Positions 1 to 64,000 of a DNA stretch of 64,000 nt are shown here, one piece after another. Within the stretch, counting starts at the first letter, position 1. The number at the start of each line of letters is the position of its first letter. A program made the position numbers and the translations under genes. This stretch comes from Blautia sp. (lineage in GTDB: Bacteria > Bacillota > Clostridia > Lachnospirales > Lachnospiraceae): positions 13,955 through 77,954 of the forward strand of contig JAMPFM010000007.1 of assembly GCA_023664455.1 (NCBI GenBank), in the 5' to 3' direction. Below the pieces are notes generated by a model. The model was not told the origin of the DNA. It ran no database searches and saw only the letters and a program-made list of their open reading frames with translations.

Positions 1-158
1 CAGCGCTGCATGAAGCAGAAGATATCCTGATGGATAAAATGGGATGTATCCCGGTTGCTTACTACAACGACTTCTGGTTACAGAGCGATCAGATTGTTGG
101 TTCCTGGCATTCACCTTATGGCTATTGGTACTTCATGTACGCAGATATTGCTGAATAA
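1..158 (+). CDS. 3' end of peptide ABC transporter substrate-binding protein (OppA-like), partial
   Basis: Open frame from base 3 to TAA 156-158 reads ALHEAEDILMDKMGCIPVAYYNDFWLQ...YWYFMYADIAE, typical of family-5 solute-binding protein C-termini. Truncated by the window edge. Confidence 0.7.
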   Translation, partial: ALHEAEDILMDKMGCIPVAYYNDFWLQSDQIVGSWHSPYGYWYFMYADIAE

Positions 159-218
159 GATGCTGCAGAATCATCATCTGACAGCATGAAAAAGGAATAA
201 AAGCATAAAATATCGAAG

Positions 219-256
219 AAGCAGGTTTTCGTCTGAGAGGATGGAACTTGCTTTTT
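219..256 (+). terminator. Probable intrinsic terminator
   Basis: aagcaggttttcgtc / gatggaacttgctt stem (with G-U pairs) followed by a T run, after the OppA-like stop. Confidence 0.55.
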
Positions 257-320
257 CCATATCATTTCATCATGTAGGTTTTGTTTTGTATGCCGGGAAA
301 GCGGGCGGAAAGGCGCAGCC

Positions 321-1781
321 ATGAAAAGAAAACGGTTTGCCGTACTATTTTTAACGATGTTTATGCTGATTGCGGCTGGATATACCCAAAAAGGAAAGGC
401 GAAGGATTCTACTTATACCTGGAATGAGATGACGATATCTATTCCGGCGTCCTGGGAAGGGAAGTATCTGGTGGAAAAGAGCAAAGATGGTTTTACCCTA
501 TTCCAGTCGGCTTCTTATGAGAAAGAAAAAGGAATGGGCTTTTTGTGCGGATTTTACCGGGTGGATGGAATGGTCATCGATGTGCCCGGCGGTACGCCCC
601 TTGCTTATACTGCTACGCAGACCTATTATATGGTAGAACCTACGGACGTAGCTTATTATTATGAAGATAAAACCATATCCGCCCAATATCATGCCATGTA
701 TGACTGTATCGAGGAAATTGTGGCTTCTTTCGATGTCCGTAAAGAAGGCGTTCAATATAACCCGGAAGAATATATTTTCCCCCTAAGCAATACGATGCCG
801 GTGGAAGAGGAGTATCTGCTGAATTGTTCCGATGACCAGCTTTCCATTGCCAGAAATGAGATTTATGCAAGGCATGGGCGGAAATTTGATAATGTCTATC
901 TGGCGAATTACTTTGCATCCTGCAGTTGGTATGAGGGCACATTGTCGCCGAAGGAATTTGATGAAGCGGTATTTAGCCAGATAGAAAAGGACAATCTGGA
1001 AATCATCAAAAAGGCGGAAGCAGAATATAAAGCAGAGCATCCATATCCCAAAGAGTACAAGGAAGGAATCCGGGTAAGAGAAGACTTAGACGGGGACGGT
1101 GATATGGAACAGATTCGATATTCCGTGAAAGAGCAGAATGCGAACGGACTGTATGAAGGCAGCCTTGTTATCGATGGAAAGAAATATGTGCTGGAAGATT
1201 ATTGTTTCCATTCAGGAGCCTTGGTAGATACGTTTTTTTATGTGACAGATATTTCTCCTTTTTATGAAGGATTGGAAATTGCGATTCTGGATTATGGTCC
1301 AAGTGAAGATTGGGTAACGCATTTTTTTACTTATCAGGATGGACTTACTTATCTCGGTAATGTGGGAGGATTTCCTTTTAAGCGGCTGTCGGGGTATAAT
1401 GGATTTGCCAATGGAGGGGCTGTCATTGGCGAAGTTCGTCTGGATTTTACCCATACGAGTCATGCTTTTGGCTCATGGTGGTATGATTATGCGAATCAGG
1501 AATTAAAATATCAAGATACATTATATTATAACTATATCCCGGATGGTGCGCATCAGCTTCACGAAGATATCACAATTTATACGACGGATAGTCTCAAATC
1601 TGCTAAAATCGTGCTTCCTGCCCAGGATGAAGTCTTCTTTTTGGGGACGGACGGTAAGGAATGGACTTATCTGAAAGGGAAAGACGGTACGAAAGGATAT
1701 ATGCGTATTAAAAATGGAAAAGTAACTGGAACATCCAAGGAAGCGCAGGAGTTATTTTCTGGATTATCTTTTTATGATTGA
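321..1781 (+). CDS. Exported YARHG-domain protein
   Basis: N-terminal signal/TM; ARNEIYARHGRKF motif; DLDGDGD acidic motif; C-terminal SH3b-like W..LKGKDGTKGY. Confidence 0.8.
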   Translation: MKRKRFAVLFLTMFMLIAAGYTQKGKAKDSTYTWNEMTISIPASWEGKYLVEKSKDGFTLFQSASYEKEKGMGFLCGFYRVDGMVIDVPGGTPLAYTATQTYYMVEPTDVAYYYEDKTISAQYHAMYDCIEEIVASFDVRKEGVQYNPEEYIFPLSNTMPVEEEYLLNCSDDQLSIARNEIYARHGRKFDNVYLANYFASCSWYEGTLSPKEFDEAVFSQIEKDNLEIIKKAEAEYKAEHPYPKEYKEGIRVREDLDGDGDMEQIRYSVKEQNANGLYEGSLVIDGKKYVLEDYCFHSGALVDTFFYVTDISPFYEGLEIAILDYGPSEDWVTHFFTYQDGLTYLGNVGGFPFKRLSGYNGFANGGAVIGEVRLDFTHTSHAFGSWWYDYANQELKYQDTLYYNYIPDGAHQLHEDITIYTTDSLKSAKIVLPAQDEVFFLGTDGKEWTYLKGKDGTKGYMRIKNGKVTGTSKEAQELFSGLSFYD

Positions 1782-1801
1782 CAAAAGGAGTTGTTTTTCA
1801 T

Positions 1802-3010
1802 ATGGCTGATTTTCGTGTTGCCGGAAGGCAGTTTCGCACCCAGGCGGATTACAATGCGGCGTTGCGGGACCAGGCGCAGATTGAGGCGATAAAAGCAAAA
1901 GTAAATATGCAGCAGCCGGGGGAAGTGATTGCGCTCTCAGAGCAGCTCTCGTCCGGGAAATACCGGCTGACCACTATGGTTGGAAGGGATTTTAAGGAAG
2001 AAATACAGGAGCTGGCGGATAAGTATCAGAAACAGGGGTATACGAAAGAAAGCAAAGTCAAACCTTCAAAACAGCAAAAAAAGGCGCAAAAGCAAAAAAA
2101 GAGCGGGAAAAGTGCGAGTGCGGGCAGCAAAACAGACAGGAAAGCCAAAACCGAAAAAGATACCCCCACATCTTTAGACCAATACGACGAACAGATGCAG
2201 AAGGAAATCAAAGCGGTCTTAAAGAAAAACGAGCGCAGGAGGAAACTAATTGTTATCCTCTGCGGACTGGTGGCAATCGGCTGTTTCGGATATTACGGGG
2301 TTTATTATTACTTTGCCGATAAAACACAGGCGCAATATCACAATTTGTCGGATTTAAAAGGAAGCAGGGCTCTGGCAGCGCAGCAGCAAGGCGTGACGGT
2401 TCATCTTACGGAAGATGAGGAAATCGAGCTTAATGTACTGGATGAATATGCCACGCTATATAATAAGAACAAACGGTTAATCGGATGGTTGAAAATTGAA
2501 GATACCGAAATCGATTATCCTGTCATGCAGACGACGAATAATGAATATTATCTAGATCATAACTACAATCAGGAATACGATAAAAACGGAAGCCTATTTC
2601 TGGACGCGGACTGCGATATCGTTCACCGCAACACCAATCTGATTATTTATGGTCATCATATGAAATCGGGAAAAATGTTTGGAAACCTGAATAAATACAG
2701 CAGTGAGAGTTATTATAAGGAGCATTCCAAAATCCAGTTTGACACAATTTATGAAAAAGGCTCTTATGAAGTCATGTATGTCTTCCGTTCCAGAATCTAT
2801 AATGAAGACGAAATTGTTTTTAAATATTATCAGTTTTTAGATGCCGTTTCCGAACAGGAGTTTAACTCGAATATGCAGGAAATGGAAGCAATTTCCTTAT
2901 ATGATACAGGCGTTACGGCAAGCTATGGCGACGAGCTTCTGACATTGTCCACATGTGACAATTCCGAAGAAGACGGGCGTTTCGTCGTGGTCGCCAAAAG
3001 AATCGAATAG
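1802..3010 (+). CDS. srtB: Class B sortase with long N-terminal extension
   Basis: GWLKI..T.IDYPV, YL.HN, IIYGHHM..G.MF, catalytic TLSTC and downstream GRFVV. ATG 1802 follows aaggag (ORF track starts at 1778). Confidence 0.88.
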   Translation: MADFRVAGRQFRTQADYNAALRDQAQIEAIKAKVNMQQPGEVIALSEQLSSGKYRLTTMVGRDFKEEIQELADKYQKQGYTKESKVKPSKQQKKAQKQKKSGKSASAGSKTDRKAKTEKDTPTSLDQYDEQMQKEIKAVLKKNERRRKLIVILCGLVAIGCFGYYGVYYYFADKTQAQYHNLSDLKGSRALAAQQQGVTVHLTEDEEIELNVLDEYATLYNKNKRLIGWLKIEDTEIDYPVMQTTNNEYYLDHNYNQEYDKNGSLFLDADCDIVHRNTNLIIYGHHMKSGKMFGNLNKYSSESYYKEHSKIQFDTIYEKGSYEVMYVFRSRIYNEDEIVFKYYQFLDAVSEQEFNSNMQEMEAISLYDTGVTASYGDELLTLSTCDNSEEDGRFVVVAKRIE

Positions 3011-3024
3011 GATTGGAAGATAGC

Positions 3025-3059
3025 CAGGCAGAAAGCAGAAGAAGCTTTCTGCCTGATTT
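3025..3059 (+). terminator. Intrinsic terminator
   Basis: Perfect 12-bp stem caggcagaaagc/gctttctgcctg, 7-nt loop, then atttt. Confidence 0.75.
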
Positions 3060-3136
3060 TCTTGTATAAAAATCAGAATATGGCAAAGACTAGAAGGAAA
3101 TGAAATCACATCTACATCGGAAAGGCGGACAACTTT

Positions 3137-3919
3137 ATGGGAAATAAAAAAAGCGAAAGCGGCAAAAACGACAGCAAAGAAAAAGAAGACGAGAGAAAAA
3201 AGACCAAAGCGGACGCAGAAAAACACCGGGATGAGCGAATTGAGTCCACCGGACAGCTTACGTTGGATGAAAGCGAATCCGCACACAATATTCACCTGAT
3301 TACGATTATCGGTGAAATCGAGGGACATGACAATCTTGCCAGTACTTCCAAAACGACGAAATACGAGCATATTCTGCCTCAGCTTGCGGCAATAGAAGAT
3401 AGTAAAAAGATAGATGGCGTATTGATTTTATTAAATACGATGGGCGGGGACGTGGAAGCAGGACTCGCGATTGCAGAAATGATTGCTTCTCTCAGTAAAC
3501 CCACCGTTTCTCTTGTATTAGGCGGCAGCCACTCCATCGGCGTGCCCATCGCTGCCAGTACGGACTATTCCTACATCGTCCCGACAGGAACGATGGTTAT
3601 TCATCCGGTGCGGTTAAACGGCATGGTTATCGGCGTACAGCAGACTTTCGATTATTTTAAGCAGATTCAGAACCGGATTACAGGCTTTGTATGCGAACAT
3701 TGTAAAATTTCCAAATCCCGGTTAGAAGAGCTGATGATGGAAACCGGAATGCTGACGAAAGACGTAGGAACCGTCCTTGTGGGCAAAGAAGCCGTAGAAG
3801 AAGGCATTATTAATGAAGTAGGCGGAATTAAGGACGCTATCAGACAGCTTCATACTATGGTGGAACGAAAAAAGGCGGATAAAAAAGCTGATAAAAAAGC
3901 TGATACAAATAAAGGATGA
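3137..3919 (+). CDS. tepA: ClpP-like protease, TepA family
   Basis: ClpP-fold motifs IIGEIEGH, LNT.GGDV.AGLAIAE, GGSHSIGV (Ser), MVIHP (His). Lies directly upstream of spoIIIE/ftsK as in Bacillus. Confidence 0.8.
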   Translation: MGNKKSESGKNDSKEKEDERKKTKADAEKHRDERIESTGQLTLDESESAHNIHLITIIGEIEGHDNLASTSKTTKYEHILPQLAAIEDSKKIDGVLILLNTMGGDVEAGLAIAEMIASLSKPTVSLVLGGSHSIGVPIAASTDYSYIVPTGTMVIHPVRLNGMVIGVQQTFDYFKQIQNRITGFVCEHCKISKSRLEELMMETGMLTKDVGTVLVGKEAVEEGIINEVGGIKDAIRQLHTMVERKKADKKADKKADTNKG

Positions 3920-3944
3920 CAAGTAAATTTGAAAATGATATACT
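3916..3944 (+). promoter_or_regulatory. Putative sigma-A promoter for ftsK
   Basis: ATGACA-17 bp-TATACT with an extended -10 TG. Confidence 0.5.
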
Positions 3945-4007
3945 AATGTGAGGTTTATTGGTTACAAAATAAACTCGATAGCTAAGAGAAAGGCATGGTT
4001 ATTGGTC

Positions 4008-6665
4008 ATGGCAGCGAATCAGGGAAGAGGCGCGGGCACGAGAAAAAGACAAACCGGTGGTTCCACCGCAAAAAAGACAACGAATCGTTCAAATAGACGT
4101 AACGTGGCAGATAAAGGCAGACAAAAACGGGACGAACCGATGGACTTGGCAATCCGTAATGAAATTTTGCTGATTGCGCTGTTGGCCGTAGCCGTTATCC
4201 TGTTTTTCTGTAATTTTGGCGTAGTCGGCAAAGTCGGAAATGCAGTCAGCAGTTTTTTGTTTGGTCTATTCGGGCTTACGGCATATGTCGCTCCAATCAT
4301 CATTTTTCTGGCGATTGCTTTTGGAATGTCCAATATCGGAAATCATGTCGCAACGAGAAAACTGGTGGCGGGAACCGTTCTTTTTCTGGAAATCGGAATC
4401 GTCTGCGAATTAATCAGTGCAAAATATACGCAGACGACTACTTATGAGCTTCTGGAAATTTATAAAAGATGTAGTGAAATGCGAAGCGGCGGCGGTATTA
4501 TCGCCGGTTCCGCCGCCTATGCCTGCTATAAATTGCTGGGGATGGTCGGAACCATTCTTGCGCTGATTGTTATCTGTATTATCTGCGTCGTGATTATGAC
4601 GGAAAAATCTTTTATTAAAGGCGTGACCACACAGGGCAGGAAAGTTTACGAGCGTTCTATGGAAGATGCCGCTTACCGGCGGGAGCGGGCAAGGGAAAGA
4701 CGGGACGCGATGGAAGAGCGCCGGGCAAAAGAAGCCCAGCGCAAACAGCAGTTGGCGGAAGAAAAAGAGAATGAGAAAATTCTCAGGATGGATAAGAAAG
4801 TGTCCGGCGTCATGCTGGATACCGCCTTAAATGCCACTTCTACAAAAGAAAACGAGAATACCACGAAGATTCGTGATGATATACATGAAATAACGATAAA
4901 CGATGCAGTGGAACTGGAAGAAGAACCGGAGCAAGAAATCCCTGCCATAAAAAAGCAGGATACATATCATTTTATTGAGAGCGAATCAGATGAATTGGAT
5001 GAAGTAAAACTACCGGAGTCATCCTTTGAGGAAACGTATCCTCAAAACAGAGTCCGTCCTCTCGCTAGTCTTTCCAAGCCGGCTCCTTCCGTATCGACAG
5101 ACAGCGCTGAAAAATATCGTGAAGAGAATCGCGAAAAAGTTGGCATCGTAGAAGAGACACCCAAAGTAGAAGGAAAGATGCCGAAACAGTATCATTTCCC
5201 GCCGCTTAGCAGGCTTGCCAAAGGAAAAGGGAAGAACAATGCCAATTCAGACAAGGAGCTGCGGGATACGGCAATCAGATTACAGCAGACGTTAAATACT
5301 TTCGGTGTTAAAGTCACGGTTACGGATATCAGTCAGGGACCCGCCGTCACGAGATATGAGTTACAGCCCGAACAAGGCGTCAAAGTCAGTAAAATCGTGG
5401 GGCTTGCCGACGATATCAAGTTAAACCTTGCCGCTACGGATATCCGAATCGAAGCGCCGATTCCGGGAAAGGCGGCGGTAGGCATTGAAGTGCCCAATAA
5501 GGAAAACTCTGCTGTTGCGTTGAGAGACTTGCTGGAATCCAAGGAATTTCGGGAATTTCCGTCCAATCTTGCTTTTGCGGTGGGGAAAGATATTGCCGGG
5601 AAAATCGTTGTAGCAGATATCGCCAAGATGCCGCATATGCTGATTGCAGGGGCGACTGGCTCTGGAAAATCGGTATGCATTAACACCATCATTATGAGTA
5701 TTTTGTATAAGGCGCACCCAGACGACGTCAAATTAATTATGGTAGACCCGAAAGTCGTGGAATTGAGCGTCTATAATGGGATTCCGCATCTATTGATTCC
5801 AGTTGTCACAGACCCGAAGAAGGCGGCGGCGGCACTCCATTGGGGCGTTGCAGAGATGACGGAGCGCTACAAGAAATTTGCAGATTATAATGTTCGTGAT
5901 TTGAAAGGATATAATAAGAAAGTCGAGAGTCTACAGGCGGAAGGAGCAGAGGATGCTCCGCAGAAAATGCCCCAGATTCTGATTATTGTGGACGAGCTGG
6001 CGGATTTGATGATGGTTGCGCCCGGAGAGGTAGAAGAGTCTATCTGTCGTCTGGCACAGCTTGCAAGAGCCTGCGGTATCCATTTGATTATTGCCACACA
6101 GCGTCCGTCCGTTGACGTTATCACCGGTCTGATTAAGGCGAATATGCCCAGCCGCGTTGCCTTTGCCGTTTCTAGCGGCGTAGATTCCAGGACGATTCTG
6201 GATATGGTAGGCGCGGAAAAACTTCTCGGAAAAGGCGATATGTTGTTCTATCCCCAAGGGTATCCGAAACCGGCAAGGGTTCAGGGTGCGTTTGTATCCG
6301 ATAAGGAAGTGTCCGACGTTGTGGATTTTCTAAAAAATCAGGAAATCGGCAATATATATAATGAAGATATTGAAGAAAAGATTAAAAATATCGACAGCGC
6401 TTCTCCCGGCGGCGGAACGGGAGCTTCCGACAGCGGCTCAGAATATGATCAGTATTTTGTGGAAGCCGGCAGATTTATCATTGAGAAAGATAAGGCTTCG
6501 ATTGGTATGTTACAGAGGATGTTTAAAATCGGCTTTAACCGGGCGGCAAGAATTATGGACCAATTATGTGACGTTGGCGTCGTAGGAGAAGAAGAAGGCA
6601 CAAAGCCCCGCAAAGTATTGATGTCTATGGAAGAATTTGAACAATTGGTAGAAGAGATTATCTAA
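4008..6665 (+). CDS. ftsK: DNA translocase FtsK/SpoIIIE
   Basis: N-terminal TM segments, acidic linker, GPAVTRYE, Walker [25 protein letters not shown]-terminal gamma domain ([21 protein letters not shown]). Likely start 4008. Confidence 0.95.
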
Positions 6666-6681
6666 AGGGGGGATATTCCAA

Positions 6682-8352
6682 ATGAAATCAGATATTGAGA
6701 TTGCGCAGGAAGCGGTTTTAAAACCGATTACTGAAATCGCCGGATTACTTGGAATCCGGGTGGAAGATTTGGAATTGTACGGAAAATATAAGGCAAAACT
6801 TTCTGACGAATACATAGAAAGCATCAAAGACAACCCTGACGGAAAGCTGATTCTTGTAACAGCAATTAATCCGACTCCTGCAGGAGAAGGGAAGACCACT
6901 ACCAGCATCGGTCTCGGAGAGGCATTCGGGAAGCTTGGGAAAAAAGCGATTCTGACGCTGCGGGAGCCTTCCCTTGGTCCTTGCTTTGGCATCAAAGGCG
7001 GCGCTGCCGGCGGCGGATATGCGCAAGTGGTTCCGATGGAGGATTTGAATCTTCATTTTACAGGCGATTTCCATGCAATTACTTCGGCAAATAACCTGCT
7101 TGCCGCTTTGTTAGACAATCATATCCAACAAGGAAACGACTTAGGCATCGATACGAGACAAGTTGTCTGGAAACGGTGTCTGGATATGAACGACAGGGTA
7201 CTTAGGAATATCGTCATAGGTCTTGGCAGCAAGGCGGACGGCATGGTACGGGAAGACCATTTCGTCATAACGGTGGCCTCAGAAATTATGGCGATTCTCT
7301 GTCTTGCAGAAGATTTGCATGATTTAAAAGAACGGCTGGGTAGAATTATCGTTGCGTATACTTATAAGGGAAAACCGGTGACTGCAAAAGATTTAAATGC
7401 GGTAGGCGCAATGGCGGCTCTTTTAAAAGATGCGATGAAACCCAATCTGATTCAGACGCTGGAACATACTCCGGCGCTCGTACATGGCGGTCCCTTCGCC
7501 AATATTGCGCATGGGTGCAACTCTGTCAGGGCGACGAAAACCGCGCTGAAAATGGCGGACTATGTCATTACGGAAGCAGGTTTCGGCGCAGATTTAGGCG
7601 CGGAGAAGTTTTTTGATATCAAATGTAAGATAGCGGACTTAAAGCCGGATGCTGCCGTCTTAGTGGCGACTGTCAGAGCCTTAAAATATAACGGCGGTAT
7701 CGCCAAAGAATCTTTAGGAGAACCGGATTTAGAGGCGTTACAAAGAGGTATTGTCAATTTGGAAAAACATATTGAGAATCTGCAGAAATATCAGATACCG
7801 ATTATTGTTACTTTAAACGCTTTCGTGACGGATACGGAAGAAGAACTGGCGTATGTGAAGCAGTTTTGTGAAGAAAAAGGCTGCGCGTTTGCCCTTTCCG
7901 AAGTCTGGGAAAAGGGAGGGGAAGGCGGAATTGCACTTGCCAGACAGGTTTTGGACACTTTAGAACAGAAACCTTCCAATTTCCAGCTGCTCTATGAAGC
8001 TTCCCTTTCTCTCAAAGATAAGATTCAGAAAGTTGCGAAAGAAATTTACGGGGCAAGAGACGTCGTTTACATGCCATTAGCCAATACCCAGCTACAGAAG
8101 TTAGAAGAGCTTGGCTTTGGCAATCTGCCGGTCTGCATGGCAAAGACGCAGTATTCTTTATCGGATAATCCCGCGCTCCTTGGCAGACCCGAAAATTTTG
8201 ATATTACGATTCGGGAAGTATATGTATCCGCAGGAGCGGGCTTTGTCGTCGTGTTAACCGGCGCGGTAATGACCATGCCAGGGCTTCCGAAGAAACCTGC
8301 GGCTTATGGAATCGACGTCAATGATAACGGAGTTATAACAGGTCTGTTTTAA
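6682..8352 (+). CDS. fhs: Formate--tetrahydrofolate ligase
   Basis: [46 protein letters not shown] signatures. Confidence 0.97.
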
Positions 8353-8378
8353 GAGACGGAAAGGACAGGGGAAGAAAA

Positions 8379-9224
8379 ATGGCTCAAATCATAGACGGAA
8401 AAGCAATTTCCGCACAGATAAAAGAAGAATTGAAAGAAAAAGTTTCGGCAATGAAAAAGGATGGAATTACCTTATGTCTTGCGGTAATCCAGGTCGGAAA
8501 CGATGCTGCTTCCAGCGTATATGTGGGCAATAAGAAAAAAGCCTGCGCCTATATCGGTATCGATTCTTTAGCTTATGAACTGCCTGAGGATACGACGCAG
8601 GAAGAGCTGCTTTCGCTCATTGGGGAATTAAACGGCAGAAAAGACGTAAACGGCATTCTGGTGCAGCTTCCCCTTCCCAGCCATATCAAAGAAGAAGAAG
8701 TCATCCGCGCAATCGACCCGAAAAAGGACGTGGACGGTTTTCATCCGCAAAGCGTCGGCGCACTCTGCATTGGGCAGCCGGGATTTGTTTCCTGCACGCC
8801 CGCAGGGATTATACAGCTTTTAAAGCGTTCTGGAATTTCTATCGAAGGCAAAGAATGTGTTGTTATCGGAAGAAGCAATATCGTTGGAAAGCCAATGGCG
8901 CTTTTATTGCTTAGGGAAAACGGCACAGTAACAATCACCCATTCCAGGACCAGGGATTTAAAAGAAGTAACCAGACGTGCGGATATTTTAATCGTAGCAA
9001 TCGGAAAACCCCGGATGATAACGCGGGAATATGTAAAAGAAGGCGCTGTCGTTATTGATGTGGGAATCCATAGAAACGAAAACAATAAATTATGCGGCGA
9101 TGTGGACTATGACGATGTCTATCCTATCTGTAGCGCCATTACCCCCGTACCGGGCGGAGTAGGACCGATGACGATTGCCATGTTGATGCATAATTGTGTG
9201 GAGTCGGCAGTGATAAACGGCTAG
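8379..9224 (+). CDS. folD: Bifunctional methylene-THF dehydrogenase / methenyl-THF cyclohydrolase
   Basis: GILVQLPLP, KDVDGFHP, GRSNIVGKP, TPVPGGVGPMT. Confidence 0.97.
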   Translation: MAQIIDGKAISAQIKEELKEKVSAMKKDGITLCLAVIQVGNDAASSVYVGNKKKACAYIGIDSLAYELPEDTTQEELLSLIGELNGRKDVNGILVQLPLPSHIKEEEVIRAIDPKKDVDGFHPQSVGALCIGQPGFVSCTPAGIIQLLKRSGISIEGKECVVIGRSNIVGKPMALLLLRENGTVTITHSRTRDLKEVTRRADILIVAIGKPRMITREYVKEGAVVIDVGIHRNENNKLCGDVDYDDVYPICSAITPVPGGVGPMTIAMLMHNCVESAVING

Positions 9225-9237
9225 AAAGGTGCAGCCT

Positions 9238-10680
9238 ATGAAATGCCCAAGCTGTGGGAAAGAAATGAAAGAGGGAAATCTGATTTGCGAAGCCTGCGGA
9301 AATGAAATTCAGATTGTGCCCGATTTTGAACTGGAAATTGAAAACAGCATAACGGAAACGCTCTCTACGCTTGCCGCCCTACAGGATGAGGAAGAAACGG
9401 TTAACGAAGAACAGGATATCCCGGACATAGATACGAAGGAAGCAGAAAAGAAGAAAACAGGCAGACGTCGCAAAGTAAAGTATATCGTGGCGGCAGTCAT
9501 CGTCATCCTGCTTATAGTTTCCGGTTATTCTCTTTATTCCTATCATATCGGAACCGTATCTTATCAGATTGACAAAGCGAAAGAATACGCGGCACAGGGA
9601 CTGTATGAACAGGCGATTGCTTATCTGGATATTGCCTATGAAAAAGACGATACCCTGGCGCAGATTCTATTCTTAAAAGCCGATTACTATTATCTGATGT
9701 TTCATAACGAATCGGCGGTGCAGGCATTAAAACAGGTGATTGACAGCGGCATTTATTCTTATGAAGAAATAGAAGAAGCCTATGGTAAAATTATCGCCAT
9801 TTATAAGCAGGAAGAGCGGTATGAGGATATTAACGAGCTCTTACTGGCATGCCGGGAAGATGCGATTGTCAATATGTTCCAGGGTTATTTAGCGAAAGCG
9901 CCGGAGTTTAGTTATGTAGAGGGCAATTATGCGGAAGTGATTCCACTTAAACTAAGCTCCAATACTTCCGGGACAATTTATTATACCACAGACGGCTCCA
10001 CGCCGAATGAATCTTCCCAAGTTTATACGGCACCCCTGTTTCTGGAAAATGGAGATTATACGATAAAAGCCTTTTTTGTCAATGATTACGGCATCAAAAG
10101 CGAGATAGTCAGCAAAACTTACCACGTCAGCCTGGAAGTGCCGAACGCCCCGGAAGTAGCTCTCTACAGCGGGGAATATACAGAGCCCATGATGATTACC
10201 ATAACCAGACAGGCAGGGTGCACCACCTATTATACGACGGATGGCTCAGATCCTACCAAGGACAGCGTCCCCTATACCGGTCCGATTCCAATGCCTCTTG
10301 GAACTACGCAATTTAAATTTATCAACATCAATCAAGAAGGCGTTGCCAGCGATGTCATGATGCGTACCTATACACTGACTTTACAGGATGCCATTTCTAC
10401 ACAGGAAGCGGTGGATAGGCTGATTGGCAGACTTGTGGAAATCGGTTATCTGGCAAGCGCAGACGGCAGGGCGTCCCAGCAAAACGGCGTCTACAGTTAT
10501 CAGGTCAGCTCCGTCTTACAAATAGGGGAGGACGTTTATTTTACGATTTATGAATATTATGATGACGGAACCGGGATTATGAACCGGATGGATAAAGTTT
10601 TTCTCGTACAAGCATATACGGGAGAGGTTGCAAGACTTGGCTATGACGAGGACGGCGCATTTGTCGCTTCTTCCTTGTAA
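9238..10680 (+). CDS. Membrane-anchored protein: zinc ribbon, TM, TPR-like helices, two chitobiase/Fn3-associated repeats
   Basis: CPSCG...CEACG; TM at about aa 85-105; repeats IYYTTDGSTP and TYYTTDGSDP. Confidence 0.75.
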   Translation: MKCPSCGKEMKEGNLICEACGNEIQIVPDFELEIENSITETLSTLAALQDEEETVNEEQDIPDIDTKEAEKKKTGRRRKVKYIVAAVIVILLIVSGYSLYSYHIGTVSYQIDKAKEYAAQGLYEQAIAYLDIAYEKDDTLAQILFLKADYYYLMFHNESAVQALKQVIDSGIYSYEEIEEAYGKIIAIYKQEERYEDINELLLACREDAIVNMFQGYLAKAPEFSYVEGNYAEVIPLKLSSNTSGTIYYTTDGSTPNESSQVYTAPLFLENGDYTIKAFFVNDYGIKSEIVSKTYHVSLEVPNAPEVALYSGEYTEPMMITITRQAGCTTYYTTDGSDPTKDSVPYTGPIPMPLGTTQFKFININQEGVASDVMMRTYTLTLQDAISTQEAVDRLIGRLVEIGYLASADGRASQQNGVYSYQVSSVLQIGEDVYFTIYEYYDDGTGIMNRMDKVFLVQAYTGEVARLGYDEDGAFVASSL

Positions 10681-10687
10681 AAAAGTA

Positions 10688-10716
10688 TTGCAAAATTATG
10701 CTGCTTCCTTTATCAT
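10688..10716 (+). promoter_or_regulatory. Putative sigma-A promoter for nfnAB
   Basis: TTGCAA-17 bp-TATCAT. Confidence 0.55.
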
Positions 10717-10747
10717 TAAAAAGATGTAACAATTGGAGGGTATAGAA

Positions 10748-11632
10748 ATGTATAAGATTTTAGAAGCGAAAGAGCTGACGACAAACATTTATCTCATGGT
10801 AGTTGAGGCGGCGCGTATTGCCAAATCCTGCCAGCCGGGACAGTTTGTTATCGTCAGGATGGATGAAAATAGCGAGAGGATTCCTCTTACCATTTGCGAT
10901 TATGACAGGGAAAAAGGAACAATAACCATCGTATTTCAGATTGTTGGGGCAGCGACCCAGAAAATGTCTGTTTTGAAGGCTGGAGATAGTTTCCATGATT
11001 TTGTAGGACCTTTAGGTTGTCCTTCTGAATTTGTCAGCGAAGATATAGAACAGTTAAAAGCCAAAAAAATGCTTTTCGTGGCGGGCGGCGTCGGAACAGC
11101 GCCCGTATATCCACAGGTAAAATGGCTTAAAGAGCACGGCATATCAGCGGACGTCATTGTGGGAGCGAAAACGAAAGATTTGCTGATTCTGGAGCAGGAA
11201 ATGCAGAGCGTGGCAGGAAATCTTTATATTACGACAGACGACGGCTCCTATGGAAGAAGCGGTATGGTAACGCAGACCATCAAAGATTTGGTAGAAAAAG
11301 AAGGAAAACAGTATGACGTCTGTGTTGCAATTGGACCGATGATTATGATGAAATTTGTCTGCAAAATGACGGAAGAGTTGCAAATTCCAACCATTGTCAG
11401 CCTGAATCCGATTATGGTGGATGGTACGGGAATGTGTGGCGCATGTCGTGTGACCGTAGGTGGCGAAGTGAAATTCGCCTGCGTTGATGGTCCCGAATTT
11501 GACGGACACAAAGTCGATTTTGACCAGGCGATGAAACGCCAGCAAATTTATAAAACAGAAGAAGGCAGAGCATTTTTAAGAGCCAAAGAGGGCGATACTC
11601 ATCATGGCGGATGCGGAAACTGCGCAGACTGA
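10748..11632 (+). CDS. nfnA: NfnA (NADH-dependent reduced ferredoxin:NADP+ oxidoreductase small subunit; PyrK-like FAD/[2Fe-2S])
   Basis: ERIPLTI, AGGVGTAP, GP.IMMK, DGTGMCGACR, CVDGPEF; paired with a GltD-like gene. Confidence 0.85.
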   Translation: MYKILEAKELTTNIYLMVVEAARIAKSCQPGQFVIVRMDENSERIPLTICDYDREKGTITIVFQIVGAATQKMSVLKAGDSFHDFVGPLGCPSEFVSEDIEQLKAKKMLFVAGGVGTAPVYPQVKWLKEHGISADVIVGAKTKDLLILEQEMQSVAGNLYITTDDGSYGRSGMVTQTIKDLVEKEGKQYDVCVAIGPMIMMKFVCKMTEELQIPTIVSLNPIMVDGTGMCGACRVTVGGEVKFACVDGPEFDGHKVDFDQAMKRQQIYKTEEGRAFLRAKEGDTHHGGCGNCAD

Positions 11633-11653
11633 GAAAGGAGCAAAGTTATTACA

Positions 11654-13033
11654 ATGGATGTTTTAAAAAAAGTCCCTGTTCGTGAACAGGATGCAAAAGT
11701 GCGTGCTGCAAATTTTGAAGAGGTATGTCTTGGCTATAATAAAGAAGAGGCAATGTGCGAGGCAGAGCGCTGTATTAACTGCAAGAATGCACAGTGCATC
11801 AAAGGATGCCCGGTAGCCATCAATATTCCGGGATTCATCGAGAAAGTAAAAGAAGGCGATATCGAAGCGGCTTATCAGGTTATCAGCGAATCTTCGTCCC
11901 TGCCCGCGGTCTGCGGACGCGTATGCCCGCAGGAAAGCCAGTGCGAAGGGAAATGTATCCGCGGCATTAAGGGAGAGCCTATATCCATCGGGAAACTGGA
12001 ACGTTTCGTAGCCGACTGGGCAAGAGAGAACCAGATTAAACCGGAAGGCGCGAAAGAAAAGAAAAATAAAAAAGTAGCTGTTATTGGTTCCGGTCCCGCC
12101 GGGTTAACTTGTGCAGGAGATCTTGCAAAAATGGGGTATGACGTAACCATTTTTGAAGCGCTTCATGAAGCGGGCGGCGTGCTTGTTTATGGAATCCCGG
12201 AATTTCGTCTGCCTAAGGAAGACGTTGTTTTTAAGGAAATTGAAAATGTAAAGTCCTTGGGCGTAAAAATAGAAACCAATGTCGTCATAGGAAAATCCGT
12301 TACTATTGACGAATTAATGGATAAAGAAGGCTTCGAGGCAGTCTTTATCGGTTCCGGTGCAGGACTGCCCAAATTCATGGGGATTCCTGGGGAACAGGCC
12401 AACGGCGTTTTTTCTGCGAATGAATATTTGACAAGAAGCAATCTGATGAAGGCTTTCCAGGAAGATTCCGAAACGCCGATTATGAGAGGAAAGAAAGTAG
12501 CCGTAGTCGGTGGCGGAAACGTGGCAATGGACGCGGCGAGGACGGCGCTTCGGCTTGGCGCAGAGGTTCATATCGTGTACCGCAGAAGTGAAGAGGAGCT
12601 GCCCGCCCGTGTGGAAGAAGTGCACCATGCCAAAGAAGAAGGCATTGTGTTTGACCTTCTGACCAATCCCACGGAAATCTTAGCGGATGAAAACGGATGG
12701 GTAAAAGGAATGAAATGTATCAGAATGGAATTGGGAGAGCCTGATGCTTCCGGCAGAAGACGTCCGGTGGAAATTCCGGGTTCTGAATTTATTATGGAAG
12801 TAGATACCGTAATCATGTCTCTTGGCACTTCACCCAATCCACTGATTTCTTCCACGACGCAGGGACTGGAAGTCAATAAATGGAAATGTATCGTGGCGGA
12901 CGAAGAGCACGGAAAGACCACCAAAGAAGGCGTATATGCCGGTGGCGATGCAGTGACAGGCGCGGCTACGGTCATTCTTGCGATGGGCGCAGGGAAAGCG
13001 GCTGCAAAAGGAATTGATGAATATTTATCATAA
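11654..13033 (+). CDS. nfnB: NfnB (GltD-like FAD/[4Fe-4S] subunit, often annotated NADPH-dependent glutamate synthase)
   Basis: RCINCK...C..GCP, CGRVCPQESQCEGKC, GSGPAGL, GGGNVAMDAAR, GGDAVTG. No gltB nearby. Confidence 0.85.
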   Translation: MDVLKKVPVREQDAKVRAANFEEVCLGYNKEEAMCEAERCINCKNAQCIKGCPVAINIPGFIEKVKEGDIEAAYQVISESSSLPAVCGRVCPQESQCEGKCIRGIKGEPISIGKLERFVADWARENQIKPEGAKEKKNKKVAVIGSGPAGLTCAGDLAKMGYDVTIFEALHEAGGVLVYGIPEFRLPKEDVVFKEIENVKSLGVKIETNVVIGKSVTIDELMDKEGFEAVFIGSGAGLPKFMGIPGEQANGVFSANEYLTRSNLMKAFQEDSETPIMRGKKVAVVGGGNVAMDAARTALRLGAEVHIVYRRSEEELPARVEEVHHAKEEGIVFDLLTNPTEILADENGWVKGMKCIRMELGEPDASGRRRPVEIPGSEFIMEVDTVIMSLGTSPNPLISSTTQGLEVNKWKCIVADEEHGKTTKEGVYAGGDAVTGAATVILAMGAGKAAAKGIDEYLS

Positions 13034-13041
13034 AATACACG

Positions 13042-13069
13042 GAGGTATGGATCGTTTTCCATACCTCTT
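13042..13069 (+). terminator. Probable terminator hairpin
   Basis: gaggtatgg / ccatacctc 9-bp perfect stem just after the nfnB stop; weak U tail. Confidence 0.55.
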
Positions 13070-13188
13070 AAAGTATCCTAAGAAAATATTAATAAAATTC
13101 CTCATAATTCTTTAAGGAAATGCGGTTACAATAAAAAGAAAGCGCAGCTAAGGAAATGCAATGCAGTAGAAAGAAAGGGGACGTTTTC

Positions 13189-13488
13189 ATGATACATCAT
13201 ATTGTTTTATGGAATTGGAAAGAAGAATTGACGGACGCGGAACGAAACGAGGCTAAAGCGCGTATCAGGAAGGAATTAGAAGCGGTGAAAGAGCAGGTAA
13301 CGGGAGTGGTATCTTTGTCGGTAATTACAAAGGGGCTGCCTTCGGGCAATAAGGATATCGCTCTGATTTCTGCTTTTGAGACGCAAGAGGCGCTGGACGC
13401 CTATCAGATACATCCTGCCCATGTTGCCGCAGGCTCTTATATCAAAACAGTTACGACAGGAAGGACTTGCTTTGACTATGAAGGATAA
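13189..13488 (+). CDS. Dabb-family (stress-responsive A/B barrel) protein
   Basis: MIHHIVLW..., D.ALIS.FE..EALDAYQ.HPAH; ATG 13189 after gaaagggg. Confidence 0.85.
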   Translation: MIHHIVLWNWKEELTDAERNEAKARIRKELEAVKEQVTGVVSLSVITKGLPSGNKDIALISAFETQEALDAYQIHPAHVAAGSYIKTVTTGRTCFDYEG

Positions 13489-14491
13489 AAATCAGTTAAA
13501 ACATTTTGTTATCCTGCTTTTCGGGATTATGGCACTATTCGTCTGTATGATAGGCTTTGCAATTCTTTTTATGAGCGGAAACAGGACTGTGCAGACGGAC
13601 TCTGATGAAGCGCTGCAGCAGCAGATTACGGATTATGCCAGTGCACAAAATAATAAAATGGATGAAAACCAGGTGCTTCCTTCCATTGCACAGGAAGCGA
13701 TTGTTCCGGGCGGCATAGACTCTGAGGGACAGGAAGATGCTTCCTCTACAGAATCTGCCGAACCAGAAGCGATAAGCCAGTCCGCCAACGTTGTAACGCC
13801 CGAAGAAGAAAATGATGTATCCTATTCAAAAGAATATATTTTACAGGAAATGACGCCCTATTTTGCAGATAATAATCTGGAAGCAATATGGGATTTGGCA
13901 CATCTGAAACGCTATATCAGGCTTTCCGCAGAGTTAAAGGGGACGGATACCTATTATTATCAGGGGGACGTTGACAGCGATGGGGCGCCGCACGGCGTCG
14001 GACTTGCCATTTATGAAGACAATACATATTATTACGGTTCATGGGCGCACGGCAAACGAAGCGGCGATGGAAGATGGTATCGTTTTTATATCAACAGCCC
14101 GGATAAGGTGACGAAAAACAAGAAATATCTGGCGCACAGTTATGCCGGAGAGTGGAAAGATGATTTGCCAAACGGCGGGGGTGCAGAACACTACGATGTA
14201 GATGTCAGCCAGTTCGATGCATGGGAACGGATTTTGCAGAACGTGGTTGGAAATTTTACGAATGGGCTTTATGATGGGGAAATGTACGCCAATACCATCG
14301 ATTCCATAGGAAGAACCGAAGAGTGGAACGCTACTGTAGAAAACGGGGTTTTCACACTCTGGCGGGACATGAGCAGTATTGGGGAATGTTCCGTATGGAA
14401 AAAGAAAGACGCCGAGGATACCTACATGGACATTGATCAATCAGAAAATAAGAATCAGGGACTGCGCGAATTGTTTCAGTCGGACAAATAA
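13478..14491 (+). CDS. Membrane-anchored protein with MORN-like repeats
   Basis: N-terminal TM, acidic linker, repeats YQGD...PHG.G, YYGSWAHGKRSGDG, YAGEWKDDLPNGGG. Confidence 0.65.
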   Translation: MKDKNQLKHFVILLFGIMALFVCMIGFAILFMSGNRTVQTDSDEALQQQITDYASAQNNKMDENQVLPSIAQEAIVPGGIDSEGQEDASSTESAEPEAISQSANVVTPEEENDVSYSKEYILQEMTPYFADNNLEAIWDLAHLKRYIRLSAELKGTDTYYYQGDVDSDGAPHGVGLAIYEDNTYYYGSWAHGKRSGDGRWYRFYINSPDKVTKNKKYLAHSYAGEWKDDLPNGGGAEHYDVDVSQFDAWERILQNVVGNFTNGLYDGEMYANTIDSIGRTEEWNATVENGVFTLWRDMSSIGECSVWKKKDAEDTYMDIDQSENKNQGLRELFQSDK

Positions 14492-14493
14492 CC

Positions 14494-14973
14494 ATGAAAA
14501 TAACCATTATCTCAGTCGGGAAAATAAAAGAAATCTATTTACGGGAAGCAGTGAAAGAGTATGAGAAAAGACTGCACCGCTATTGTAAGCTGGATATCAT
14601 CGAAGTAGAAGATGAGAAAACGCCCGATGACGCCTCTAAGGCAGAGGAATCCCTGATCCGGGAAAAAGAAGCGGGGCGCATCATGAAGCATCTTAAAGAA
14701 AACGCCTATGTGATTACACTGGAAATCGGCGGTATCATGTACGATTCGCTGGAGTTTGCGCAAAAGCTGGAATCGCTCTGCGTTCAGGGGAACAGCCATT
14801 TACAATTTGTAATCGGCGGTTCCCTTGGTCTGCATGAAACAGTATGCAAGCGTGCCAATCTGCCAGTCAGTTTCTCAAAAATGACGTTTCCCCATCAATT
14901 AATGCGCGTTATTCTGTTGGAGCAGCTTTGCCGCAGTTACCGCATCAGAAACGGGGAGCCGTATCATAAATAA
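14494..14973 (+). CDS. rlmH: 23S rRNA m3Psi1915 methyltransferase
   Basis: MKITIISVGKIKE, FVIGGSLGL, SFSKMTFPHQLMRVILLEQ, GEPYHK C-terminus. Confidence 0.96.
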   Translation: MKITIISVGKIKEIYLREAVKEYEKRLHRYCKLDIIEVEDEKTPDDASKAEESLIREKEAGRIMKHLKENAYVITLEIGGIMYDSLEFAQKLESLCVQGNSHLQFVIGGSLGLHETVCKRANLPVSFSKMTFPHQLMRVILLEQLCRSYRIRNGEPYHK

Positions 14974-14996
14974 AAATCTAGAAATTTCCTGTAAAT

Positions 14997-15204
14997 AGGT
15001 AATTGCGAAACTAAGATTTTACAGCCGCCCGTTGTGCAGAATATACAATCCAACGCAGGCACGCTCTCGCTACGGTTCAAACGCAGCGGTACATAAGATG
15101 CCAGAGTACGGCATCTAAGTACCGGCGTTTTCACAGTACCTGCTTATGGAGTTGTATATTCTGTACAACTACATGTTTCTAAACTTCAGTTTCGCAAATT
15201 GCCT
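14997..15204 (+). mobile_element. 208-bp MITE-like palindromic repeat, copy 1
   Basis: TIRs aggtaattgcgaaact / agtttcgcaaattgcct. The 195-bp core differs from the reverse complement of copy 3 at 10 positions. Degenerate 13-bp flanking repeats. No transposase in the window. Confidence 0.75.
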
Positions 15205-15238
15205 ATTTCCTAATAAAATATGAAAGGAAGATGGACGG

Positions 15239-16543
15239 ATGAGAATGTATGATTTGATTATCAAAAAAAGAAACGGCGGGGCGCTTACCCCGGAAGAAAT
15301 CGAATTTATGATTTCCCAGTACACTGCGGGGCATATTCCCGATTACCAGATGTCCGCAATGATGATGGCTGTCTATTTTCAGAAAATGACGCCGCAGGAG
15401 ACGGCGGCGCTTACCCTTTCTATGGCGCATAGCGGCGAAATGCTGGATTTATCCGGGATTGATGGTATCAAGGTGGATAAACATTCCACCGGCGGCGTAG
15501 GCGACAAGACCTCGCTTGCGCTTACCCCTATGGTTGCCGCATGCGGCGTTAAGATTGCCAAGATGAGCGGCAGGGGACTTGGGCATACTGGCGGGACCAT
15601 TGATAAATTAGAGAGTTTTCCGGGATTTTCCACGGAAATTACGTCCACACATTTCATAGACCAGGTAAACCGTATCGGGATATCCATCATGGGGCAGACG
15701 CTGGATATCGCGCCCGCGGATAAAAAACTCTATGCCCTCAGAGACGTTACGGCGACGGTAGATAATATGTCCCTGATTGCAAGCTCCATCATGAGTAAGA
15801 AATTAGCTTCCGGGGCGGACGCTATCGTTTTAGACGTCAAGACGGGAAGCGGCGCTTTCATGAAAAAAGAAGAAGATGCTTTCGCGCTGGCCAGGGAAAT
15901 GACACTCTTAGGACGCCATGCCGGCAAAAAGACGATAGCCGTCGTATCCGATATGGATCAGCCGCTGGGATTTGCCGTCGGCAATGCCTTAGAAGTCAAG
16001 GAAGCCATCGAAACGCTGCATGGCAAAGGCCCGGAGGATTTCGTGGAACTCTGTATGACGCTTGGCGCGCAGATGCTGATCGCCGCAAAGAGGGCGGAAA
16101 CTGTAAAACAGGCGAAAAACATGCTGCAAACCGTCATAGAAGATGGATCGGCGCTTCGTAAACTGGCGGAATTTATCGAGGCGCAGGGCGGGGATAGCTC
16201 CGCCGTATATGATACGTCGCTTTTACCGCAGGCTTCCATCGTGGAAGAGATTATCTCAGAAGAAGAAGGCTATGTTACTAAAATCGTCTGCGATGAAATT
16301 GGAATCTGTTCCCTTATCCTCGGCGGCGGCAGGGAAAACAAGGAAAGCGTAATCGACTTATCGGTGGGACTCATCCTGCATAAGAAAGTCGGGGATTATG
16401 TTAAAAAAGGGGAATCCCTGGCGAGCATTCATGCAAACGACAAGGAAAAACTGGCTTTGGCGAAAGAGCGGTTTTTAGACGCCTATTCTTTTCAGGAAAC
16501 ACCGCCGGAGAAAACGCCGCTTATAAAAGGCGTTCTCGATTAA
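15239..16543 (+). CDS. pdp: Pyrimidine-nucleoside phosphorylase
   Basis: IPDYQMSA, DKHSTGGVGD, KMSGRGLGHTGGTIDKLES, SIMSKK. Confidence 0.96.
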   Translation: MRMYDLIIKKRNGGALTPEEIEFMISQYTAGHIPDYQMSAMMMAVYFQKMTPQETAALTLSMAHSGEMLDLSGIDGIKVDKHSTGGVGDKTSLALTPMVAACGVKIAKMSGRGLGHTGGTIDKLESFPGFSTEITSTHFIDQVNRIGISIMGQTLDIAPADKKLYALRDVTATVDNMSLIASSIMSKKLASGADAIVLDVKTGSGAFMKKEEDAFALAREMTLLGRHAGKKTIAVVSDMDQPLGFAVGNALEVKEAIETLHGKGPEDFVELCMTLGAQMLIAAKRAETVKQAKNMLQTVIEDGSALRKLAEFIEAQGGDSSAVYDTSLLPQASIVEEIISEEEGYVTKIVCDEIGICSLILGGGRENKESVIDLSVGLILHKKVGDYVKKGESLASIHANDKEKLALAKERFLDAYSFQETPPEKTPLIKGVLD

Positions 16544-16551
16544 TTTCCCAG

Positions 16552-16580
16552 TCATGAATCAACGTCCTTTCTCATAGTAT
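16552..16580 (+). promoter_or_regulatory. Putative sigma-E promoter for yqfCD
   Basis: TCATGAA-14 bp-CATAGTAT resembles the mother-cell sigma-E consensus; yqfCD is sigma-E-dependent in B. subtilis. Confidence 0.45.
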
Positions 16581-16585
16581 TTAGT

Positions 16586-16873
16586 ATGAAAAGAAATATG
16601 AGAAAACCGTTATCCAGACATAAGGAAATGATTGTAGAATCCCTGAAACTTCCCAAAGATTCCATGTTGGGCGCCTCTATTGTGACCATAACAGGGAATC
16701 GGGAAGCTTTTATTGAAAATTATAAGGGGATTCTGGAATATACCAGGGAATCGATTGTGTTACAAGGAAAAAACTGCAAAATCTGCTTCCAGGGCAAAGA
16801 ATTATCCATAGACTATTATACCAATGAAGATATGAAAATAGGCGGTAACATCGACAGCATACGATATCTATAA
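16586..16873 (+). CDS. yqfC: Sporulation protein YabP/YqfC family
   Basis: LKLPKD..LG..IVTITG.RE.FIENYKGILEY; upstream of yqfD. True start may be ATG 16628 after taagga. Confidence 0.88.
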   Translation: MKRNMRKPLSRHKEMIVESLKLPKDSMLGASIVTITGNREAFIENYKGILEYTRESIVLQGKNCKICFQGKELSIDYYTNEDMKIGGNIDSIRYL

Positions 16874-16897
16874 TCTATTGGGAGGGCATAAGATTTT

Positions 16898-18172
16898 ATG
16901 CTTCATTGGATTCAATATATAAAAGGCTATGTTTCCATCAAAGTATGGGGATATTCTACGGAAAGATTTTTAAATCTATGTGGAAATCATGATATTCTAA
17001 TCTGGGATATTGAGAATCATGGCGATTATTACACGATGAAAGTCAGTATCAAAGGGTTCTTTGCCCTCAAGACGCTTCTGAGAAAAACCGGCACCAGGGC
17101 ATCCGTTCTACATCGATATGGACTGCCTTTTTTTGTGCCCAAAATCAAGAAAAGAAAGATTTTTGTTTTTGGGCTGCTTCTTTGTCTGCTGTTCTGGATT
17201 TATACGGCGCGCTATATCTGGGATATTGAAATCGAAGGGAATTATTCCCTGACAGAAGACGTACTGATGGATTATTTAAAAAGCCAGGGCGTCCATACGG
17301 CGATGAAGAAAGAAAACTTACAGATTGAAGAATTGGAAATGCATCTGCGGGAAGAATATGATCTGATTACCTGGGCATCCCTTAAAGTAGACGGGACGAC
17401 GCTGATTATCCGAATTCGCGAAAATGAAATGCCGGAATATGACTACACTGGTCAATCGGCGAAAGAAGATACCAATCCCGGATTGGAAGCGGCGCAGGGA
17501 AAGGATATTGTCGCCGCAAAAGACGGAACCATCGTTTATATGATTACCAGAAAGGGCGTCCCCCAGGTATCCATCGGGGATAGCGTCGTAGAAGGACAGA
17601 TTCTTGTAAGCGGCGCCGTACCGGTTTATAATGAAGATACGACGATACGGAAATATCAGTATTATGAAGCCGATGCAGATATTATGCTTTCTTATGAGAA
17701 AGCCCTATCCGTAGAAAGAAAAACCGGTTATCTGGAAAAAGTATACTCTGGCAGAGAGAAGAAAATACTATTATTGGGTTTTCGGGATAAGGAATGGAAT
17801 TTTTCTTTTGGAAAAGTCGATTATGGGGCTTATGATGTTTCTGGGGATAAGAAGCAGGTACAGTTATTGGACCATTTATTTCTTCCCATTTTCTATGGCA
17901 TGAAACATGCCAAAGAGTATGTATTAACCCCCAAAATCCACACAGAAGAAGAGATGCAGCAGCTCATGGATGAGGAATGGGATAAAATATTACGGACTTT
18001 AGATGAAAAAGGGGTACAAATTACCAGAAAAAATGTTACAATAAATAAGAACGAGGATAAATGGATTCTGAATATCAGGATGCAGCTTGTGGAAGAAGCG
18101 GTGCAGAAGGCAGCTAATACAACAGAACAAATCCCCGTTACAGAAAGTGAAAAAGAGGCAGTGACAGAATAG
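16898..18172 (+). CDS. yqfD: Sporulation protein YqfD
   Basis: GYVSIKV.G...ERFLNLC, single TM, DIVAAKDG.I, V..GQILVSG; in yqfC-yqfD-phoH order. Confidence 0.9.
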   Translation: MLHWIQYIKGYVSIKVWGYSTERFLNLCGNHDILIWDIENHGDYYTMKVSIKGFFALKTLLRKTGTRASVLHRYGLPFFVPKIKKRKIFVFGLLLCLLFWIYTARYIWDIEIEGNYSLTEDVLMDYLKSQGVHTAMKKENLQIEELEMHLREEYDLITWASLKVDGTTLIIRIRENEMPEYDYTGQSAKEDTNPGLEAAQGKDIVAAKDGTIVYMITRKGVPQVSIGDSVVEGQILVSGAVPVYNEDTTIRKYQYYEADADIMLSYEKALSVERKTGYLEKVYSGREKKILLLGFRDKEWNFSFGKVDYGAYDVSGDKKQVQLLDHLFLPIFYGMKHAKEYVLTPKIHTEEEMQQLMDEEWDKILRTLDEKGVQITRKNVTINKNEDKWILNIRMQLVEEAVQKAANTTEQIPVTESEKEAVTE

Positions 18173-18175
18173 CAG

Positions 18176-19207
18176 ATGGATAAATTTACATTGCAGATAG
18201 ATATTCCGATGGAGCATATGCAGAATCTCTTTGGGGAATATGATACTTATCTCAAGAAAATTGAATCGGATTTTCAGGTGGCTGTCGTCAACAGGGACGG
18301 TGTCGTGAAAATACAGGGCGAGGAAGAAACCGTAAAGAAAGCGGCAAAGACGATTGAAGAACTTGTGATGCTGTCTAAGAGAGGAAATGTTTTGCAGGAA
18401 CAAAATATTGATTACGCGATAGAGCTGGGAAAAGAGAATCAGGAAGATGTGCTTTTAGAAATCGACGAAGACTGTATCTGCCACACAGTAAACGGCAAAC
18501 CCGTAAAACCTAAGACATTAGGGCAGAAACAATATGTGGACGCCATTAGAAACTCTATGATTGTCTTTGGACTCGGTCCTGCCGGTACGGGGAAGACTTA
18601 TCTGGCAATGGCAATGGCGATTACCGCTTTTAAAAATAATGAAGTCAACCGGATTATTCTCACAAGACCTGCCATAGAAGCCGGGGAAAAGCTGGGATTT
18701 CTACCGGGGGATTTACAGAGTAAGGTAGACCCCTATTTACGTCCTTTATACGACGCGCTCTACCAGATTATGGGCGCGGAAAGTTTTGCAAGAAATATGG
18801 AAAAAGGATTGATTGAGGTCGCTCCCTTAGCCTATATGCGCGGAAGGACATTAGATAATGCCTACATTATCCTGGACGAGGCGCAGAATACCACGCCGGC
18901 GCAGATGAAAATGTTTCTCACAAGAATCGGTTTTGGCTCGAAAGTCGTCATAACCGGTGATTTATCCCAGAAAGACTTGGCGCCGGATACCAAGTCCGGT
19001 CTGGATATTGCCATGAAAGTACTGGCGAAAATAGAAGATATCGCCTTTTGCCATCTGACAAGCAAAGACGTGGTCCGCCATCCGCTTGTCCAGAAGATTG
19101 TCAAGGCGTATGAGGCTTACGAAACAAAAGAGAAGCGCTACGAAACAAAAGAGAGGAATTACGACAAAAAACGTAGAAACAGGAATTTGGAATATGGAAG
19201 AAAATAA
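18176..19207 (+). CDS. phoH: PhoH family ATPase
   Basis: GPAGTGKTYLA, LGFLPGDL..KVDPYLRPLYDAL, APLAYMRGRTL, ILDEAQN, DVVRHPLV. Confidence 0.95.
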   Translation: MDKFTLQIDIPMEHMQNLFGEYDTYLKKIESDFQVAVVNRDGVVKIQGEEETVKKAAKTIEELVMLSKRGNVLQEQNIDYAIELGKENQEDVLLEIDEDCICHTVNGKPVKPKTLGQKQYVDAIRNSMIVFGLGPAGTGKTYLAMAMAITAFKNNEVNRIILTRPAIEAGEKLGFLPGDLQSKVDPYLRPLYDALYQIMGAESFARNMEKGLIEVAPLAYMRGRTLDNAYIILDEAQNTTPAQMKMFLTRIGFGSKVVITGDLSQKDLAPDTKSGLDIAMKVLAKIEDIAFCHLTSKDVVRHPLVQKIVKAYEAYETKEKRYETKERNYDKKRRNRNLEYGRK

Positions 19208-20411
19208 AAAAAAGAAAACGATAAAACAGAAAGTGCTGCAGGGATTGGCGTTTTTGCTCCTGTTTCTTTTATCCGGGGTGATTGCCGGCGGCGGCAGTTT
19301 TCTCTATGGGCAGAAAAATGGGGACATTATCTGTAATACAGTAATGGTTCTGCTTGGGACAGGCATTGTCATCTTTGCACTGATTTCCAGCGAAGTTTAT
19401 GATTTGTATTATTATGAGAACGGCGGCAGTTATAAAAGATTCTGTATCTTTTATCTGCTGGGGCTTTGCGTATCCCTGTTGTTTCCGCTGCTTCCGGTTG
19501 CCGGATGGCCGTTTCTCGTGATTTTCGTCATTTTAAGCCTGTTCAGCAACAGTATATCCGGGCTTGTGGCAGGAAGCGTCTGTCTGATGCTGTCGGTGAT
19601 GTTAGCGGATGGAATCGGTTATCGGGAATTTTGCCTATACTTTTTCAGCGGTCTGGTAGGGATTATGGTATTTAATCGGTTAAATGAATCCTTCAAGGTG
19701 GGGATTCCCATTTTTATTTCCCTGCTATGCCTTATGGTCTGTCTCTCGACCAATCTGATTTTGTTTGAAAAGGAACGCCTTTCTATCTCGCAGTTTGTCA
19801 TGGTGGCAATCAATTTAATGATAAATTTTATCCTGCTTCTGATTATTTTGAAAATTTTCAGCAATACCGTCATTCATAAAGATCAGGATATCTATATGGA
19901 TTTAAACGATCCGGAATGCCCGCTGCTTGTACAACTGAAAGAACTGTCCAAGCAGGAATATTACCATGCGGTGCATACGGCGTATCTGGGCGATAGGATT
20001 GCTAGACGTTTAGGCTTGGATGAGAAGGTAGTCAAGGCATGTGGCTATTACCATAGAATCGGTCAGCTAAAAGGAGAAAATACCTGGGAAAATGTAGAAG
20101 GTATCTGTAAAGAATACCATATCCCGGCGGAAACAGCAGCCATATTAAAAGAATATATCGAATCGAAGAAACGGCTTTCTTCCAAAGAAGCGACGGTCAT
20201 CTTATTTGCGGATACCATCGTAGAATCCATCAGCAGTTTGTTTGCCCAAAATCCCAAAGCGGAATTGAATTATGAGCAGATTATCGATACCATTTTTAAA
20301 GAGAAACTAAAATCCGGCGAATTGTGGCAGAGTCAGATATCCATTGTGCAGATAAGGCAGATGAAAAAGATATTTAGTGAGGAAAAACTATACTATGACT
20401 TTTTACGTTGA
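19194..20411 (+). CDS. Multi-TM HD-domain protein (YqfF/PgpH-like) with degenerate HD motif
   Basis: About 7 TM helices, then DLNDPECPLL..L...YYHA...GYYHRIG...FADT. Occupies the yqfF position between phoH and ybeY. ATG 19194. Confidence 0.75.
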   Translation: MEENKKKKTIKQKVLQGLAFLLLFLLSGVIAGGGSFLYGQKNGDIICNTVMVLLGTGIVIFALISSEVYDLYYYENGGSYKRFCIFYLLGLCVSLLFPLLPVAGWPFLVIFVILSLFSNSISGLVAGSVCLMLSVMLADGIGYREFCLYFFSGLVGIMVFNRLNESFKVGIPIFISLLCLMVCLSTNLILFEKERLSISQFVMVAINLMINFILLLIILKIFSNTVIHKDQDIYMDLNDPECPLLVQLKELSKQEYYHAVHTAYLGDRIARRLGLDEKVVKACGYYHRIGQLKGENTWENVEGICKEYHIPAETAAILKEYIESKKRLSSKEATVILFADTIVESISSLFAQNPKAELNYEQIIDTIFKEKLKSGELWQSQISIVQIRQMKKIFSEEKLYYDFLR

Positions 20412-20901
20412 GAACGAAACCGGGAAAGAATTTCCTTTTTCCGTACAGGAGCTTGTGGAAAAAGTGGCAAACGCCGTTCTGGATATGGAAAACTGTCCTT
20501 ATGAAGTATGCGTCAATGTCCTTCTGACGGACAAGGAAGGCATCCGAAACTGCAATAAAGAGTATCGCCAAATCGATAAGGAAACGGACGTGCTTTCCTT
20601 TCCTGCCATGACCTTTGAAGAGGCAGGGGATTTTTCCATAGCCGAAGAAGCAGAAGCGGATTGTTTTGATTTGACCACAGGGGAATTGATATTAGGGGAC
20701 ATCATGATATCGGCGGATCGGGTAGTGAGCCAGGCCAGGGAGTACGGACACAGTCAGTTGCGGGAGTTTGCCTTTCTTGTGGCGCACAGTATGTTCCATC
20801 TCTGCGGCTATGACCATATGACTGAGGAAGAAGCCGCGCTGATGAATCAGAAACAGGAAGCTGTTTTGCAGCAGCTGAATATTACAAGAGCATCATCGTA
20901 A
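20395..20901 (+). CDS. ybeY: rRNA maturation RNase YbeY
   Basis: N.EYRQIDKETDVLSFP, LGDIMIS, AHSMFHLCGYDH metal motif. Confidence 0.95.
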   Translation: MTFYVENETGKEFPFSVQELVEKVANAVLDMENCPYEVCVNVLLTDKEGIRNCNKEYRQIDKETDVLSFPAMTFEEAGDFSIAEEAEADCFDLTTGELILGDIMISADRVVSQAREYGHSQLREFAFLVAHSMFHLCGYDHMTEEEAALMNQKQEAVLQQLNITRASS

Positions 20902-20973
20902 AACCATGTGCGAACAAATTTTATCTATGGGTTTTCACTGATGCAGAACCGAAAGATCAACTAAATTGAGGGA

Positions 20974-22644
20974 TTGATTATGAAAATACAAAAGAAGGCG
21001 GGAAGCCTGGGGGCGGGAAGAAACCAGAAACCTTATAAAAGCAATATGGCGGTATCTACAGGCATCCTTACCTATATCTTATATCTGATTCTACGGATTG
21101 TGCTTGCAAGGGTAATCGGGGATGCCGGCGTGGGGCTGTCCGCTCCGGCATTTGAATGTATCGCATTAGTCACGCTGTTATTTTCCTACGGCATATCAAG
21201 AACGATGGCGGGACTGATTCGTTACCGTGTAAAAAGGGATCAATTTAAAAGCGCGGACAGGGTTTTTCAGACGGCGTTTAAGCTTTCTATTCTGATTAGC
21301 CTGATAGCTGCCCTGGCCTTGATGGCGTCTGCGGGCTTTTTTGCAGACGTCCTGATTCTGGATACAATGAGTAAAAAGGCGATTTTTGCTGCGGCTCCCG
21401 TTTTGGTTTTGACCGCATTGATCAATCTGTTTCGGGGCTATTTTAACGGCAATGGATTCGGTGTTCTGGTGGCGCACTCCCAATATCTGGAAAAGATATC
21501 CATGCTGTTTGCAGTCGTTGCATGCAGCCGGATTGTATACGACTATGGACTGAAAGCTGCCGCTTTACTGCAAAATGATATTGTAGCCTACTCCTACGGC
21601 GCACTGGGCGCCGTGTTAGGCTTCATGCTTGCCGAAATCATTACATTGATTTATCTTCTAGTGGTTTTCGTGATGTATTCCGGGACGAGAAAACGGCAGC
21701 TCATGCAGGATAGTGGAAAAAGAGTGGAAAGTAATAGCGAGATGACGGGCATCCTGCTTGGCGGCAGCGTCCCCGTAGCGTGTATTGCCGTTTTGACCAA
21801 TGCTTTTATGCTGATAGACCAGAGGTTTTTCAACTATTGTATGAACCGCATGGAGCTTAGCATGGAAAAATCCGGGCTATGGGGTTCTTATTATGGTAAG
21901 TTTGCCGGTCTGATAGGAATAGGTGCGGCGCTTGTCTGTCTCTCCGTGGGCGGCTATATCACTAAGATTGCCTTTTCTTATGAGAGGGAAGAATACCACA
22001 TAATGCATGACAGCATCAACCTTGCGGTGAAAAAACTATGTACGATAGCCTTTCCGGTTGCTATCAATCTGGCAGTTTTGGCAGAGGCTTTTGTCAATGG
22101 GCTTTTTCCCGGCGAAAATGCGCAGGCGGTCAGTCTGATCAGACAGGGGTGCGTTATCATTTTTCTTTACGGAGTCGCCTATTTATTCGGACAGATGCTG
22201 TTAAAAATGCGTATGATGAAAGAATTGCTGGCGGCGGCCGGTATCGCCTTTGTACTCCATATCGCGGCGGCGTATGTGCTGCTTAGGAAGCTGCTATTAG
22301 GGGCGGAGGGCGTCGTATATTCCCAGATTTTATTTGTAGGGATATTTGCGCTTTTATGCTTCCTTCTTGGCATAAGGAAACTGAAACACCGTCAGGAATG
22401 GCTATACAGCGTTGCTTTTCCTGCCGCGGCCGCATGTGTCGCCGGTCTGGTAGCGCTGTTGATTAATAAACTGCTTTTATCTGTCGCAGGAAATCTTCTG
22501 ACGATTCTAGCCGCCTGTCTGCTTAGCACGATTCTATATATTTTGCTTTTGATTATTCTGCGCGTCATGAATGAAGAAGAGTTGTCCAGAATGCCCTTCG
22601 GAAGTATATGGATTGCGCTGGGACGGATGATTGGCGTATTATAG
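20974..22644 (+). CDS. MOP-superfamily flippase (SpoVB / polysaccharide biosynthesis protein family)
   Basis: About 14 hydrophobic segments; LRI.LARVIG..G.G, .FRGYFNG. Confidence 0.75.
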   Translation: MIMKIQKKAGSLGAGRNQKPYKSNMAVSTGILTYILYLILRIVLARVIGDAGVGLSAPAFECIALVTLLFSYGISRTMAGLIRYRVKRDQFKSADRVFQTAFKLSILISLIAALALMASAGFFADVLILDTMSKKAIFAAAPVLVLTALINLFRGYFNGNGFGVLVAHSQYLEKISMLFAVVACSRIVYDYGLKAAALLQNDIVAYSYGALGAVLGFMLAEIITLIYLLVVFVMYSGTRKRQLMQDSGKRVESNSEMTGILLGGSVPVACIAVLTNAFMLIDQRFFNYCMNRMELSMEKSGLWGSYYGKFAGLIGIGAALVCLSVGGYITKIAFSYEREEYHIMHDSINLAVKKLCTIAFPVAINLAVLAEAFVNGLFPGENAQAVSLIRQGCVIIFLYGVAYLFGQMLLKMRMMKELLAAAGIAFVLHIAAAYVLLRKLLLGAEGVVYSQILFVGIFALLCFLLGIRKLKHRQEWLYSVAFPAAAACVAGLVALLINKLLLSVAGNLLTILAACLLSTILYILLLIILRVMNEEELSRMPFGSIWIALGRMIGVL

Positions 22645-22699
22645 CGTTTGTCATTGAATAAAATCAAAAATTTGACTGATACTGATTATAACAAGATTT

Positions 22700-23422
22700 T
22701 TGGAAAGGACGGACTTACCGGAAATGAGAGTTGTAAAACGTATCAGTCTTTTTATAATCACCGCGGGCGTCATGTTTAGCGCTGGCAGCTATGCCACCCT
22801 GAAAGCGGAACAATACTTTTATCCCAATAAATACGGACAACACAAAGAATCCACTACAGGTACGCCCAAAGCTTCCTCTACACAGACGGTAAAGGACAAT
22901 GCTGCCAGCCGCACCATAGAAGCAGAAGACGTAAAAACGGAGGAAGAGAGCGTTATTGAGGCCGTCATGGAAGAAGCCCCGGTTATTTCCGCTGACACCG
23001 TCTATCTAGTGGAAGAAGTCAATCTGTCTGCGGGCACAATCGAGGAAAAAGAAGAACCTGTTCCGGTGAAATACATTGGTCTGGACAGGACAAGCCTGAT
23101 AGAAGAGCTAAACGCCTATGATAGCAATCCCGCCCTTACGGACTTAAAACTTGGGTTTGAGACCATAGAGCTGGCGTCCTTTTCCAAAGACAGGGTTGTC
23201 GTCTGCAAATATTATAGGCCAGAAGAGGAAGAAAAAGGCTTTTATCTCATGGTGGCGGACCATTATGTCATCGTATACGAAGAAGACAAGAAGACTTTGC
23301 ACACGAATACGGATATTCTGTTAGAAAGCCTAAGCATCGAGCTCCAGGAAGAGATTATGCAGGGAAAGTATGTGGAAAACGAACAGGAGCTGTATAATTT
23401 TCTTGAGTCTTATTCCAGTTAA
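22700..23422 (+). CDS. BofC C-terminal-domain protein
   Basis: C-terminus FYLMVADHYVIVYEED...T.I....L..ELQEEI..G..V....EL..FLESYSS; N-terminal hydrophobic segment. Start could be ATG 22724. Confidence 0.75.
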   Translation: MERTDLPEMRVVKRISLFIITAGVMFSAGSYATLKAEQYFYPNKYGQHKESTTGTPKASSTQTVKDNAASRTIEAEDVKTEEESVIEAVMEEAPVISADTVYLVEEVNLSAGTIEEKEEPVPVKYIGLDRTSLIEELNAYDSNPALTDLKLGFETIELASFSKDRVVVCKYYRPEEEEKGFYLMVADHYVIVYEEDKKTLHTNTDILLESLSIELQEEIMQGKYVENEQELYNFLESYSS

Positions 23423-23470
23423 TGCTATGATAGGCATTGATGAGAGCAATTTAGGATAAGGTTTTATAGA

Positions 23471-24736
23471 ATGAAAAAGAAAATCGCAGTAATCGGCGGC
23501 GGCGCTTCCGGTATGATGGCGGCAATCCAGGCTGCAAAATCCGGCGCCTCGGTGGAATTGTATGAAAGAAACGACAGGGTTGGGAAGAAACTGCTTGTAA
23601 CAGGCAACGGCAAATGTAATTTCTCCAACACGGATATAAACAGCGATGCTTATTATGGCAGCGCCGTTTCCTTATGCCAGAAATTATATGCGAAATTCGG
23701 TGTATCCGAAACGATTGACTGCTTTGGTCAAATGGGAATGTTGATAAAAGACAAAAACGGCTATCTCTATCCCTTATCCGAACAGGCTTCCACTGTCCTT
23801 GACGTCCTGCGCTTTTCTTTAGAAGAATCTGGCGTCGTCGTACATACCGGAATACAGATAGACGCCATTATCCCGCAGCCAGATACCGGAAAACTCCGCT
23901 TAAAACCTATATCCGGGAAAGCAGCGGCGTCCCAGAAGTTCTTCTATGATGCGGTGATTCTTGCCTGTGGCGGCATGGCGGCTCCCAAGACAGGCTCGGA
24001 TGGAAACGGTTTTCAGATTGCAAAGAAGCTGGGGCATCATATCGTCGAACCCGTGCCCGCCCTGGTACAGCTAAGATGTAGGGAAACTTTCTTGAAAAGC
24101 GTGGCGGGCGTCCGCACTGGCGCAGCCCTGACGCTTCTGATTGACGGGCGGGAAAGGAAAACCGTACAAGGGGAACTGCAGCTGACGGATTACGGAATTT
24201 CCGGCATTCCAGTCTTTCAATTCAGCAGAGAAGCCGCCTATGCGCTTTCCCATAAAAAGAAGGTGTCCGTGGAAATCGACTTCCTGCCGGTCTATGAACA
24301 AGCCGCCTACGAAGCATTCTGGTCCAAACGCTGGGCAGCTTTTCAAAAACGGACGCTGGAGCAATGCCTGATGGGTATTTCCCATAAAAAAATAAACCAG
24401 CTTATCATCCGGCTTGCAGACGCAAAGCCCCTTACCGTCGTAGACGACCTGCCGGAAAAGACGAGAAATCTCATAGCCTTGCTCTACCGCAAACTGACGG
24501 TAACTGTCTATGCTGCGAATGGCTTTGAACAGGCGCAGGTCAGCGCCGGCGGAATCCCCGCAGGGGAGCTGACAGAACAGTTAGAATCTAAATTGGTTCC
24601 ACATGTATACTTTGCCGGAGAGATAGTCGATATCGACGGTATCTGCGGCGGTTATAATCTCCAGTGGGCATGGACAAGCGGCACGATTGCAGGACGCGCC
24701 GCCGCTAGGAACGAAAACGATATCCAGAAGGAATGA
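23471..24736 (+). CDS. HI0933/BaiN-family flavoprotein
   Basis: GGGASGMMAA, GKKLLVTGNGKCNFSN, P.TGSDGNG, T.YGISG, GE.VDIDG.CGGYNLQWAW. Confidence 0.9.
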   Translation: MKKKIAVIGGGASGMMAAIQAAKSGASVELYERNDRVGKKLLVTGNGKCNFSNTDINSDAYYGSAVSLCQKLYAKFGVSETIDCFGQMGMLIKDKNGYLYPLSEQASTVLDVLRFSLEESGVVVHTGIQIDAIIPQPDTGKLRLKPISGKAAASQKFFYDAVILACGGMAAPKTGSDGNGFQIAKKLGHHIVEPVPALVQLRCRETFLKSVAGVRTGAALTLLIDGRERKTVQGELQLTDYGISGIPVFQFSREAAYALSHKKKVSVEIDFLPVYEQAAYEAFWSKRWAAFQKRTLEQCLMGISHKKINQLIIRLADAKPLTVVDDLPEKTRNLIALLYRKLTVTVYAANGFEQAQVSAGGIPAGELTEQLESKLVPHVYFAGEIVDIDGICGGYNLQWAWTSGTIAGRAAARNENDIQKE

Positions 24737-26367
24737 CATCATCTATGATTAGAATCAGCCAGATAAAAATGCCGCTTTCCCATACGAAAGAGGAGCTTTT
24801 AAAAGAAGCTGCCGGCATGTTACATATCAGATTGGAAAAGATACTTTCTTATAAAATTATCAAAAAATCGATTGACGCCAGAAAGAAACCGGATATTTAC
24901 TTCGTTTATACATTAGACGTCAGCGTTTTAGGGGAACAACAGATTCTGCAGCGGGGAAACCGGAACCTTTGTAAAACGCCGGAAAATCCTTATCGGTTCC
25001 CAGAACCCGGCAATCTTTCTCTGCCAGAGCGTCCCGTCATCATCGGAACAGGCCCCGCAGGTCTTTTTTGCGGCTATCTGCTTGCCCTTCACGGCTACAG
25101 ACCGATTTTATTAGAACGCGGAAAGGCAGTTACAGAGCGGAAGCGGGATGTGGACGCCTTCTGGGAGCAGGGCATCTTAAAGGAAGATTCCAACGTCCAG
25201 TTTGGGGAAGGCGGCGCGGGCGCTTTCTCTGATGGGAAACTAAACACGCTGGTAAAAGATAAGCAGGGCAGAAACCGGGAAGTGCTACGGATTCTGGCAA
25301 AACACGGCGCCCCGGAAGAGATTCTTTACGACGCCAGACCCCATATCGGCACGGATATCCTGATAAACGTGGTGCAGAACATGCGTGAGGAAATCCTCGC
25401 CTGTGGCGGCGAAGTGCGCTTTGAAAGCAAAGTGACCGGGCTTGTCATAGAAGGCGGCGAAATGCGGGCAGTTCTCATCAATCATGAAGAACGGCTTCCC
25501 GCGCATATCGTGGTACTTGCAATCGGGCATAGCGCCAGGGATACCTTCTGGATGCTCTATGAAGAGCATGTGCCTATGGATGCGAAAGCTTTCGCAGTCG
25601 GTCTGCGGGTGGAACATCCCAGACAAATGATAAATATGCTGCAATACGCAGTTGCAGAGCATCCCCTGTTACCGGCAGCTTCCTATAAAGTAACGGCGCA
25701 GACAGGCGATAAAAGAGGGGTTTATTCTTTCTGCATGTGTCCGGGCGGCTACGTGGTCAACGCTTCCTCTGAGTCTGATCAACTTGCCATAAACGGAATG
25801 AGTTACAGTGGCAGGAATGGCGCAAACAGCAACAGCGCCGTGATTGTAACAGTCACGCCAGAAGATTTTGCAGGAAGCCACCCGTTAGCGGGCATAGCCT
25901 TCCAGCGGGAATTAGAAGAGCGGGCATATCGTATCGGACAGGGACAGGTGCCCGTAGAGTCTTATGGGGCGTTTAGGGAAGCGCTCACCGGGCAGCCGCA
26001 GACTCCTTCAAGGCTTCTAAAAGATTATCCAGATTTTATGCCGGCAATAAAGGGCGGCTGGCAGTTTGCGCCTGTCCATGAAATTTTACCGGCGCATCTG
26101 GGGCGGGCATTTGTTGAGGGCATGGATTACTTTGACAGAACCTTACCCGGCTTTGCAGATAGCGGCGTCTATATCGAAGGCGTGGAAAGCCGGACCTCTT
26201 CCCCGGTCAAAATCCACCGGGATGAGACAGGACAGTCGTCCATAAAAGGGCTTTACCCCTGCGGCGAGGGCGCCGGCTATGCAGGCGGCATTACCTCTGC
26301 GGCGATGGACGGAATGCTGATTGCAGAAAAAATCGCCGGAAATTACAAACCGGCAGACGATAGATAA
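24733..26367 (+). CDS. Uncharacterised FAD-dependent oxidoreductase
   Basis: IIGTGPAGLF, VQFGEGGAG.FSDGKL, SFCMCPGG.VV, GVESRTSSPV, PCGEGAGYAGGI.SAA.DG. Confidence 0.88.
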   Translation: MTSSMIRISQIKMPLSHTKEELLKEAAGMLHIRLEKILSYKIIKKSIDARKKPDIYFVYTLDVSVLGEQQILQRGNRNLCKTPENPYRFPEPGNLSLPERPVIIGTGPAGLFCGYLLALHGYRPILLERGKAVTERKRDVDAFWEQGILKEDSNVQFGEGGAGAFSDGKLNTLVKDKQGRNREVLRILAKHGAPEEILYDARPHIGTDILINVVQNMREEILACGGEVRFESKVTGLVIEGGEMRAVLINHEERLPAHIVVLAIGHSARDTFWMLYEEHVPMDAKAFAVGLRVEHPRQMINMLQYAVAEHPLLPAASYKVTAQTGDKRGVYSFCMCPGGYVVNASSESDQLAINGMSYSGRNGANSNSAVIVTVTPEDFAGSHPLAGIAFQRELEERAYRIGQGQVPVESYGAFREALTGQPQTPSRLLKDYPDFMPAIKGGWQFAPVHEILPAHLGRAFVEGMDYFDRTLPGFADSGVYIEGVESRTSSPVKIHRDETGQSSIKGLYPCGEGAGYAGGITSAAMDGMLIAEKIAGNYKPADDR

Positions 26368-26389
26368 AAAACAGGAAGGATTAAAAAAC

Positions 26390-27250
26390 ATGGCAGATAT
26401 CAGAGAGATGATGCGGGATAAAAAGAGGATTGTGGTCAAAATCGGTTCCTCTTCCCTACAGCATATGGAAACAGGCGATCTGGACTATACCAAATTGGAC
26501 GTTCTGGTCCGGGAGCTATGCGATCTGAGAAACCGGGGAAAAGACGTGGTACTTGTGACTTCCGGCGCAATCTCAGTCGGAAAAAAAGCGGTTGTATCCA
26601 AGGAAACGAAAGAAGATAACCCCATCGCGGTAAAACAGGCATACGCCGCCGTGGGACAGGCGAGGCTGATGATGACCTATCAGAAAATTTTTGCGGAATA
26701 TAATCAGGTGGCGGCCCAGATTCTGATGACGAAAAATACGATTGTGGACAATCTCAATCGTTTTAACGCCCAGAATACTTTTGCAGAACTATTTAAGCTG
26801 GGCGTGATTCCCATTGTCAATGAAAATGATACCGTTGCCACCTATGAAATCGAAATCGGCGATAACGATACATTATCCGCCATCGTAGCCTCCCTTGTGA
26901 AGGCGGATTTGCTGCTTCTCCTTTCCGATATCGATGGGCTCTATACAGACGACCCCCGCCAGAATCCGCAGGCGAAATATATCGAAGTGGTGGATACGCT
27001 GACCGAGGAATTGTGGGAAATGGGCAAATCCTCTACCGGCAGCGATTCAGGCACCGGCGGCATGAATACCAAACTACAGGCGGCAAAAATCGCAAGCAGT
27101 ACCGGCATCGACATGGTTATCGCCAACAGCAAAGATATCAAAGTGATTCACCGGATTCTGGACGGACAGAATATCGGGACGCTTTTCCGGGCGCATGTGG
27201 ACGAAGGGTTTGATTTGCCTTTGTATGTGCAGCAGATGCATGGGCATTGA
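26390..27250 (+). CDS. proB: Glutamate 5-kinase (short form without PUA domain)
   Basis: VVKIGSSSL, VTSGAI, AAVGQARL, VNENDTV, GDNDTLSA, LSDIDGLY, GTGGMNTKL. Confidence 0.93.
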   Translation: MADIREMMRDKKRIVVKIGSSSLQHMETGDLDYTKLDVLVRELCDLRNRGKDVVLVTSGAISVGKKAVVSKETKEDNPIAVKQAYAAVGQARLMMTYQKIFAEYNQVAAQILMTKNTIVDNLNRFNAQNTFAELFKLGVIPIVNENDTVATYEIEIGDNDTLSAIVASLVKADLLLLLSDIDGLYTDDPRQNPQAKYIEVVDTLTEELWEMGKSSTGSDSGTGGMNTKLQAAKIASSTGIDMVIANSKDIKVIHRILDGQNIGTLFRAHVDEGFDLPLYVQQMHGH

Positions 27251-27271
27251 TTTGAGAAAGGAGCTTCCCAA

Positions 27272-28096
27272 ATGAGTCGGCAATCCTACACAATATCTGA
27301 ATTGACCGCAAGAGTCAATCAACTTTACCACAAATCCCAGACCGAAGGTCTGACGGAAGAAGAGAAAAAAGAGCAGGCCGAACTTAGGCGCGCCTACGTT
27401 GCCAATATCCGAAACAATTTAAAAGGACAGCTTAACAATATATCCATTGTGGAACAGGACGGCTCTATTAGCAACGTCGGCGAACGCTATGCCAGAGAGA
27501 AGAAAAAGAAACTGCGCAGTCAGGCATTGTCCGCAAGAGACGCCATGACAGCGGATGACTTGAAAAACAAGAGCGATAAAATCATCCAGACGCTTCTTGC
27601 AATGGACATTTACCGGGAAGCAGAAGCCGTTCTTTCCTATGTAAATTACAAGAGCGAAGTCATTACCGAATCTTTGCTGACACAGGCGCTTATGGATGGA
27701 AAACAGGTTTTCGTGCCCAGAGTGTCCGGGCAGGAAATGGAGTTTTATAAGATTACGGATATGCAAGAACTCTCGCCGGGCTATCAGGGCATCCGGGAGC
27801 CTTTATCCGGGCTGTCTTTTTTCGCTGGGAAAGACAACTTATGCGGGCAGGGCAAAACGCCGCCGCTTATGATTCTTCCTGGCGCCGCTTTTGATGAAGA
27901 GAGACATCGAATCGGCTATGGGCGGGGATATTATGATAAATATTTAACAAAGGCAAAAGAGCTTCAAATCCCGTTTCGCACGGTAGCGCTGTGTTTTGCT
28001 TCTCAGATGGTTCCTGAGATTCCCTGCGAAGCGCATGATATCAGACCGGATGTGCTGCTGACGGAAAATGGGGTGTATGAAGAGAAGAATGCATAA
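27272..28096 (+). CDS. DUF896 (YnzC-like) domain fused to 5-formyltetrahydrofolate cyclo-ligase
   Basis: aa ~5-65 RVNQLYHKSQTEGLTEEEKKEQAELRRAY (DUF896-like); remainder KKKLR...R, SEV.T, GIREP, ILPGAAFD...HRIGYGRGYYDKYL, PCEAHD. Confidence 0.82.
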   Translation: MSRQSYTISELTARVNQLYHKSQTEGLTEEEKKEQAELRRAYVANIRNNLKGQLNNISIVEQDGSISNVGERYAREKKKKLRSQALSARDAMTADDLKNKSDKIIQTLLAMDIYREAEAVLSYVNYKSEVITESLLTQALMDGKQVFVPRVSGQEMEFYKITDMQELSPGYQGIREPLSGLSFFAGKDNLCGQGKTPPLMILPGAAFDEERHRIGYGRGYYDKYLTKAKELQIPFRTVALCFASQMVPEIPCEAHDIRPDVLLTENGVYEEKNA

Positions 28097-28105
28097 GAAC
28101 AGAAT

Positions 28106-28286
28106 CTTAGGTTATTGCAGACGTCCGTTGCGCAGAAGATATAATCCAACGCAGGTCCGCTCTCGCTACGGTTCAAACGCAGCGGTACATAAGATGCCAA
28201 AATACGGCATCTAAGTACCGGCGTTTTCACAGTACCTGCTTATGGATTGTATCTTCTGCACAACTACACATTTCTAAACGTAAATA
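28106..28286 (+). repeat. Copy 2 of the MITE-like repeat (outer TIRs eroded)
   Basis: 28115-28279 aligns to the copy 1/3 core, including the cggtacataagatgcc-N7-ggcatctaagtaccg hairpin; lacks the ttgcgaaact ends. Confidence 0.8.
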
Positions 28287-28313
28287 ATAGGAATAGAAAG
28301 GAAATATAAAGAC

Positions 28314-29561
28314 ATGTACAATTTAACAGAAATCGGACAAAAAGCTGTTGCAGCAAAATACTGTTTACAGACTTTGACTACCAAGCAGAAAGATGATGCG
28401 CTGCAGGCAGCGGCGCGTGCGCTGTCTGCAAGGGCGCGGGAAATCTTAGAGGCAAATGAGAAAGATATCGAAATCGCAACAGAAAACGGTATGCATCCTG
28501 GAATGCTAGACAGGCTGCGTCTGACTGTGGAACGTGTCGATGCGATGGCGCAGGGATTGATGCAGATTCGGGCATTGCAGGATCCCATTGGCGAGACGTT
28601 GGATACTTTTCAGAGACCCAACGGGCTTCAGATTACGAAACGCCGCGTTCCGATTGGCGTTATCGGCATTATTTACGAGTCCAGACCGAACGTAACGGCG
28701 GACGCTTTCGGACTTTGTTTCAAAACCAGCAATGCGGTGATTTTAAAGGGCGGAAAAGATGCGATTTATTCTAATATCGCCATTTCTAATATTATCCGGG
28801 AAAGTCTGGCAGACGAGGGCATTTCGGAGGGCGCCGTCCAGCTCATTACCGATACGGACAGGGAAGTTACCAATGCGTTTATGAAGCTGAAACAATATGT
28901 GGACATCCTGATCCCCAGAGGCGGGGCGGGACTCATCCGTGCCGTTGTGGAAAACAGCACGATTCCGGTCATTGAGACAGGCACCGGGAACTGCCACATC
29001 TATATCGACGAAGATGCCGATACCGCCAAGGCAATTCCCATTATTATCAATGCCAAAACCCAGCGCATCGGCGTCTGCAATGCCTGTGAATCCTTGGTCG
29101 TCCATGAAAAAATCGCGGATAGCTTTCTGCCCGCTTTAGGGGAGGCGCTTCGCAGTAGACATGTAGAAATGCGCGGCGATAGAACGGTGCAGACGATCCT
29201 TCCAGACTGTCTGGCGGCGTCAGAAGAGGATTATGGAACCGAATACTTAGACTATATAATATCCATCAAGACCGTGGCTGCACTACAGGAAGCAATCGAA
29301 CATATCAACCGATATACGACAGGACATTCGGACGCCATCATCACCGAAAACAAAGAACATGCACGGATGTTTTTACAGGGAATCGACTCCGCCTGCGTTT
29401 ATGTCAATGCCTCTACAAGATTCACCGATGGATTTGAGTTTGGCTTCGGCGCGGAAATCGGCATCAGTACCCAGAAACTTCATGCAAGGGGACCAATGGG
29501 ATTAAAAGAACTGACCAGCTATAAATATGAAATCATCGGAGATGGTCAAGTCAGGGCATAA
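28314..29561 (+). CDS. proA: Gamma-glutamyl phosphate reductase
   Basis: [67 protein letters not shown]. Confidence 0.97.
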
Positions 29562-29575
29562 AATATTGATGCTGC

Positions 29576-29614
29576 AAAAGTTGCGAAACTTAATGAATCC
29601 GTTTTGTAACTTTT
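29576..29614 (+). terminator. Hairpin after proA, probable terminator
   Basis: aaaagttgcgaaac / gttttgtaactttt form 14 pairs (2 G-U), 11-nt loop. Confidence 0.5.
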
Positions 29615-29820
29615 GTGCAGTTGTCTTTTTAAACCCAATTATATAATTATACAAATTACCTACAAATTTTACATTTTCTCTTTCTTTTTTGTAAAATTTA
29701 TGATATCCTAAATAAGATAGTTTTTCTAAAAATCCTGAGAGTTTATTCATTTTATTTATGCATTAGAGCAACATTTTCTAAACTACACTATAATTAGCAG
29801 CAAAAGAGAGGAGTTATCCA

Positions 29821-31560
29821 ATGCACGAAAAGAAAAAAGGTATCAGTGTTCTTACGAAAATTATTTTAATGTGTTCCCTGCCCATGATTATTTTGGGAAC
29901 CGTTATTGCATTCTATTCCATCAGTGTACTGATGCATGGAATGCAGGATGAGGCTTTATCCGCATTAAGTTATTTATGTCAGAGCGTTTCCGCATCGTAT
30001 GATGCAATCGATTCAGGTGATTATCGCATGGATGGTGAGAAATTCTACAAAGGGGAGTATTGTATATCCGATAACGAAGGTGTCATAGACAGTTATACGG
30101 AAGGATCGAAAGCCGATATTACTTTATTTTTTGGCGATACGAGACGTGCCACATCTTTACTTGATGTAAATACCGGGGAACGGATTATCGGAACACAGGC
30201 GTCCGATGCAGTTATCGATGCCGTATTAAAAAACGGAAATGATTATTCTGCCACCAGTATTACAATTAATAATCAAAATTATTACGCTTATTATAAACCG
30301 TTGACAAACAGCGATGGGCAGATTGTCGGTATGATTTTTGCCGGGGAACCCAGTGCAGACGTGGATAAGGTAATCTCGCAGAGAAGAATCAACATTATCG
30401 GACTTGCCGTTCTGATTCTTGTCATTTCCCTTGTGATTTGTTTCATTCTTGTGAAAGGTATCGTATCTGTTATTTCTCATGCGGAAGAGCTGCTGGGCAG
30501 GATTTCTAATGGAGAACTGAAAATACAGCTGAGCGAAAAAGCGGCAAAAATCAGTGAGAAAGCTAAAAATCGGGACGATGAGATTGGCATGATGGTTGCT
30601 TCCATGTATGGACTGATTGAAAAGCTGCGCGGTACAGTTGGCAGAATCCGGGAAACTATGGAAAATTTAATCAAGACTTCCGAGTCTCTGGAATATATGG
30701 CGGCACAGACCAGCGCTACCACCACGGAAATCAGCCGTGCCATAGAAGAAGTGTCCAAAGGCGCGGTAATCCAGGCTGAGGAAATCGAGTCGGCGACGAT
30801 GCAGGTATCCGATATCGGCTCCATGATTGAGAATATTGTCGGCAGTGTGAAAGAACTGGATGAAATATCTATGGGCATCAAGAAAGCCGACGACGAATCC
30901 GAGCAGATTATCCGGGAATTGAGTAAATCCAACGACAGAACCATCGAGGCAATCAAAAAGATAGACGCTTCCGTAAGAACGACCAATGAATCCGTCGGGA
31001 AAATCCAGGAAGCGATTAACCTGATTACCGATATTGCCAGCGAAACAAGTTTACTGGCGCTCAATGCAAGTATTGAAGCTGCAAGAGCCGGCGAAGCTGG
31101 CCGCGGATTTGCGGTAGTGGCATCCCAGATATCTAAATTATCCGAGGATTCCAACAGCTCCGCACAGACCATCGAAGATATCATCCTGCAATTGTCCTCA
31201 GATTCCGAAGCTTCTGTTAAAATTATGGCAGAGGTCAGTGAGATTATTGCAGAACAGCAGAGTAAGCTGAACGAGACAAAAGACAAATTTGGCGCCGTCA
31301 GCACCGGTATTGAGACTTCCATGTCCGAAACGCAGAATATTTATGGTCAGACGACAGAATGCGATACAGCAAGAGTCAGAGTCACCGATGTCATTGAAAA
31401 CCTGTCTGCGGTTTCCGAAGAGAATGCCGCTTCCACAGAAGAAACCAATTCTTCCATGCAGGAACTCAATACGACGATTACCCAGCTTGCGGAGGCTGCA
31501 AAAGACTTAAAAACAATCGCCGATGAATTGGAAAAAGAACTGGCGTTCTTCCATGTATAA
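29821..31560 (+). CDS. Methyl-accepting chemotaxis protein with extracellular Cache domain
   Basis: TM-Cache(YYAYYKPL...G.IVGMIFAG)-TM-HAMP(RDDEIG), signalling hairpin [30 protein letters not shown]. Confidence 0.93.
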
Positions 31561-31590
31561 ATTCACTAATAAAATTAATAAAGTTGTCAT

Positions 31591-31625
31591 AAACGGGAAA
31601 TGTGTCATACGCATTTCCCGTTTCT
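31591..31625 (+). terminator. Intrinsic terminator
   Basis: aaacgggaaatg / catttcccgttt 12-bp stem. Confidence 0.7.
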
Positions 31626-31679
31626 AGGATTTCTGTGAGGGATTGAAATGCCAATTTCCGTGGGATTCCACGCATATCC

Positions 31680-31708
31680 TTGATTTACATCGCGGTTTAT
31701 GGTACATT
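31680..31708 (+). promoter_or_regulatory. Putative sigma-A promoter for the lipoprotein-metH-ilvB-ilvN unit
   Basis: TTGATT-17 bp-TACATT with extended TG. Confidence 0.4.
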
Positions 31709-31742
31709 CTTAGATAGACTATACATAATGGAGGTTATATCA

Positions 31743-32273
31743 TTGAAAAAAATAAAGGGATTCTGTCTCTTATTCTTTTTTAGTTTCCTGGTTACCGGTT
31801 GCGGGGAGGATGAAGAGCTTACCAGTTATCAGAGCGATATGGAAACTTTTTTTGAACATATTGCAGAATATAACGATAACATGAACGCCATCGACGTTAC
31901 CGAAGAAGATTATCTGTCGCAGATGCTCACCTATCTGGATGCATTGGACGCTGAAGTGGCATGGATGGCAGAGTTGGAAGTCCCCGAACAATTTTCAGCA
32001 GTGGAAAGTCTGGCAGACGAGGCAAGTGAAAACATGTCGATGGCGGTATCCTATTATCATATGGCCTATGAAGGGGAAACCTATGATGCAGCAACGCAAG
32101 AGGCGGCAAGAGAATATTATGAGAGGGCAAATACGAGAATCCAGTACATCATTACCATTTTCCACGGGGAAATCCCCGAAGGGGAAGGCGTCACTTATAC
32201 GGAAGAGGATAAGATTTTCGGAAGCGGTTATATGAATAAAGAAGAGGAGGATGGCGAAAGCCAGGAAGATTGA
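31743..32273 (+). CDS. Acidic lipoprotein, unknown function
   Basis: TTG start after ggagg gives MKKIKGFCLLFFFSFLVTGC (lipobox LVTG-C) followed by an acidic helical body. Confidence 0.7.
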   Translation: MKKIKGFCLLFFFSFLVTGCGEDEELTSYQSDMETFFEHIAEYNDNMNAIDVTEEDYLSQMLTYLDALDAEVAWMAELEVPEQFSAVESLADEASENMSMAVSYYHMAYEGETYDAATQEAAREYYERANTRIQYIITIFHGEIPEGEGVTYTEEDKIFGSGYMNKEEEDGESQED

Positions 32274-34729
32274 TGAATACGCAGGAATTTCAGGCATTAC
32301 TAAATGAATACCCCATTTTCCTTGACGGCGCGACAGGTTCTAATCTCCTAAAAAGAGGAATGCCCGCCGGCGTCTGCCCGGAACAATGGATATTGGAGCA
32401 TAAAGAGATACTGATTGCATTGCAAAGAGAATTTATAGAAGTGGGAAGCAATATCTTATATGCCCCGACGTTTTCGGCAAACCGGATTAAGTTAAAAGAA
32501 TACGGTTTAGAAGAGAAAATTCAGGATATGAACCATGCGCTTGTCGCCATATCCAAAGAAGCGGCAGAGGGCAGAGCCTATATCGCAGGAGACCTCACCA
32601 TGACCGGGGAACAGCTTGCCCCCATAGGGAAGATGGATTTTGAGGAACTGATTGACATTTATAAAGAGCAGATACGCTATCTTGTGGAGGCGGGCGTGGA
32701 TTTGCTTGTCGTGGAAACCATGATGAGTTTACAGGAAACGCGGGCGGCCGTCATTGCCGCAAAAGAGACCTGCAAGCTGCCAGTTATGGCAACCATGACC
32801 TTCGAGTCGGATAAAAGAACCCTATATGGGACCGACGCAAAAACAGCTGCAGTTGTGCTGGAAAGTCTGGGTGTTGCAGCAATTGGTGCAAATTGCTCTA
32901 CGGGACCCGATAAAATGAAGGAAATTATTCATGATATGGCGGAAGTTACCACCATTCCGATTATTGCCAAGCCCAATGCAGGACTTCCTTCTTTGGATGA
33001 AAATGGACAGACCGTCTATGATATGGAAGAAGCGGAATTTGCAGAAGGAATGAAAGAACTTGTCGAGGCGGGCGCTTCTATCATCGGTGGCTGCTGCGGC
33101 ACGACGCCTTCCTATATCGCTGCAGCAAAAGAAGCGGTTGGCGGTATGCGGATTCGACACCGTAAAGCAGGGACATGCCGCTATCTGACGAGCGAACGCA
33201 AGACGGTTGCCTTTGACTTGAACGATAATTTTATGATTGTCGGGGAACGGATTAACCCTACTGGAAAGAAGAAATTACAGGCACAGTTAAAAGAAGGCTC
33301 CCTGGAAATGGTGTTGGCCTTTGCAGAAGAGCAGGAAGCATGTGGCGCTTCCATATTGGATATCAATATGGGAATGAGCGGGATTGATGAAAAGGCAATG
33401 ATGTTACAGACGCTGGAAACGATAAGCGGCGTCACCAACCTTCCCTTATCCATCGATTCCAGCCATGTTGAAGTAATCGAGGCGGCGCTGCGGCGCTATC
33501 CAGGACGCGCCCTGATTAATTCCATTTCCTATGAGAAGAGTAAATTTGATGCCTTGCTGCCCATCACCAGGAAATACGGCGCTATGTTTATCCTGCTTCC
33601 TTTATCGGACGCCGGGCTGCCGAAGAATCTGCGGGAAAAAATAGATATCATTGAAAAAATCGAAACAAAAGCTTATGCCCTTGGTATGCGCAAGGAGGAT
33701 ATTATAGTAGATGGTTTAGTCGCTACGGTGGGCGCCAACAAATCCGCTGCCCTGGAAACTCTTGAGACAATCCGCTATTGTAAGGAAAAGGGGCTTGCCA
33801 CGATTTGCGGGCTCTCTAATATTTCTTTCGGGCTGCCAGAGCGCAGCTATATCAATACGGCGTTTCTGACTATGGCAATCCAGGCGGGACTGACAATGGC
33901 GATTGCCAACCCTTCCCAGGAGCTGCTTGTCAGCTTAGCGTTTGCTTCTGATTTACTATTAAATAAGAAAGACGCCGATATCCGTTACATTCAACTGATG
34001 GACGCGGTGAAAGAAAAACGGGAACTATTAGGCGAACCTGCAAAGATGCCATCCGGGATACACATTGCCGGAAACAAGGCTGCCACACAGGAACAGACGC
34101 TTTCCATTCTCGATAAATTGCGCACAGACGTCTTAAAAGGAAATATAAATGGTATCGTAGGCGATACGAAACAGGCCTTAGAAGAAGGAAATGAACCAAA
34201 AAAACTATTGGACGACGTATTGCTTCCCGGTATCAACGAAGTGGGAGAACTTTTTGATAAGGGAAAATATTTCCTACCGCAACTGATTGCCAGTGCGGAA
34301 GCCATGAAAGCGTCCATTGAATATTTGGAGCCACTGTTATTAGAAGAAAACACCAATCAGGAAATGCCCACGGTAGTCATCGCCACGGTAGAGGGCGATA
34401 TCCATGATATTGGTAAAAATCTAGTGGCGTTGATGTTAAAAAACTACGGTTTTAAGGTCATCGACTTAGGAAAGGACGTCCCCAAAGAAAAAATCATCGA
34501 AGCTGCCAAAGAGCACCATGCGCAGGTCATCGCCCTTTCTGCGCTGATGACGACGACGATGCAGCAGATGCGAAACGTCATTAACTATGCCAAAGAAAAA
34601 AAAGTCGATGCCAAAATCATCGTCGGCGGCGCGGTCATTACGCAGGAATATGCGGATGAAATAGGCGCAGACGGATATTCTAAAGATGCTGCAGATGCCG
34701 TAAAACTCACACAGCGGATTCTAAAATGA
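32270..34729 (+). CDS. metH: Cobalamin-dependent methionine synthase lacking the C-terminal reactivation domain
   Basis: LDGATGS, GANCS and GGCCG Zn ligands, VGERINPTG pterin-binding domain, EGDIHDIGKNLV B12 motif; ends after the B12 domain. Confidence 0.9.
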   Translation: MMNTQEFQALLNEYPIFLDGATGSNLLKRGMPAGVCPEQWILEHKEILIALQREFIEVGSNILYAPTFSANRIKLKEYGLEEKIQDMNHALVAISKEAAEGRAYIAGDLTMTGEQLAPIGKMDFEELIDIYKEQIRYLVEAGVDLLVVETMMSLQETRAAVIAAKETCKLPVMATMTFESDKRTLYGTDAKTAAVVLESLGVAAIGANCSTGPDKMKEIIHDMAEVTTIPIIAKPNAGLPSLDENGQTVYDMEEAEFAEGMKELVEAGASIIGGCCGTTPSYIAAAKEAVGGMRIRHRKAGTCRYLTSERKTVAFDLNDNFMIVGERINPTGKKKLQAQLKEGSLEMVLAFAEEQEACGASILDINMGMSGIDEKAMMLQTLETISGVTNLPLSIDSSHVEVIEAALRRYPGRALINSISYEKSKFDALLPITRKYGAMFILLPLSDAGLPKNLREKIDIIEKIETKAYALGMRKEDIIVDGLVATVGANKSAALETLETIRYCKEKGLATICGLSNISFGLPERSYINTAFLTMAIQAGLTMAIANPSQELLVSLAFASDLLLNKKDADIRYIQLMDAVKEKRELLGEPAKMPSGIHIAGNKAATQEQTLSILDKLRTDVLKGNINGIVGDTKQALEEGNEPKKLLDDVLLPGINEVGELFDKGKYFLPQLIASAEAMKASIEYLEPLLLEENTNQEMPTVVIATVEGDIHDIGKNLVALMLKNYGFKVIDLGKDVPKEKIIEAAKEHHAQVIALSALMTTTMQQMRNVINYAKEKKVDAKIIVGGAVITQEYADEIGADGYSKDAADAVKLTQRILK

Positions 34730-34743
34730 GAGGAGAACATATT

Positions 34744-36357
34744 ATGTTAGGTGCGGATGCAATGGTAAAATGTCTGGAAGCGGAAGGCGTAGAATATGTA
34801 TTCGGCTATCCGGGCGTTGCGATTTGCCCATTTTATAATAGTATTTTACAGTCTGATATCAAGACGATTTTAATTCGGACGGAACAAAACGCGGCACATG
34901 CCGCAAGCGGTCTCACCAGAGTAAGCAGGAAAGTCGGCGTCTGTGCAGTCACTTCCGGCCCCGGCGCTACGAATCTGATTACCGGTATCGCTACGGCTTT
35001 TGCCGACAGTATCCCGCTTGTCTGTATTACGGGACAGGTAAACAGTGAATTGATTGGTTCTGATGTCTTTCAAGAAGCCGATATTACAGGGGCGGTAGAA
35101 TCTTTCGTAAAATACAGTTATCTTGTAAAAAATGTAAAAGATATTCCCCGGATTTTCAAGGAAGCGTTTTATATCGCCGATTCCGGCAGAAGAGGACCGG
35201 TACTTATCGATGTCCCTATCGATATCCAGAATGCGCCACTAGCGGAGTTTGATTATCCAGAAACCGTGAATTTACGTACTTATAAACCCACCGTCAAAGG
35301 ACATGCAGTGCAGATTAAGAAAGTTATTGGAGAACTTGCCAAAGCCAGACGTCCCATTATCTGTACCGGCGGCGGCGTGCTTTTGAGCGGCGCCGAAGAG
35401 GAATTTAGGGCTTTTGTGGAAAAACACCGCATTCCTGTCGTATCGACCATGATGGGAATTGGCGTCATGCCGACCCAACACCCCATGTATTACGGTATGG
35501 TGGGAAACAACGGAAAACCCTATGCCAACCGAGCTATGAACGAATCGGATTTGCTGATTATGGTGGGGGCAAGGGTTGCCGACCGGGCGGTCAATCAGCC
35601 GGATTTGATTACGGAGAATAAAATTCTCGTCCACATCGACGTGGACCCGGCGGAAATCGGCAAAAATGTGGGTGCAGCGATTCCGCTTGTAGGAGATGCG
35701 AAACATATTTTTGAGGATTTCCTCAAAGAAGACTTCGTCTGCGAACATGAAGAATGGATTCAGACCTTAAATGATTATCGGGAAACGATGGAAAAAAAGA
35801 GGACGCCCAACCCAGATTATGTGGACCCGGCGATGTTTATCAAGCTCTTATCCGAGGAAATGAAGGAAGACGCCGTCTATGTGGCGGACGTAGGACAGAA
35901 TCAGATATGGTCCTGTGGTTATCATATTGTAAAAAATGGTAAATTCCTGACAACCGGCGGCATGGGAACGATGGGCTATTCGATTCCAGCGGCAATGGGC
36001 GCAAAGCTTGCCGCACCTAAAAGGCAGGTCGTAGCCGTCTGCGGCGATGGTTCGTTTCAGATGTCCATGATGGAGCTTGCCACAATGCGTCAGTTTGATG
36101 TCCCTGTTAAAATAATTGTCTTGAAGAACAATTACCTCGGTATGGTGAGACAATATCAGCATTTTACTTACGAAGACCATTACTCTGTCGTGGATTTATC
36201 GGGCAGCCCGGATTTGGAAAAACTGGCGATGGCATACGATATGAAATTCATGCGCCTTTTTACAATGGAAGGCGTAGAAGACGCTATCCGGGAATTTTTA
36301 AAAGATGATGAATCCGTATTGATGGAATGTATTATCGACCCGATGGATCTTGTTTAA
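34744..36357 (+). CDS. ilvB: Acetolactate synthase large subunit
   Basis: FGYPG, EQNAAHAA, TSGPGATN, FQEAD, GRRGPVLID.P, DVGQNQIW, GDGSFQM, NNYLGMVRQ. Confidence 0.94.
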   Translation: MLGADAMVKCLEAEGVEYVFGYPGVAICPFYNSILQSDIKTILIRTEQNAAHAASGLTRVSRKVGVCAVTSGPGATNLITGIATAFADSIPLVCITGQVNSELIGSDVFQEADITGAVESFVKYSYLVKNVKDIPRIFKEAFYIADSGRRGPVLIDVPIDIQNAPLAEFDYPETVNLRTYKPTVKGHAVQIKKVIGELAKARRPIICTGGGVLLSGAEEEFRAFVEKHRIPVVSTMMGIGVMPTQHPMYYGMVGNNGKPYANRAMNESDLLIMVGARVADRAVNQPDLITENKILVHIDVDPAEIGKNVGAAIPLVGDAKHIFEDFLKEDFVCEHEEWIQTLNDYRETMEKKRTPNPDYVDPAMFIKLLSEEMKEDAVYVADVGQNQIWSCGYHIVKNGKFLTTGGMGTMGYSIPAAMGAKLAAPKRQVVAVCGDGSFQMSMMELATMRQFDVPVKIIVLKNNYLGMVRQYQHFTYEDHYSVVDLSGSPDLEKLAMAYDMKFMRLFTMEGVEDAIREFLKDDESVLMECIIDPMDLV

Positions 36358-36415
36358 AAGTAGATGCTGTCATGGGTAAACAGGGTCAAAGATTGAGAAA
36401 GGGGTATCATGATCC

Positions 36416-36904
36416 ATGAAAAAAATATATTCGGTATTGGTAGAGAACAGATCCGGCGTCCTTTGTAAAGTATCCGGTCTGTTTTCCAGGAGAAGTTTTA
36501 ATATTGATTCTTTAGCGGTAGGAGAGACGGATGATCCGGCGGTATCCTGCATGACCATCGTCAGCAGCGGCGACGAGCGGACGATTGAACAAATCGAAAA
36601 GCAGCTCAACAAAAAGCTGGACGTCATCAAAGTAAAAACCTTCGATGAACCGGCAAGCGTCAGCAGGGAACTGATGCTGATTAAAGTAAAATATAATCGG
36701 GACAACCGGCGGGATATCATGGAAATCTGTGAAATTATGAAAGCGGATATCGTTGATATGTCCAAAAACCTGATGATTATCCAGATTTGCGACGCCCCAG
36801 AGAAAATTAACCTATTAATCGATATGTTACAGACCATTAGTATCGTAGAAGTTGCCAGAACAGGCACCTTAGCGCTGCCAAAATGCATGGATGCCGATTC
36901 CTGA
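36416..36904 (+). CDS. ilvN: Acetolactate synthase small subunit, paralog 1
   Basis: ACT domain VLVENRSGVL.KVSGLFSRRSFNIDSL, QIEKQLNK..DVIKV, RELMLIKV. Confidence 0.9.
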   Translation: MKKIYSVLVENRSGVLCKVSGLFSRRSFNIDSLAVGETDDPAVSCMTIVSSGDERTIEQIEKQLNKKLDVIKVKTFDEPASVSRELMLIKVKYNRDNRRDIMEICEIMKADIVDMSKNLMIIQICDAPEKINLLIDMLQTISIVEVARTGTLALPKCMDADS

Positions 36905-36952
36905 TATAGAATTTCATTCGTCAGAAAAAACTACAGGAATAGCGTGGAAATA

Positions 36953-36981
36953 TTGACTTTTCACAGGATAATTGCTAAAAT
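36953..36981 (+). promoter_or_regulatory. Putative sigma-A promoter for ilvN2-ilvC
   Basis: TTGACT-17 bp-TAAAAT with extended TG. Confidence 0.65.
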
Positions 36982-37024
36982 GATTGACAGTGTTTACAGT
37001 TTCTTAGAAAGGCAGGATTTGCTT

Positions 37025-37522
37025 ATGCATAGAAAAGTATTTCAGCTTCTGGTAGACAATACATCGGGTGTGCTGAGCCGTATCTCAGGGCTGTTTTCAA
37101 GGCGTGGCTATAATATTGAGAGTATCACGGCAGGCGTAACCGCAGACCCCCGTTATACGCGCATCACGATTGTGACGTCTGGGGACGACGAGATTCTTGA
37201 CCAGATTGAAAAACAGGTTGCCAAGTTAGTGGACGTCCGGGATATTAAAGAGCTTAAACCAAACGAAAGCGTTTATCGCGAGCTTGCGATGATTAAAGTA
37301 AAAGCATCCGCCGAAAAACGGCAGAGCATTATTGCGGTAGCCGATATCTTCCGCGCCAAAATCGTCGATGTGTCCAAGGACAGTCTGATTATCGAGCTGA
37401 CGGGAAATCAGGATAAAATTGAGGCGTTCCTCAACTTACTGGACGGCTATGAAATCCTGGAGCTTGCCAGAACTGGTATTGCCGGGTTAGGACGCGGCAT
37501 CGAGAACGTTACTTATCTGTAA
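37025..37522 (+). CDS. ilvN: Acetolactate synthase small subunit, paralog 2
   Basis: LLVDNTSGVLSRISGLFSRRGYNIESI, ELARTG; ATG 37025 after gaaagg. Confidence 0.9.
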   Translation: MHRKVFQLLVDNTSGVLSRISGLFSRRGYNIESITAGVTADPRYTRITIVTSGDDEILDQIEKQVAKLVDVRDIKELKPNESVYRELAMIKVKASAEKRQSIIAVADIFRAKIVDVSKDSLIIELTGNQDKIEAFLNLLDGYEILELARTGIAGLGRGIENVTYL

Positions 37523-37534
37523 GCAGCAACATAA

Positions 37535-38575
<1,041 letters not shown>

Positions 38576-38590
38576 TCCTACGGAGGCATT

Positions 38591-39154
38591 ATGCAGCGCA
38601 GAACAAACGTGGATCGGGCACTGGCGGATAGTTTTAAAGAGCTTGCCAGAAAATCGTCTATCGATAAAATCACAATTAAAGAAATTACGGATAAGGCCGG
38701 AGTCATCCGGCCTACCTTTTATAATCATTTTCAGGATAAATATGTCTTACTGGAATGGATTATACGGACGGACATCTTAGACCCGACGATTCCGCTAATC
38801 CAGGAAGGGGCTTTGAAGGATGGGTTACTGCTGATTTTTACCAATCTGCAGCGGGATAAAGAGTTTTATACGAAAGTCGTCCGGCTGGAAGGTCAAAATT
38901 CCTGTGAAACGATTACGAAAAAATTCATAAAAGAAATTCTGTTTTCTGCCATTCATGAGAAAGCCGGAAGCAAGAAAGCAGCTAAGAAAGGACTGACCGT
39001 GGATTTGATTGCAGAATACTATGCACAGTCCATGACTTTTGTCGTGATTAGCTGGATTAAGATGAACATGAGCCTGTCTCCTGCGCAGATGACGGATATT
39101 TTTCAGTATATCACAAGCCATTCCATAGAAGACGTTATTTCGGAAATGCAATGA
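38591..39154 (+). CDS. TetR/AcrR-family transcriptional regulator (DhaS-like C-terminus)
   Basis: LA.SFKEL....IDKITIKEITDKAGV.RPTFYNHFQDKY.LL HTH. Confidence 0.88.
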   Translation: MQRRTNVDRALADSFKELARKSSIDKITIKEITDKAGVIRPTFYNHFQDKYVLLEWIIRTDILDPTIPLIQEGALKDGLLLIFTNLQRDKEFYTKVVRLEGQNSCETITKKFIKEILFSAIHEKAGSKKAAKKGLTVDLIAEYYAQSMTFVVISWIKMNMSLSPAQMTDIFQYITSHSIEDVISEMQ

Positions 39155-39181
39155 AAAAATAAATAAAGGAGGGTTCTTAGG

Positions 39182-40444
39182 ATGGGAATGACAATGACCC
39201 AGAAAATACTGGCGGCGCACGCAGGACTTGATAAAGCGGAAGCCGGTCAGTTAATTGAAGCAAATCTGGATTTGGTGCTTGGAAACGATATTACAAGCCC
39301 GGTTGCCATAAAAGAAATGGAAAAAATGAAGGTGGACGGCGTTTTTGATAAAGATAAAATCGCGCTTGTACCAGACCATTTTGTTCCGAATAAAGATATC
39401 AAATCTGCCGAACATTGCAAGTGCGTAAGGGAATTTGCATACCGCAATGAGATTACTAACTACTTTGAAGTAGGCGAAATGGGGATTGAACATGCGCTGC
39501 TCCCGGAAAAAGGCTTAACGGTTGCAGGGGATGTCATTATCGGCGCAGACTCCCATACTTGTACTTATGGCGCCTTGGGCGCGTTTTCTACTGGCGTCGG
39601 CAGTACCGACATGGCTGCCGGCATGGCGACTGGAAAAGCATGGTTTAAAGTGCCTTCCGCCATCAAATTTAACTTAACCGGCAAACCCGGCAAATGGGTA
39701 AGCGGAAAAGACGTCATCTTACATATTATCGGCAAAATCGGCGTAGACGGCGCTTTATACAAATCTATGGAGTTTGTAGGAGAAGGCGTAGCGCATCTGA
39801 CGATGGACGACCGTTTCACGATTGCGAATATGGCGATTGAAGCTGGCGGCAAGAATGGGATTTTCCCGGTAGATGATTTGGCAGTTTCCTATATGAAAGA
39901 ACATTCCACCAAACCCTATACCATTTATGAAGCGGACGAAGACGCTGTATATGACGAAGAATATACCATTGATTTGAGTGCTCTACGTCCTACCGTTGCC
40001 TTCCCGCATCTGCCAGAAAATACGAAAACAATCGAGGAAATCAAAGAAGAGATTCCCATCGACCAGGTAGTCATCGGCTCCTGTACCAACGGCAGACTGG
40101 GCGACTTGCGGATTGTCGCAGAAGTATTAAAGGGAAGGCATGTGGCAAAAGGAATGCGCTGCATCGTGATTCCCGCCACCCAGACCATCTATATGCAGGC
40201 GATGGAAGAAGGGCTGTTAAAAACCTTTATTGAGGCAGGTGCAATTGTCAGCACACCTACCTGTGGTCCCTGCCTTGGCGGTTATATGGGCATCCTCGCT
40301 GCTGGGGAGCGCTGCGTATCCACGACGAACCGTAATTTCGTGGGAAGAATGGGGCACGTCGATTCGGAAATCTATCTGGCAAGTCCTGCGGTAGCGGCAG
40401 CCAGCGCAGTTACAGGCACCCTTTCTTGCCCCGGCAGTCTTTGA
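39182..40444 (+). CDS. leuC: 3-isopropylmalate dehydratase large subunit (short LeuC/HacA type)
   Basis: [44 protein letters not shown]. Confidence 0.93.
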
Positions 40445-40468
40445 TATCACTTATTAGGAGGTGTAGAC

Positions 40469-40957
40469 ATGAAAGCAGCAAAAGGAACTGTTTTTAAATA
40501 TGGCGATAATGTGGATACGGATGTTATCATTCCGGCGCGTTATCTTAATTCTTCCGACCCGGCGGAGCTTGCTGCGCACTGTATGGAAGATATTGACAAA
40601 GAATTTATCAAAAAGGTGCAAAAGGGCGATATTATGGTGGCAACTAAAAATTTCGGCTGTGGTTCTTCCAGGGAACATGCGCCAATCGCCATCAAGGCGG
40701 CAGGAGTAAGCTGTGTCATTGCAGAAACCTTTGCAAGAATTTTTTACCGCAATGCTATCAATATCGGTCTTCCGATTATCGAATGCCCGGAAGCGGCAGA
40801 GGCTATCGAGGCCGGCGATACCGTGGAAGTAAACTTTGATACGGGCGTTATTACAGATGTGACCAAAGGCACTACCTATCAGGGGCAGGCGTTCCCGGAA
40901 TTTATGCAGAAGATTATCGCTGCAGAGGGTCTTGTTAACTATATCAACCAGAAATAA
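40469..40957 (+). CDS. leuD: 3-isopropylmalate dehydratase small subunit
   Basis: [36 protein letters not shown]. Confidence 0.93.
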
Positions 40958-40989
40958 GAAATTGAGCTTTACTTGATTATGATAGGAAA

Positions 40990-41787
40990 GTGATGACTAA
41001 TATGGTCAATAAAATTGATGGAAACAATTATTACCGTTACACGCAATCAAAGAATGTCGATGCTTCGGATTCCGATGAGCAATTTAGTCTGCACTACGGT
41101 CAGGATAAGCTGTCCTCGGAGCCAAAAGACAAAAAAGAGAAGACAAATGAGCCAAAAAAACCCCAGACAGTCGAACAAAGCGGCGTTAAATTAGAGTTAT
41201 CGGACGCCGCCCAGACTGCCCGCATGGCGGCAGGAGCGCGGACGGATGCTGCGGGGAAACCCTCATCCGCCGCGAAATCGCCGTCTATCTTAGAATCCAT
41301 ACAGGATTTTCTGACGACAGCGCTTGCGGCTATCAAAGATTTTTTCTACAAATTGTGGAACGACGAGCCTTCTGAAGCGGCGGAAACCCTAGAAGCGGAA
41401 GAAAACCTGCAAGCGGAAAAGATTGACCGGATAGAAGAAGCCATACAGACAGACGAAACGAATCAGACCTCTGATATGGCTGCGTCTGCCTTTTCTGCAT
41501 CCGAAATTACCATGCCCAGAGATGCAGCAGAGTCTGTTCAGACCCCGGCAGCCGCGAAAGCTTCCTATTTACAAAGCGAAGAGCAGCTGCATCATGAAAT
41601 CCAGCCATATCTTCGCAAAGGAGACTTGTCGCAGGTTTTGAATTTATTGACGGATAATGGGAAAAAGACGATTGCCAAAAATTCGACGCTTCTGACCTAT
41701 TATGACAGAAATGGAAGAATGGTGGAACCGAACGCTTCCGACAGGGAAAGAATCCTGCACGGCGATAGGAATACAAGGAAATTATAA
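40990..41787 (+). CDS. Hypothetical protein
   Basis: 265-aa ORF with SD-like aggaaag; low-complexity middle; no recognised domain. Confidence 0.65.
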   Translation: MMTNMVNKIDGNNYYRYTQSKNVDASDSDEQFSLHYGQDKLSSEPKDKKEKTNEPKKPQTVEQSGVKLELSDAAQTARMAAGARTDAAGKPSSAAKSPSILESIQDFLTTALAAIKDFFYKLWNDEPSEAAETLEAEENLQAEKIDRIEEAIQTDETNQTSDMAASAFSASEITMPRDAAESVQTPAAAKASYLQSEEQLHHEIQPYLRKGDLSQVLNLLTDNGKKTIAKNSTLLTYYDRNGRMVEPNASDRERILHGDRNTRKL

Positions 41788-41819
41788 ACCAATCTGCGTA
41801 ATTTGTGAAAAGTTTAATA

Positions 41820-43022
41820 TTACGCCTTATCGTAGGGGGATACTACGCGGTTTTTACCGTTTTGCTTTCCATAGTAGAGTCTTTCGTCCGCATGGGTAAT
41901 CGTAGCTTCCGCAGTCCTGTCTTTTTTATGGGTGGCAATGCCCAGCGTAAGCGTACAGTGAATAGATTGTCCCTGCCAGGTAAAAACATGTTTTTCCACA
42001 TTGCTGCGGATAGTTTCTGCAATTTTACATGTCATATCCAGATTTTCAATACATAAAAGCAGAATTTCTTCGCCGCCCCAGCGGCATACCTGACCATGTT
42101 CTTTGACTGCCTGCTGTATAATATTGGCGATATCTTTGATGACCACGTCCCCGAAATCATGTCCATATGTATCGTTTACCCGTTTAAAATTATCAATATC
42201 ACACATAACCAGACAAAACGGCTCTTCCGCCATTACGGCATGATCCAGGAAAACTTGCATACTGCGTCTGTTATATAATCCGGTCATGGGGTCTGTGCTT
42301 GCCATATTATCTAAGATGGCGTTCTGGCTGTGCAGTTTATTGGTGGCAATCTGCATATCAATTACAAAAATCAGCGTCACCATCAATAAGAATCCAAAAT
42401 TACAGATAGAATTGAAAATATAAATCCCAAGTTCTACGATTGGCGGCGTCTGCAAGTCATAAATCGAACCTGCAAATAAAGAAATCATCCTACAGCCGAC
42501 AAAGGAAAAGAAGGCGATAAAACCAAGCATGGTCGCCCTGAAATATCTTTTATTATCTTCCATCAATGTTACACTCATATAATAACCGAAGGGTACGAGT
42601 CCGAGAATGTATTGCGGAAATCCGAAACGCCATCCGATACAGATAGTTGCTACAAAAGAATGTACAATAATTTCCACATAGACTGCGTAAAAGGTCTTAA
42701 TAAAATTCTTTTCATAACCATATTTAATGACGTCAATACATTTGAGATAAAGAAGGACGCTGCCCACATTAAAAATAACAAGCGGCCATATGCGCAGGAT
42801 ACTGAATAATACAAGCAGGACGGCATGTACGGCAACAATCGCATATAGTACGACCATATATTTAAATTTGAATCGTTCTGATAAAATATAACGGCTAAAA
42901 AGCTCCTTTATCTTTGAAAATGCTTTCATTTCTTGTTCCCATATCTTTCTCTTAGTCTTGTATTTTTCTCTTAATTTATGAACTGACACCATAAGGCGCA
43001 GATCCCTTTTCTGGGAATCCAT
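41820..43022 (-). CDS. Membrane-bound diguanylate cyclase (GGDEF)
   Basis: About 6 TMs, TDPMTGLYNRR, DIDNFKRVNDTYGHDFGD, RWGGEEI, LYYGKQNGKNRV. Start may lie further downstream. Confidence 0.9.
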   Translation of the reverse strand: MDSQKRDLRLMVSVHKLREKYKTKRKIWEQEMKAFSKIKELFSRYILSERFKFKYMVVLYAIVAVHAVLLVLFSILRIWPLVIFNVGSVLLYLKCIDVIKYGYEKNFIKTFYAVYVEIIVHSFVATICIGWRFGFPQYILGLVPFGYYMSVTLMEDNKRYFRATMLGFIAFFSFVGCRMISLFAGSIYDLQTPPIVELGIYIFNSICNFGFLLMVTLIFVIDMQIATNKLHSQNAILDNMASTDPMTGLYNRRSMQVFLDHAVMAEEPFCLVMCDIDNFKRVNDTYGHDFGDVVIKDIANIIQQAVKEHGQVCRWGGEEILLLCIENLDMTCKIAETIRSNVEKHVFTWQGQSIHCTLTLGIATHKKDRTAEATITHADERLYYGKQNGKNRVVSPYDKA

Positions 43023-43073
43023 TAAGATTATATAGCAAAATATCTCTAAAGTAAATCGAAATTATAGAATCCC

Positions 43074-43102
43074 TTGTCTATCCCCAGACATTCGATTATA
43101 AT
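43074..43102 (+). promoter_or_regulatory. Putative sigma-A promoter
   Basis: TTGTCT-17 bp-TATAAT. Confidence 0.6.
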
Positions 43103-43159
43103 AATACCCGGAAGCTTTAAAGCGGTTAGAAAGAGATTTTCTGGAAATGAAAACCTATC

Positions 43160-43927
43160 ATGACGGCGGAAAGGGACATCGGATACGAAATGGATAAAGA
43201 AGCGTTTGAACAGGCAAAGCTGAAAGTATTATTAAAACAGCACGATCCGCACGGCTTTGGCACATTACAGGAAAAAACTGTGCACGCAGTCATGAAACTC
43301 TATTATGAACCCAACATGGATTATCATGAAGTCCCGATAGAAGGATACATCGCCGATATTTATACAGGCAGCCGCATCATCGAAATTCAGAACGGAAATT
43401 TTAACCGCCTGCGGGATAAATTGGGTGCTTTTCTTCCTCTGTATCCGGTTTTAGTGGTTTTGCCGATTCCCCATTATAAATGGGTGGTCTATCTGGATGA
43501 AAAAAGCGGGGAGCTTTCCGGCAGACGGAAATCCCCGGTGACGGGAAGCATCTATAGCGCCTTTGCGGAGCTTTATAAAATCAAGGATTATCTGATGCAC
43601 CCAAATCTTTCTTTTGCGTTCCCTCTCATCGATATGGACGAATATCGTCTGTTAAAGAGTGCAGGAAAAGGCAGGCGCAAGAGAAGCAGCCGCTACGACA
43701 GAATGCCTCTTTCTTTATACGATGAAATCTTAATAGAACGGTATGAAGATTTCGTGCAGGTCATTCCCTATGAACTGGAAGAGCCTTTTACTGTCAAGGA
43801 ATTTGCAGCCGCTGCCCATATCCAGAAAGACCTTGCGCAGGTAACGCTTTATATCCTTTATCATATGCGGCTGGTGGAGCGCCCTGGAAAGCGGGGAAGG
43901 GAATATTTATACAGCGTTCCAGGATAA
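43160..43927 (+). CDS. Hypothetical protein, PD-(D/E)xK-like nuclease fold plus C-terminal wHTH (tentative)
   Basis: EKTVH..., E...GYIADI...IIEIQ; C-terminus FTVKEFAAAA...AQVTLYILYHMRLVER.GK.GR.YLY. Confidence 0.55.
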   Translation: MTAERDIGYEMDKEAFEQAKLKVLLKQHDPHGFGTLQEKTVHAVMKLYYEPNMDYHEVPIEGYIADIYTGSRIIEIQNGNFNRLRDKLGAFLPLYPVLVVLPIPHYKWVVYLDEKSGELSGRRKSPVTGSIYSAFAELYKIKDYLMHPNLSFAFPLIDMDEYRLLKSAGKGRRKRSSRYDRMPLSLYDEILIERYEDFVQVIPYELEEPFTVKEFAAAAHIQKDLAQVTLYILYHMRLVERPGKRGREYLYSVPG

Positions 43928-43933
43928 TCACCT

Positions 43934-43961
43934 TTGCAATTTTTCAGATTTATGTTAAAAT
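43934..43961 (+). promoter_or_regulatory. Putative sigma-A promoter for the topoisomerase pair
   Basis: TTGCAA-16 bp-TAAAAT with extended TG. Confidence 0.5.
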
Positions 43962-44018
43962 ATTCACAAATGTCTGTTTTTTTCACAGATAGAAACGCCG
44001 AGATTTAATAAGGAAGGC

Positions 44019-45950
44019 ATGGGACACATGGCAAAAGAAAATAAATACGATGCCTCTAGTATTACCGTATTGGAAGGTTTAGAGGCGGTCAGGGTCAGAC
44101 CGGGGATGTATATTGGCAGCGTTTCCACCAAAGGTCTGAATCATTTAATCTATGAAATTGTCGATAACGCAGTAGACGAGCATCTGGCGGGATACTGCAA
44201 TACAATATCCGTTACGTTGGAAGCGGACGGTTCCGCCACCATCGAAGATAATGGACGCGGCATTCCCGTAGGGATGCATGAGAAGGGAATCAGCGCGGAG
44301 CGTCTGGTTTTTACAACCCTTCATGCCGGCGGTAAATTCGATAACGAAGCTTATAAAACAAGCGGCGGTCTGCACGGCGTAGGTTCATCCGTCGTGAACG
44401 CGCTTTCCGAATGGCTGCATGTACAGGTCAAAACGGAAGGCTATATCTATGAAGATAAATATGAGCGCGGTATCCCCGTTCTGGAATTGAAAAACGGACT
44501 TTTACCTGTTATCGGAAAGACCAAAGAGACCGGTACGAAGATTACCTTTTTGCCGGATGATACGATTTTTGATAAAACCAGATTCAAAGAAGACGATGTG
44601 AAAAGTCGTCTGCACGAAACCGCCTATCTGAATCCGAATCTGACGATTGTATTCGAGGATAAAAGAGGCGAGGAAACAGAACATATCGAATACCATGAAC
44701 CGGAAGGTATCGTAGGCTTTATCAAGGACATGAATAAGTCCAAAGAGGCCATCCATGATGTGATTTACTTTCAGGGAGAGTCTGAGGGCATTGCCGTCGA
44801 AGTCGCCTTACAGTATGTCAATGAATTTCACGAAAATGTGTTGGGATTCTGTAACAATATCTACAATGCAGAAGGCGGTACGCATCTGACCGGCTTTAAG
44901 ACGATGTTTACCAATGTCATCAATACCTATGCGCGGGGCTTAAATATCTTAAAGGAAAAGGATATCAACTTCACGGGCGCAGATGTGCGAAACGGCATGA
45001 CCGCAGTCATATCCATCAAGCATCCAGACCCCAGGTTTGAAGGACAGACCAAAACGAAGCTGGATAATCAGGACGCCTCGAAAGTAGTCGCCAAAGTGAC
45101 CGGGGATGAGATTGTCCGGTATTTTGATAGAAATCTTGACACCCTCAAAAGCATCATCGGCTGCGCGGAAAAAGCGGCAAAAATAAGAAAAGCGGAAGAG
45201 AAGGCAAAAACGAATATGCTGACCAAGCAGAAGTTTTCCTTTGATTCCAATGGGAAACTGGCAAACTGCGAGTCGAAAGACGCTTCTAAATGCGAGATTT
45301 TCATCGTGGAAGGGGATTCTGCGGGCGGCAGCGCCAAAACAGCCAGAAACCGGATGTTTCAGGCAATCCTGCCCATCCGCGGTAAGATTCTGAATGTGGA
45401 AAAAGCAAGCATTGACAAGATTCTCGCCAACGCGGAAATCAAAACCATGATTAACGCTTTTGGCTGCGGTTTTTCGGAAGGCTACGGCAACGATTTTGAT
45501 ATTTCCAAACTGCGCTATGATAAAATCATTATTATGGCGGATGCGGACGTGGACGGCGCGCATATATCCACTTTGCTTCTGACGCTGTTTTACCGGTTTA
45601 TGCCGGAGCTGATTTATGAAGGACATGTTTATATCGCCATGCCGCCCCTCTATAAAGCGATGCCTGCTAAGGGAAAAGAAGAATATCTTTATGACGATAA
45701 AGCGTTAGAAAAATATCGTAAGAGACACAAAGGACCATTTACCTTACAGCGGTATAAAGGTCTGGGCGAAATGGATGCACAGCAGCTTTGGGAAACGACC
45801 CTCAACCCGGAAAGCAGACTGTTGAAGCTGGTGGAAATCGAAGATGCGAGAATGGCTTCCGAAGTGACGGAGATGCTGATGGGGACGGAGGTCCCGCCCC
45901 GGAAGGAATTTATTTACCACCATGCGAAAGAAGCGGAACTGGATATTTAA
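44019..45950 (+). CDS. Type IIA topoisomerase subunit B (GyrB/ParE family)
   Basis: EGLEAVR.RPGMYIG, DNGRGIP, GGLHGVGSSVVNALS, EGDSAGGSA, PIRGKILNV, IMADADVDG, QRYKGLGEM. Confidence 0.95.
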   Translation: MGHMAKENKYDASSITVLEGLEAVRVRPGMYIGSVSTKGLNHLIYEIVDNAVDEHLAGYCNTISVTLEADGSATIEDNGRGIPVGMHEKGISAERLVFTTLHAGGKFDNEAYKTSGGLHGVGSSVVNALSEWLHVQVKTEGYIYEDKYERGIPVLELKNGLLPVIGKTKETGTKITFLPDDTIFDKTRFKEDDVKSRLHETAYLNPNLTIVFEDKRGEETEHIEYHEPEGIVGFIKDMNKSKEAIHDVIYFQGESEGIAVEVALQYVNEFHENVLGFCNNIYNAEGGTHLTGFKTMFTNVINTYARGLNILKEKDINFTGADVRNGMTAVISIKHPDPRFEGQTKTKLDNQDASKVVAKVTGDEIVRYFDRNLDTLKSIIGCAEKAAKIRKAEEKAKTNMLTKQKFSFDSNGKLANCESKDASKCEIFIVEGDSAGGSAKTARNRMFQAILPIRGKILNVEKASIDKILANAEIKTMINAFGCGFSEGYGNDFDISKLRYDKIIIMADADVDGAHISTLLLTLFYRFMPELIYEGHVYIAMPPLYKAMPAKGKEEYLYDDKALEKYRKRHKGPFTLQRYKGLGEMDAQQLWETTLNPESRLLKLVEIEDARMASEVTEMLMGTEVPPRKEFIYHHAKEAELDI

Positions 45951-45986
45951 AATACGATGAAATAAAAGCAGAGGTATGATTAGTTT

Positions 45987-48224
45987 ATGAACGACAGAAT
46001 CATAAAAACCGAATATTCCGAAGTGATGCAGAAATCTTATATCGACTATGCGATGAGCGTCATTATCGCCAGAGCGCTTCCCGACGCCCGCGACGGATTA
46101 AAGCCCGTGCAGCGGCGGACGCTTTACGATATGTATGAGCTTGGAATCCGCTATGACAGACCTTACCGTAAATCTGCGCGTATCGTCGGGGATACGATGG
46201 GTAAATACCATCCCCACGGCGACAGCTCCATCTATGACGCGCTCGTCGTAATGACTCAGGATTTCAAAAAAGGGCTGCCCCTGATTGACGGGCACGGCAA
46301 TTTCGGCAATATCGAAGGCGACGGTGCAGCGGCAATGCGTTATACGGAGGCAAGGCTTGAGAAGATTACGCAGGAAGCTTTTCTGGCGGATTTGGATAAA
46401 GACGTCGTAGATTTTATGCCCAATTTTGATGAAACGGAAAAGGAACCCAGCGTTTTGCCGGTCAAGATACCGAATCTGCTCATCAACGGTTCGGAAGGAA
46501 TCGCCGTCGGCATGGCGACCAATATCCCCCCGCACAACTTAGGAGAAGTCATCAATGCAGTCAAAGCCTATATGCAGGATGAGAATATTACCACAAGAGA
46601 ATTGATGCGCTATGTGAAAGGTCCCGACTTCCCGACCGGCGGCATTGTCATCAATCAGGATGAGCTTCTGGATATTTACGAAACCGGAACGGGGAAAATC
46701 AAAATCCGCGGGAAGGTAGAGGTGGAAAAGGCGAAGGGCGGCAGGATAAACCTTGTCATTACAGAAATTCCCTATACCATGATTGGTTCCAACATCGGTA
46801 AATTCTTAATGGATGTGGCGGCGCTTGCAGAAACGAAGAAGACGCAGGATATCGTAGATATTACGAACCAGTCTTCCAAAGAAGGCATCCGCATTGTGAT
46901 TGAACTGCGTAGAGACGCCGATATCGAGAATTTTAAGAATATGCTCTATAAAAAGACGAGACTGGAAGATACTTTCGGCGTCAATATGCTCGCCATTGCA
47001 AACGGCAGACCGGAAACGATGGGTCTGAAACAGATTATCAAGGCAAATGTAGATTTCCAATATGAAGTCGCTACCCGGAAATATAAAAATCTTCTGGCAA
47101 AGGAGTTAGATAAAAAAGAAATCCAGGAGGGTCTGATTAAGGCTTGTAACGTCATCGACTTAATCATCGAGATTCTCAGGGGCTCTAAAGATAGGAATAT
47201 GGCAAAGGCATGTCTGGTGGACGGCATAACCGACGGCATTAAATTCAAATCCAAAGAATCCAAAATCATGGCGGCGCAGCTGATGTTTTCCGAGAAACAG
47301 GCAAACGCGATTCTGGAAATGCGTCTGTATAAGCTGATAGGACTGGAAATCGAAGCGTTAATCAACGACCATGAAGAAACGATGGCAAATATTTACCGCT
47401 ATGAAGATATTCTGGCAAGACGGGATTCTATGGCGCAGGTAATCATGAACGAGTTAGATGAGCTTAAAGACGCTTATGCGAGGAAGAGAAGAACCGAAAT
47501 TACGAATGCCGTCGAAGCGGTTTATGTCGAGAAAAAAGCGGAAGAAATGGATATCCTCTTCTTAATGGATAGATTCGGCTATGCCAGAACCATCGACTTA
47601 CCGACCTATGAACGGAATAAAGATACTGTGTTGACGGAAAACAAGTATGTTTTTCAATGCAAAAATACCGGAAAAGTCTGCCTGTTTACCAATACGGGAC
47701 AATTACATACGATCAAAGCCGCCGACCTTCCTTTCGGGAAACTGCGGGACAAAGGAATCCCTGTCGATAATATCAGCAATTACGATTCTACGAAGGAAAG
47801 CATCGTTTTTGCGGCAAGCCAGACGGATTTGAATTTATACCGGGTTATTTTTGCTACGAAACAGGCGATGTTAAAAGTCGTGGACGGCGGAGAATTCGAC
47901 GTTACCAAGAGAACCGTAGCGGCGACGAAACTTTTAGACGACGATGAGGTTCTAAGCGTCACCACTTACACGGAACAACACCATATCATTTTACAATCGA
48001 AGGACGGTTATTTCTTACGCTTTAACATCGAGGAAATCCCGGAAAAGAAAAAAGGCGCCATCGGCGTGCGGGGCATGAAGCTGGGAAAAGACGATTTCTT
48101 AGAAGCCGTCTATTATACGAAGGGCATCGACGATAAAAGCATTGAATACAAAGAAAAAAAGATAGAATTAAATAAACTGAAACTTGGCAGCAGAGACAGT
48201 AAGGGCGTTAAAGTGCGCGTTTAG
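45987..48224 (+). CDS. Type IIA topoisomerase subunit A (GyrA/ParC family, topo IV-like CTD)
   Basis: [35 protein letters not shown] catalytic Tyr, GPDFPTGG; 745 aa, no QRRGGKG GyrA-box seen. Confidence 0.93.
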
Positions 48225-48295
48225 TTTTCTGACAGAGGTGTCAGAAATACCTGCCTTTTGCTGAAATTGTCAGGAATTTTGACAAGGAGAACAAT

Positions 48296-48862
48296 ATGCG
48301 CGTCATAGCAGGCAAAGCCAGAAGTTTACATTTAAAAACCCCCACAGGGGAACATACGAGACCTACCACCGACCGTATCAAGGAAACGCTGTTTAATATG
48401 TTACAGCCCTATCTGCCAGACTGTATTTTTCTGGATTTATTCAGCGGCAGCGGCGGCATCGGCATCGAAGCGTTAAGCAGGGGGGCAAGACATGCCTACT
48501 TTGTGGAAAATCAGAAAGACGCCATAGCCTGTATCCAGCAGAATCTTCAATTCACAAGGCTAAACGAAGATGCGACTATCTTAAAACAGGATGTTCTCAG
48601 CGCACTTTCCTGTATTCATGAAAAAGAAGCGGATATTATTTTCATGGATCCGCCTTATGAACAAGGGTTTGAGAAACAGGCGCTGGCGCTTTTAGGCGGG
48701 CTGCCCTATGTGACGCCAGATACGGTTATCATAGTGGAAGCGTTACGCCAGAGTGACTTTTCTTATGTAGAACCGCTCGGTTTTTCTGTGACAAAAGAAA
48801 AAGTCTATAAGACAAATAAGCATGTATTTTTAAAAAAACAGGAAAAATTTGAAAATTTTTAA
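48296..48862 (+). CDS. rsmD: 16S rRNA m2G966 methyltransferase
   Basis: MRVIAGK, TRPTTDRIKETLFN, LDLFSGSG.IGIEALSRGA, DPPY. Confidence 0.94.
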   Translation: MRVIAGKARSLHLKTPTGEHTRPTTDRIKETLFNMLQPYLPDCIFLDLFSGSGGIGIEALSRGARHAYFVENQKDAIACIQQNLQFTRLNEDATILKQDVLSALSCIHEKEADIIFMDPPYEQGFEKQALALLGGLPYVTPDTVIIVEALRQSDFSYVEPLGFSVTKEKVYKTNKHVFLKKQEKFENF

Positions 48863-48923
48863 AGACATTTTATCAAAATTGATTTATGATAACAAAGAAA
48901 GAATATTTTAGAGGGACAAGCTT

Positions 48924-49412
48924 ATGAAAGCAGCCATTTATCCGGGTAGTTTTGATCCAGTAACCTTCGGACATTTAGACATCGTCAAACGGGCTTCGGA
49001 AATTTTTGATGAATTAACGGTAAGCGTGTTAAATAATAGCGCAAAGACTCCATTGTTTTCTGTGGAAGAACGTGTTAGAATATTAGAAGATGCAACAAAA
49101 GACCTTCCGAATGTCAAAATAGATTCTTTCAGCGGTCTTTTGATTGATTATGCAAGGCGCAAGGGCGTCCATGTGGCGATTCGGGGGCTCCGTGCAATCA
49201 CCGATTTTGAATATGAATTGCAGATAGCCCAGACCAATAAGAAACTATCGAATGGCGAGCTGGACACCGTATTTTTAACGACAAGTCTGGAATATGCCTA
49301 TTTGAGTTCTTCCAGTGTGAAAGAAATTGCCAGTTTCAACGGGGATATTTCCCAATGCGTTCCCGATTTTGTAGGGAAATTGGTCTATGAAAAATATGGT
49401 CATATAAGATAG
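48924..49412 (+). CDS. coaD: Phosphopantetheine adenylyltransferase
   Basis: [38 protein letters not shown]. Confidence 0.96.
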
Positions 49413-49420
49413 GAGTAGAG

Positions 49421-50032
49421 ATGAGCAGCAGAATCGAACAACTAATCGATGAGATTGAAGATTATATCGACGGATGTAAATATCAGCCTCTTTCTAAGAC
49501 AAACATTATCGTAAATAAGGAAGAAATCGACGAACTTCTGCGGGAACTCCGCATGAAAACGCCCGATGAAATCAAACGCTATCAGAAGATTATCACCAAT
49601 AAAGAAGCGATTTTAAACGATGCGCGTTCTAAGGCGGAAGCTTTAATCAATGAAGCGACCATACATACCAACGAATTAATCAATGAGCACGAGATTATGC
49701 AGCAGGCATATGCCCAGGCAAATGAGGTGGTTACGCTTGCGACGCATCAGGCGCAGGAAATCCTCGATAATGCCACAATAGAAGCGAACGGCGTCAGAGG
49801 TGCGGCAATGCAGTATTTGGACGAAATGCTGGCCAATCTGGACGAAATGATGACGACCACGTTAAATGCCGCCGCGACGCATTATGAAAACTTTTATAAT
49901 ACCATCAGCGGCTATCATGAAGTCGTCAAGGCAAACCGTGCCGAACTGAAACCGCGGGAAGTAGAGGAGTTATTAAAAGAAGTGGACTATGACGACCGCG
50001 CCGAGGAATCCCTCAACTTAGATTTATTATAA
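49421..50032 (+). CDS. Conserved coiled-coil protein downstream of coaD (ATPase-subunit/DivIVA-like)
   Basis: IEQLIDEIEDYID..K..PLS..., heptad-rich A..EA..II. Position after coaD is typical of clostridia (recalled). Confidence 0.7.
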   Translation: MSSRIEQLIDEIEDYIDGCKYQPLSKTNIIVNKEEIDELLRELRMKTPDEIKRYQKIITNKEAILNDARSKAEALINEATIHTNELINEHEIMQQAYAQANEVVTLATHQAQEILDNATIEANGVRGAAMQYLDEMLANLDEMMTTTLNAAATHYENFYNTISGYHEVVKANRAELKPREVEELLKEVDYDDRAEESLNLDLL

Positions 50033-50047
50033 GGAAAGCTGCCCGAT

Positions 50048-51409
50048 ATGATGCAAAAGTTCATAATAAGCCGGTTCCACAAGGAAGCCGGCTTATTATT
50101 TTTCACAATCAATTTCATACTGATACTTGTCCTGACAGACCTGCTTGGGTTTGGTGAGAACGCGCGTTCGATTGTCTATGCGAGCGAAGAAGCAGAGCCT
50201 ATCGTCGTAGTCATTGACCCCGGTCATGGCGGCAAGAATCTGGGCGCAGAATACGAGGATATTACGGAAAAAGAACTGACCCTGACTGTCGCCCAAGCCA
50301 TGAAAGCGGAGTTAGAACAATACGAGGGCATTAGCGTCTATCTGACAAGAACGGATGACACAGGGCTTTCTCTGGAAGAGCGATGTGAATATGCTGCGAA
50401 ACTCCATGCAGATTTTTTATTCTGTCTTCACTTTAATATGTCGGAATATCACACCTTGTTTGGGGCGGAAACCTGGGTCTCGGCTTTTGGTGATATGTAT
50501 GCGAGAGGCTATGCGTTTGCCGAAATTGAAATGGAGCTGCTTGAAAATATGGGACTCTATTCCCGCGGCATCAAGACCCGGTTAAACGATGACGGGGAAG
50601 ATTATTACGGCATCATACGCCATGCAACGGAACGGAATCTGCCCTGCGTCTTAATCGAACACTGTCATTTAGACCAGGACAACGATAAGCCCTTTTATGA
50701 CCGTCAGGAAAAACTGGAAGCCTTCGGCAGGCTGGACGCCGAGGCAGTCGCCAGATATTATGGACTGCGCTCCGAGAGCCTTGGAAACGATTTTAGCGAC
50801 TATCCACGCCATGAAATCGAGGCTCCCATGCATGTCGTGCGCCCGGATTTCACGAAACCGGACGTCTGTCTGATAGAAGAGGTTGGGAAAAATGAGAAGC
50901 GGGGGGAAGTGACGCTGCGCCTATCCGCTGCGGATTATGATAGCGGTATGCTCTATTACGCCTACAGCTATGACGGCGGCATGACGTTTTCTGAGCTGCA
51001 AAAATGGCCGGATAAATCCGTGGATACCTTTGAACTGACGCTGACGATACCTTCCGGCATCATTCCCCAGATTGTCATAAATGCCTATAACGGCTATGAT
51101 TTATACACTACAAGCAATCTACTTAGCTTACCGTCCATGAACGCTCCGGCGAATCAGGAAAAAGCTGGCAATTCAGATACTGATCCTGCTTTAGAAAAGG
51201 AAACTGCAGATACCGTCATAAAATCCGGCAATTCGACAGGTTTCATGCGGACGCATGACGAAGAAGAAGCGGAAACGCCCCTTGGCGTCATTGAATTTCT
51301 CAAGTTATGCCTCTTATGCGCTTTTCTCGTTTTTATTCTGGTCTTTTCTGTTTATCTGGCGCTTAGAAGCTATAAACGGAAGCGGAGGCGTAGAAGAAAA
51401 CATAAATAA
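50048..51409 (+). CDS. N-acetylmuramoyl-L-alanine amidase (Amidase_3) with C-terminal membrane anchor
   Basis: VIDPGHGG, EKELTL, YLTR, SLEERC, CLHFN, LIEH; C-terminal TM followed by a basic tail. Confidence 0.85.
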   Translation: MMQKFIISRFHKEAGLLFFTINFILILVLTDLLGFGENARSIVYASEEAEPIVVVIDPGHGGKNLGAEYEDITEKELTLTVAQAMKAELEQYEGISVYLTRTDDTGLSLEERCEYAAKLHADFLFCLHFNMSEYHTLFGAETWVSAFGDMYARGYAFAEIEMELLENMGLYSRGIKTRLNDDGEDYYGIIRHATERNLPCVLIEHCHLDQDNDKPFYDRQEKLEAFGRLDAEAVARYYGLRSESLGNDFSDYPRHEIEAPMHVVRPDFTKPDVCLIEEVGKNEKRGEVTLRLSAADYDSGMLYYAYSYDGGMTFSELQKWPDKSVDTFELTLTIPSGIIPQIVINAYNGYDLYTTSNLLSLPSMNAPANQEKAGNSDTDPALEKETADTVIKSGNSTGFMRTHDEEEAETPLGVIEFLKLCLLCAFLVFILVFSVYLALRSYKRKRRRRRKHK

Positions 51410-52316
51410 GGGCGGTTATTGCCGTCTGGATACATTTGTGCATGAAATAACGGGATAGGGACAAATTGGTATCTTTAATCATGCTGTAAGTCTGCGCCAT
51501 GCAGGATAAACCGCCGAAGGGAAGCAGCGTCAGGATTAAGAACATTCCTTTTTGCCCGATGTAATTGATGCCGCTTGTAATTTCCAGCATACAGTTACAC
51601 AATGCCAGAAACATCTGGGGCAGGGAAGAAAAGGGCAGAAGCATCACATTTAACAGATTAAAGAAAACCATGTAACCGCCCAGTTTACCAATACCGATTA
51701 ACCCAGAAACAATTGACTCGTCAACGGCTTCCAGCAAAGAAGGAACACGCGTAGAGTCCCCAGAAGTTATAGGGGAATAGAAAAACGTCGCAGGGTTTCT
51801 ATAAAACAACATACGGTAAATCCATCCATAGAAAAGCGGTACGCCGTACATAATCAGAAGCGGCGCCCAATGTCCCGACAAGGACAAGGTTCCCATGACA
51901 AAACTGGTAAAATAAATCGGTCCGATATTGTTACAAAAGGAAAGCAGAAATTCCCCTTCCCGCTCGGATAACCTGCCCACGTGACATAGCTCGCCGATTA
52001 CCCTTGCGCCCATCGGGAAGCCGCAGAGCATTCCGATTAAGATGACATAGGAGCCGTTTAAGGAAGTCCCCCATATTGCATGAAACAGGGGATGAAACCA
52101 CTTGGCAAAGCGTTCCGTCAGATTCCTGCGTACCATAATGCCGGATAGAATCATAAAGGGCAGGAGCGTCGGAATCATTTTCTGGAACCATAAAAGCAGT
52201 CCGGTATTCGCATAAGTAAGGGACTGGGCAGGATAGCGCAGAAGCAGATATGTCAGATAGAGGGCAAGCAGCGTAAATAAAAGCTGCACAAAAGAATCCG
52301 ATATTTTTTTTAACAT
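51363..52316 (-). CDS. ylbJ: Sporulation integral membrane protein YlbJ family
   Basis: GL.LWF....PTLLPFMILS, G.LCGFPMGA, FCNN.GP.Y, LE.TSG, FGG.SC..Q; located after rsmD-coaD on the opposite strand, as in Bacillus. Confidence 0.8.
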   Translation of the reverse strand: MLKKISDSFVQLLFTLLALYLTYLLLRYPAQSLTYANTGLLLWFQKMIPTLLPFMILSGIMVRRNLTERFAKWFHPLFHAIWGTSLNGSYVILIGMLCGFPMGARVIGELCHVGRLSEREGEFLLSFCNNIGPIYFTSFVMGTLSLSGHWAPLLIMYGVPLFYGWIYRMLFYRNPATFFYSPITSGDSTRVPSLLEAVDESIVSGLIGIGKLGGYMVFFNLLNVMLLPFSSLPQMFLALCNCMLEITSGINYIGQKGMFLILTLLPFGGLSCMAQTYSMIKDTNLSLSRYFMHKCIQTAITALIYVFFYASASVYSF

Positions 52317-52411
52317 AAACCTTCCATGTCAGGGCAGCCGCTTTCATTACACCGCGCCCGGACGCCGAAATCAACTCTTACTTTTAATATATGTCAACAG
52401 GAGGAGCGGAT

Positions 52412-53077
52412 ATGCAATCCGATAAACTATCATTGGACAAAATAGAGGCGGTCATTTTCGACTTAGACGGCTCCTTGGTGGACTCTATGTGGCTATGGCA
52501 TGCTATTGATATCGAATACTTAGGCAGATTCGGCTTAACACCGCCCGCAGATTTGCAGGCCCGCATCGGCGGAAGGAGTTTTAGCGAGACTGCGGTTTAC
52601 TTTAAGGAAACCTTCCAGATTCCCGATACGTTAGAGCAGATTAAGGCGGACTGGAACCGGATGGCATGGGATAAATACAGCCATGAAGTCCCCCTAAAGG
52701 CGGGCGCAGAGCTTTTCATAGAGCGTTGTGTCCGGCAGAATATCCGTCTGGGGATTGCTACGAGTAATTCCAGGGAGTTAGTAGAAAACGTTATCGCTGT
52801 CCATCGTCTGACCTCTTATTTTAACTGTATTATGACAGGCTGCGATGTGGAAAGGGGAAAGCCGGCGCCGGATATTTATCTTGCCGCGGCGAAAGCGCTT
52901 GTGGCAAAACCCGAACGCTGCCTTGTATTTGAAGACATCATTCCCGGCATTCTGGCTGGAAAAGCGGCGGGCATGAAAGTATGCGCCGTCTATGATGATG
53001 CATCTGCGCCGGAAGATAGCAGGAAGAAAGAACTTGCCGACTATTATATTCATGATTTTAGGGATATCGTAGAGTAA
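52412..53077 (+). CDS. HAD-family phosphatase (beta-PGM/CbbY-like)
   Basis: IFDLDGSLVDS, ATSN, GKPAPDIYL, VFED...G..AG..AGM. Confidence 0.9.
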   Translation: MQSDKLSLDKIEAVIFDLDGSLVDSMWLWHAIDIEYLGRFGLTPPADLQARIGGRSFSETAVYFKETFQIPDTLEQIKADWNRMAWDKYSHEVPLKAGAELFIERCVRQNIRLGIATSNSRELVENVIAVHRLTSYFNCIMTGCDVERGKPAPDIYLAAAKALVAKPERCLVFEDIIPGILAGKAAGMKVCAVYDDASAPEDSRKKELADYYIHDFRDIVE

Positions 53078-53099
53078 GAATGGGGGATTACTACAAAAT

Positions 53100-55046
53100 A
53101 TGGGATTTTTACCGATATCAAAAGAGGATATGGAACGCGAAGGAATCCGCCAGCTGGATTTCGTCTATGTAATCGGGGACGCCTATGTGGATCATCCCTC
53201 TTTTGGTCATGCGATTATCAGCCGGGTACTGGAAGCCCGCGGTTATCGTGTGGGCATCATATCGCAGCCGGACTGGCGGGATGATGGGAGTATCACGGTG
53301 CTTGGGAAACCCCGGCTGGGGTTTCTTGTATCCGCCGGCAACATGGATTCTATGGTAAATCATTATTATGTTTCAAAGAAACACCGGCAGCATGACGCCT
53401 ATACCCCCGGCGGCGTCCCTTATATGCGCCCCGATTATGCCTCTATCGTATATGGAAACCTGATACGGAAAACTTATAAGGACGTCCCCATTATTCTTGG
53501 CGGCATCGAAGCCAGCCTGCGCCGGATGGCGCATTATGATTACTGGTCCGATAGGCTGAAACATTCCGTATTGCTGGATAGCCAGGCGGATTTGATTTCT
53601 TATGGGATGGGGGAAAAATCCATTGTGGAAATTGCCGATGCGCTTGCGGCCGGCATTGCGGTAAAAGATATTACCTTCCTTCCCGGCACGGTTTATAAGA
53701 CAAGGGACTTATCCGGCATTTATCAGCCCATCATGCTGCCTTCCTATGAGGCTATGGAAGCTGACCCTATGCGGTACGCGGATAGTTTTGCCATCCAATA
53801 TCAGAATACGGACGCTTTTACCGGACAGGTTCTGGTAGAAGAATATCCGCATCAGATTTATATCGTGCAAAATCCGCCCCCGAAGCCGCTTACGACACCA
53901 GAAATGGATTCCATCTACGAACTTCCCTATATGCGCGCTTATCACCCCTCTTATGAGGCAAAAGGCGGCGTCCCGGCAATTTCGGAAGTCAAATTTTCCC
54001 TGATTAGTAACCGGGGCTGTTTTGGCGGCTGCAGCTTTTGTGCGCTCACATTCCATCAGGGAAGGACACTACAGACAAGAAGTCATGAATCCCTTTTAAA
54101 AGAAGCCGAAGAGATGATAAAAGACCCCGATTTTAAAGGCTATATCCATGACGTGGGCGGCCCTACCGCCAATTTCAGGCGCCCGTCCTGCCAGAAACAG
54201 CTTAAAGAAGGTGTCTGTAACCATAGGCAGTGCCTTTTTCCCAAGCCCTGTCCGAATCTGGTTGTGGACCATACGGATTATCTTGCACTGCTTCGGAAGC
54301 TGCGCTCCCTGCCGGGCGTAAAAAAGGTGTTTATCCGTTCCGGGATTCGTTTTGACTATCTGCTTGCGGATAAAGACGAAACTTTTTTTAGGGAACTGGC
54401 AGCGCATCATGTCAGCGGACAGTTAAAAGTCGCGCCAGAACATATCTCAGACGCCGTTTTAACCAAAATGGGGAAGCCGGGGCGGGATATTTACGAGCAA
54501 TTTGTCCGAAAGTATGATAAAATCAATGAGAGACTTGGGAAAAAGCAGTTTCTGGTGCCTTATCTGATGTCTTCCCATCCGGGCTCTACCCTAAAAGAAG
54601 CGGTAGAACTTGCGGAGTATTCCAGGGATATCGGATATATGCCGGAGCAGGTACAGGATTTTTACCCGACGCCGTCCACCGTCTCTACCGTCATGTACTA
54701 TACCGGAATCGACCCGCGCACCAAAGAGCCTGTTTATGTCTGTAAAAATCCCCATGAGAAGGCAATGCAGCGGGCGCTCATTCAATACCGTAATCCAGAC
54801 AATTACGAGCTTGTGTACGAAGCCCTCATCAAAGCGGGCAGGAAGGACTTAATCGGGTTTGATAAGAAGTGCCTGATTCGTCCCAGAAAATCCCGGATGG
54901 ATACACAAAAAAACCAGAGCGCTTCGCCAAAAATACGGAAAACTGGTCAAAAAGCGCCAGATAAGACAAACGGCAATGCAGATAAGACACATTCCAGAAA
55001 GAAAAAGAAGAAAACCATACGGAATATACATAAGCGGAAAGGTTGA
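53100..55046 (+). CDS. ygiQ: YgiQ-family radical SAM protein
   Basis: GDAYVDHPSFG, GGIEASLRR.AHYDYW, RGCFGGCSFC, DVGGPTAN, QVQDFYPTP; basic tail. Confidence 0.92.
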   Translation: MGFLPISKEDMEREGIRQLDFVYVIGDAYVDHPSFGHAIISRVLEARGYRVGIISQPDWRDDGSITVLGKPRLGFLVSAGNMDSMVNHYYVSKKHRQHDAYTPGGVPYMRPDYASIVYGNLIRKTYKDVPIILGGIEASLRRMAHYDYWSDRLKHSVLLDSQADLISYGMGEKSIVEIADALAAGIAVKDITFLPGTVYKTRDLSGIYQPIMLPSYEAMEADPMRYADSFAIQYQNTDAFTGQVLVEEYPHQIYIVQNPPPKPLTTPEMDSIYELPYMRAYHPSYEAKGGVPAISEVKFSLISNRGCFGGCSFCALTFHQGRTLQTRSHESLLKEAEEMIKDPDFKGYIHDVGGPTANFRRPSCQKQLKEGVCNHRQCLFPKPCPNLVVDHTDYLALLRKLRSLPGVKKVFIRSGIRFDYLLADKDETFFRELAAHHVSGQLKVAPEHISDAVLTKMGKPGRDIYEQFVRKYDKINERLGKKQFLVPYLMSSHPGSTLKEAVELAEYSRDIGYMPEQVQDFYPTPSTVSTVMYYTGIDPRTKEPVYVCKNPHEKAMQRALIQYRNPDNYELVYEALIKAGRKDLIGFDKKCLIRPRKSRMDTQKNQSASPKIRKTGQKAPDKTNGNADKTHSRKKKKKTIRNIHKRKG

Positions 55047-55110
55047 AAAACCGTATCTTGAAACCAGAAAACGCCAAAGCATCCGGGCAGACCCGGAAAG
55101 AAGGAGGACT

Positions 55111-55875
55111 ATGAACATAGCGGTTATTACGGGAGCCTCTTCCGGCATGGGCAGAGAGTTTGCAAGACAACTTGCCCCCACACTATCTAAAACAAAAGAA
55201 CTCTGGCTGGTTGCCAGAAGAAAAGAAGCCTTAGAGGAAACGGCGGCATTTTTAGAAAGCTCATTCCTAAAAGAGAAGGGCGATCGGACGCCTAAAATCC
55301 GCATCCTGCCGATGGACATCACGGAAGATGCGCAGTTATCCCAATTTGCAGAAATTCTCATGATACGAAACGCCCATATATCGGTGCTCATAAACTGTGC
55401 GGGCGTCGGCACTTATGGAGCATTTGAGAAGCAATCCAGGGACGAGGTGGCAGAAACGGTGCGGCTGAATGTCCTGGCGCTGACGCAGATTACCAAATTC
55501 TGTCTTCCCTATATGAAAAAGGGCAGTAAAATCATCCAGCTATCTTCGGGAAGCGCCTTCCTGCCGCAGCCGGATTTCGCGGTATATGCTGCTTCTAAAG
55601 CTTATGTTTACTCTTTTGGGAAGGCATTGGCAAAGGAGTTAAAAAAAGAAGGCATTCTGGTCACCGTAGTCTGTCCGGGGCCTGTGGATACGCCGTTTCT
55701 TGCGCATGCCTATGGAAGATACGGCAAGATGAATTTCTTTAAGAAACTGACAATGGCAAAGCCTGAGAAAGTGGTTAAAAAAGCGCTGGCGGACAGTAAA
55801 CGAAAGAAGGCATTGTCCATCTATGGAATGCCGATGAATGCATTATACAAACTGACGAGAGGACTCATTCGATGA
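55111..55875 (+). CDS. SDR-family oxidoreductase
   Basis: ITGASSGMG, INCAG, YAASK; ATG 55111 after aaggagg. Confidence 0.9.
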   Translation: MNIAVITGASSGMGREFARQLAPTLSKTKELWLVARRKEALEETAAFLESSFLKEKGDRTPKIRILPMDITEDAQLSQFAEILMIRNAHISVLINCAGVGTYGAFEKQSRDEVAETVRLNVLALTQITKFCLPYMKKGSKIIQLSSGSAFLPQPDFAVYAASKAYVYSFGKALAKELKKEGILVTVVCPGPVDTPFLAHAYGRYGKMNFFKKLTMAKPEKVVKKALADSKRKKALSIYGMPMNALYKLTRGLIR

Positions 55876-56441
55876 AAAAAATAATTGCAAAAGGTCAATA
55901 CGGCTATCTTAAAAACCGGAAACTCCTATCTACTCTTAGGACTATCCTTTTTTTCGGAATATCCCTTGCGATCTATGGCATCGGCATTTATTCTACCGGC
56001 AGCAATAAAAACCTTCTGACCATCGTTGCCGTATTGGGCTGCCTTCCATCCTGCAAGAGCGCCGTCAACGCGGTCATGTTCTGGAGGGCGAAAGGCTGCA
56101 GCGAGATGGTACGGGATAAGGTTGCGCCCTTTGATGGAAAGTTACTTTCTTTTTACGATATGTATTTTACTTCCTACCGGGAAAATTTTCCAATCAGCCA
56201 TATGGTGTTAAAAGGCAATGTCCTCTGCGGCTACACGGAAAGTGCGAAATGCAATGTAAACGCAGGAGAAAAACATCTGGAGCAGATGCTTCTACAGGAT
56301 GGTTATAAAAACATGACGATAAAAATCTTCCAGAATATAGATAAATATGTTGACCGTCTTGGTCAATTACAAGCAGCGGATATTGAGCCGCATAAGCATA
56401 CGGACGACATCGTGAAAACGCTTTACTCCATATCCTTATAA
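55872..56441 (+). CDS. Hypothetical membrane protein
   Basis: Two N-terminal TMs plus a soluble domain; ATGA overlap with the SDR gene. Confidence 0.7.
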   Translation: MKKIIAKGQYGYLKNRKLLSTLRTILFFGISLAIYGIGIYSTGSNKNLLTIVAVLGCLPSCKSAVNAVMFWRAKGCSEMVRDKVAPFDGKLLSFYDMYFTSYRENFPISHMVLKGNVLCGYTESAKCNVNAGEKHLEQMLLQDGYKNMTIKIFQNIDKYVDRLGQLQAADIEPHKHTDDIVKTLYSISL

Positions 56442-56489
56442 TATTTTATGTAATTAGGAAATAAAGCATTCTTCCCAAGATAATCGGAG

Positions 56490-57500
56490 TTGACAGCCAT
56501 GTATCAGAGAATCATCACCCCAAGGGAAGCCGGGCAGCGGCTTGATAAATATCTTCATAAATTACTGCCAGGGGCCGGAAGCAGTTTTTTGTATAAGATG
56601 CTTCGCAAAAAGAACATCGTTTTAAATGATAAGAAAGCACAGGGCAGTGAAAAAATCGTTTCCGGCGACGTGATATCCGTCTATTTTTCGGAAGAGACCT
56701 TACAGAAATTCATGGGCGTACAGCAGACAAGTCCCCGGATTTCTGAAACAGCGGTTCCGGTTTTATACGAAAATGAACATATTCTGATTGCTGATAAACC
56801 TGCGGGGCTCCTGACCCAGAAGGCAGATATATCCGATGTTTCCTTAAATGAATGGCTTGTCCGGTATCTGCTTGCCACCCATCAGATAACAGAGGCAGAG
56901 TTACAGACCTACAGACCTTCCGCCTGTAACCGCTTAGACAGAAATACGAGCGGCATCGTTTTGTGCGGCAAAACCGTAGCCGGCGCGCAGATGCTTTCAG
57001 AGGTTTTAAAATCCCGCCGGCTTCACAAATTTTATATGCTCTATGCAAAAGGAAGTCTGTCCAAAGAGCAGACCATCGAGGGCTATTTGATAAAAGATAC
57101 ACAACACAATAAAGTACGGATTGATTCCAAGCCCCATGCCGCCCAAAGCGGCGGGCGCACACCAGTCAGGGAATCTTATATCCAGACAAGATATGTCCCC
57201 ATTCGTGAAGAAAGCGATAAAACCTTGTTGGAAGTGGAGCTGATTACCGGCAAATCCCATCAGATACGCGCCCATCTTGCCAGTATCGGGCATCCATTGC
57301 TGGGAGACTATAAATACGGTGATAAACGCTGGAATGATAGCTATAAAAGAGACTTTCAGATTTCCCACCAGCTTTTATGCGCCCATAAAGTCGTTTTTCC
57401 GTCGTTAGATACACCTTTTATGGAACTAAGTGAAAAGACGTTTTATGCGCCGCTGCCGGATATTTTTGATACCATTGCGGATGCATCCCCTTCCAGATAA
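56490..57500 (+). CDS. RluA-family pseudouridine synthase
   Basis: S4-like N-terminus QRLDKYL, DKPAGL, NRLDRNTSG (catalytic Asp), ITGKSHQIRAHL..IGHPL.GD.KYG. Confidence 0.93.
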   Translation: MTAMYQRIITPREAGQRLDKYLHKLLPGAGSSFLYKMLRKKNIVLNDKKAQGSEKIVSGDVISVYFSEETLQKFMGVQQTSPRISETAVPVLYENEHILIADKPAGLLTQKADISDVSLNEWLVRYLLATHQITEAELQTYRPSACNRLDRNTSGIVLCGKTVAGAQMLSEVLKSRRLHKFYMLYAKGSLSKEQTIEGYLIKDTQHNKVRIDSKPHAAQSGGRTPVRESYIQTRYVPIREESDKTLLEVELITGKSHQIRAHLASIGHPLLGDYKYGDKRWNDSYKRDFQISHQLLCAHKVVFPSLDTPFMELSEKTFYAPLPDIFDTIADASPSR

Positions 57501-57538
57501 AAGGAACTGACTATCAGATACAGGAAACTTTTGTTTTC

Positions 57539-57746
57539 CAGGCAATTGCGAAACTAAAGTATAGAAACGTGTAGTTGTACAGAATATACAATTCCAAAAG
57601 CAGGTACTGTGAAAACGCCGGTACTTAGATGCCGTATTCTGGCATCTTATGTACCGCTGCGTTTGAACCGTAGCGAGAGCGTGCCTGCGTTGGATTGTAT
57701 ATTCTGTACAACGGACGGCTGCAAAGTCTTAGTTTCGCAAACGACT
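57539..57746 (-). mobile_element. 208-bp MITE-like palindromic repeat, copy 3 (inverted)
   Basis: Perfect 12-bp TIR ttgcgaaactaa/ttagtttcgcaa at 57546-57557 and 57729-57740; flanked by the exact 13-bp direct repeat aacttttgttttc (57526-57538 and 57747-57759). Confidence 0.8.
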
Positions 57747-57798
57747 AACTTTTGTTTTCAAATTGAAAGGAAACCGGATACTAAAGGAAGCAAACATT

Positions 57799-58335
57799 AT
57801 GGCTACTTGGAATTCCAGAGGGTTACGAGGCTCTACGCTAGAAGACCTGATTAACCGCACAAACGAAAAATATGCAGAAAACGGACTGGCGCTGATTCAG
57901 AAAATCCCAACGCCGATTACGCCGATTACGATTGACAAACAGAGCCGGCACATTACGCTCGCCTATTTTGAGCAGAAGAGTACCGTAGACTATATCGGCG
58001 CAGTGCAGGGGATCCCCGTCTGTTTTGACGCCAAAGAATGCGCCACAGACACCTTTGCCCTGCAGAATATCCATGAACACCAGCTCCTTTTCATGGAACA
58101 ATTTGAGAAACAAAAGGGCGTCGCCTTTTTTCTCATCTACTATACGCACAAAGATATTTTCTATTACCTACCCTGCGAAATGCTCCGCTATTTCTGGGAC
58201 AGGGCAGCCGCGGGCGGCAGGAAAAGCTTTCGCTTTGAAGAATTGAATCCCGCCTATGTGCTTCCGAAAAAACACGGGATTCTTGTCCCTTATCTGGATA
58301 TGATACAAAAAGATTTGGACGACAGGATAGAATAA
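57799..58335 (+). CDS. recU: Holliday junction resolvase RecU
   Basis: RG..LE..IN.TN..Y, IQKIPTP, KSTVDYIG, FDAKE, IHEHQ. Confidence 0.93.
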   Translation: MATWNSRGLRGSTLEDLINRTNEKYAENGLALIQKIPTPITPITIDKQSRHITLAYFEQKSTVDYIGAVQGIPVCFDAKECATDTFALQNIHEHQLLFMEQFEKQKGVAFFLIYYTHKDIFYYLPCEMLRYFWDRAAAGGRKSFRFEELNPAYVLPKKHGILVPYLDMIQKDLDDRIE

Positions 58336-58336
58336 A

Positions 58337-58365
58337 TTGACAAACCATTCTTTTTCCGCTATACT
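58337..58365 (+). promoter_or_regulatory. Sigma-A promoter for the his operon
   Basis: TTGACA-17 bp-TATACT. Confidence 0.75.
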
Positions 58366-58460
58366 ACATTTGTTTCATACAGTAATATGGTATCGAATTA
58401 ACGCTTTACCTTGTTAAAGCAAGTGAATTGAATTACCACTGAAAGGGGTCTGATATTATC

Positions 58461-59579
58461 ATGAATGAGCATATGGTACATACACCGGAAGGCGTCCGTG
58501 ATATTTACGGTGATGAAAAAGAAAAGAAAATGAAAGTGGAGCAGCTTCTTCTAGACTGCATTCATTCCTATGGATATCGGGATATTCAGACGCCTACGTT
58601 TGAATTTTTCGACGTTTTTTCTAAGGAAGTAGGCACCACGCCTTCCAAGGAACTGTATAAATTTTTTGACAAAGAAGGAAATACGCTGGCGCTGCGCCCC
58701 GATTTTACCCCCTCTATCGCAAGAAGCGCCGCGAAATATTTCGGGGAAGAACAGGCGCCCATCCGTTTCTGTTATCAGGGCAATACCTTTACGAATACTT
58801 CCAATTTACAGGGGAAATTAAAAGAAGTCACGCAGATGGGGGCGGAACTTATCGGAGATATTTCTGTCTATGCCGATGCAGAAATGATTGCACTGACCAT
58901 CGAGGCCCTTCATGGCGCGGGATTGCGGGATTTCCAGGTAAGCGTCGGGAATCTGGAATATTTCAAAGGAATCTGCGCCGAGGCAGGACTGGATGAAGAT
59001 ACCGAACTGACGCTCAGGGAGCTGATATCCGGCAAAAATTATTTCGGGGCGGAAGAGCTGCTTGCCCATAAGAATGTCCGGCAGAAAGACAGGGAAATCC
59101 TCTTAAAGACGAGCGATTTATTCGGCTCGATAGAAGCGCTAAAAGAAGCCGGGGCTGCAGTGGACAACAAACGTTCCCGCCAGGCAATCGAACGGCTTAG
59201 ACAAGTCTATCAGGTACTCTGTCATTATGGTGTGGAAAAATATGTTTCTTTTGACCTTACGATGTTAAGCAAGTACCATTATTATACCGGTATCATCTTC
59301 AAAGGCTATACTTACGGCGTAGGAGACGCCATTGTCAAAGGCGGGCGCTACGATACTTTGCTTGGGCGTTTTGGGAAAAATGCGCCGGCGATTGGCTTTG
59401 TGATTGCAATCGACGATTTGCTCTGGGCGATGAACCGTCAGAATATCGGCATCGATTGTGCTACGAAGCGTCAAAAAATATATTACAAACCGGATACATT
59501 TGCAGAACAGTTAAAACTCGCAAAAACCTTGCGCTCAGAGGGCGCATGCGTGGAATTTCTCCCTGAGGGATCCTGTTAA
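58461..59579 (+). CDS. hisZ: ATP phosphoribosyltransferase regulatory subunit
   Basis: HisRS-like TPEGVRD, TPTFE, LALRPDFTPSIAR, Q.GAELIG, YYTGIIF, GGRYD.L; precedes a short hisG. Confidence 0.93.
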   Translation: MNEHMVHTPEGVRDIYGDEKEKKMKVEQLLLDCIHSYGYRDIQTPTFEFFDVFSKEVGTTPSKELYKFFDKEGNTLALRPDFTPSIARSAAKYFGEEQAPIRFCYQGNTFTNTSNLQGKLKEVTQMGAELIGDISVYADAEMIALTIEALHGAGLRDFQVSVGNLEYFKGICAEAGLDEDTELTLRELISGKNYFGAEELLAHKNVRQKDREILLKTSDLFGSIEALKEAGAAVDNKRSRQAIERLRQVYQVLCHYGVEKYVSFDLTMLSKYHYYTGIIFKGYTYGVGDAIVKGGRYDTLLGRFGKNAPAIGFVIAIDDLLWAMNRQNIGIDCATKRQKIYYKPDTFAEQLKLAKTLRSEGACVEFLPEGSC

Positions 59580-59626
59580 TTAGACAACTTTATTGCACAT
59601 AGTTTTAGGAAAGGTGTTATAATAAA

Positions 59627-60283
59627 ATGAGTGAAGAAAGATATCTGACCTTTGCGCTTACCAAAGGCAGACTTGCGAAAAAAACGATGGAACTATTAGA
59701 AAAAATCGGCATTACCTGCGAGGAAATGAAAGAGAAAGATTCCCGGAAGCTTATTTTTGTCAACGAAGCCCTGAAACTGAAATTTTTTCTCGCCAAAGGA
59801 CCCGACGTGCCTACTTATGTAGAATACGGCGCAGCGGATATCGGCGTGGTGGGAAAAGATACCATCTTAGAAGAAAACAGACGGGTCTATGAGGTACTCG
59901 ATTTGGGATACGGCAAATGCCGTATGTGCGTCTGCGGTCCAGGGAGCGCCGAAGAACTTTTAAAACACCGGGAAATGATTCGTGTCGCAAGCAAATATCC
60001 GAATATTGCCAAAGACTATTTTTATAATAAAAAACATCAGACCGTAGATATTATTAAATTAAACGGCTCCGTAGAGTTAGGACCGATTGTGCAGCTTTCC
60101 GACGTCATCGTGGATATCGTGGAAACTGGCTCTACCCTTAGGGAAAACGGTCTGGAAGTGTTGGAAGAAATCTGCCCTTTATCCGCCCGCATGATTGTCA
60201 ATCAGGTCAGTATGCAGATGGAACCCGAACGCATTCGGAAACTGATTACGGATTTAAAAGCAGAAACAGGAGGGACACAATAG
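59627..60283 (+). CDS. hisG: ATP phosphoribosyltransferase, short form
   Basis: ALTKGRL, DVPTYVEYGAADIGVVGKD, VASKYPN, GSVELGP...L.D.IVDIVETGSTLRENGL. Confidence 0.96.
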   Translation: MSEERYLTFALTKGRLAKKTMELLEKIGITCEEMKEKDSRKLIFVNEALKLKFFLAKGPDVPTYVEYGAADIGVVGKDTILEENRRVYEVLDLGYGKCRMCVCGPGSAEELLKHREMIRVASKYPNIAKDYFYNKKHQTVDIIKLNGSVELGPIVQLSDVIVDIVETGSTLRENGLEVLEEICPLSARMIVNQVSMQMEPERIRKLITDLKAETGGTQ

Positions 60284-61573
60284 ATGAAATGCATTAAATT
60301 AACTGCCAAGACACAGCAAAGCCTGTTAGACACCCTGTTAAAAAGAAGTCCCAATCACTATGGGCAATATGAATCCGTTGTTGCTGAGATTATCGCCAAT
60401 GTCAGGGCAAATGGGGATTCTGCAGTCTTTGAATATACGAAAAAATTCGATGGCTGGGACGCTTCCCCCGATACGATACGGGTAACGGAAGCAGAAATCG
60501 AAGAAGCCTTCGCACAGGCGGAACCTGCGTTTATAGAGGTCATGAAACATTCTGCCGCCAATATCATCGCTTTTCATGAGAAACAATTACAAAAAAGCTG
60601 GATTGATACAAAACCGGACGGTTCCATTCTCGGTCAGAAAATCCAGCCCATCGCCATTTCCGGCGTCTACGTTCCCGGCGGCAAGGCGGCATATCCCAGC
60701 AGCGTACTGATGAACGTATTGCCGGCGAAAGTTGCGGGCATAAAAAAGATCATTATGACGACTCCTGCGGGCGCAGACGGCAAAGTAAACGCCGGAACCC
60801 TTACCGCAGCCAAAATCGCGGGCGTCGATGAAATTTACAAAGTCGGGGGCGCACAGGCAATCGCCGCTATGGCATTCGGCACAGAACGGATTCCGAAAGT
60901 CGATAAAATCACGGGACCCGGAAATATTTTCGTCGCCCTTGCCAAGAAAGCCTGTTTCGGCTATGTCAGCATTGATTCCATCGCCGGTCCCAGTGAAATC
61001 CTTGTGCTTGCGGACGAAAGCGCCAATCCCCGTTATGTGGCGGCGGATTTGTTATCCCAGGCGGAGCATGACGAGCTGGCAAGCGCCATTTTAATTACCA
61101 CAAGCGAAACACTGGCAGAAGAGGTATCCCGCCAGATAGAAGGATTTTTAAAAGAATTGCCGAGAGCGGATATTATCCAGAAATCCTTAGAACAATACGG
61201 TTATATCCTGCTTGCCAACTCTATGGAAGACGCCATTTCCGCCGCCAATGCGATTGCTTCTGAACATCTTGAAATTTTGACGAAAGACCCTTATGAGGTC
61301 ATGACCAAAATCGAGAATGCCGGCGCAATTTTCCTCGGCGAGTATTCCTCGGAACCATTAGGCGATTATTATGCGGGTCCCAACCACATCCTGCCCACAA
61401 ACGGCACCGCAAGATTTTTCTCGCCCCTGAATGTGGATGATTTTATGAAAAAGACCAGCATTATTTCTTATTCCAAAGAAGCGCTTTTTAAAGCGCATGA
61501 AGACATTGAACTGTTTGCTGTCAAAGAAGGGCTTACGGCGCATGCCAATTCCATTAAAGTGCGGTTTGAATAA
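60284..61573 (+). CDS. hisD: Histidinol dehydrogenase
   Basis: GVYVPGGKA.YPSSVLM, GGAQAIAA.AFGT, GPGNIFV, DSIAGPSE, DLLSQAEHD, GPNH.LPT. Confidence 0.97.
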   Translation: MKCIKLTAKTQQSLLDTLLKRSPNHYGQYESVVAEIIANVRANGDSAVFEYTKKFDGWDASPDTIRVTEAEIEEAFAQAEPAFIEVMKHSAANIIAFHEKQLQKSWIDTKPDGSILGQKIQPIAISGVYVPGGKAAYPSSVLMNVLPAKVAGIKKIIMTTPAGADGKVNAGTLTAAKIAGVDEIYKVGGAQAIAAMAFGTERIPKVDKITGPGNIFVALAKKACFGYVSIDSIAGPSEILVLADESANPRYVAADLLSQAEHDELASAILITTSETLAEEVSRQIEGFLKELPRADIIQKSLEQYGYILLANSMEDAISAANAIASEHLEILTKDPYEVMTKIENAGAIFLGEYSSEPLGDYYAGPNHILPTNGTARFFSPLNVDDFMKKTSIISYSKEALFKAHEDIELFAVKEGLTAHANSIKVRFE

Positions 61574-61623
61574 GCAGCGTATCCTGCATAAGCAAGAGTA
61601 TTGAAACAATAGAAAGGTAGAGG

Positions 61624-62223
61624 ATGGATTTCATGAAAAGAACAAGCTTTATCCAAAGAAAGACAAAGGAAACCGATATAACCTTATCCCTGACGCTGGA
61701 TGGCATGGGCGTAAGCACTGTGGATACCGGTATCGGCTTTTTCAATCATATGCTGGAAGGCTTTGCCAAACATGGTTTTTTTGATTTGACTCTATCGGTC
61801 AATGGAGACCTGGAAGTGGACGCCCACCATACGGTAGAAGATACCGGTATCGTATTGGGACAGGCCATCAAAGAAGCCCTCGGCGATAAGATGGGAATCC
61901 GGCGTTATGGTTCTTTCTTATTACCGATGGACGACGCTTTATGCCTCTGCGCCGTCGATTTATGCGGACGCCCTTATCTTGGCTTTTCCTGTACATTTCC
62001 GACAGAACATGCCGGTACGTTGGATACGGAGCTTGTAAAAGAATTTTTCTATGCAGTTTCCTACAGCGCCGGTATGAATATCCATTTGAAAATGCTTGCA
62101 GGAGAAAATACCCATCATATGATAGAGGCCATGTTTAAGGCATTTGCAAAAGCGTTAGATGAAGCGGTAGGGCAGGATGCAAGAATCAAAGACGTCCTGA
62201 GTACGAAAGGCTCTCTTGCCTAA
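61624..62223 (+). CDS. hisB: Imidazoleglycerol-phosphate dehydratase
   Basis: RKTKETDI, TGIGFF.HML, D.HHTVED.GI, PMDDAL, N.HH..EA.FKAFA.AL. Confidence 0.96.
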   Translation: MDFMKRTSFIQRKTKETDITLSLTLDGMGVSTVDTGIGFFNHMLEGFAKHGFFDLTLSVNGDLEVDAHHTVEDTGIVLGQAIKEALGDKMGIRRYGSFLLPMDDALCLCAVDLCGRPYLGFSCTFPTEHAGTLDTELVKEFFYAVSYSAGMNIHLKMLAGENTHHMIEAMFKAFAKALDEAVGQDARIKDVLSTKGSLA

Positions 62224-62280
62224 ATACAGCCAGGCTTTGCCTGATTACGATACAATTCAGATAAACAGAGAGGACAGATT

Positions 62281-63561
62281 ATGTACAAGAAATTAATACC
62301 CTGTATTTATTTGTATAAAGGAAACGCCGTAAAAGGCTTTCTGGATAACACGATTATCGCGACCAATCCGGCAGCGCTTGGCAAATTTTATAGTGACAAT
62401 CATGCCGACGAACTGATTGTCTACGATTTATCCAAAGGAGACACCGAGCACGAAGAATCCTTAGATATGATTAAGGAAATCTGTGCCGCCGTGGATATTC
62501 CGGTTATCGGCGCAGGAAATGTGCACCGCATGGAAGATATTAAAAAACTGCTTTATGCTGGCTGTAAAAAGGCGGCGCTCAATTATTCCAAACCGGAAAA
62601 CATCGAAATTACTGAAGAAGTTTCCCAGAAATTCGGCAAAAGCAAAATTGTCGCCTGTATCTCAGAGGCTCCTGAAATCACACAGAACGAGACGCTTATC
62701 GAAACCTATGTGGAGGAACTGATTCTGGTAAAAGAACGCAGTATCAAAGAAGCGGCATCCGTTTCCCGCTTTCCCCTGATTGTGTCTGTTCCAGAAGTTT
62801 CGCTGGATAAAATACTGGAAATGCTTTCCAAGGAAATCATCTGCGGTATTTCCGGCAATGCCATCAACGAAAATGCCAAAGAACTTCTGGCAGTCAAGAC
62901 GCTCTGTCAGGCAAATGGGATTCCAGTGAATACCTTTGAGGCAAAACTATCCTGGGATGAATTTCAATTAAATTCCGACGGGCATGTCCCCGTCATCGTA
63001 CAGGACTATAAAACTGACGAAGTGCTGATGCTTGCCTATATGAACGAGGAAGCCTATCAGATGACGATTAAGAGCGGCCGAATGACTTATTATAGCAGGA
63101 GCCGGCAGGAATTATGGATAAAAGGCGAGACCAGCGGTCATTACCAATATGTGAAATCCCTGACCGCCGACTGCGACAAAGATACGATTCTCGCCAAAGT
63201 ATCCCAGATTGGCGCCGCCTGTCATACGGGCGCACACTCTTGTTTCTTCCAGGAAATTATGCGCAAGGACTATGAAGAAAACAATCCGCTCAGAGTGTTT
63301 GAGCAGGTATTTGGCGTGATTCAGGATCGCAAACTGCACCCAAAAGAAGGCTCCTACACCAATTATCTGTTTGATAAGGGACTGGATAAGATTCTCAAAA
63401 AATTAGGAGAAGAAGCAACGGAAATCGTGATTGCCGCTAAAAATCCCAATCCCAACGAAATCAAATACGAAATTTCTGATTTTCTCTATCATATGATGGT
63501 CTTAATGGCGCAAAAGGGCATTACATGGGAAGAAATCACCTCAGAGCTGGCAAGAAGATAG
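62281..63561 (+). CDS. hisIE: HisIE (PRAMP cyclohydrolase / PRATP pyrophosphatase) with N-terminal degenerate HisF-like domain
   Basis: C-terminal VLMLAYMNEEA, SRSRQELWIKGETSG, DCDKD, ACHTG..SCF, GSYTNYLF.KG.DKILKKLGEEA.E; N-terminus KLIPCI...G.AVKG, ADELIVYD. Confidence 0.9.
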   Translation: MYKKLIPCIYLYKGNAVKGFLDNTIIATNPAALGKFYSDNHADELIVYDLSKGDTEHEESLDMIKEICAAVDIPVIGAGNVHRMEDIKKLLYAGCKKAALNYSKPENIEITEEVSQKFGKSKIVACISEAPEITQNETLIETYVEELILVKERSIKEAASVSRFPLIVSVPEVSLDKILEMLSKEIICGISGNAINENAKELLAVKTLCQANGIPVNTFEAKLSWDEFQLNSDGHVPVIVQDYKTDEVLMLAYMNEEAYQMTIKSGRMTYYSRSRQELWIKGETSGHYQYVKSLTADCDKDTILAKVSQIGAACHTGAHSCFFQEIMRKDYEENNPLRVFEQVFGVIQDRKLHPKEGSYTNYLFDKGLDKILKKLGEEATEIVIAAKNPNPNEIKYEISDFLYHMMVLMAQKGITWEEITSELARR

Positions 63562-63640
63562 CTTCCCCAAAGGCGGGTTGTTCTTTTTTCTATCCGATTT
63601 TCATAAAATGCTGTAAGAGTATGGATGATGGAACATAAAA

Positions 63641-64000
63641 ATGCAGATAAAAAGAACACTCACAACCCAGCCTGAAAAGAAACAACCGCCCAAAAAGCAG
63701 GTTCCCATTGATAAGAAACTGAGAATGGCGCAGTATATCCGGGAAGAAAACCTGGATAACCGCATGAAAATCAGACAACGGGAAAGACTCCTCTACGGAA
63801 TGGACAATTCCTTACCGCTATGGGATAAAGGAAACGCCCTGCACAGGGAAGAAGCCTTCTATACCGGCGCAGAAGAGGGCAATATGCAGGGAGCAGAGCC
63901 AGAACAGCCCTTTTCCTCTACGTTCAAACTCCGTATGGCAATAGCAATCGCTTTATTTATCGGCTTCTTACTATGTGACGCCGGACAATATGACGTCTTC
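63641..64000 (+). CDS. Hypothetical membrane protein, runs off window end
   Basis: Open frame MQIKRTL...KLRMAQYIREENLDNRMKIRQRE...FKLRMAIAIALFIGFLLCD with no stop before 64000. Confidence 0.6.
   Translation, partial: MQIKRTLTTQPEKKQPPKKQVPIDKKLRMAQYIREENLDNRMKIRQRERLLYGMDNSLPLWDKGNALHREEAFYTGAEEGNMQGAEPEQPFSSTFKLRMAIAIALFIGFLLCDAGQYDVF

Follow-up and report, generated by a model that had tools for sequence, protein, structure and literature searches.

A palindromic intergenic repeat of Blautia sp. and the conserved core that it has in common with other repeat families of Lachnospiraceae

Three palindromic repeats of about 200 bp lie between housekeeping genes in a 64,000-nucleotide stretch of a Blautia sp. 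genome (the window; C85:13955-77954), and the locus raises the question of whether such repeats are regulatory RNAs or mobile DNA, and why their centres are so well conserved. A first-pass annotation of the window had taken them for copies of a non-autonomous mobile element. The three stretches are very probably copies of a non-autonomous DNA transposon (MITE), with a core that is common to other MITE families. All three copies were recovered at the places and in the orientations at which they had been annotated (Table 1), and Pfam searches bear out the flanking genes named for them, SPOUT methyltransferase (rlmH type) and pyrimidine-nucleoside phosphorylase, cyclo-ligase and proA position, and RluA and RecU.

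The 195-nt repeat arms of copies 1 and 3 (15003-15197 and 57546-57740) are 95% complementary with about 10 differences, in agreement with the 195-bp core and 10 differences of the annotation, and both copies measure 208 bp between their flanking direct repeats, the 13-mer of copy 1 being imperfect. Copy 2 is 91-93% identical to the other two across the central 132-139 nt, with ends so eroded that neither terminal repeats nor a duplication is recognisable. It is also found at the same locus in a close relative (L075), which makes it the oldest of the three and fits its eroded ends. Copy 1 is predicted to fold as one rod (-86 kcal/mol; z = -9.4 versus shuffles), and its complementary strand folds equally well. 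According to Pfam, the ORF at 27272-28096 of the window encodes two domains, DUF896 at residues 11-65 and a 5-formyltetrahydrofolate cyclo-ligase at residues 78-265.

Table 1. Features of the window copies, parts of the conserved core, and related or neighbouring repeats of the genome
Feature	Position	Strand	Description
Copy 1, family 1 (putative MITE, 208 bp)	14997-15204	+	Between rlmH-type gene and pyrimidine-nucleoside phosphorylase gene
Copy 1, terminal inverted repeats			AGGTAATTGCGAAACTAAG / CTTCAGTTTCGCAAATTGCCT
Copy 1, neighbours	14973; 15239		rlmH-type stop; pyrimidine-nucleoside phosphorylase start
Copy 1, target-site duplication (decayed)	14984-14996; 15205-15217		Left ATTTCCTGTAAAT; right ATTTCCTAATAAA; 9/13 bases match
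Copy 1, conserved asymmetric core	15055-15143	+	Fold supported by covariation
Copy 1, core parts 5'->3'			Bulge CACGCTCTCGC; helix AAACGC(AG)CGGTAC : GTACCGGCGTTT; small internal loop; variable apical hairpin
Copy 2, family 1	28098-28296	+	nhmmer; core ~28151-28239
Copy 2, neighbours			DUF896/5-FTHF cyclo-ligase gene; aldehyde-dehydrogenase family gene in proA position
Copy 3, family 1 (208 bp)	57539-57746	-	Core ~57600-57688
Copy 3, neighbours	57500; 57799		End of RluA-type pseudouridine synthase gene; recU ATG
Copy 3, target-site duplication (perfect, 13 bp)	57526-57538; 57747-57759		AACTTTTGTTTTC on + strand, GAAAACAAAAGTT on - strand
Core consensus, part 1 (5'->3')			Inner stem, variable sequence
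Core consensus, part 2			5' bulge RCRCGCTYNCGC
Core consensus, part 3			Short covarying helix, TCC/GGA vs TAC/GTA
Core consensus, part 4			G.A mismatch
Core consensus, part 5			4-bp helix, variable sequence
Core consensus, part 6			Nearly invariant helix AAACGC(AG)CGGTAC : GKRCCGGCGTTT, two-base AG bulge
Core consensus, part 7			UA/AA internal loop
Core consensus, part 8			Variable apical hairpin, often AAARKAC loop
~79-nt module, examples	C33:26778-27072; C70:8339-8614; C38:8532-8792; C17:2506-2780; C19:443989-444259; L086:4480-4640		
~90-bp repeat, copies	C19:458585-458684; C19:391260-391331; C107:33055-33143; C99:1523-1611; C18:6004-6087		

Copy number, families and insertion sites

The genome searched (G000) is a 3.40-Mb MAG of 107 contigs. 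Blastn and nhmmer searches of the whole MAG detected 138 distinct loci of the repeat superfamily, 90 of them of at least 150 bp, which together make up 0.66% of its length; copy number thus goes far beyond the three copies of the window, and the extrapolation from these to many per genome was justified. Since 31 of the 138 loci abut contig ends, the repeat ranks among the chief reasons for breaks in the assembly, which is of practical concern for short-read assemblies.

Family 1, to which the window copies belong, has about 40 full-length members with 80-97% identity. They are non-coding imperfect palindromes of 200-210 bp, with a single hairpin over the whole length and terminal inverted repeats of about 20 bp; ORFs that cross them are read-through artefacts. 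Family 2, with more than 20 full copies, has the same centre as family 1 and entirely different outer arms (CACGGAAATCAATTTTCAGTCAGC...). Other copies combine this centre and an inner arm layer with different outer layers, or have internal deletions; the build is layered, the inner arm layer being common to family 2 and other copies of this genome and the outer layer not. The window stretches belong to one family of a far larger superfamily, whose common feature is a conserved internal core rather than the ends. In about ten family-1 copies, an extra two-hairpin module of about 79 nt (AGTGTGAAAAATAAATTTTTCACACGCAAGTTTG...) takes the place of TAAG on the 5' side of the apical hairpin (Table 1), and at one orthologous copy this module is present in the close relative (L086) and absent from this genome (C22).

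Family 1 inserts at particular places. Of 27 copies, 22 lie between genes on the same strand, with medians of 18 bp to the upstream stop codon and 37 bp to the next start codon; none lies between convergent genes, and all three window copies match this pattern. In 17 of the 27, the end lies 9-27 nt from a Shine-Dalgarno sequence plus the start codon of an ORF with 80 codons or more, as compared with 13% of random intergenic positions and one of 22 family-2 copies; with this spacing, the duplicated target comes to lie a few bases away from the ribosome-binding site. Family 2 is found preferentially in divergent promoter regions, at about 120 bp from the starts of genes. The core in tandem gene pairs is oriented with the genes in 23 cases and against them in 19, and the family-1 copies adjacent to a Shine-Dalgarno sequence are divided 9 to 8. 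A cis-regulatory leader or riboswitch was rejected on these grounds, because position is biased but orientation is random and the genes are functionally unrelated. The annotation had already argued for mobility rather than a riboswitch from orientations and neighbours, and this argument stands, with the addition that sites are gained and lost between relatives.

Family-1 copies would be co-transcribed with their neighbours, putting a hairpin of about 200 nt into a polycistronic mRNA. At many loci, such a hairpin, placed between the cistrons of housekeeping genes and just before a ribosome-binding site, probably has an effect on the processing, stability or translation of the mRNA. The ends of the element carry an outward TTCGCA that is able to pair with a flanking -10-like hexamer (e.g. 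15191-15219), and a promoter role of the ends might be imagined; a promoter scan found no more TTCGCA/-10-like sites than in shuffles, and no internal promoter above chance. A search for RNA runs containing the window found none, and 'RNA?' runs for a locus labelled C. symbiosum, with contigs up to 68 kb, were dominated by other repeat copies and uninformative.

Ends, target duplications and mobility

Similarity among 27 aligned family-1 copies stops exactly at AGGTAATTGCGAAAC.../...GTTTCGCAATTRCCT, with a boundary consensus of AGGTAATT...AATTRCCT. Duplications flanking these boundaries were detected in 15 of 19 copies, with lengths of 12 bp (seven copies), 13 bp (five), 11 bp (two) and 10 bp (one), and in the remaining four there was none. 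Family 2, with ends CACGGAAATCAATTTTCAGTCAGC, is flanked by 9-bp duplications (e.g. TATCGCCCT and AGTGTCAAA), and a family with the same core in a genome of another genus (G037) has ends GTTACTGTTCACA and 8-bp duplications. Across the families there are three end types, AGGTAATTGCGAAACTAAG, CACGGAAATCAATTTTCAGTCAGC and GTTACTGTTCACAG. Unrelated ends together with different duplication lengths (8, 9 and 10-13 bp) imply different enzymes. Family 1 was inserted by staggered cuts 10-13 bp apart, which generate the direct target duplications; a DDE-type transposase supplied in trans would recognise the terminal repeats and make these cuts.

Filled and empty sites can be compared with a close relative, a MAG deposited as "Muribaculaceae bacterium NALB_7961_20", which has 91-98% (mostly 93-96%) DNA identity to G000 over long stretches; at many sites an element is present in only one of the two genomes. 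Two of these are clean. C33:31948-31959 of G000 is empty, with one TAAATATGATA, and L080 of the relative has an element between two copies of it; conversely, C14:10004-10207 is filled and L014 has a single ATTTAGCGGCAAG. Other differing sites are footprints or have lost internal sequence, in keeping with the instability of palindromes. The gap between rlmH and pdp, about 260 bp here, is only 22-64 bp in five congeneric species and thus too short for the element of copy 1. No core was present anywhere in the fetched phosphorylase locus of 76 of 80 related species; a core lies upstream of the gene in only two of the 80 and downstream in two, and these are independent insertions. The clean empty sites in the close relative and in congeners mean that the elements have recently been mobile, being inserted and lost. 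The annotation's proposal of a mobile non-autonomous element is thereby upheld by consistent duplications, filled and empty sites, and short gaps in congeners; what it had set against mobility, a set of only three copies without empty sites, is not what was found.

An orthologous element (L009:1440-1620 and C107:21075-21195) has its central core inverted relative to the arms in one of the two genomes, as expected from recombination between inverted arms. Several MAGs of one deposit series (JAMPHJ01: L005, L009, L014 etc.; JAMPFK01: L268; JAMPCN01: L085) bear implausible labels such as 'Muribaculaceae bacterium', 'Bacteroides fragilis' and 'Bacillus sp.'. These MAGs have contigs that match the Lachnospiraceae genome G000 with 91-98% identity or code for close homologues of its genes, and they appear to be mislabelled.

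The G037 family bears on which part of the element is needed for movement. In this genome there are about 62 left ends, and twelve near-identical full copies have the ends and 8-bp duplications described above. Pairing of left and right ends uncovered core-less derivatives of 61, 73, 95 and 117 bp. Of the 61-, 73- and 95-bp forms there are 2-4 copies each, mostly at separate sites with 8-bp duplications of their own. Their junctions lie at short direct repeats, which identifies them as deletions that kept transposing. The core is therefore dispensable for transposition.

The annotation had also suggested looking for an autonomous IS with matching ends, and here the outcome was negative in this MAG, at 91 foreign loci with the core and in G037, with the reservation that MAGs tend to lose IS copies. 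In this MAG, neither the ORFs beside half copies nor the long repeats of the genome offered a transposase or another candidate for an autonomous partner. Left half-cores lacking a right half, in this genome and at the 91 loci, gave no partner candidate; no neighbouring protein recurs among the 91 loci, and pairing of all left and right ends in G037 gave no autonomous element. The DDE_Tnp_1, Y1_Tnp and IS240-type domains (PF01609, PF01797 and PF13610) have no match in this MAG, and such an absence is weak evidence because MAGs routinely lose IS copies.

Presence and absence of transposase families were therefore compared between 15 high-copy and 15 copy-free genomes, with G000 added for two families. 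DDE_Tnp_1 is found in 10 of 15 genomes of either group and is not associated with the core; five near-complete genomes with many copies (G139, G152, G022, G029 and G159) lack it, and it occurs in copy-free ones. No association was seen for Y1_Tnp (8 of 16 copy-bearing genomes, counting G000, which lacks it, and 11 of 15 copy-free) or for IS240-type transposases (6 of 16 high-copy and 3 of 15 copy-free). Transposase_31 (Rpn/YhgA, PF04754) was detected in 10 of the 15 genomes with many copies and in 4 of the 15 without. A single-copy gene of this kind, encoding an Rpn/YhgA-like PD-(D/E)XK protein, lies outside the window amid family-2 elements (C19:297833-298624, minus strand), with a 78-bp core-less mini family-2 element (C19:~298835-298912) upstream and, past an assembly gap, a family-2 copy downstream. 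A homologue in G093 (L152:1210-2181) is flanked by two direct segments of about 190 bp, each with a core element. Of 28 further PF04754 genes, one has cores nearby, which makes 2 of 29 overall, and Rpn/YhgA is a weak and unproven lead, not a partner.

Two other candidates were discarded. A transposase found beside one of the left ends in G037 belongs to an unrelated IS (L118:~216-2208) inserted into a MITE copy; it is a 591-aa DDE_Tnp_1-type protein, the only match of this domain near a copy, and its IS has TTTGACACCT inverted repeats and is inserted exactly at the start of the core. The likeness of the G037 ends to those of the IS6 family was not supported by the transposase search.

Structure, probable selection and distribution of the core

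A scan for exact patterns, with one genome taken for each species, brought out more than 91 core loci, nearly all in Lachnospiraceae MAGs or isolates, labelled Acetatifactor, Butyrivibrio, [Clostridium] symbiosum and others. A copy is also carried by the cultured Butyrivibrio sp. AE2015 (L071). The arms of these loci are unrelated in sequence to one another yet self-complementary, and the part in common is about 90 nt long, with a fixed order of bulges, helices and loops (Table 1). Pair counting on 40 diverse copies supports the core fold, 83% of the cells being able to pair as compared with 69% in shuffles and 34-49% in slid registers. Changes on both sides are found in 22 of 35 core pairs, including 25-106 (CG/AU) and 29-102 (GC/UA/AU/CG), and even the 'invariant' AAA/TTT segment of the core is replaced by GCG/GGC in G037.

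On the bulge-carrying (core) strand, G.T mismatches in the arms outnumber A.C mismatches by 211 to 142 in other genomes and by 271 to 164 in G000, an excess that is suggestive of selection on one folded strand, the copies being related rather than independent. The core is presumably maintained because selection acts on one folded strand, as RNA or as single-stranded DNA, probably since it aids the persistence or spread of the element. Conservation is reversed in comparison with an ordinary MITE, the centre being more conserved than the ends. While MITEs are a known class, the organisation is new in that an apparently strand-selected core is common to families with differing transposition signatures.

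A covariance model built from core sequences (R1) was run on 151 Lachnospiraceae genomes and matched 60 of them, corresponding to 59 of 150 genera (about 40%), with from one to at least 24 copies per matching genome. In a class-wide sample of 201 Clostridia genomes there were five matches, all of them in Lachnospiraceae and none in any other family of the sample. The superfamily is apparently Lachnospiraceae-wide and undescribed.

One of these genomes, G139, departs from the rest. It has more than 40 copies that are alike only in the core (83-93% identity), with arms that mostly differ from copy to copy and are yet perfectly self-complementary. Many copies have a terminal GGCTGCCGCAT motif flanked by runs of A and T, and no target duplication is visible in this family. 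Arms that differ and still match call for a process that keeps them complementary, for which template-switch correction of quasi-palindromes is a known candidate. That each arm is an inverted duplication or copy of the target flank was rejected, as the terminal motif is common to the arms. The combination of a uniform core with differing but self-complementary arms is not predicted by the ordinary MITE model.

Alternative explanations and known elements

The repeats are small and non-coding, their ends are defined by terminal inverted repeats, and their many dispersed copies are flanked by characteristic duplications and present or absent between relatives, all of which is as expected of MITEs. 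The core might, however, be a small mobile or self-installing module in its own right, one that settles in the middle of palindromic DNA, such as MITEs and terminator-like hairpins, with the outer families as its hosts. The same core does sit in no fewer than three outer backbones whose ends are unrelated and whose duplications differ in length, the inner arm layer is common where the outer one differs, the 79-nt module comes and goes at the apex of one orthologous copy (L086 versus C22), and in G139 the arms outside the core differ copy by copy. Nevertheless, every core-less form found of the same outer element is a deletion, since the minis of G037 and the one of G000 (C19:298835-298912) have junctions at short direct repeats or keep the sequence of one arm. 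The arms of G139 share GGCTGCCGCAT, which makes them diverged relatives rather than captured target DNA, and the core has neither a duplication nor defined ends of its own. A self-installing core is accordingly improbable. Somewhat less probable still is the idea that the elements are primarily functional structured RNAs, i.e. small RNA genes or cis-regulatory leaders, and that their spread is secondary. Conserved bulges, the internal loop, covarying helices and the excess of G.U-type pairs on one strand would suit such RNAs, as would the position of family-1 copies in probable operon transcripts directly upstream of ribosome-binding sites; their orientation relative to the neighbours is nonetheless random (23:19 overall and 9:8 next to Shine-Dalgarno sequences), the neighbouring genes are functionally unrelated, sites are gained and lost between near-identical genomes, no Rfam family matches, no internal promoter scores above chance, and derivatives without the core persist and spread.

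It is hardly credible that the elements resemble REPINs or PATEs in their mode of movement and travel in single-stranded form with the help of a Y1 (HUH) transposase, be it of RAYT or of IS200/IS605 type. The hairpin shape, the high copy number, the conservation of structure rather than ends and the strand asymmetry do recall REPINs and the subterminal hairpins of IS200/IS605. Such systems, however, make no target duplication, whereas duplications of 8, 9 and 10-13 bp are found here and have been verified against empty sites, and Y1_Tnp is distributed as described above, being absent here and in half of the 16 copy-bearing genomes and present in most copy-free ones.

Within the MITE explanation, the core of about 90 nt might be a functional, strand-specific folded cargo module (RNA or single-stranded DNA) confined to Lachnospiraceae, rather than part of the transposition machinery, and this is put forward only tentatively. 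A cargo core could bind a family-specific factor encoded by the host or the element, for instance aiding spread, protecting long palindromes or modulating neighbouring mRNAs; alternatively, it could be a second-order parasite installing itself in the centres of palindromic DNA. A centre that is conserved across families and yet unneeded for movement points to a protein-RNA or protein-hairpin DNA interaction specific to Lachnospiraceae, which can be tested with the help of the core's covariance model and sequence definition. Lachnospiraceae are among the most abundant bacteria of the gut and rumen, and the superfamily reaches dozens to more than 100 copies per genome.

The annotation did not recognise the repeat as a named family, and the collections agree. 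In Rfam, the window has no match at the gathering score, and E-value mode with copy 1 and four copies from two other genera gave chance-level matches only. Distant blastn searches of plasmid and phage collections and a search of IMG/VR viral contigs with two patterns found no match. No description of this repeat was found in a full-text literature search, and a 2024 review of prokaryotic MITEs mentions neither Clostridia nor Lachnospiraceae (PMC10969869).

The closest counterparts are Correia/NEMIS of Neisseria, ERIC/IRU of enterobacteria, RUP of S. pneumoniae and bcr1 of the B. cereus group, which are likewise high-copy, non-coding elements of 100-250 bp. They share with the present repeats an intergenic location, an imperfectly palindromic and often co-transcribed sequence, terminal inverted repeats, target duplications, insertion in either orientation, and sites that are occupied in some strains and empty in others. 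They differ in being unrelated in sequence, in residing in other host families and in conserving their ends, whereas an internal asymmetric core is common here to families with unrelated ends. The marked preference of family 1 for sites a few bases upstream of a ribosome-binding site also sets it apart, and the duplication made by Correia and RUP is TA, as opposed to the long one of 10-13 bp in family 1.

In the IS4 family, the subgroups IS10/IS50, IS231 and IS4 have duplications in a range that takes in 8, 9 and 10-13 bp, and IS231 of the Bacillus cereus group has non-autonomous cassette derivatives such as MIC231. The terminal sequences found here have, to our knowledge, no resemblance to IS4 or IS231 ends. 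Derivation from the IS4 family is unsupported, PF01609 being absent from G000 as well as from the five high-copy genomes that lack it (G139, G152, G022, G029 and G159) and DDE_Tnp_1 being uncorrelated with the core.

BOX elements of Streptococcus pneumoniae are similar in being modular interspersed repeats with modules in varied arrangements and stable structures within transcripts, the modules here being outer arms, inner arms, core and apical module. The modules of BOX are in tandem (A-B-C), whereas here they are nested palindromic layers, and we know of no consistent target duplications of this kind in BOX. With the REPIN/RAYT system, the likeness lies in hairpin doublets with hundreds of copies in a lineage, and the single-copy nuclease-family gene between elements (C19:297833-298624, and L152 in G093) recalls RAYT among REPINs; REPINs are Y1-dependent and lack target duplications, while here duplications are present, Y1 is uncorrelated and the link to Rpn is weak.

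A separate repeat of about 90 bp occurs outside the window in five copies with 94-98% identity in this genome (Table 1). In the two cases inspected it lies directly upstream of a gene start, where it inflates the ORF with the peptide LRRLFATSRSEMRI.

Follow-up and report, generated by a model that had tools for sequence, protein, structure and literature searches.

The 138-nt inverted repeat at positions 28127-28264 of the window (the whole stretch of 64,000 nucleotides analysed here) is the inner rod of a hairpin MITE of about 208 bp, and the compensatory base changes between its copies are probably the result of selection for a single strand that folds. The unusual feature of the element is a structured module, which is conserved across the family Lachnospiraceae and is undescribed.

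Copies of the element in the window

Three repeat copies are present in the window, copies 1 and 2 on the forward strand and copy 3 on the reverse strand. The copies and the parts of copy 2 are as follows (R1 is the covariance model and A1 the alignment described below):

14996-15205 (+): copy 1, full MITE bounded by the terminal repeats TAGGTAATTGCGAAAC / GTTTCGCAAATTGCCTA; R1 match at 15038-15162, 96.9 bits
28100-28126 (+): decayed left shell of copy 2, cagaatcttaggttattgcagacgtcc; terminal repeat beyond recognition when compared with the family alignment
28127-28264 (+): rod module of copy 2 (inverted repeat I1), 22-nt inner arms around the core and the apical hairpin
28156-28166 (+): 5'-side bulge, TCCGCTCTCGC in copy 2, consensus NNCGCTCTCGC; unpartnered on the 3' side, invariant or nearly invariant columns of A1
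28167-28235 (+): paired core, helix of TACGGTTCAAACGC / GCGTTTTCACAGTA interrupted by a conserved G.A mismatch and by an AG bulge
28184-28219 (+): apical hairpin, GGTACATAAGATGCC-AAAATAC-GGCATCTAAGTACC; loop at 28199-28205, family consensus ARARTAC
28265-28290 (+): decayed right shell of copy 2, tacacatttctaaacgtaaataatag; start codon of a proA-like gene (28314) 24 nt downstream
57540-57747 (-): copy 3, full MITE; R1 match at 57581-57705 (-), 97.8 bits

The stretch 28127-28264 covers only the inner rod of copy 2; the whole element measures about 208-210 bp at copies 1 and 3. Full copies (copies 1 and 3 and most copies in the genome) are bounded by 16-nt terminal repeats, TAGGTAATTGCGAAAC / GTTTCGCAATTACCTA, which are decayed in copy 2. 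The two arms of copy 2 (28127-28148 and 28243-28264) are 22 nt long and 91% complementary. The inner arms read GTTGTGCAGAATATACAATCCA / TGGAGTTGTATATTCTGTACAAC in copy 1 (from 15031), GTTGCGCAGAAGATATAATCCA / TGGATTGTATCTTCTGCACAAC in copy 2 (from 28127) and GTTGTACAGAATATACAATCCA / TGGAATTGTATATTCTGTACAAC in copy 3 (minus strand, about 57720).

A previous sequence-only reading had reported compensatory base changes between these copies, and direct reading of the letters confirmed that they are real. At pair 6, copy 1 has G.T, copy 2 has G-C and copy 3 has A-T; at pair 12, copy 2 has G-C and the other two have T-A. The C.A mismatch described for copy 2 was found at pair 5, and its reported 1-nt deletion corresponds to a bulged G/A after TGGA, which is present in copies 1 and 3 and absent from copy 2. 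Also as described, the stem of the central hairpin (GGTACATAAGATGCC/GGCATCTAAGTACC) is the same in all three copies and its loop varies (AGAGTAC, AAAATAC and AGAATAC). The arm pattern matched three times in the window with 0.01 matches expected, and the apical hairpin matched three times at up to two mismatches with none expected. Compared with shuffled sequences, the fold of copy 1 had a z value of -9.65 (RNA fold), and of -8.3 on the other strand.

Copy 1 has a gene for a SPOUT methyltransferase and one for a pyrimidine-nucleoside phosphorylase as neighbours, and its target duplication is degenerate (TTTCCTGTAAA / TTTCCTAATAAA). The same site is empty in congeneric genomes, where the flanking genes are 22-64 nt apart as compared with 250 nt here. 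Copy 3 is flanked by a direct target duplication of 12-13 bp (GAAAACAAAAGT, at 57748-57759 and 57527-57538); its neighbours are a gene for an RluA-type pseudouridine synthase and recU, and it is antisense to both. Downstream of copy 2 lies an ORF (28314-29561) with a Pfam match to Aldedh. Copy 2 is present at the same site in the sister genome G044 (locus L053) and, because this site is shared and the ends are decayed, it is an older insertion that predates the split between the two genomes. A further observation concerns the DNA upstream of copy 2, where a single ORF at 27272-28096 (+) encodes DUF896 (residues 11-65) and a 5-formyltetrahydrofolate cyclo-ligase (residues 78-265), both confirmed in-frame by Pfam, and is flanked by a gene for an amino-acid kinase (proB-like) and one for an aldehyde dehydrogenase (proA-like).

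A MITE family with an insertion-sequence partner

The genome to which the window belongs (G000; 3.40 Mb in 107 contigs) contains 91 matches to a 20-base core pattern at up to two mismatches. The window copies belong to family A, of which 55 unique copies were collected, 44 from G000 and 11 from a sister MAG. In these 55 copies pair 12 was T-A in 38, G-C in 16 and C.A in one, and pair 6 was A-T in 22, G.T in 16, G-C in 12 and A.C in four; alternative Watson-Crick pairs were found at 7 of the 22 inner-arm positions. No ORF of at least 60 aa confined to the element was found.

Twenty contig ends of G000 fall within copies of the element or of an insertion sequence. At seven contig ends TAGGTAATTGCGAAAC runs on into non-MITE sequence of two kinds, one for each end of an insertion sequence that lacks an assembled body in G000. 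In G000 and 60 congeners the body is unassembled or absent. A contig scan with the exact pattern taken from the G000 end gave no match, and a degenerate end pattern matched more than 120 Lachnospiraceae loci, some of them contigs of 1759-1762 bp with nothing but the insertion sequence in them. A full insertion sequence recovered outside G000 (locus L176) is 1760 bp long, carries the terminal repeat TAGGTAATTGCGAAAC and has a single ORF of 485 aa. The product resembles IS1182/IS5-type transposases in its N-terminal DUF772 domain (Pfam, 1.8e-11) and its weak match to DDE_Tnp_1; since its score with the NCBIfam IS1182 model, 58 bits, is far under the cut-off of 270 bits, the 1.76-kb partner is only provisionally classified as an IS1182/IS5-type DDE insertion sequence. 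The domain searches gave no support for placing it in the IS66/ISBst12 group.

The sister genome G044 is 92-98% identical to G000 in aligned stretches, and comparison of the two revealed clean filled and empty sites with target duplications of 11-13 bp (TAAATATGATAT, TAAGCAATAGGA and ATTGACTCATC). The element is thus a hairpin MITE with a partner of known type. The same comparison showed that rods have also been lost by microhomology deletion, leaving solo shells, and rods are therefore deletion-prone. Solo shells, consisting of the terminal repeats and a few internal bases, were seen in G000 at C19:238681-238760, C42 at about 4590-4600 and C19:298890-298902; two of the deletions fall between short direct repeats (8-bp ATTCTGCA). 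The MAG of G044 (JAMPHJ01, NALB_7961_20; loci L007-L094) is titled 'Muribaculaceae bacterium', a label that looks wrong, because this MAG is 92-98% identical to G000 over kilobases and the other carriers of the element are Lachnospiraceae; genome placement puts it in the same genus as G000.

MITE insertions occur in both orientations and lie mostly 10-30 nt ahead of a ribosome-binding site. Divergent intergenic regions hold 29% of the copies as compared with 11% genome-wide, an enrichment that follows from the preference of insertion for sites upstream of ribosome-binding sites. Neither G000 nor 96 loci contained a version in which an ORF separates the halves of the core; the half copies are internal deletions, truncations or scaffold gaps. 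Some family-A copies carry an insertion of 75-78 nt in the apical hairpin (AAGTGTGAAAAATAAATTTTTCACACGCAAGTTTG...), which in part forms a hairpin of its own and resembles a small nested element (in G000 C70:8339-8623, C38:8532-8782, C33:26780-27058, C19:443989-444265, C17:2501-2780 and C65:2510-2756, and in loci L065 and L085).

The rod is a module with its own covariation

A second family (family B) has other terminal repeats (CACGGAAATCAATTTTCAGTCAGC) and wholly different arms, and has only the asymmetric centre in common with family A. Its members, none of which is in the window, are MITEs of about 230 bp with target duplications of about 9-11 bp; examples in G000 are C19:100980-101111, C107:21878-22009 and C49:11128-11259. 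The exact core pattern was found at 96 or more loci in many Lachnospiraceae MAGs, and these loci together with G000 yielded 167 unique instances, among which 32 arm families unrelated in sequence were distinguished. Within each of the 32 families the arms are complementary (mean score of an arm with its own partner 21/36, as compared with 3.1, sd 2.3, across families). The interior of the rod is a module separate from the MITE shell.

Read on the top strand, the module consists of a stem that is variable and often about 28 bp long, a bulge of 10-11 nt (NNCGCUCUCGC), a helix, an AG bulge, the pairing CGGUAC/GURCCG, the segment UAAG/CUAA and the apical hairpin. The core helix has the form U-N-C-G-NNNN-AAACGC / GCGUUU-NNNN-A-N-N-A with a conserved G.A mismatch, the UAAG/CUAA segment contains an A.A mismatch, and the apical loop is often ARARKAC; the conservation of the core is in part due to ascertainment, because copies were found with the core pattern. 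In copy 2 the paired core continues beyond the AG bulge with CGGTAC/GTACCG and then TAAG/CTAA with the A.A mismatch (RNAalifold and pair counts on A1). Similar apical loops (AAAGGAC, AAAGTAC and GAGGGAC) occur in unrelated stem families.

Representatives of 27 families were aligned with MAFFT (alignment A1, gap-free in the arms); core pairing at fixed offsets was dropped in favour of MAFFT and a covariance model, because the families differ by 1-nt indels. RNAalifold predicted 42 pairs, 30 of which show double changes. Of the cells of A1, 87.2% were paired as compared with 35-48% when the partners were slid, 286 cells were double-changed (69-119 in slid controls), and the covariation score was 0.558 (at most 0.17 in the controls), a value that none of 500 shuffles reached. 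Within the core, columns 38-39/116-117 covary (GC 14, UA 10, CG 3) and columns 42-55/102-113 are invariant pairs. The suggestion of the sequence-only reading, made from three copies, that selection preserves the structure was thus supported by a larger alignment that covaries, in 27 stem families with slid and shuffled controls and in the 55 family-A copies.

The covariance model built from A1 (R1) is strand-specific: the window copies reach 97-106 bits on the matching strand, and the opposite strand gives 14. For copy 2 the match is at 28135-28256 (+) with 106 bits (E 2.4e-25), and the opposite strand scores 14 bits.

In many stem families (for example loci L013, L034, L049 and L070) the 5' stem base, which lies 31-35 nt upstream of the core bulge, carries GGACG(C). 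Among 59 distinct rods, 14 have it on the 5' side and two on the 3' side, and its reverse complement occurs once on each side. The 3' base is often GCTG(T/A)T or GGCTAC. These letters may be an asymmetric basal motif that marks the ends of the rod.

Rods without a shell

The shell-less rods of G000 each have an arm variant of their own. The differences between them lie in a segment of 6-8 bp and are fully compensated, with 27-30 of 30 pairs formed. G031 is a genome of 2.3 Mb with 39 cores, and the arms of most of its rods are unique, near-perfect and 30-65 nt long. The idea that such arms are guide-like or target-derived copies of genomic sequence was rejected, for each of the 32 arms of G031 had no match apart from itself and the arm it pairs with. 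Two irregular arrangements were seen in this genome, namely one rod inverted within the apical loop of another (L132, G031:C31, at about 22903) and a tandem duplication of the 5' half-core with its arm (L105, G031:C17, about 15222-15323). For shell-less rods, the analysis turned up neither a binding protein nor a mobilising enzyme.

Distribution

R1 matched in 59 of 151 genomes and in 58 of the 150 Lachnospiraceae genera sampled (about 40%). In an order-wide sample it matched in 10 of 18 Lachnospiraceae genomes and in none of 183 genomes of other families. Rfam 15 gave no match at the gathering threshold in the window and none up to E = 10 on copy 1; for 20 loci of another genome, the sole match was a sub-threshold miRNA hairpin. 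The element was not found in the published literature by topic or by sequence strings, in a search whose coverage of that literature was incomplete.

What keeps the arms paired

Orthologous copies were compared between G000 and G044 (22 copy pairs, 931 stem pairs). The differences comprised 89 one-sided, three compensated and eight other double differences, with 0-1 compensated differences in slid controls; at least one of the three compensated differences came from a locus where the whole copy had apparently been replaced. These numbers show that in-place copying from arm to arm is rare on the G000/G044 time scale. In 18 orthologous pairs the arms and core had diverged by 2.9% and the flanks (more than 130 nt away) by 5.1% (odds ratio 0.55, p = 6e-6), a slower divergence that, in these 18 pairs, could partly stem from the ascertainment of the core or from conversion among copies at different sites. 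For shell-less rods, which lack an identical donor at any other site, the values were 2.6-2.7% as compared with 4.5%. In B-type rods, the CCCGCG near the core (G000 C30, C35, C43 and C72, compared with L029, L093, L072 and L094) differed between orthologues mostly by CpG transitions (CCCGCG to CCCACG, CCTGCG, CCCGTG or CCCGCA), a possible sign of methylation and deamination of cytosines in CG.

The strand asymmetry between G-U and A-C pairs that the sequence-only reading had singled out as a check was absent, with 174 top-type versus 190 bottom-type cells and 71 versus 81 distinct sites (p = 0.47 for the sites). Orientation relative to the flanking genes was likewise unbiased, with 26 versus 20 copies in G000 and, for shell-less copies, 16 versus 8 in G031 and 17 versus 13 in other genomes (33 versus 21 in total). 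The absence of both an asymmetry and an orientation bias leaves selection specific to RNA unsupported. Of the earlier suggestion of selection on an RNA or single-stranded DNA hairpin, selection on the folded strand stands as the best reading, and it could act on resident copies, on which of the copies propagate, or on both; the part specific to RNA is not supported.

Complementary arms could also be maintained by DNA-level copying alone, either by template switching at the quasi-palindrome or by mismatch correction in an extruded hairpin, so that a mutation in one arm is erased or transferred to the other. Quasi-palindrome correction is an established mutation mechanism in bacteria. Such copying fits the strand symmetry of the mismatches, the switch of pair 12 by a double transversion (T-A 38, G-C 16) with intermediates nearly absent, the shell-less rods that are paired at 27-30 of 30 positions and yet differ from one another, and the unique near-perfect arms of G031. 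It is at odds with the orthologues, where, by a rough steady-state estimate, upkeep by conversion only with mismatches near 8% predicts about 15-20 compensated differences, and 89 one-sided and three compensated ones were observed. Moreover, identical inherited G.T and A.C mismatches persist in at least 25 shell-bearing B copies and 16 A copies, the core bulge and the G.A and A.A mismatches, which copying would erase, are retained in 58 genera, and the slower divergence of the arms relative to the flanks is not predicted by neutral copying. We therefore consider DNA copying on its own unlikely. The arm-to-arm conversion that the sequence-only reading had offered as an alternative is weak in place and could act over long time scales, and we regard DNA-level palindrome correction as a minor or long-term contributor.

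A structured RNA made from one strand, serving as a 5'-UTR element that affects stability or translation of the downstream gene or as a small RNA, would explain why the conserved bulges, mismatches and apical loop resemble curated RNA motifs, why R1 is strongly strand-specific, and why U.G, in the top-strand type, is the single frequent non-Watson-Crick pair in the core helices (8 of 27 families). The location of MITE copies 10-30 nt upstream of ribosome-binding sites also means that copies are probably transcribed in 5' UTRs. The G.U excess and the transcription-tied orientation expected of such an RNA are both absent, however: G.U is not in excess of A.C in the arms, orientation is unbiased (26 versus 20 in G000, 33 versus 21 for shell-less copies elsewhere), and copy 3 is antisense to its neighbours. 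A conserved promoter is impossible in unique arms, and Rfam 15 gave no match even at E = 10. We judge a one-strand RNA to be quite unlikely. That the three window copies pair by chance or by common descent, their pairing being unconstrained, is very improbable. The two double changes could be subfamily markers, and G-C at pair 12 does mark a subfamily, but 27 unrelated stem families all pair and the slid and shuffled controls are far lower, which refutes this explanation.

The MITE has the same 16-nt terminal repeats as the 1.76-kb DDE insertion sequence. Under selection for a folded strand, the reading we prefer, the compensatory changes would arise because copies or lineages with unpaired stems are lost or not propagated. 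A DDE transposase requires terminal repeats only and gives a MITE no reason to keep the rod, which counts against this reading, as do the unique arms of G031. The core would be read strand-specifically by a putative protein. As the mismatches are strand-symmetric and the orientation is random, the folded molecule is more likely to be DNA, that is a hairpin or cruciform in single-stranded DNA; alternatively, RNA might fold in both orientations, RNA from one strand being the less likely reading. A broader proposal, that the rod module is a distinct and undescribed class of structured nucleic acid, restricted to Lachnospiraceae, under purifying selection and with a putative protein reader, the shells being secondary vehicles, seems to us possible but doubtful. 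Such a class could be a hairpin-dependent mobile or recombination element of a non-Y1 type, or an RNA class active in either orientation.

Comparison with known systems

The element resembles the hairpin MITEs of other bacteria, such as Correia/NEMIS of Neisseria, ERIC/IRU of enterobacteria and RUP of Streptococcus pneumoniae, in being short and non-coding, with terminal inverted repeats and target duplications, present in tens of copies, intergenic near gene starts and capable of folding back over its full length. As with MIC231, a MITE mobilised in trans by IS231A, a cognate insertion sequence with identical ends is present. It differs from hairpin MITEs in that its interior is not what deletion has left of the insertion sequence, the partner having no rod. 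The core, moreover, is an independent module that also occurs without a shell, with unrelated stems, and in 58 of 150 genera.

With the REP/REPIN sequences of Proteobacteria and their RAYT (Y1 HUH) transposases, the rods share a dispersed intergenic location, a hairpin structure that is kept while its sequence shifts between lineages, a copy number that varies among related genomes and decay by internal deletion. Here, however, conservation lies in the tip of the hairpin and in the core rather than in the stem, and the terminal repeats and target duplications of shell-bearing copies show DDE transposition, unlike in REP/REPIN. The Y1 transposase domain (PF01797) had no match in G000, G063, G070, G113 or G145, the last four of which have at least 22 rod matches each, and across the 151 genomes Y1 and rod presence were not associated (hand-tallied 2x2 table: 33, 26, 60, 32). 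REPIN/RAYT identity was rejected on these grounds, no Y1 being present in G000 and several other high-copy genomes and no association being found. As to the REP-type GTAG, a top-strand ...GGCTAC (GTAGCC on the bottom strand) ends 5 of 59 rods, and GGACG stands at the 5' base in 14 of 59. Palindromic elements derived from IS200/IS605 (PATE) were rejected as well, given the absence of Y1 and the presence of terminal repeats and target duplications in shell-bearing copies.

Integron attC sites are recognised as a folded single strand, with structure conserved more than sequence and with functional extrahelical bases, and the rods would be similar to them in these respects. Unlike attC, they occur as single dispersed copies among housekeeping genes and do not form cassette arrays. 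By direct reading the arm ends are GTT...AAC, opposite to the attC order RYYYAAC...GTTRRRY, and identity with attC was rejected on the arrangement of the copies and the order of these ends. Membership in a curated structured RNA family was rejected too, the covariance models of Rfam 15 giving no match.

Implications

The elements break short-read assemblies, as the 20 contig ends in G000 illustrate, and a covariance model would aid the annotation of Lachnospiraceae MAGs. The hundreds of independent stems are a natural data set for separating structural selection from DNA-level palindrome correction. For the host, a 200-nt hairpin directly upstream of ribosome-binding sites could change expression, and a genome may hold up to about 90-140 rod sites. 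If the core is a fold recognised by a protein, it would mark a nucleic-acid-handling system in about 40% of the genera of a major gut family.

Follow-up and report, generated by a model that had tools for sequence, protein, structure and literature searches.

A 208-bp hairpin between rluA and recU

How did a 208-bp non-coding hairpin come to lie between two identical 13-bp sequences in the spacer that separates an RluA-type pseudouridine synthase gene from recU, and which enzyme would have placed it there? The stretch of DNA analysed (the window, 64 kb, C85:13955-77954) belongs to a Lachnospiraceae MAG of 3.40 Mb in 107 contigs, and the hairpin is referred to here as copy 3 of a MITE family. 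The features of the locus, in window coordinates, are:

56490..57500, + strand: RluA-type pseudouridine synthase gene, upstream (Pfam PseudoU_synth_2, E 1.5e-26)
57526..57538, no strand: left copy of the putative target-site duplication, AACTTTTGTTTTC, matching in kind the 8-13 bp repeats around other family copies
57539..57746, + strand: MITE copy 3, a long-stemmed, non-coding hairpin of 208 bp whose asymmetric core of ~90 nt is conserved
57539..57554, + strand: left terminal inverted repeat of copy 3, CAGGCAATTGCGAAAC, of the same type as the IS left end TAGGTAATTGCGAAAC
57732..57746, - strand: right terminal inverted repeat of copy 3, read inward (T)AGTCGTTTGCGAAAC, of the same type as the IS right end TAGGCGTTTGCGAAAC
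57747..57759, no strand: right copy of the putative target-site duplication, its first A possibly the element's terminal base
57765..57774, + strand: SD-like motif GAAAGGAAAC, starting 5 nt past the duplication
57799..58335, + strand: recU, Holliday-junction resolvase gene, downstream (Pfam RecU, E 5.4e-68)

A preliminary description of this DNA had reported a perfect 13-bp repeat exactly bracketing the element, and both copies of the 13-mer are indeed present, with no third occurrence in the window on either strand when up to one mismatch is allowed. Its length needs one qualification: since the full-length IS and most MITE copies terminate in ...CCTA, base 57747 (A) may be the element's own, and the duplication at copy 3 may measure 12 or 13 bp depending on the ownership of this base. 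Folded as single-stranded DNA, copy 3 forms one long hairpin (-55.1 kcal/mol, z = -9.1). An Rfam scan of the copy 3 region with E values up to 1 gave no match, and a promoter and terminator scan of the rluA-recU spacer found neither. This spacer is 298 nt long, of which the MITE and one duplication copy make up just 221 nt; the RluA C-terminus and the other ~77 nt of spacer differ from the sister species (window 57471-57799 compared with L092 1380-1520).

Copies of the element across the genome

We found 42 BLAST matches of at least 150 nt to the element in the MAG, many of them fragments at contig ends. Across the 29 complete copies, the aligned ends read (T/C)AGGYAATTGCGAAAC ... GTTTCGCAAYTRCCT(A), the latter also given as GTTTCGCAATTACCT(A). 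The alignment consists of a near-invariant asymmetric core of ~90 nt, better conserved than the arms, which show compensatory changes, and of central hairpins that are interchangeable between copies; such indels and hairpin swaps are incompatible with a conserved ORF. The family thus has what is expected of a MITE: it is short (208 bp, where <~500 bp is usual) and non-coding, it carries terminal inverted repeats in all 29 copies, it is present in many copies with ends common to an autonomous IS, and, at the level of the family, it has flanking duplications (16/29 copies) that are single at the cleanest empty sites in the closest species genome, G047. Two further members lie in the window:

14996..15205, - strand: MITE copy 1, a full copy, 95% identical to copy 3, with a decayed flanking repeat
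28108..28293, - strand: MITE copy 2, with core and inner stem kept and both terminal repeats gone

Several variants accompany the family. One subfamily has an extra hairpin insert of ~80 nt in the apical loop (C17:2528-2782, C65:2510-2759, C19:443985-444264 and C70:8345-8616), and the copies include two further apical hairpins that are interchangeable. A second family of MITEs, ~224 bp long, with CACGGAAATCAATTTTCAGTCAGC ends and 9-bp duplications (for example C107:21832-22055, C38:10957-11180 and C19:199494-199717), carries the same ~90-nt conserved core; we saw no IS in the assembly that could be its partner. There are also core-less mini-elements of 51-57 bp that comprise little beyond the two IS terminal repeats (L207 7312-7362, C3:~3020-3078 and C71:8219-8270). 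Within MITE copies at C19:152060-152190 and C19:69560-69450 the sequence passes into stretches of N, probably scaffold gaps caused by the repeat. A literature search returned no description of copy 3's MITE family or of its partner IS.

Flanking repeats and empty sites in the closest species

To ask how general the flanking repeat is, we compared the two 40-nt flanks of each of the 29 full copies and scored their best flush direct repeat, using left and right flanks taken from different copies as a control. Flush repeats of 8-13 bp were found in 16 of the 29 (10-13 bp in 15 of these), with a different sequence in each, which is what the preliminary description expected of duplicated target DNA; it had also proposed tabulating the repeat lengths for all copies. 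The mismatched-flank control never scored above 6.5, and real copies reached 13. No flanking repeat is recognisable in the other 13 full copies. They comprise most of the diverged copies (~80-85% identical to copy 3) and some young ones, among them copy 1 and C10_8121, each ~95% identical to copy 3.

We then reconstructed 15 empty sites by joining the flanks and retaining one repeat copy, and searched for them in G047, whose flanking genes are 88-99% identical. At 10 of the 15 orthologous sites G047 is without the element, with a contiguous alignment over the junction at 91-99% identity. Exactly one repeat copy is present at the six cleanest of these, for example ...GATAACATACAATACATAAAAGAAAGG... 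for the 12-bp CATACAATACAT site, and small indels lie near the junction at the remaining four. Four sites are occupied in both species, three of them (C57, C27 and C10) with half-alignments ~207 bp apart and an 11-13-nt overlap equal to the duplication. Because some orthologous sites are occupied in both species and others are empty, the comparison indicates that the family inserted both before and after the split from G047, and it identifies the flanking repeats as true target-site duplications. The transposition had been called recent, which is borne out for the family in the sense that insertion continued after the split from the sister species; the copies themselves diverge by 3-10%.

We also looked for the empty allele of copy 3's own site. 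In G047 rluA overlaps the start of recU, with no spacer, no 13-mer and no element, and the recU ribosome-binding site there is AAGGAAAC; at 80 recU loci of other species the spacers lack the element and are too short and divergent to align; and the reconstructed rluA-recU empty site, searched as an exact 33-mer, is absent from the genome and metagenome collections, where a gapped pattern of the same site gave one chance match in an unrelated gene and nothing relevant. The prediction of a single repeat at unoccupied sites therefore held for the six cleanest sites of the family in G047, and no such allele was found for the rluA-recU site.

This null result, the low complexity and T-richness of AACTTTTGTTTTC, and the remodelling of the spacer relative to the sister species could be taken to mean that the pair of 13-mers is a chance or pre-existing local repeat, or a part of the element, and was not made on insertion. 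We regard this as scarcely credible: none of 100 dinucleotide-preserving shuffles contained the 13-mer twice, the repeat is flush at both element ends as in 15 other copies with differing repeat sequences, the family's repeats are single at the element-free sites of the sister species, and the length is within, or one base above, the range of the full-length IS described below. Family behaviour, together with the position of the repeat flush against the family termini, supports the reading of the AACTTTTGTTTTC pair as the target-site duplication of copy 3.

A 1.76-kb IS with the same ends

A full-length IS sharing the ends of the MITE had been suggested as the thing to look for. We scanned the terminal repeat TAGGYAATTGCGAAAC against a genome collection holding one genome per species, and found loci in many Clostridia, mostly short hairpin elements of 51-330 bp, along with a recurrent different interior, often at contig ends, and two complete elements:

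L170 5968-7726: complete IS, 1759 bp, with the 10-bp duplication CTATTTCCTA
L185 67-1835: complete IS, 1769 bp

Each has one ORF of 485-490 aa. The left end of the IS is TAGGTAATTGCGAAAC and its right end, read inward, is TAGGCGTTTGCGAAAC; copy 3 retains this left/right asymmetry, with CAGGCAATTGCGAAAC (AATTGCG type) on the left and TAGTCGTTTGCGAAAC (CGTTTGCG type) on the right. Just ~16 bp of terminal repeat is common to MITE and IS, so the MITE is not a simple deletion derivative of the IS. Copies of 1757-1758 bp in the complete sequences CP065314.1 and CP015399.2 (Enterocloster clostridioformis, YL32) have perfect duplications of 9, 11, 11, 12 and 12 bp at five distinct sites.

In the MAG itself, 7 left and 11-12 right IS ends lie within ~50 nt of contig termini and the interior is missing, as commonly happens to multi-copy IS in short-read bins. 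Exact flush 9-12-mers are common to six pairs of left and right ends, where the chance expectation for 9-mer matches among the 84 possible end pairings is ~3e-4:

C82/C88 contig pair: common duplication AGATAATATAGG
C66/C100 contig pair: common duplication TAAATAGAGATA
C75/C50 contig pair: common duplication GACAAATCTTA
C86/C15 contig pair: common duplication CAATCAATCAG
C32/C29 contig pair: common duplication GTATCACACT
C88/C30 contig pair: common duplication AAAATATAT

At two of these sites, on C66 and C86, the IS copy lies directly beside a MITE. Within the MAG assembly, a search for paired terminal repeats found no full-length IS, tblastn found no transposase gene, and the Pfam models DDE_Tnp_1 and DDE_Tnp_1_6 found nothing over threshold; the absence of DDE_Tnp matches is due to the unassembled IS interior and to the weak match of the enzyme to those models. 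The ~50-nt IS ends at contig termini suggest that an active IS copy is present in this strain. Searches of plasmid and phage collections gave no informative match, and the exact left-end interior of the IS variant in the MAG had no match in other genomes. Within the genus, 22 of 122 genomes have an assembled transposase gene and 25 of 61 sampled genomes contain the terminal repeat, which is also present in many other genera. Taken together, the common ends indicate that the partner of copy 3's family is this 1.76-kb IS, of which the same genome holds several copies; the search for such an element was thus successful, and its 9-12-bp duplications resemble those of the MITE.

The transposase and its classification

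When comparing the transposase with curated models, we found that the Pfam N-terminal domain DUF772 scores well above its cut-off (47.2 against 23.1 bits), that DDE_Tnp_1_6 (18.8 against 25.1 bits) and DDE_Tnp_1 (16.1-16.4 bits against 23) fall below theirs, and that the best NCBIfam match is the IS1182 model NF033551, at 74.8 and 62.3 bits (E 6.5e-21 and 3.8e-17), far below its 270-bit cut-off. There are more than 3,800 homologues, and those of Enterocloster clostridioformis carry the NCBI name 'ISNCY family transposase'. PDB sequence searches with the transposase and with its profile gave no match.

An alignment of sequences that are 66-90% identical has as invariant residues D147 (FDSSG), D288 (GDAAFD) and Y420-x2-R-x3-E427-x6-K434; the last corresponds, on inspection of the motif, to the Y(2)R(3)E(6)K signature YKIRVNVEKSINHFK at residues 420-434. 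D147, D288 and E427 are the putative catalytic residues, with spacers of 140 residues (D147-D288) and 138 residues (D288-E427). DDE-type transposition, as first proposed for copy 3, agrees with this assignment, in that an IS with the same ends encodes a DDE transposase with predicted catalytic residues. The same alignment has a block with eight invariant cysteines at residues ~333-391 (C333, C334, C362, C380, C382, C386, C391 and others), between the second aspartate and the YREK glutamate, which may form a zinc-binding insertion domain.

The length of the duplication had prompted the guess that an IS4- or IS1182-family enzyme was responsible, and a bona fide IS4-family partner, of the IS4 or IS231 subgroup, has some features to recommend it. 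The hallmarks of IS4 are Y(2)R(3)E(6)K, a D(60-110)D(100-150)E spacing and duplications that span about one helical turn (De Palmenaer et al. 2008, PMC2266710). In Table 1 of that study the direct repeats measure 10-13 bp in subgroup IS4 and 10-12 bp in IS231, which the 10-13-bp duplications here would fit; the YREK signature is present, and the second spacer of ~140 residues is within the IS4 range. Against such a partner, the predicted first spacer of 140 residues is outside 60-110, the DDE_Tnp_1 score of 16 bits is below the cut-off of 23 with no match over threshold in the MAG, none of 30 DDE_Tnp_1 loci from the genus has the terminal repeat, and the ends, TAGGYAATTG, misfit the terminal signatures of subgroup IS4 (-AATR...WTW) and IS231 (CAT...) given in PMC2266710. 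With IS1182 as the best curated match and ISNCY as the label of close homologues, we consider a true IS4-family partner unlikely.

Strict membership was rejected for both families, for IS4 on DDE_Tnp_1 score and terminal sequence, and for IS1182 on NF033551 score (74.8 against 270 bits). The guess was nevertheless close, given the best match to IS1182 and the YREK motif, and its strict form did not hold for either family. By these profile and motif comparisons, the transposase is best described as a likely unclassified member of the IS4/IS5/IS1182 DDE group, closest to IS1182.

Insertion beside SD-like motifs

Apart from one property, copy 3 is an ordinary MITE: insertions of the IS and of the MITE alike fall immediately upstream of ribosome-binding sites. 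At all 21 reconstructed MAG sites (15 MITE, 6 IS), an SD-like pentamer lies within 10 nt of the duplication, compared with 6-7% of random positions, a figure that includes positions outside ORFs. In each of the six MAG copies of the IS, the motif lies on the right-end side at a distance of exactly 6 nt from the duplication, with a start codon after it. Among independent IS copies in other genomes (L267-L276 and L279-L285), the motif is on the right-end side in 14/16 and on the left-end side in 0/16.

The distance from IS end to motif equals the duplication length plus 6 nt: a 6-nt spacer separates the duplication from AAGGA, and the right end is located 15-19 nt upstream of a host gene's ribosome-binding site of the GAAAGGAG type. 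Called genes begin 28-32 nt from the IS end, and transcription of the transposase gene is directed away from the host gene next to the right end. Inspection of the flanks of the five MITE copies with a right-end-type terminus, copy 3 included, found that this terminus faces the motif in every case, as the right ends of full IS copies do. The target can be summarised as an A/T-rich stretch ending ~6 nt upstream of the SD-like GAAAGGAG.

We lean towards the reading that the IS and its MITEs choose their targets by reading the SD-like GAAAGGAG, such that the cut in one strand would lie at a fixed distance of ~6 nt upstream, with the IS right end always facing the motif, and the cut in the other strand would vary over 9-13 nt. 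The element would thereby land in the 5' leader, immediately upstream of the ribosome-binding site. It is presumably the transposase itself that reads the motif. One cut fixed relative to the motif and the other variable would account for the variable duplication length. We found no IS that targets ribosome-binding sites described in the searchable literature. If this reading is true, the MITE would serve to carry a structured, conserved hairpin into 5' UTRs, and the IS would systematically separate genes from their promoters or replace the promoters.

Proposed mechanism and implications

Copy 3 is very probably a non-autonomous MITE bearing the 16-bp terminal inverted repeats of the 1.76-kb IS, with AACTTTTGTTTTC duplicated on its insertion. 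The IS transposase (DDE, with a DUF772 N-terminal domain, distantly IS1182-like and with an IS4-type YREK motif) would bind the two MITE ends in trans, cut the target strands 9-13 bp apart and join the element to the staggered ends, with the right end of the IS, or here the CGTTTGCG-type right end of the MITE, facing the SD-like motif. Gap repair would then copy the 12-13 bp of AACTTTTGTTTTC onto both sides.

A different route, in which an RNA or single-stranded hairpin intermediate recognised through the core moves without a DDE enzyme and the duplications arise by target-primed synthesis, would explain why the ~90-nt core is more conserved than the arms and recurs in the second MITE family with other ends and 9-bp duplications, and it would be compatible with the compensatory changes in the arms and the variable duplication length. 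It sits poorly with termini that are the exact terminal repeats of a DDE IS, with the same duplication length, target bias and orientation rule in that IS, and with the existence of core-less 51-57 bp mini-elements with the same ends; no link to a reverse transcriptase was seen. We judge movement of this kind to be highly improbable.

Mobilisation by the IS transposase would settle the question of how these hairpin repeats, widespread in gut Clostridia, move, and would name as the responsible enzyme a very common but unclassified ('ISNCY') transposase. The IS also explains many contig breaks in the MAG, where six contig pairs are joinable across the unassembled IS. Insertion between promoter and ribosome-binding site positions the IS and MITE to alter the expression of many genes. 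The target preference offers a testable case of motif-anchored target choice with variable stagger, and it is this preference for insertion beside ribosome-binding sites in a fixed orientation that we consider the part worth following up.

Comparison with known systems

In Bacillus cereus, MIC231 is reportedly mobilised in trans by the IS231A transposase. Like MITEs of the MIC231/IS231A type, the present family is short, non-coding and multi-copy, it shares identical terminal repeats with a full-length IS of the same genome, and its duplication length matches that of the IS; unlike them, it has only ~16 bp in common with the IS, and its interior is an unrelated long hairpin with a core that is also found in a second MITE family. 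The Correia/NEMIS, ERIC and RUP repeats are intergenic hairpins of 100-250 bp, likely co-transcribed with their neighbours, with duplications of TA or otherwise short. Copy 3 resembles them as an intergenic element folding into one long stem-loop, and differs in hosts, ends and duplication lengths.

The IS4 family, in its IS4 and IS231 subgroups (PMC2266710), has in common with the partner IS a single-ORF DDE transposase, Y(2)R(3)E(6)K and variable duplications of about one helical turn, and some members of these subgroups show marked target-arm specificity (PMC2266710). The partner IS departs from this family in its DDE_Tnp_1 score below threshold, its predicted first D-D spacer of 140 residues, its other terminal sequence and its DUF772 N-terminal domain. 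The IS1182 family (NF033551) is nearer in being the best curated profile match, in having a DUF772 N-terminal domain and in its size of ~1.76 kb with a single ORF; the differences are the score (74.8 against 270 bits), the ISNCY name of close homologues and the target, which is an SD-like motif, not a palindrome, whereas IS1272 of the IS1182 family has been reported to target palindromes (PMC5678879). In target choice there is a likeness to IS1202-family elements, whose insertion relative to dif/pdif sites is fixed in both distance and orientation (PMC10132070). As there, the element here has one orientation and a constant, short spacing with respect to a short conserved host motif; the transposase is of another family, and the motif is an SD-like GAAAGGAG in place of the XerC/D site.
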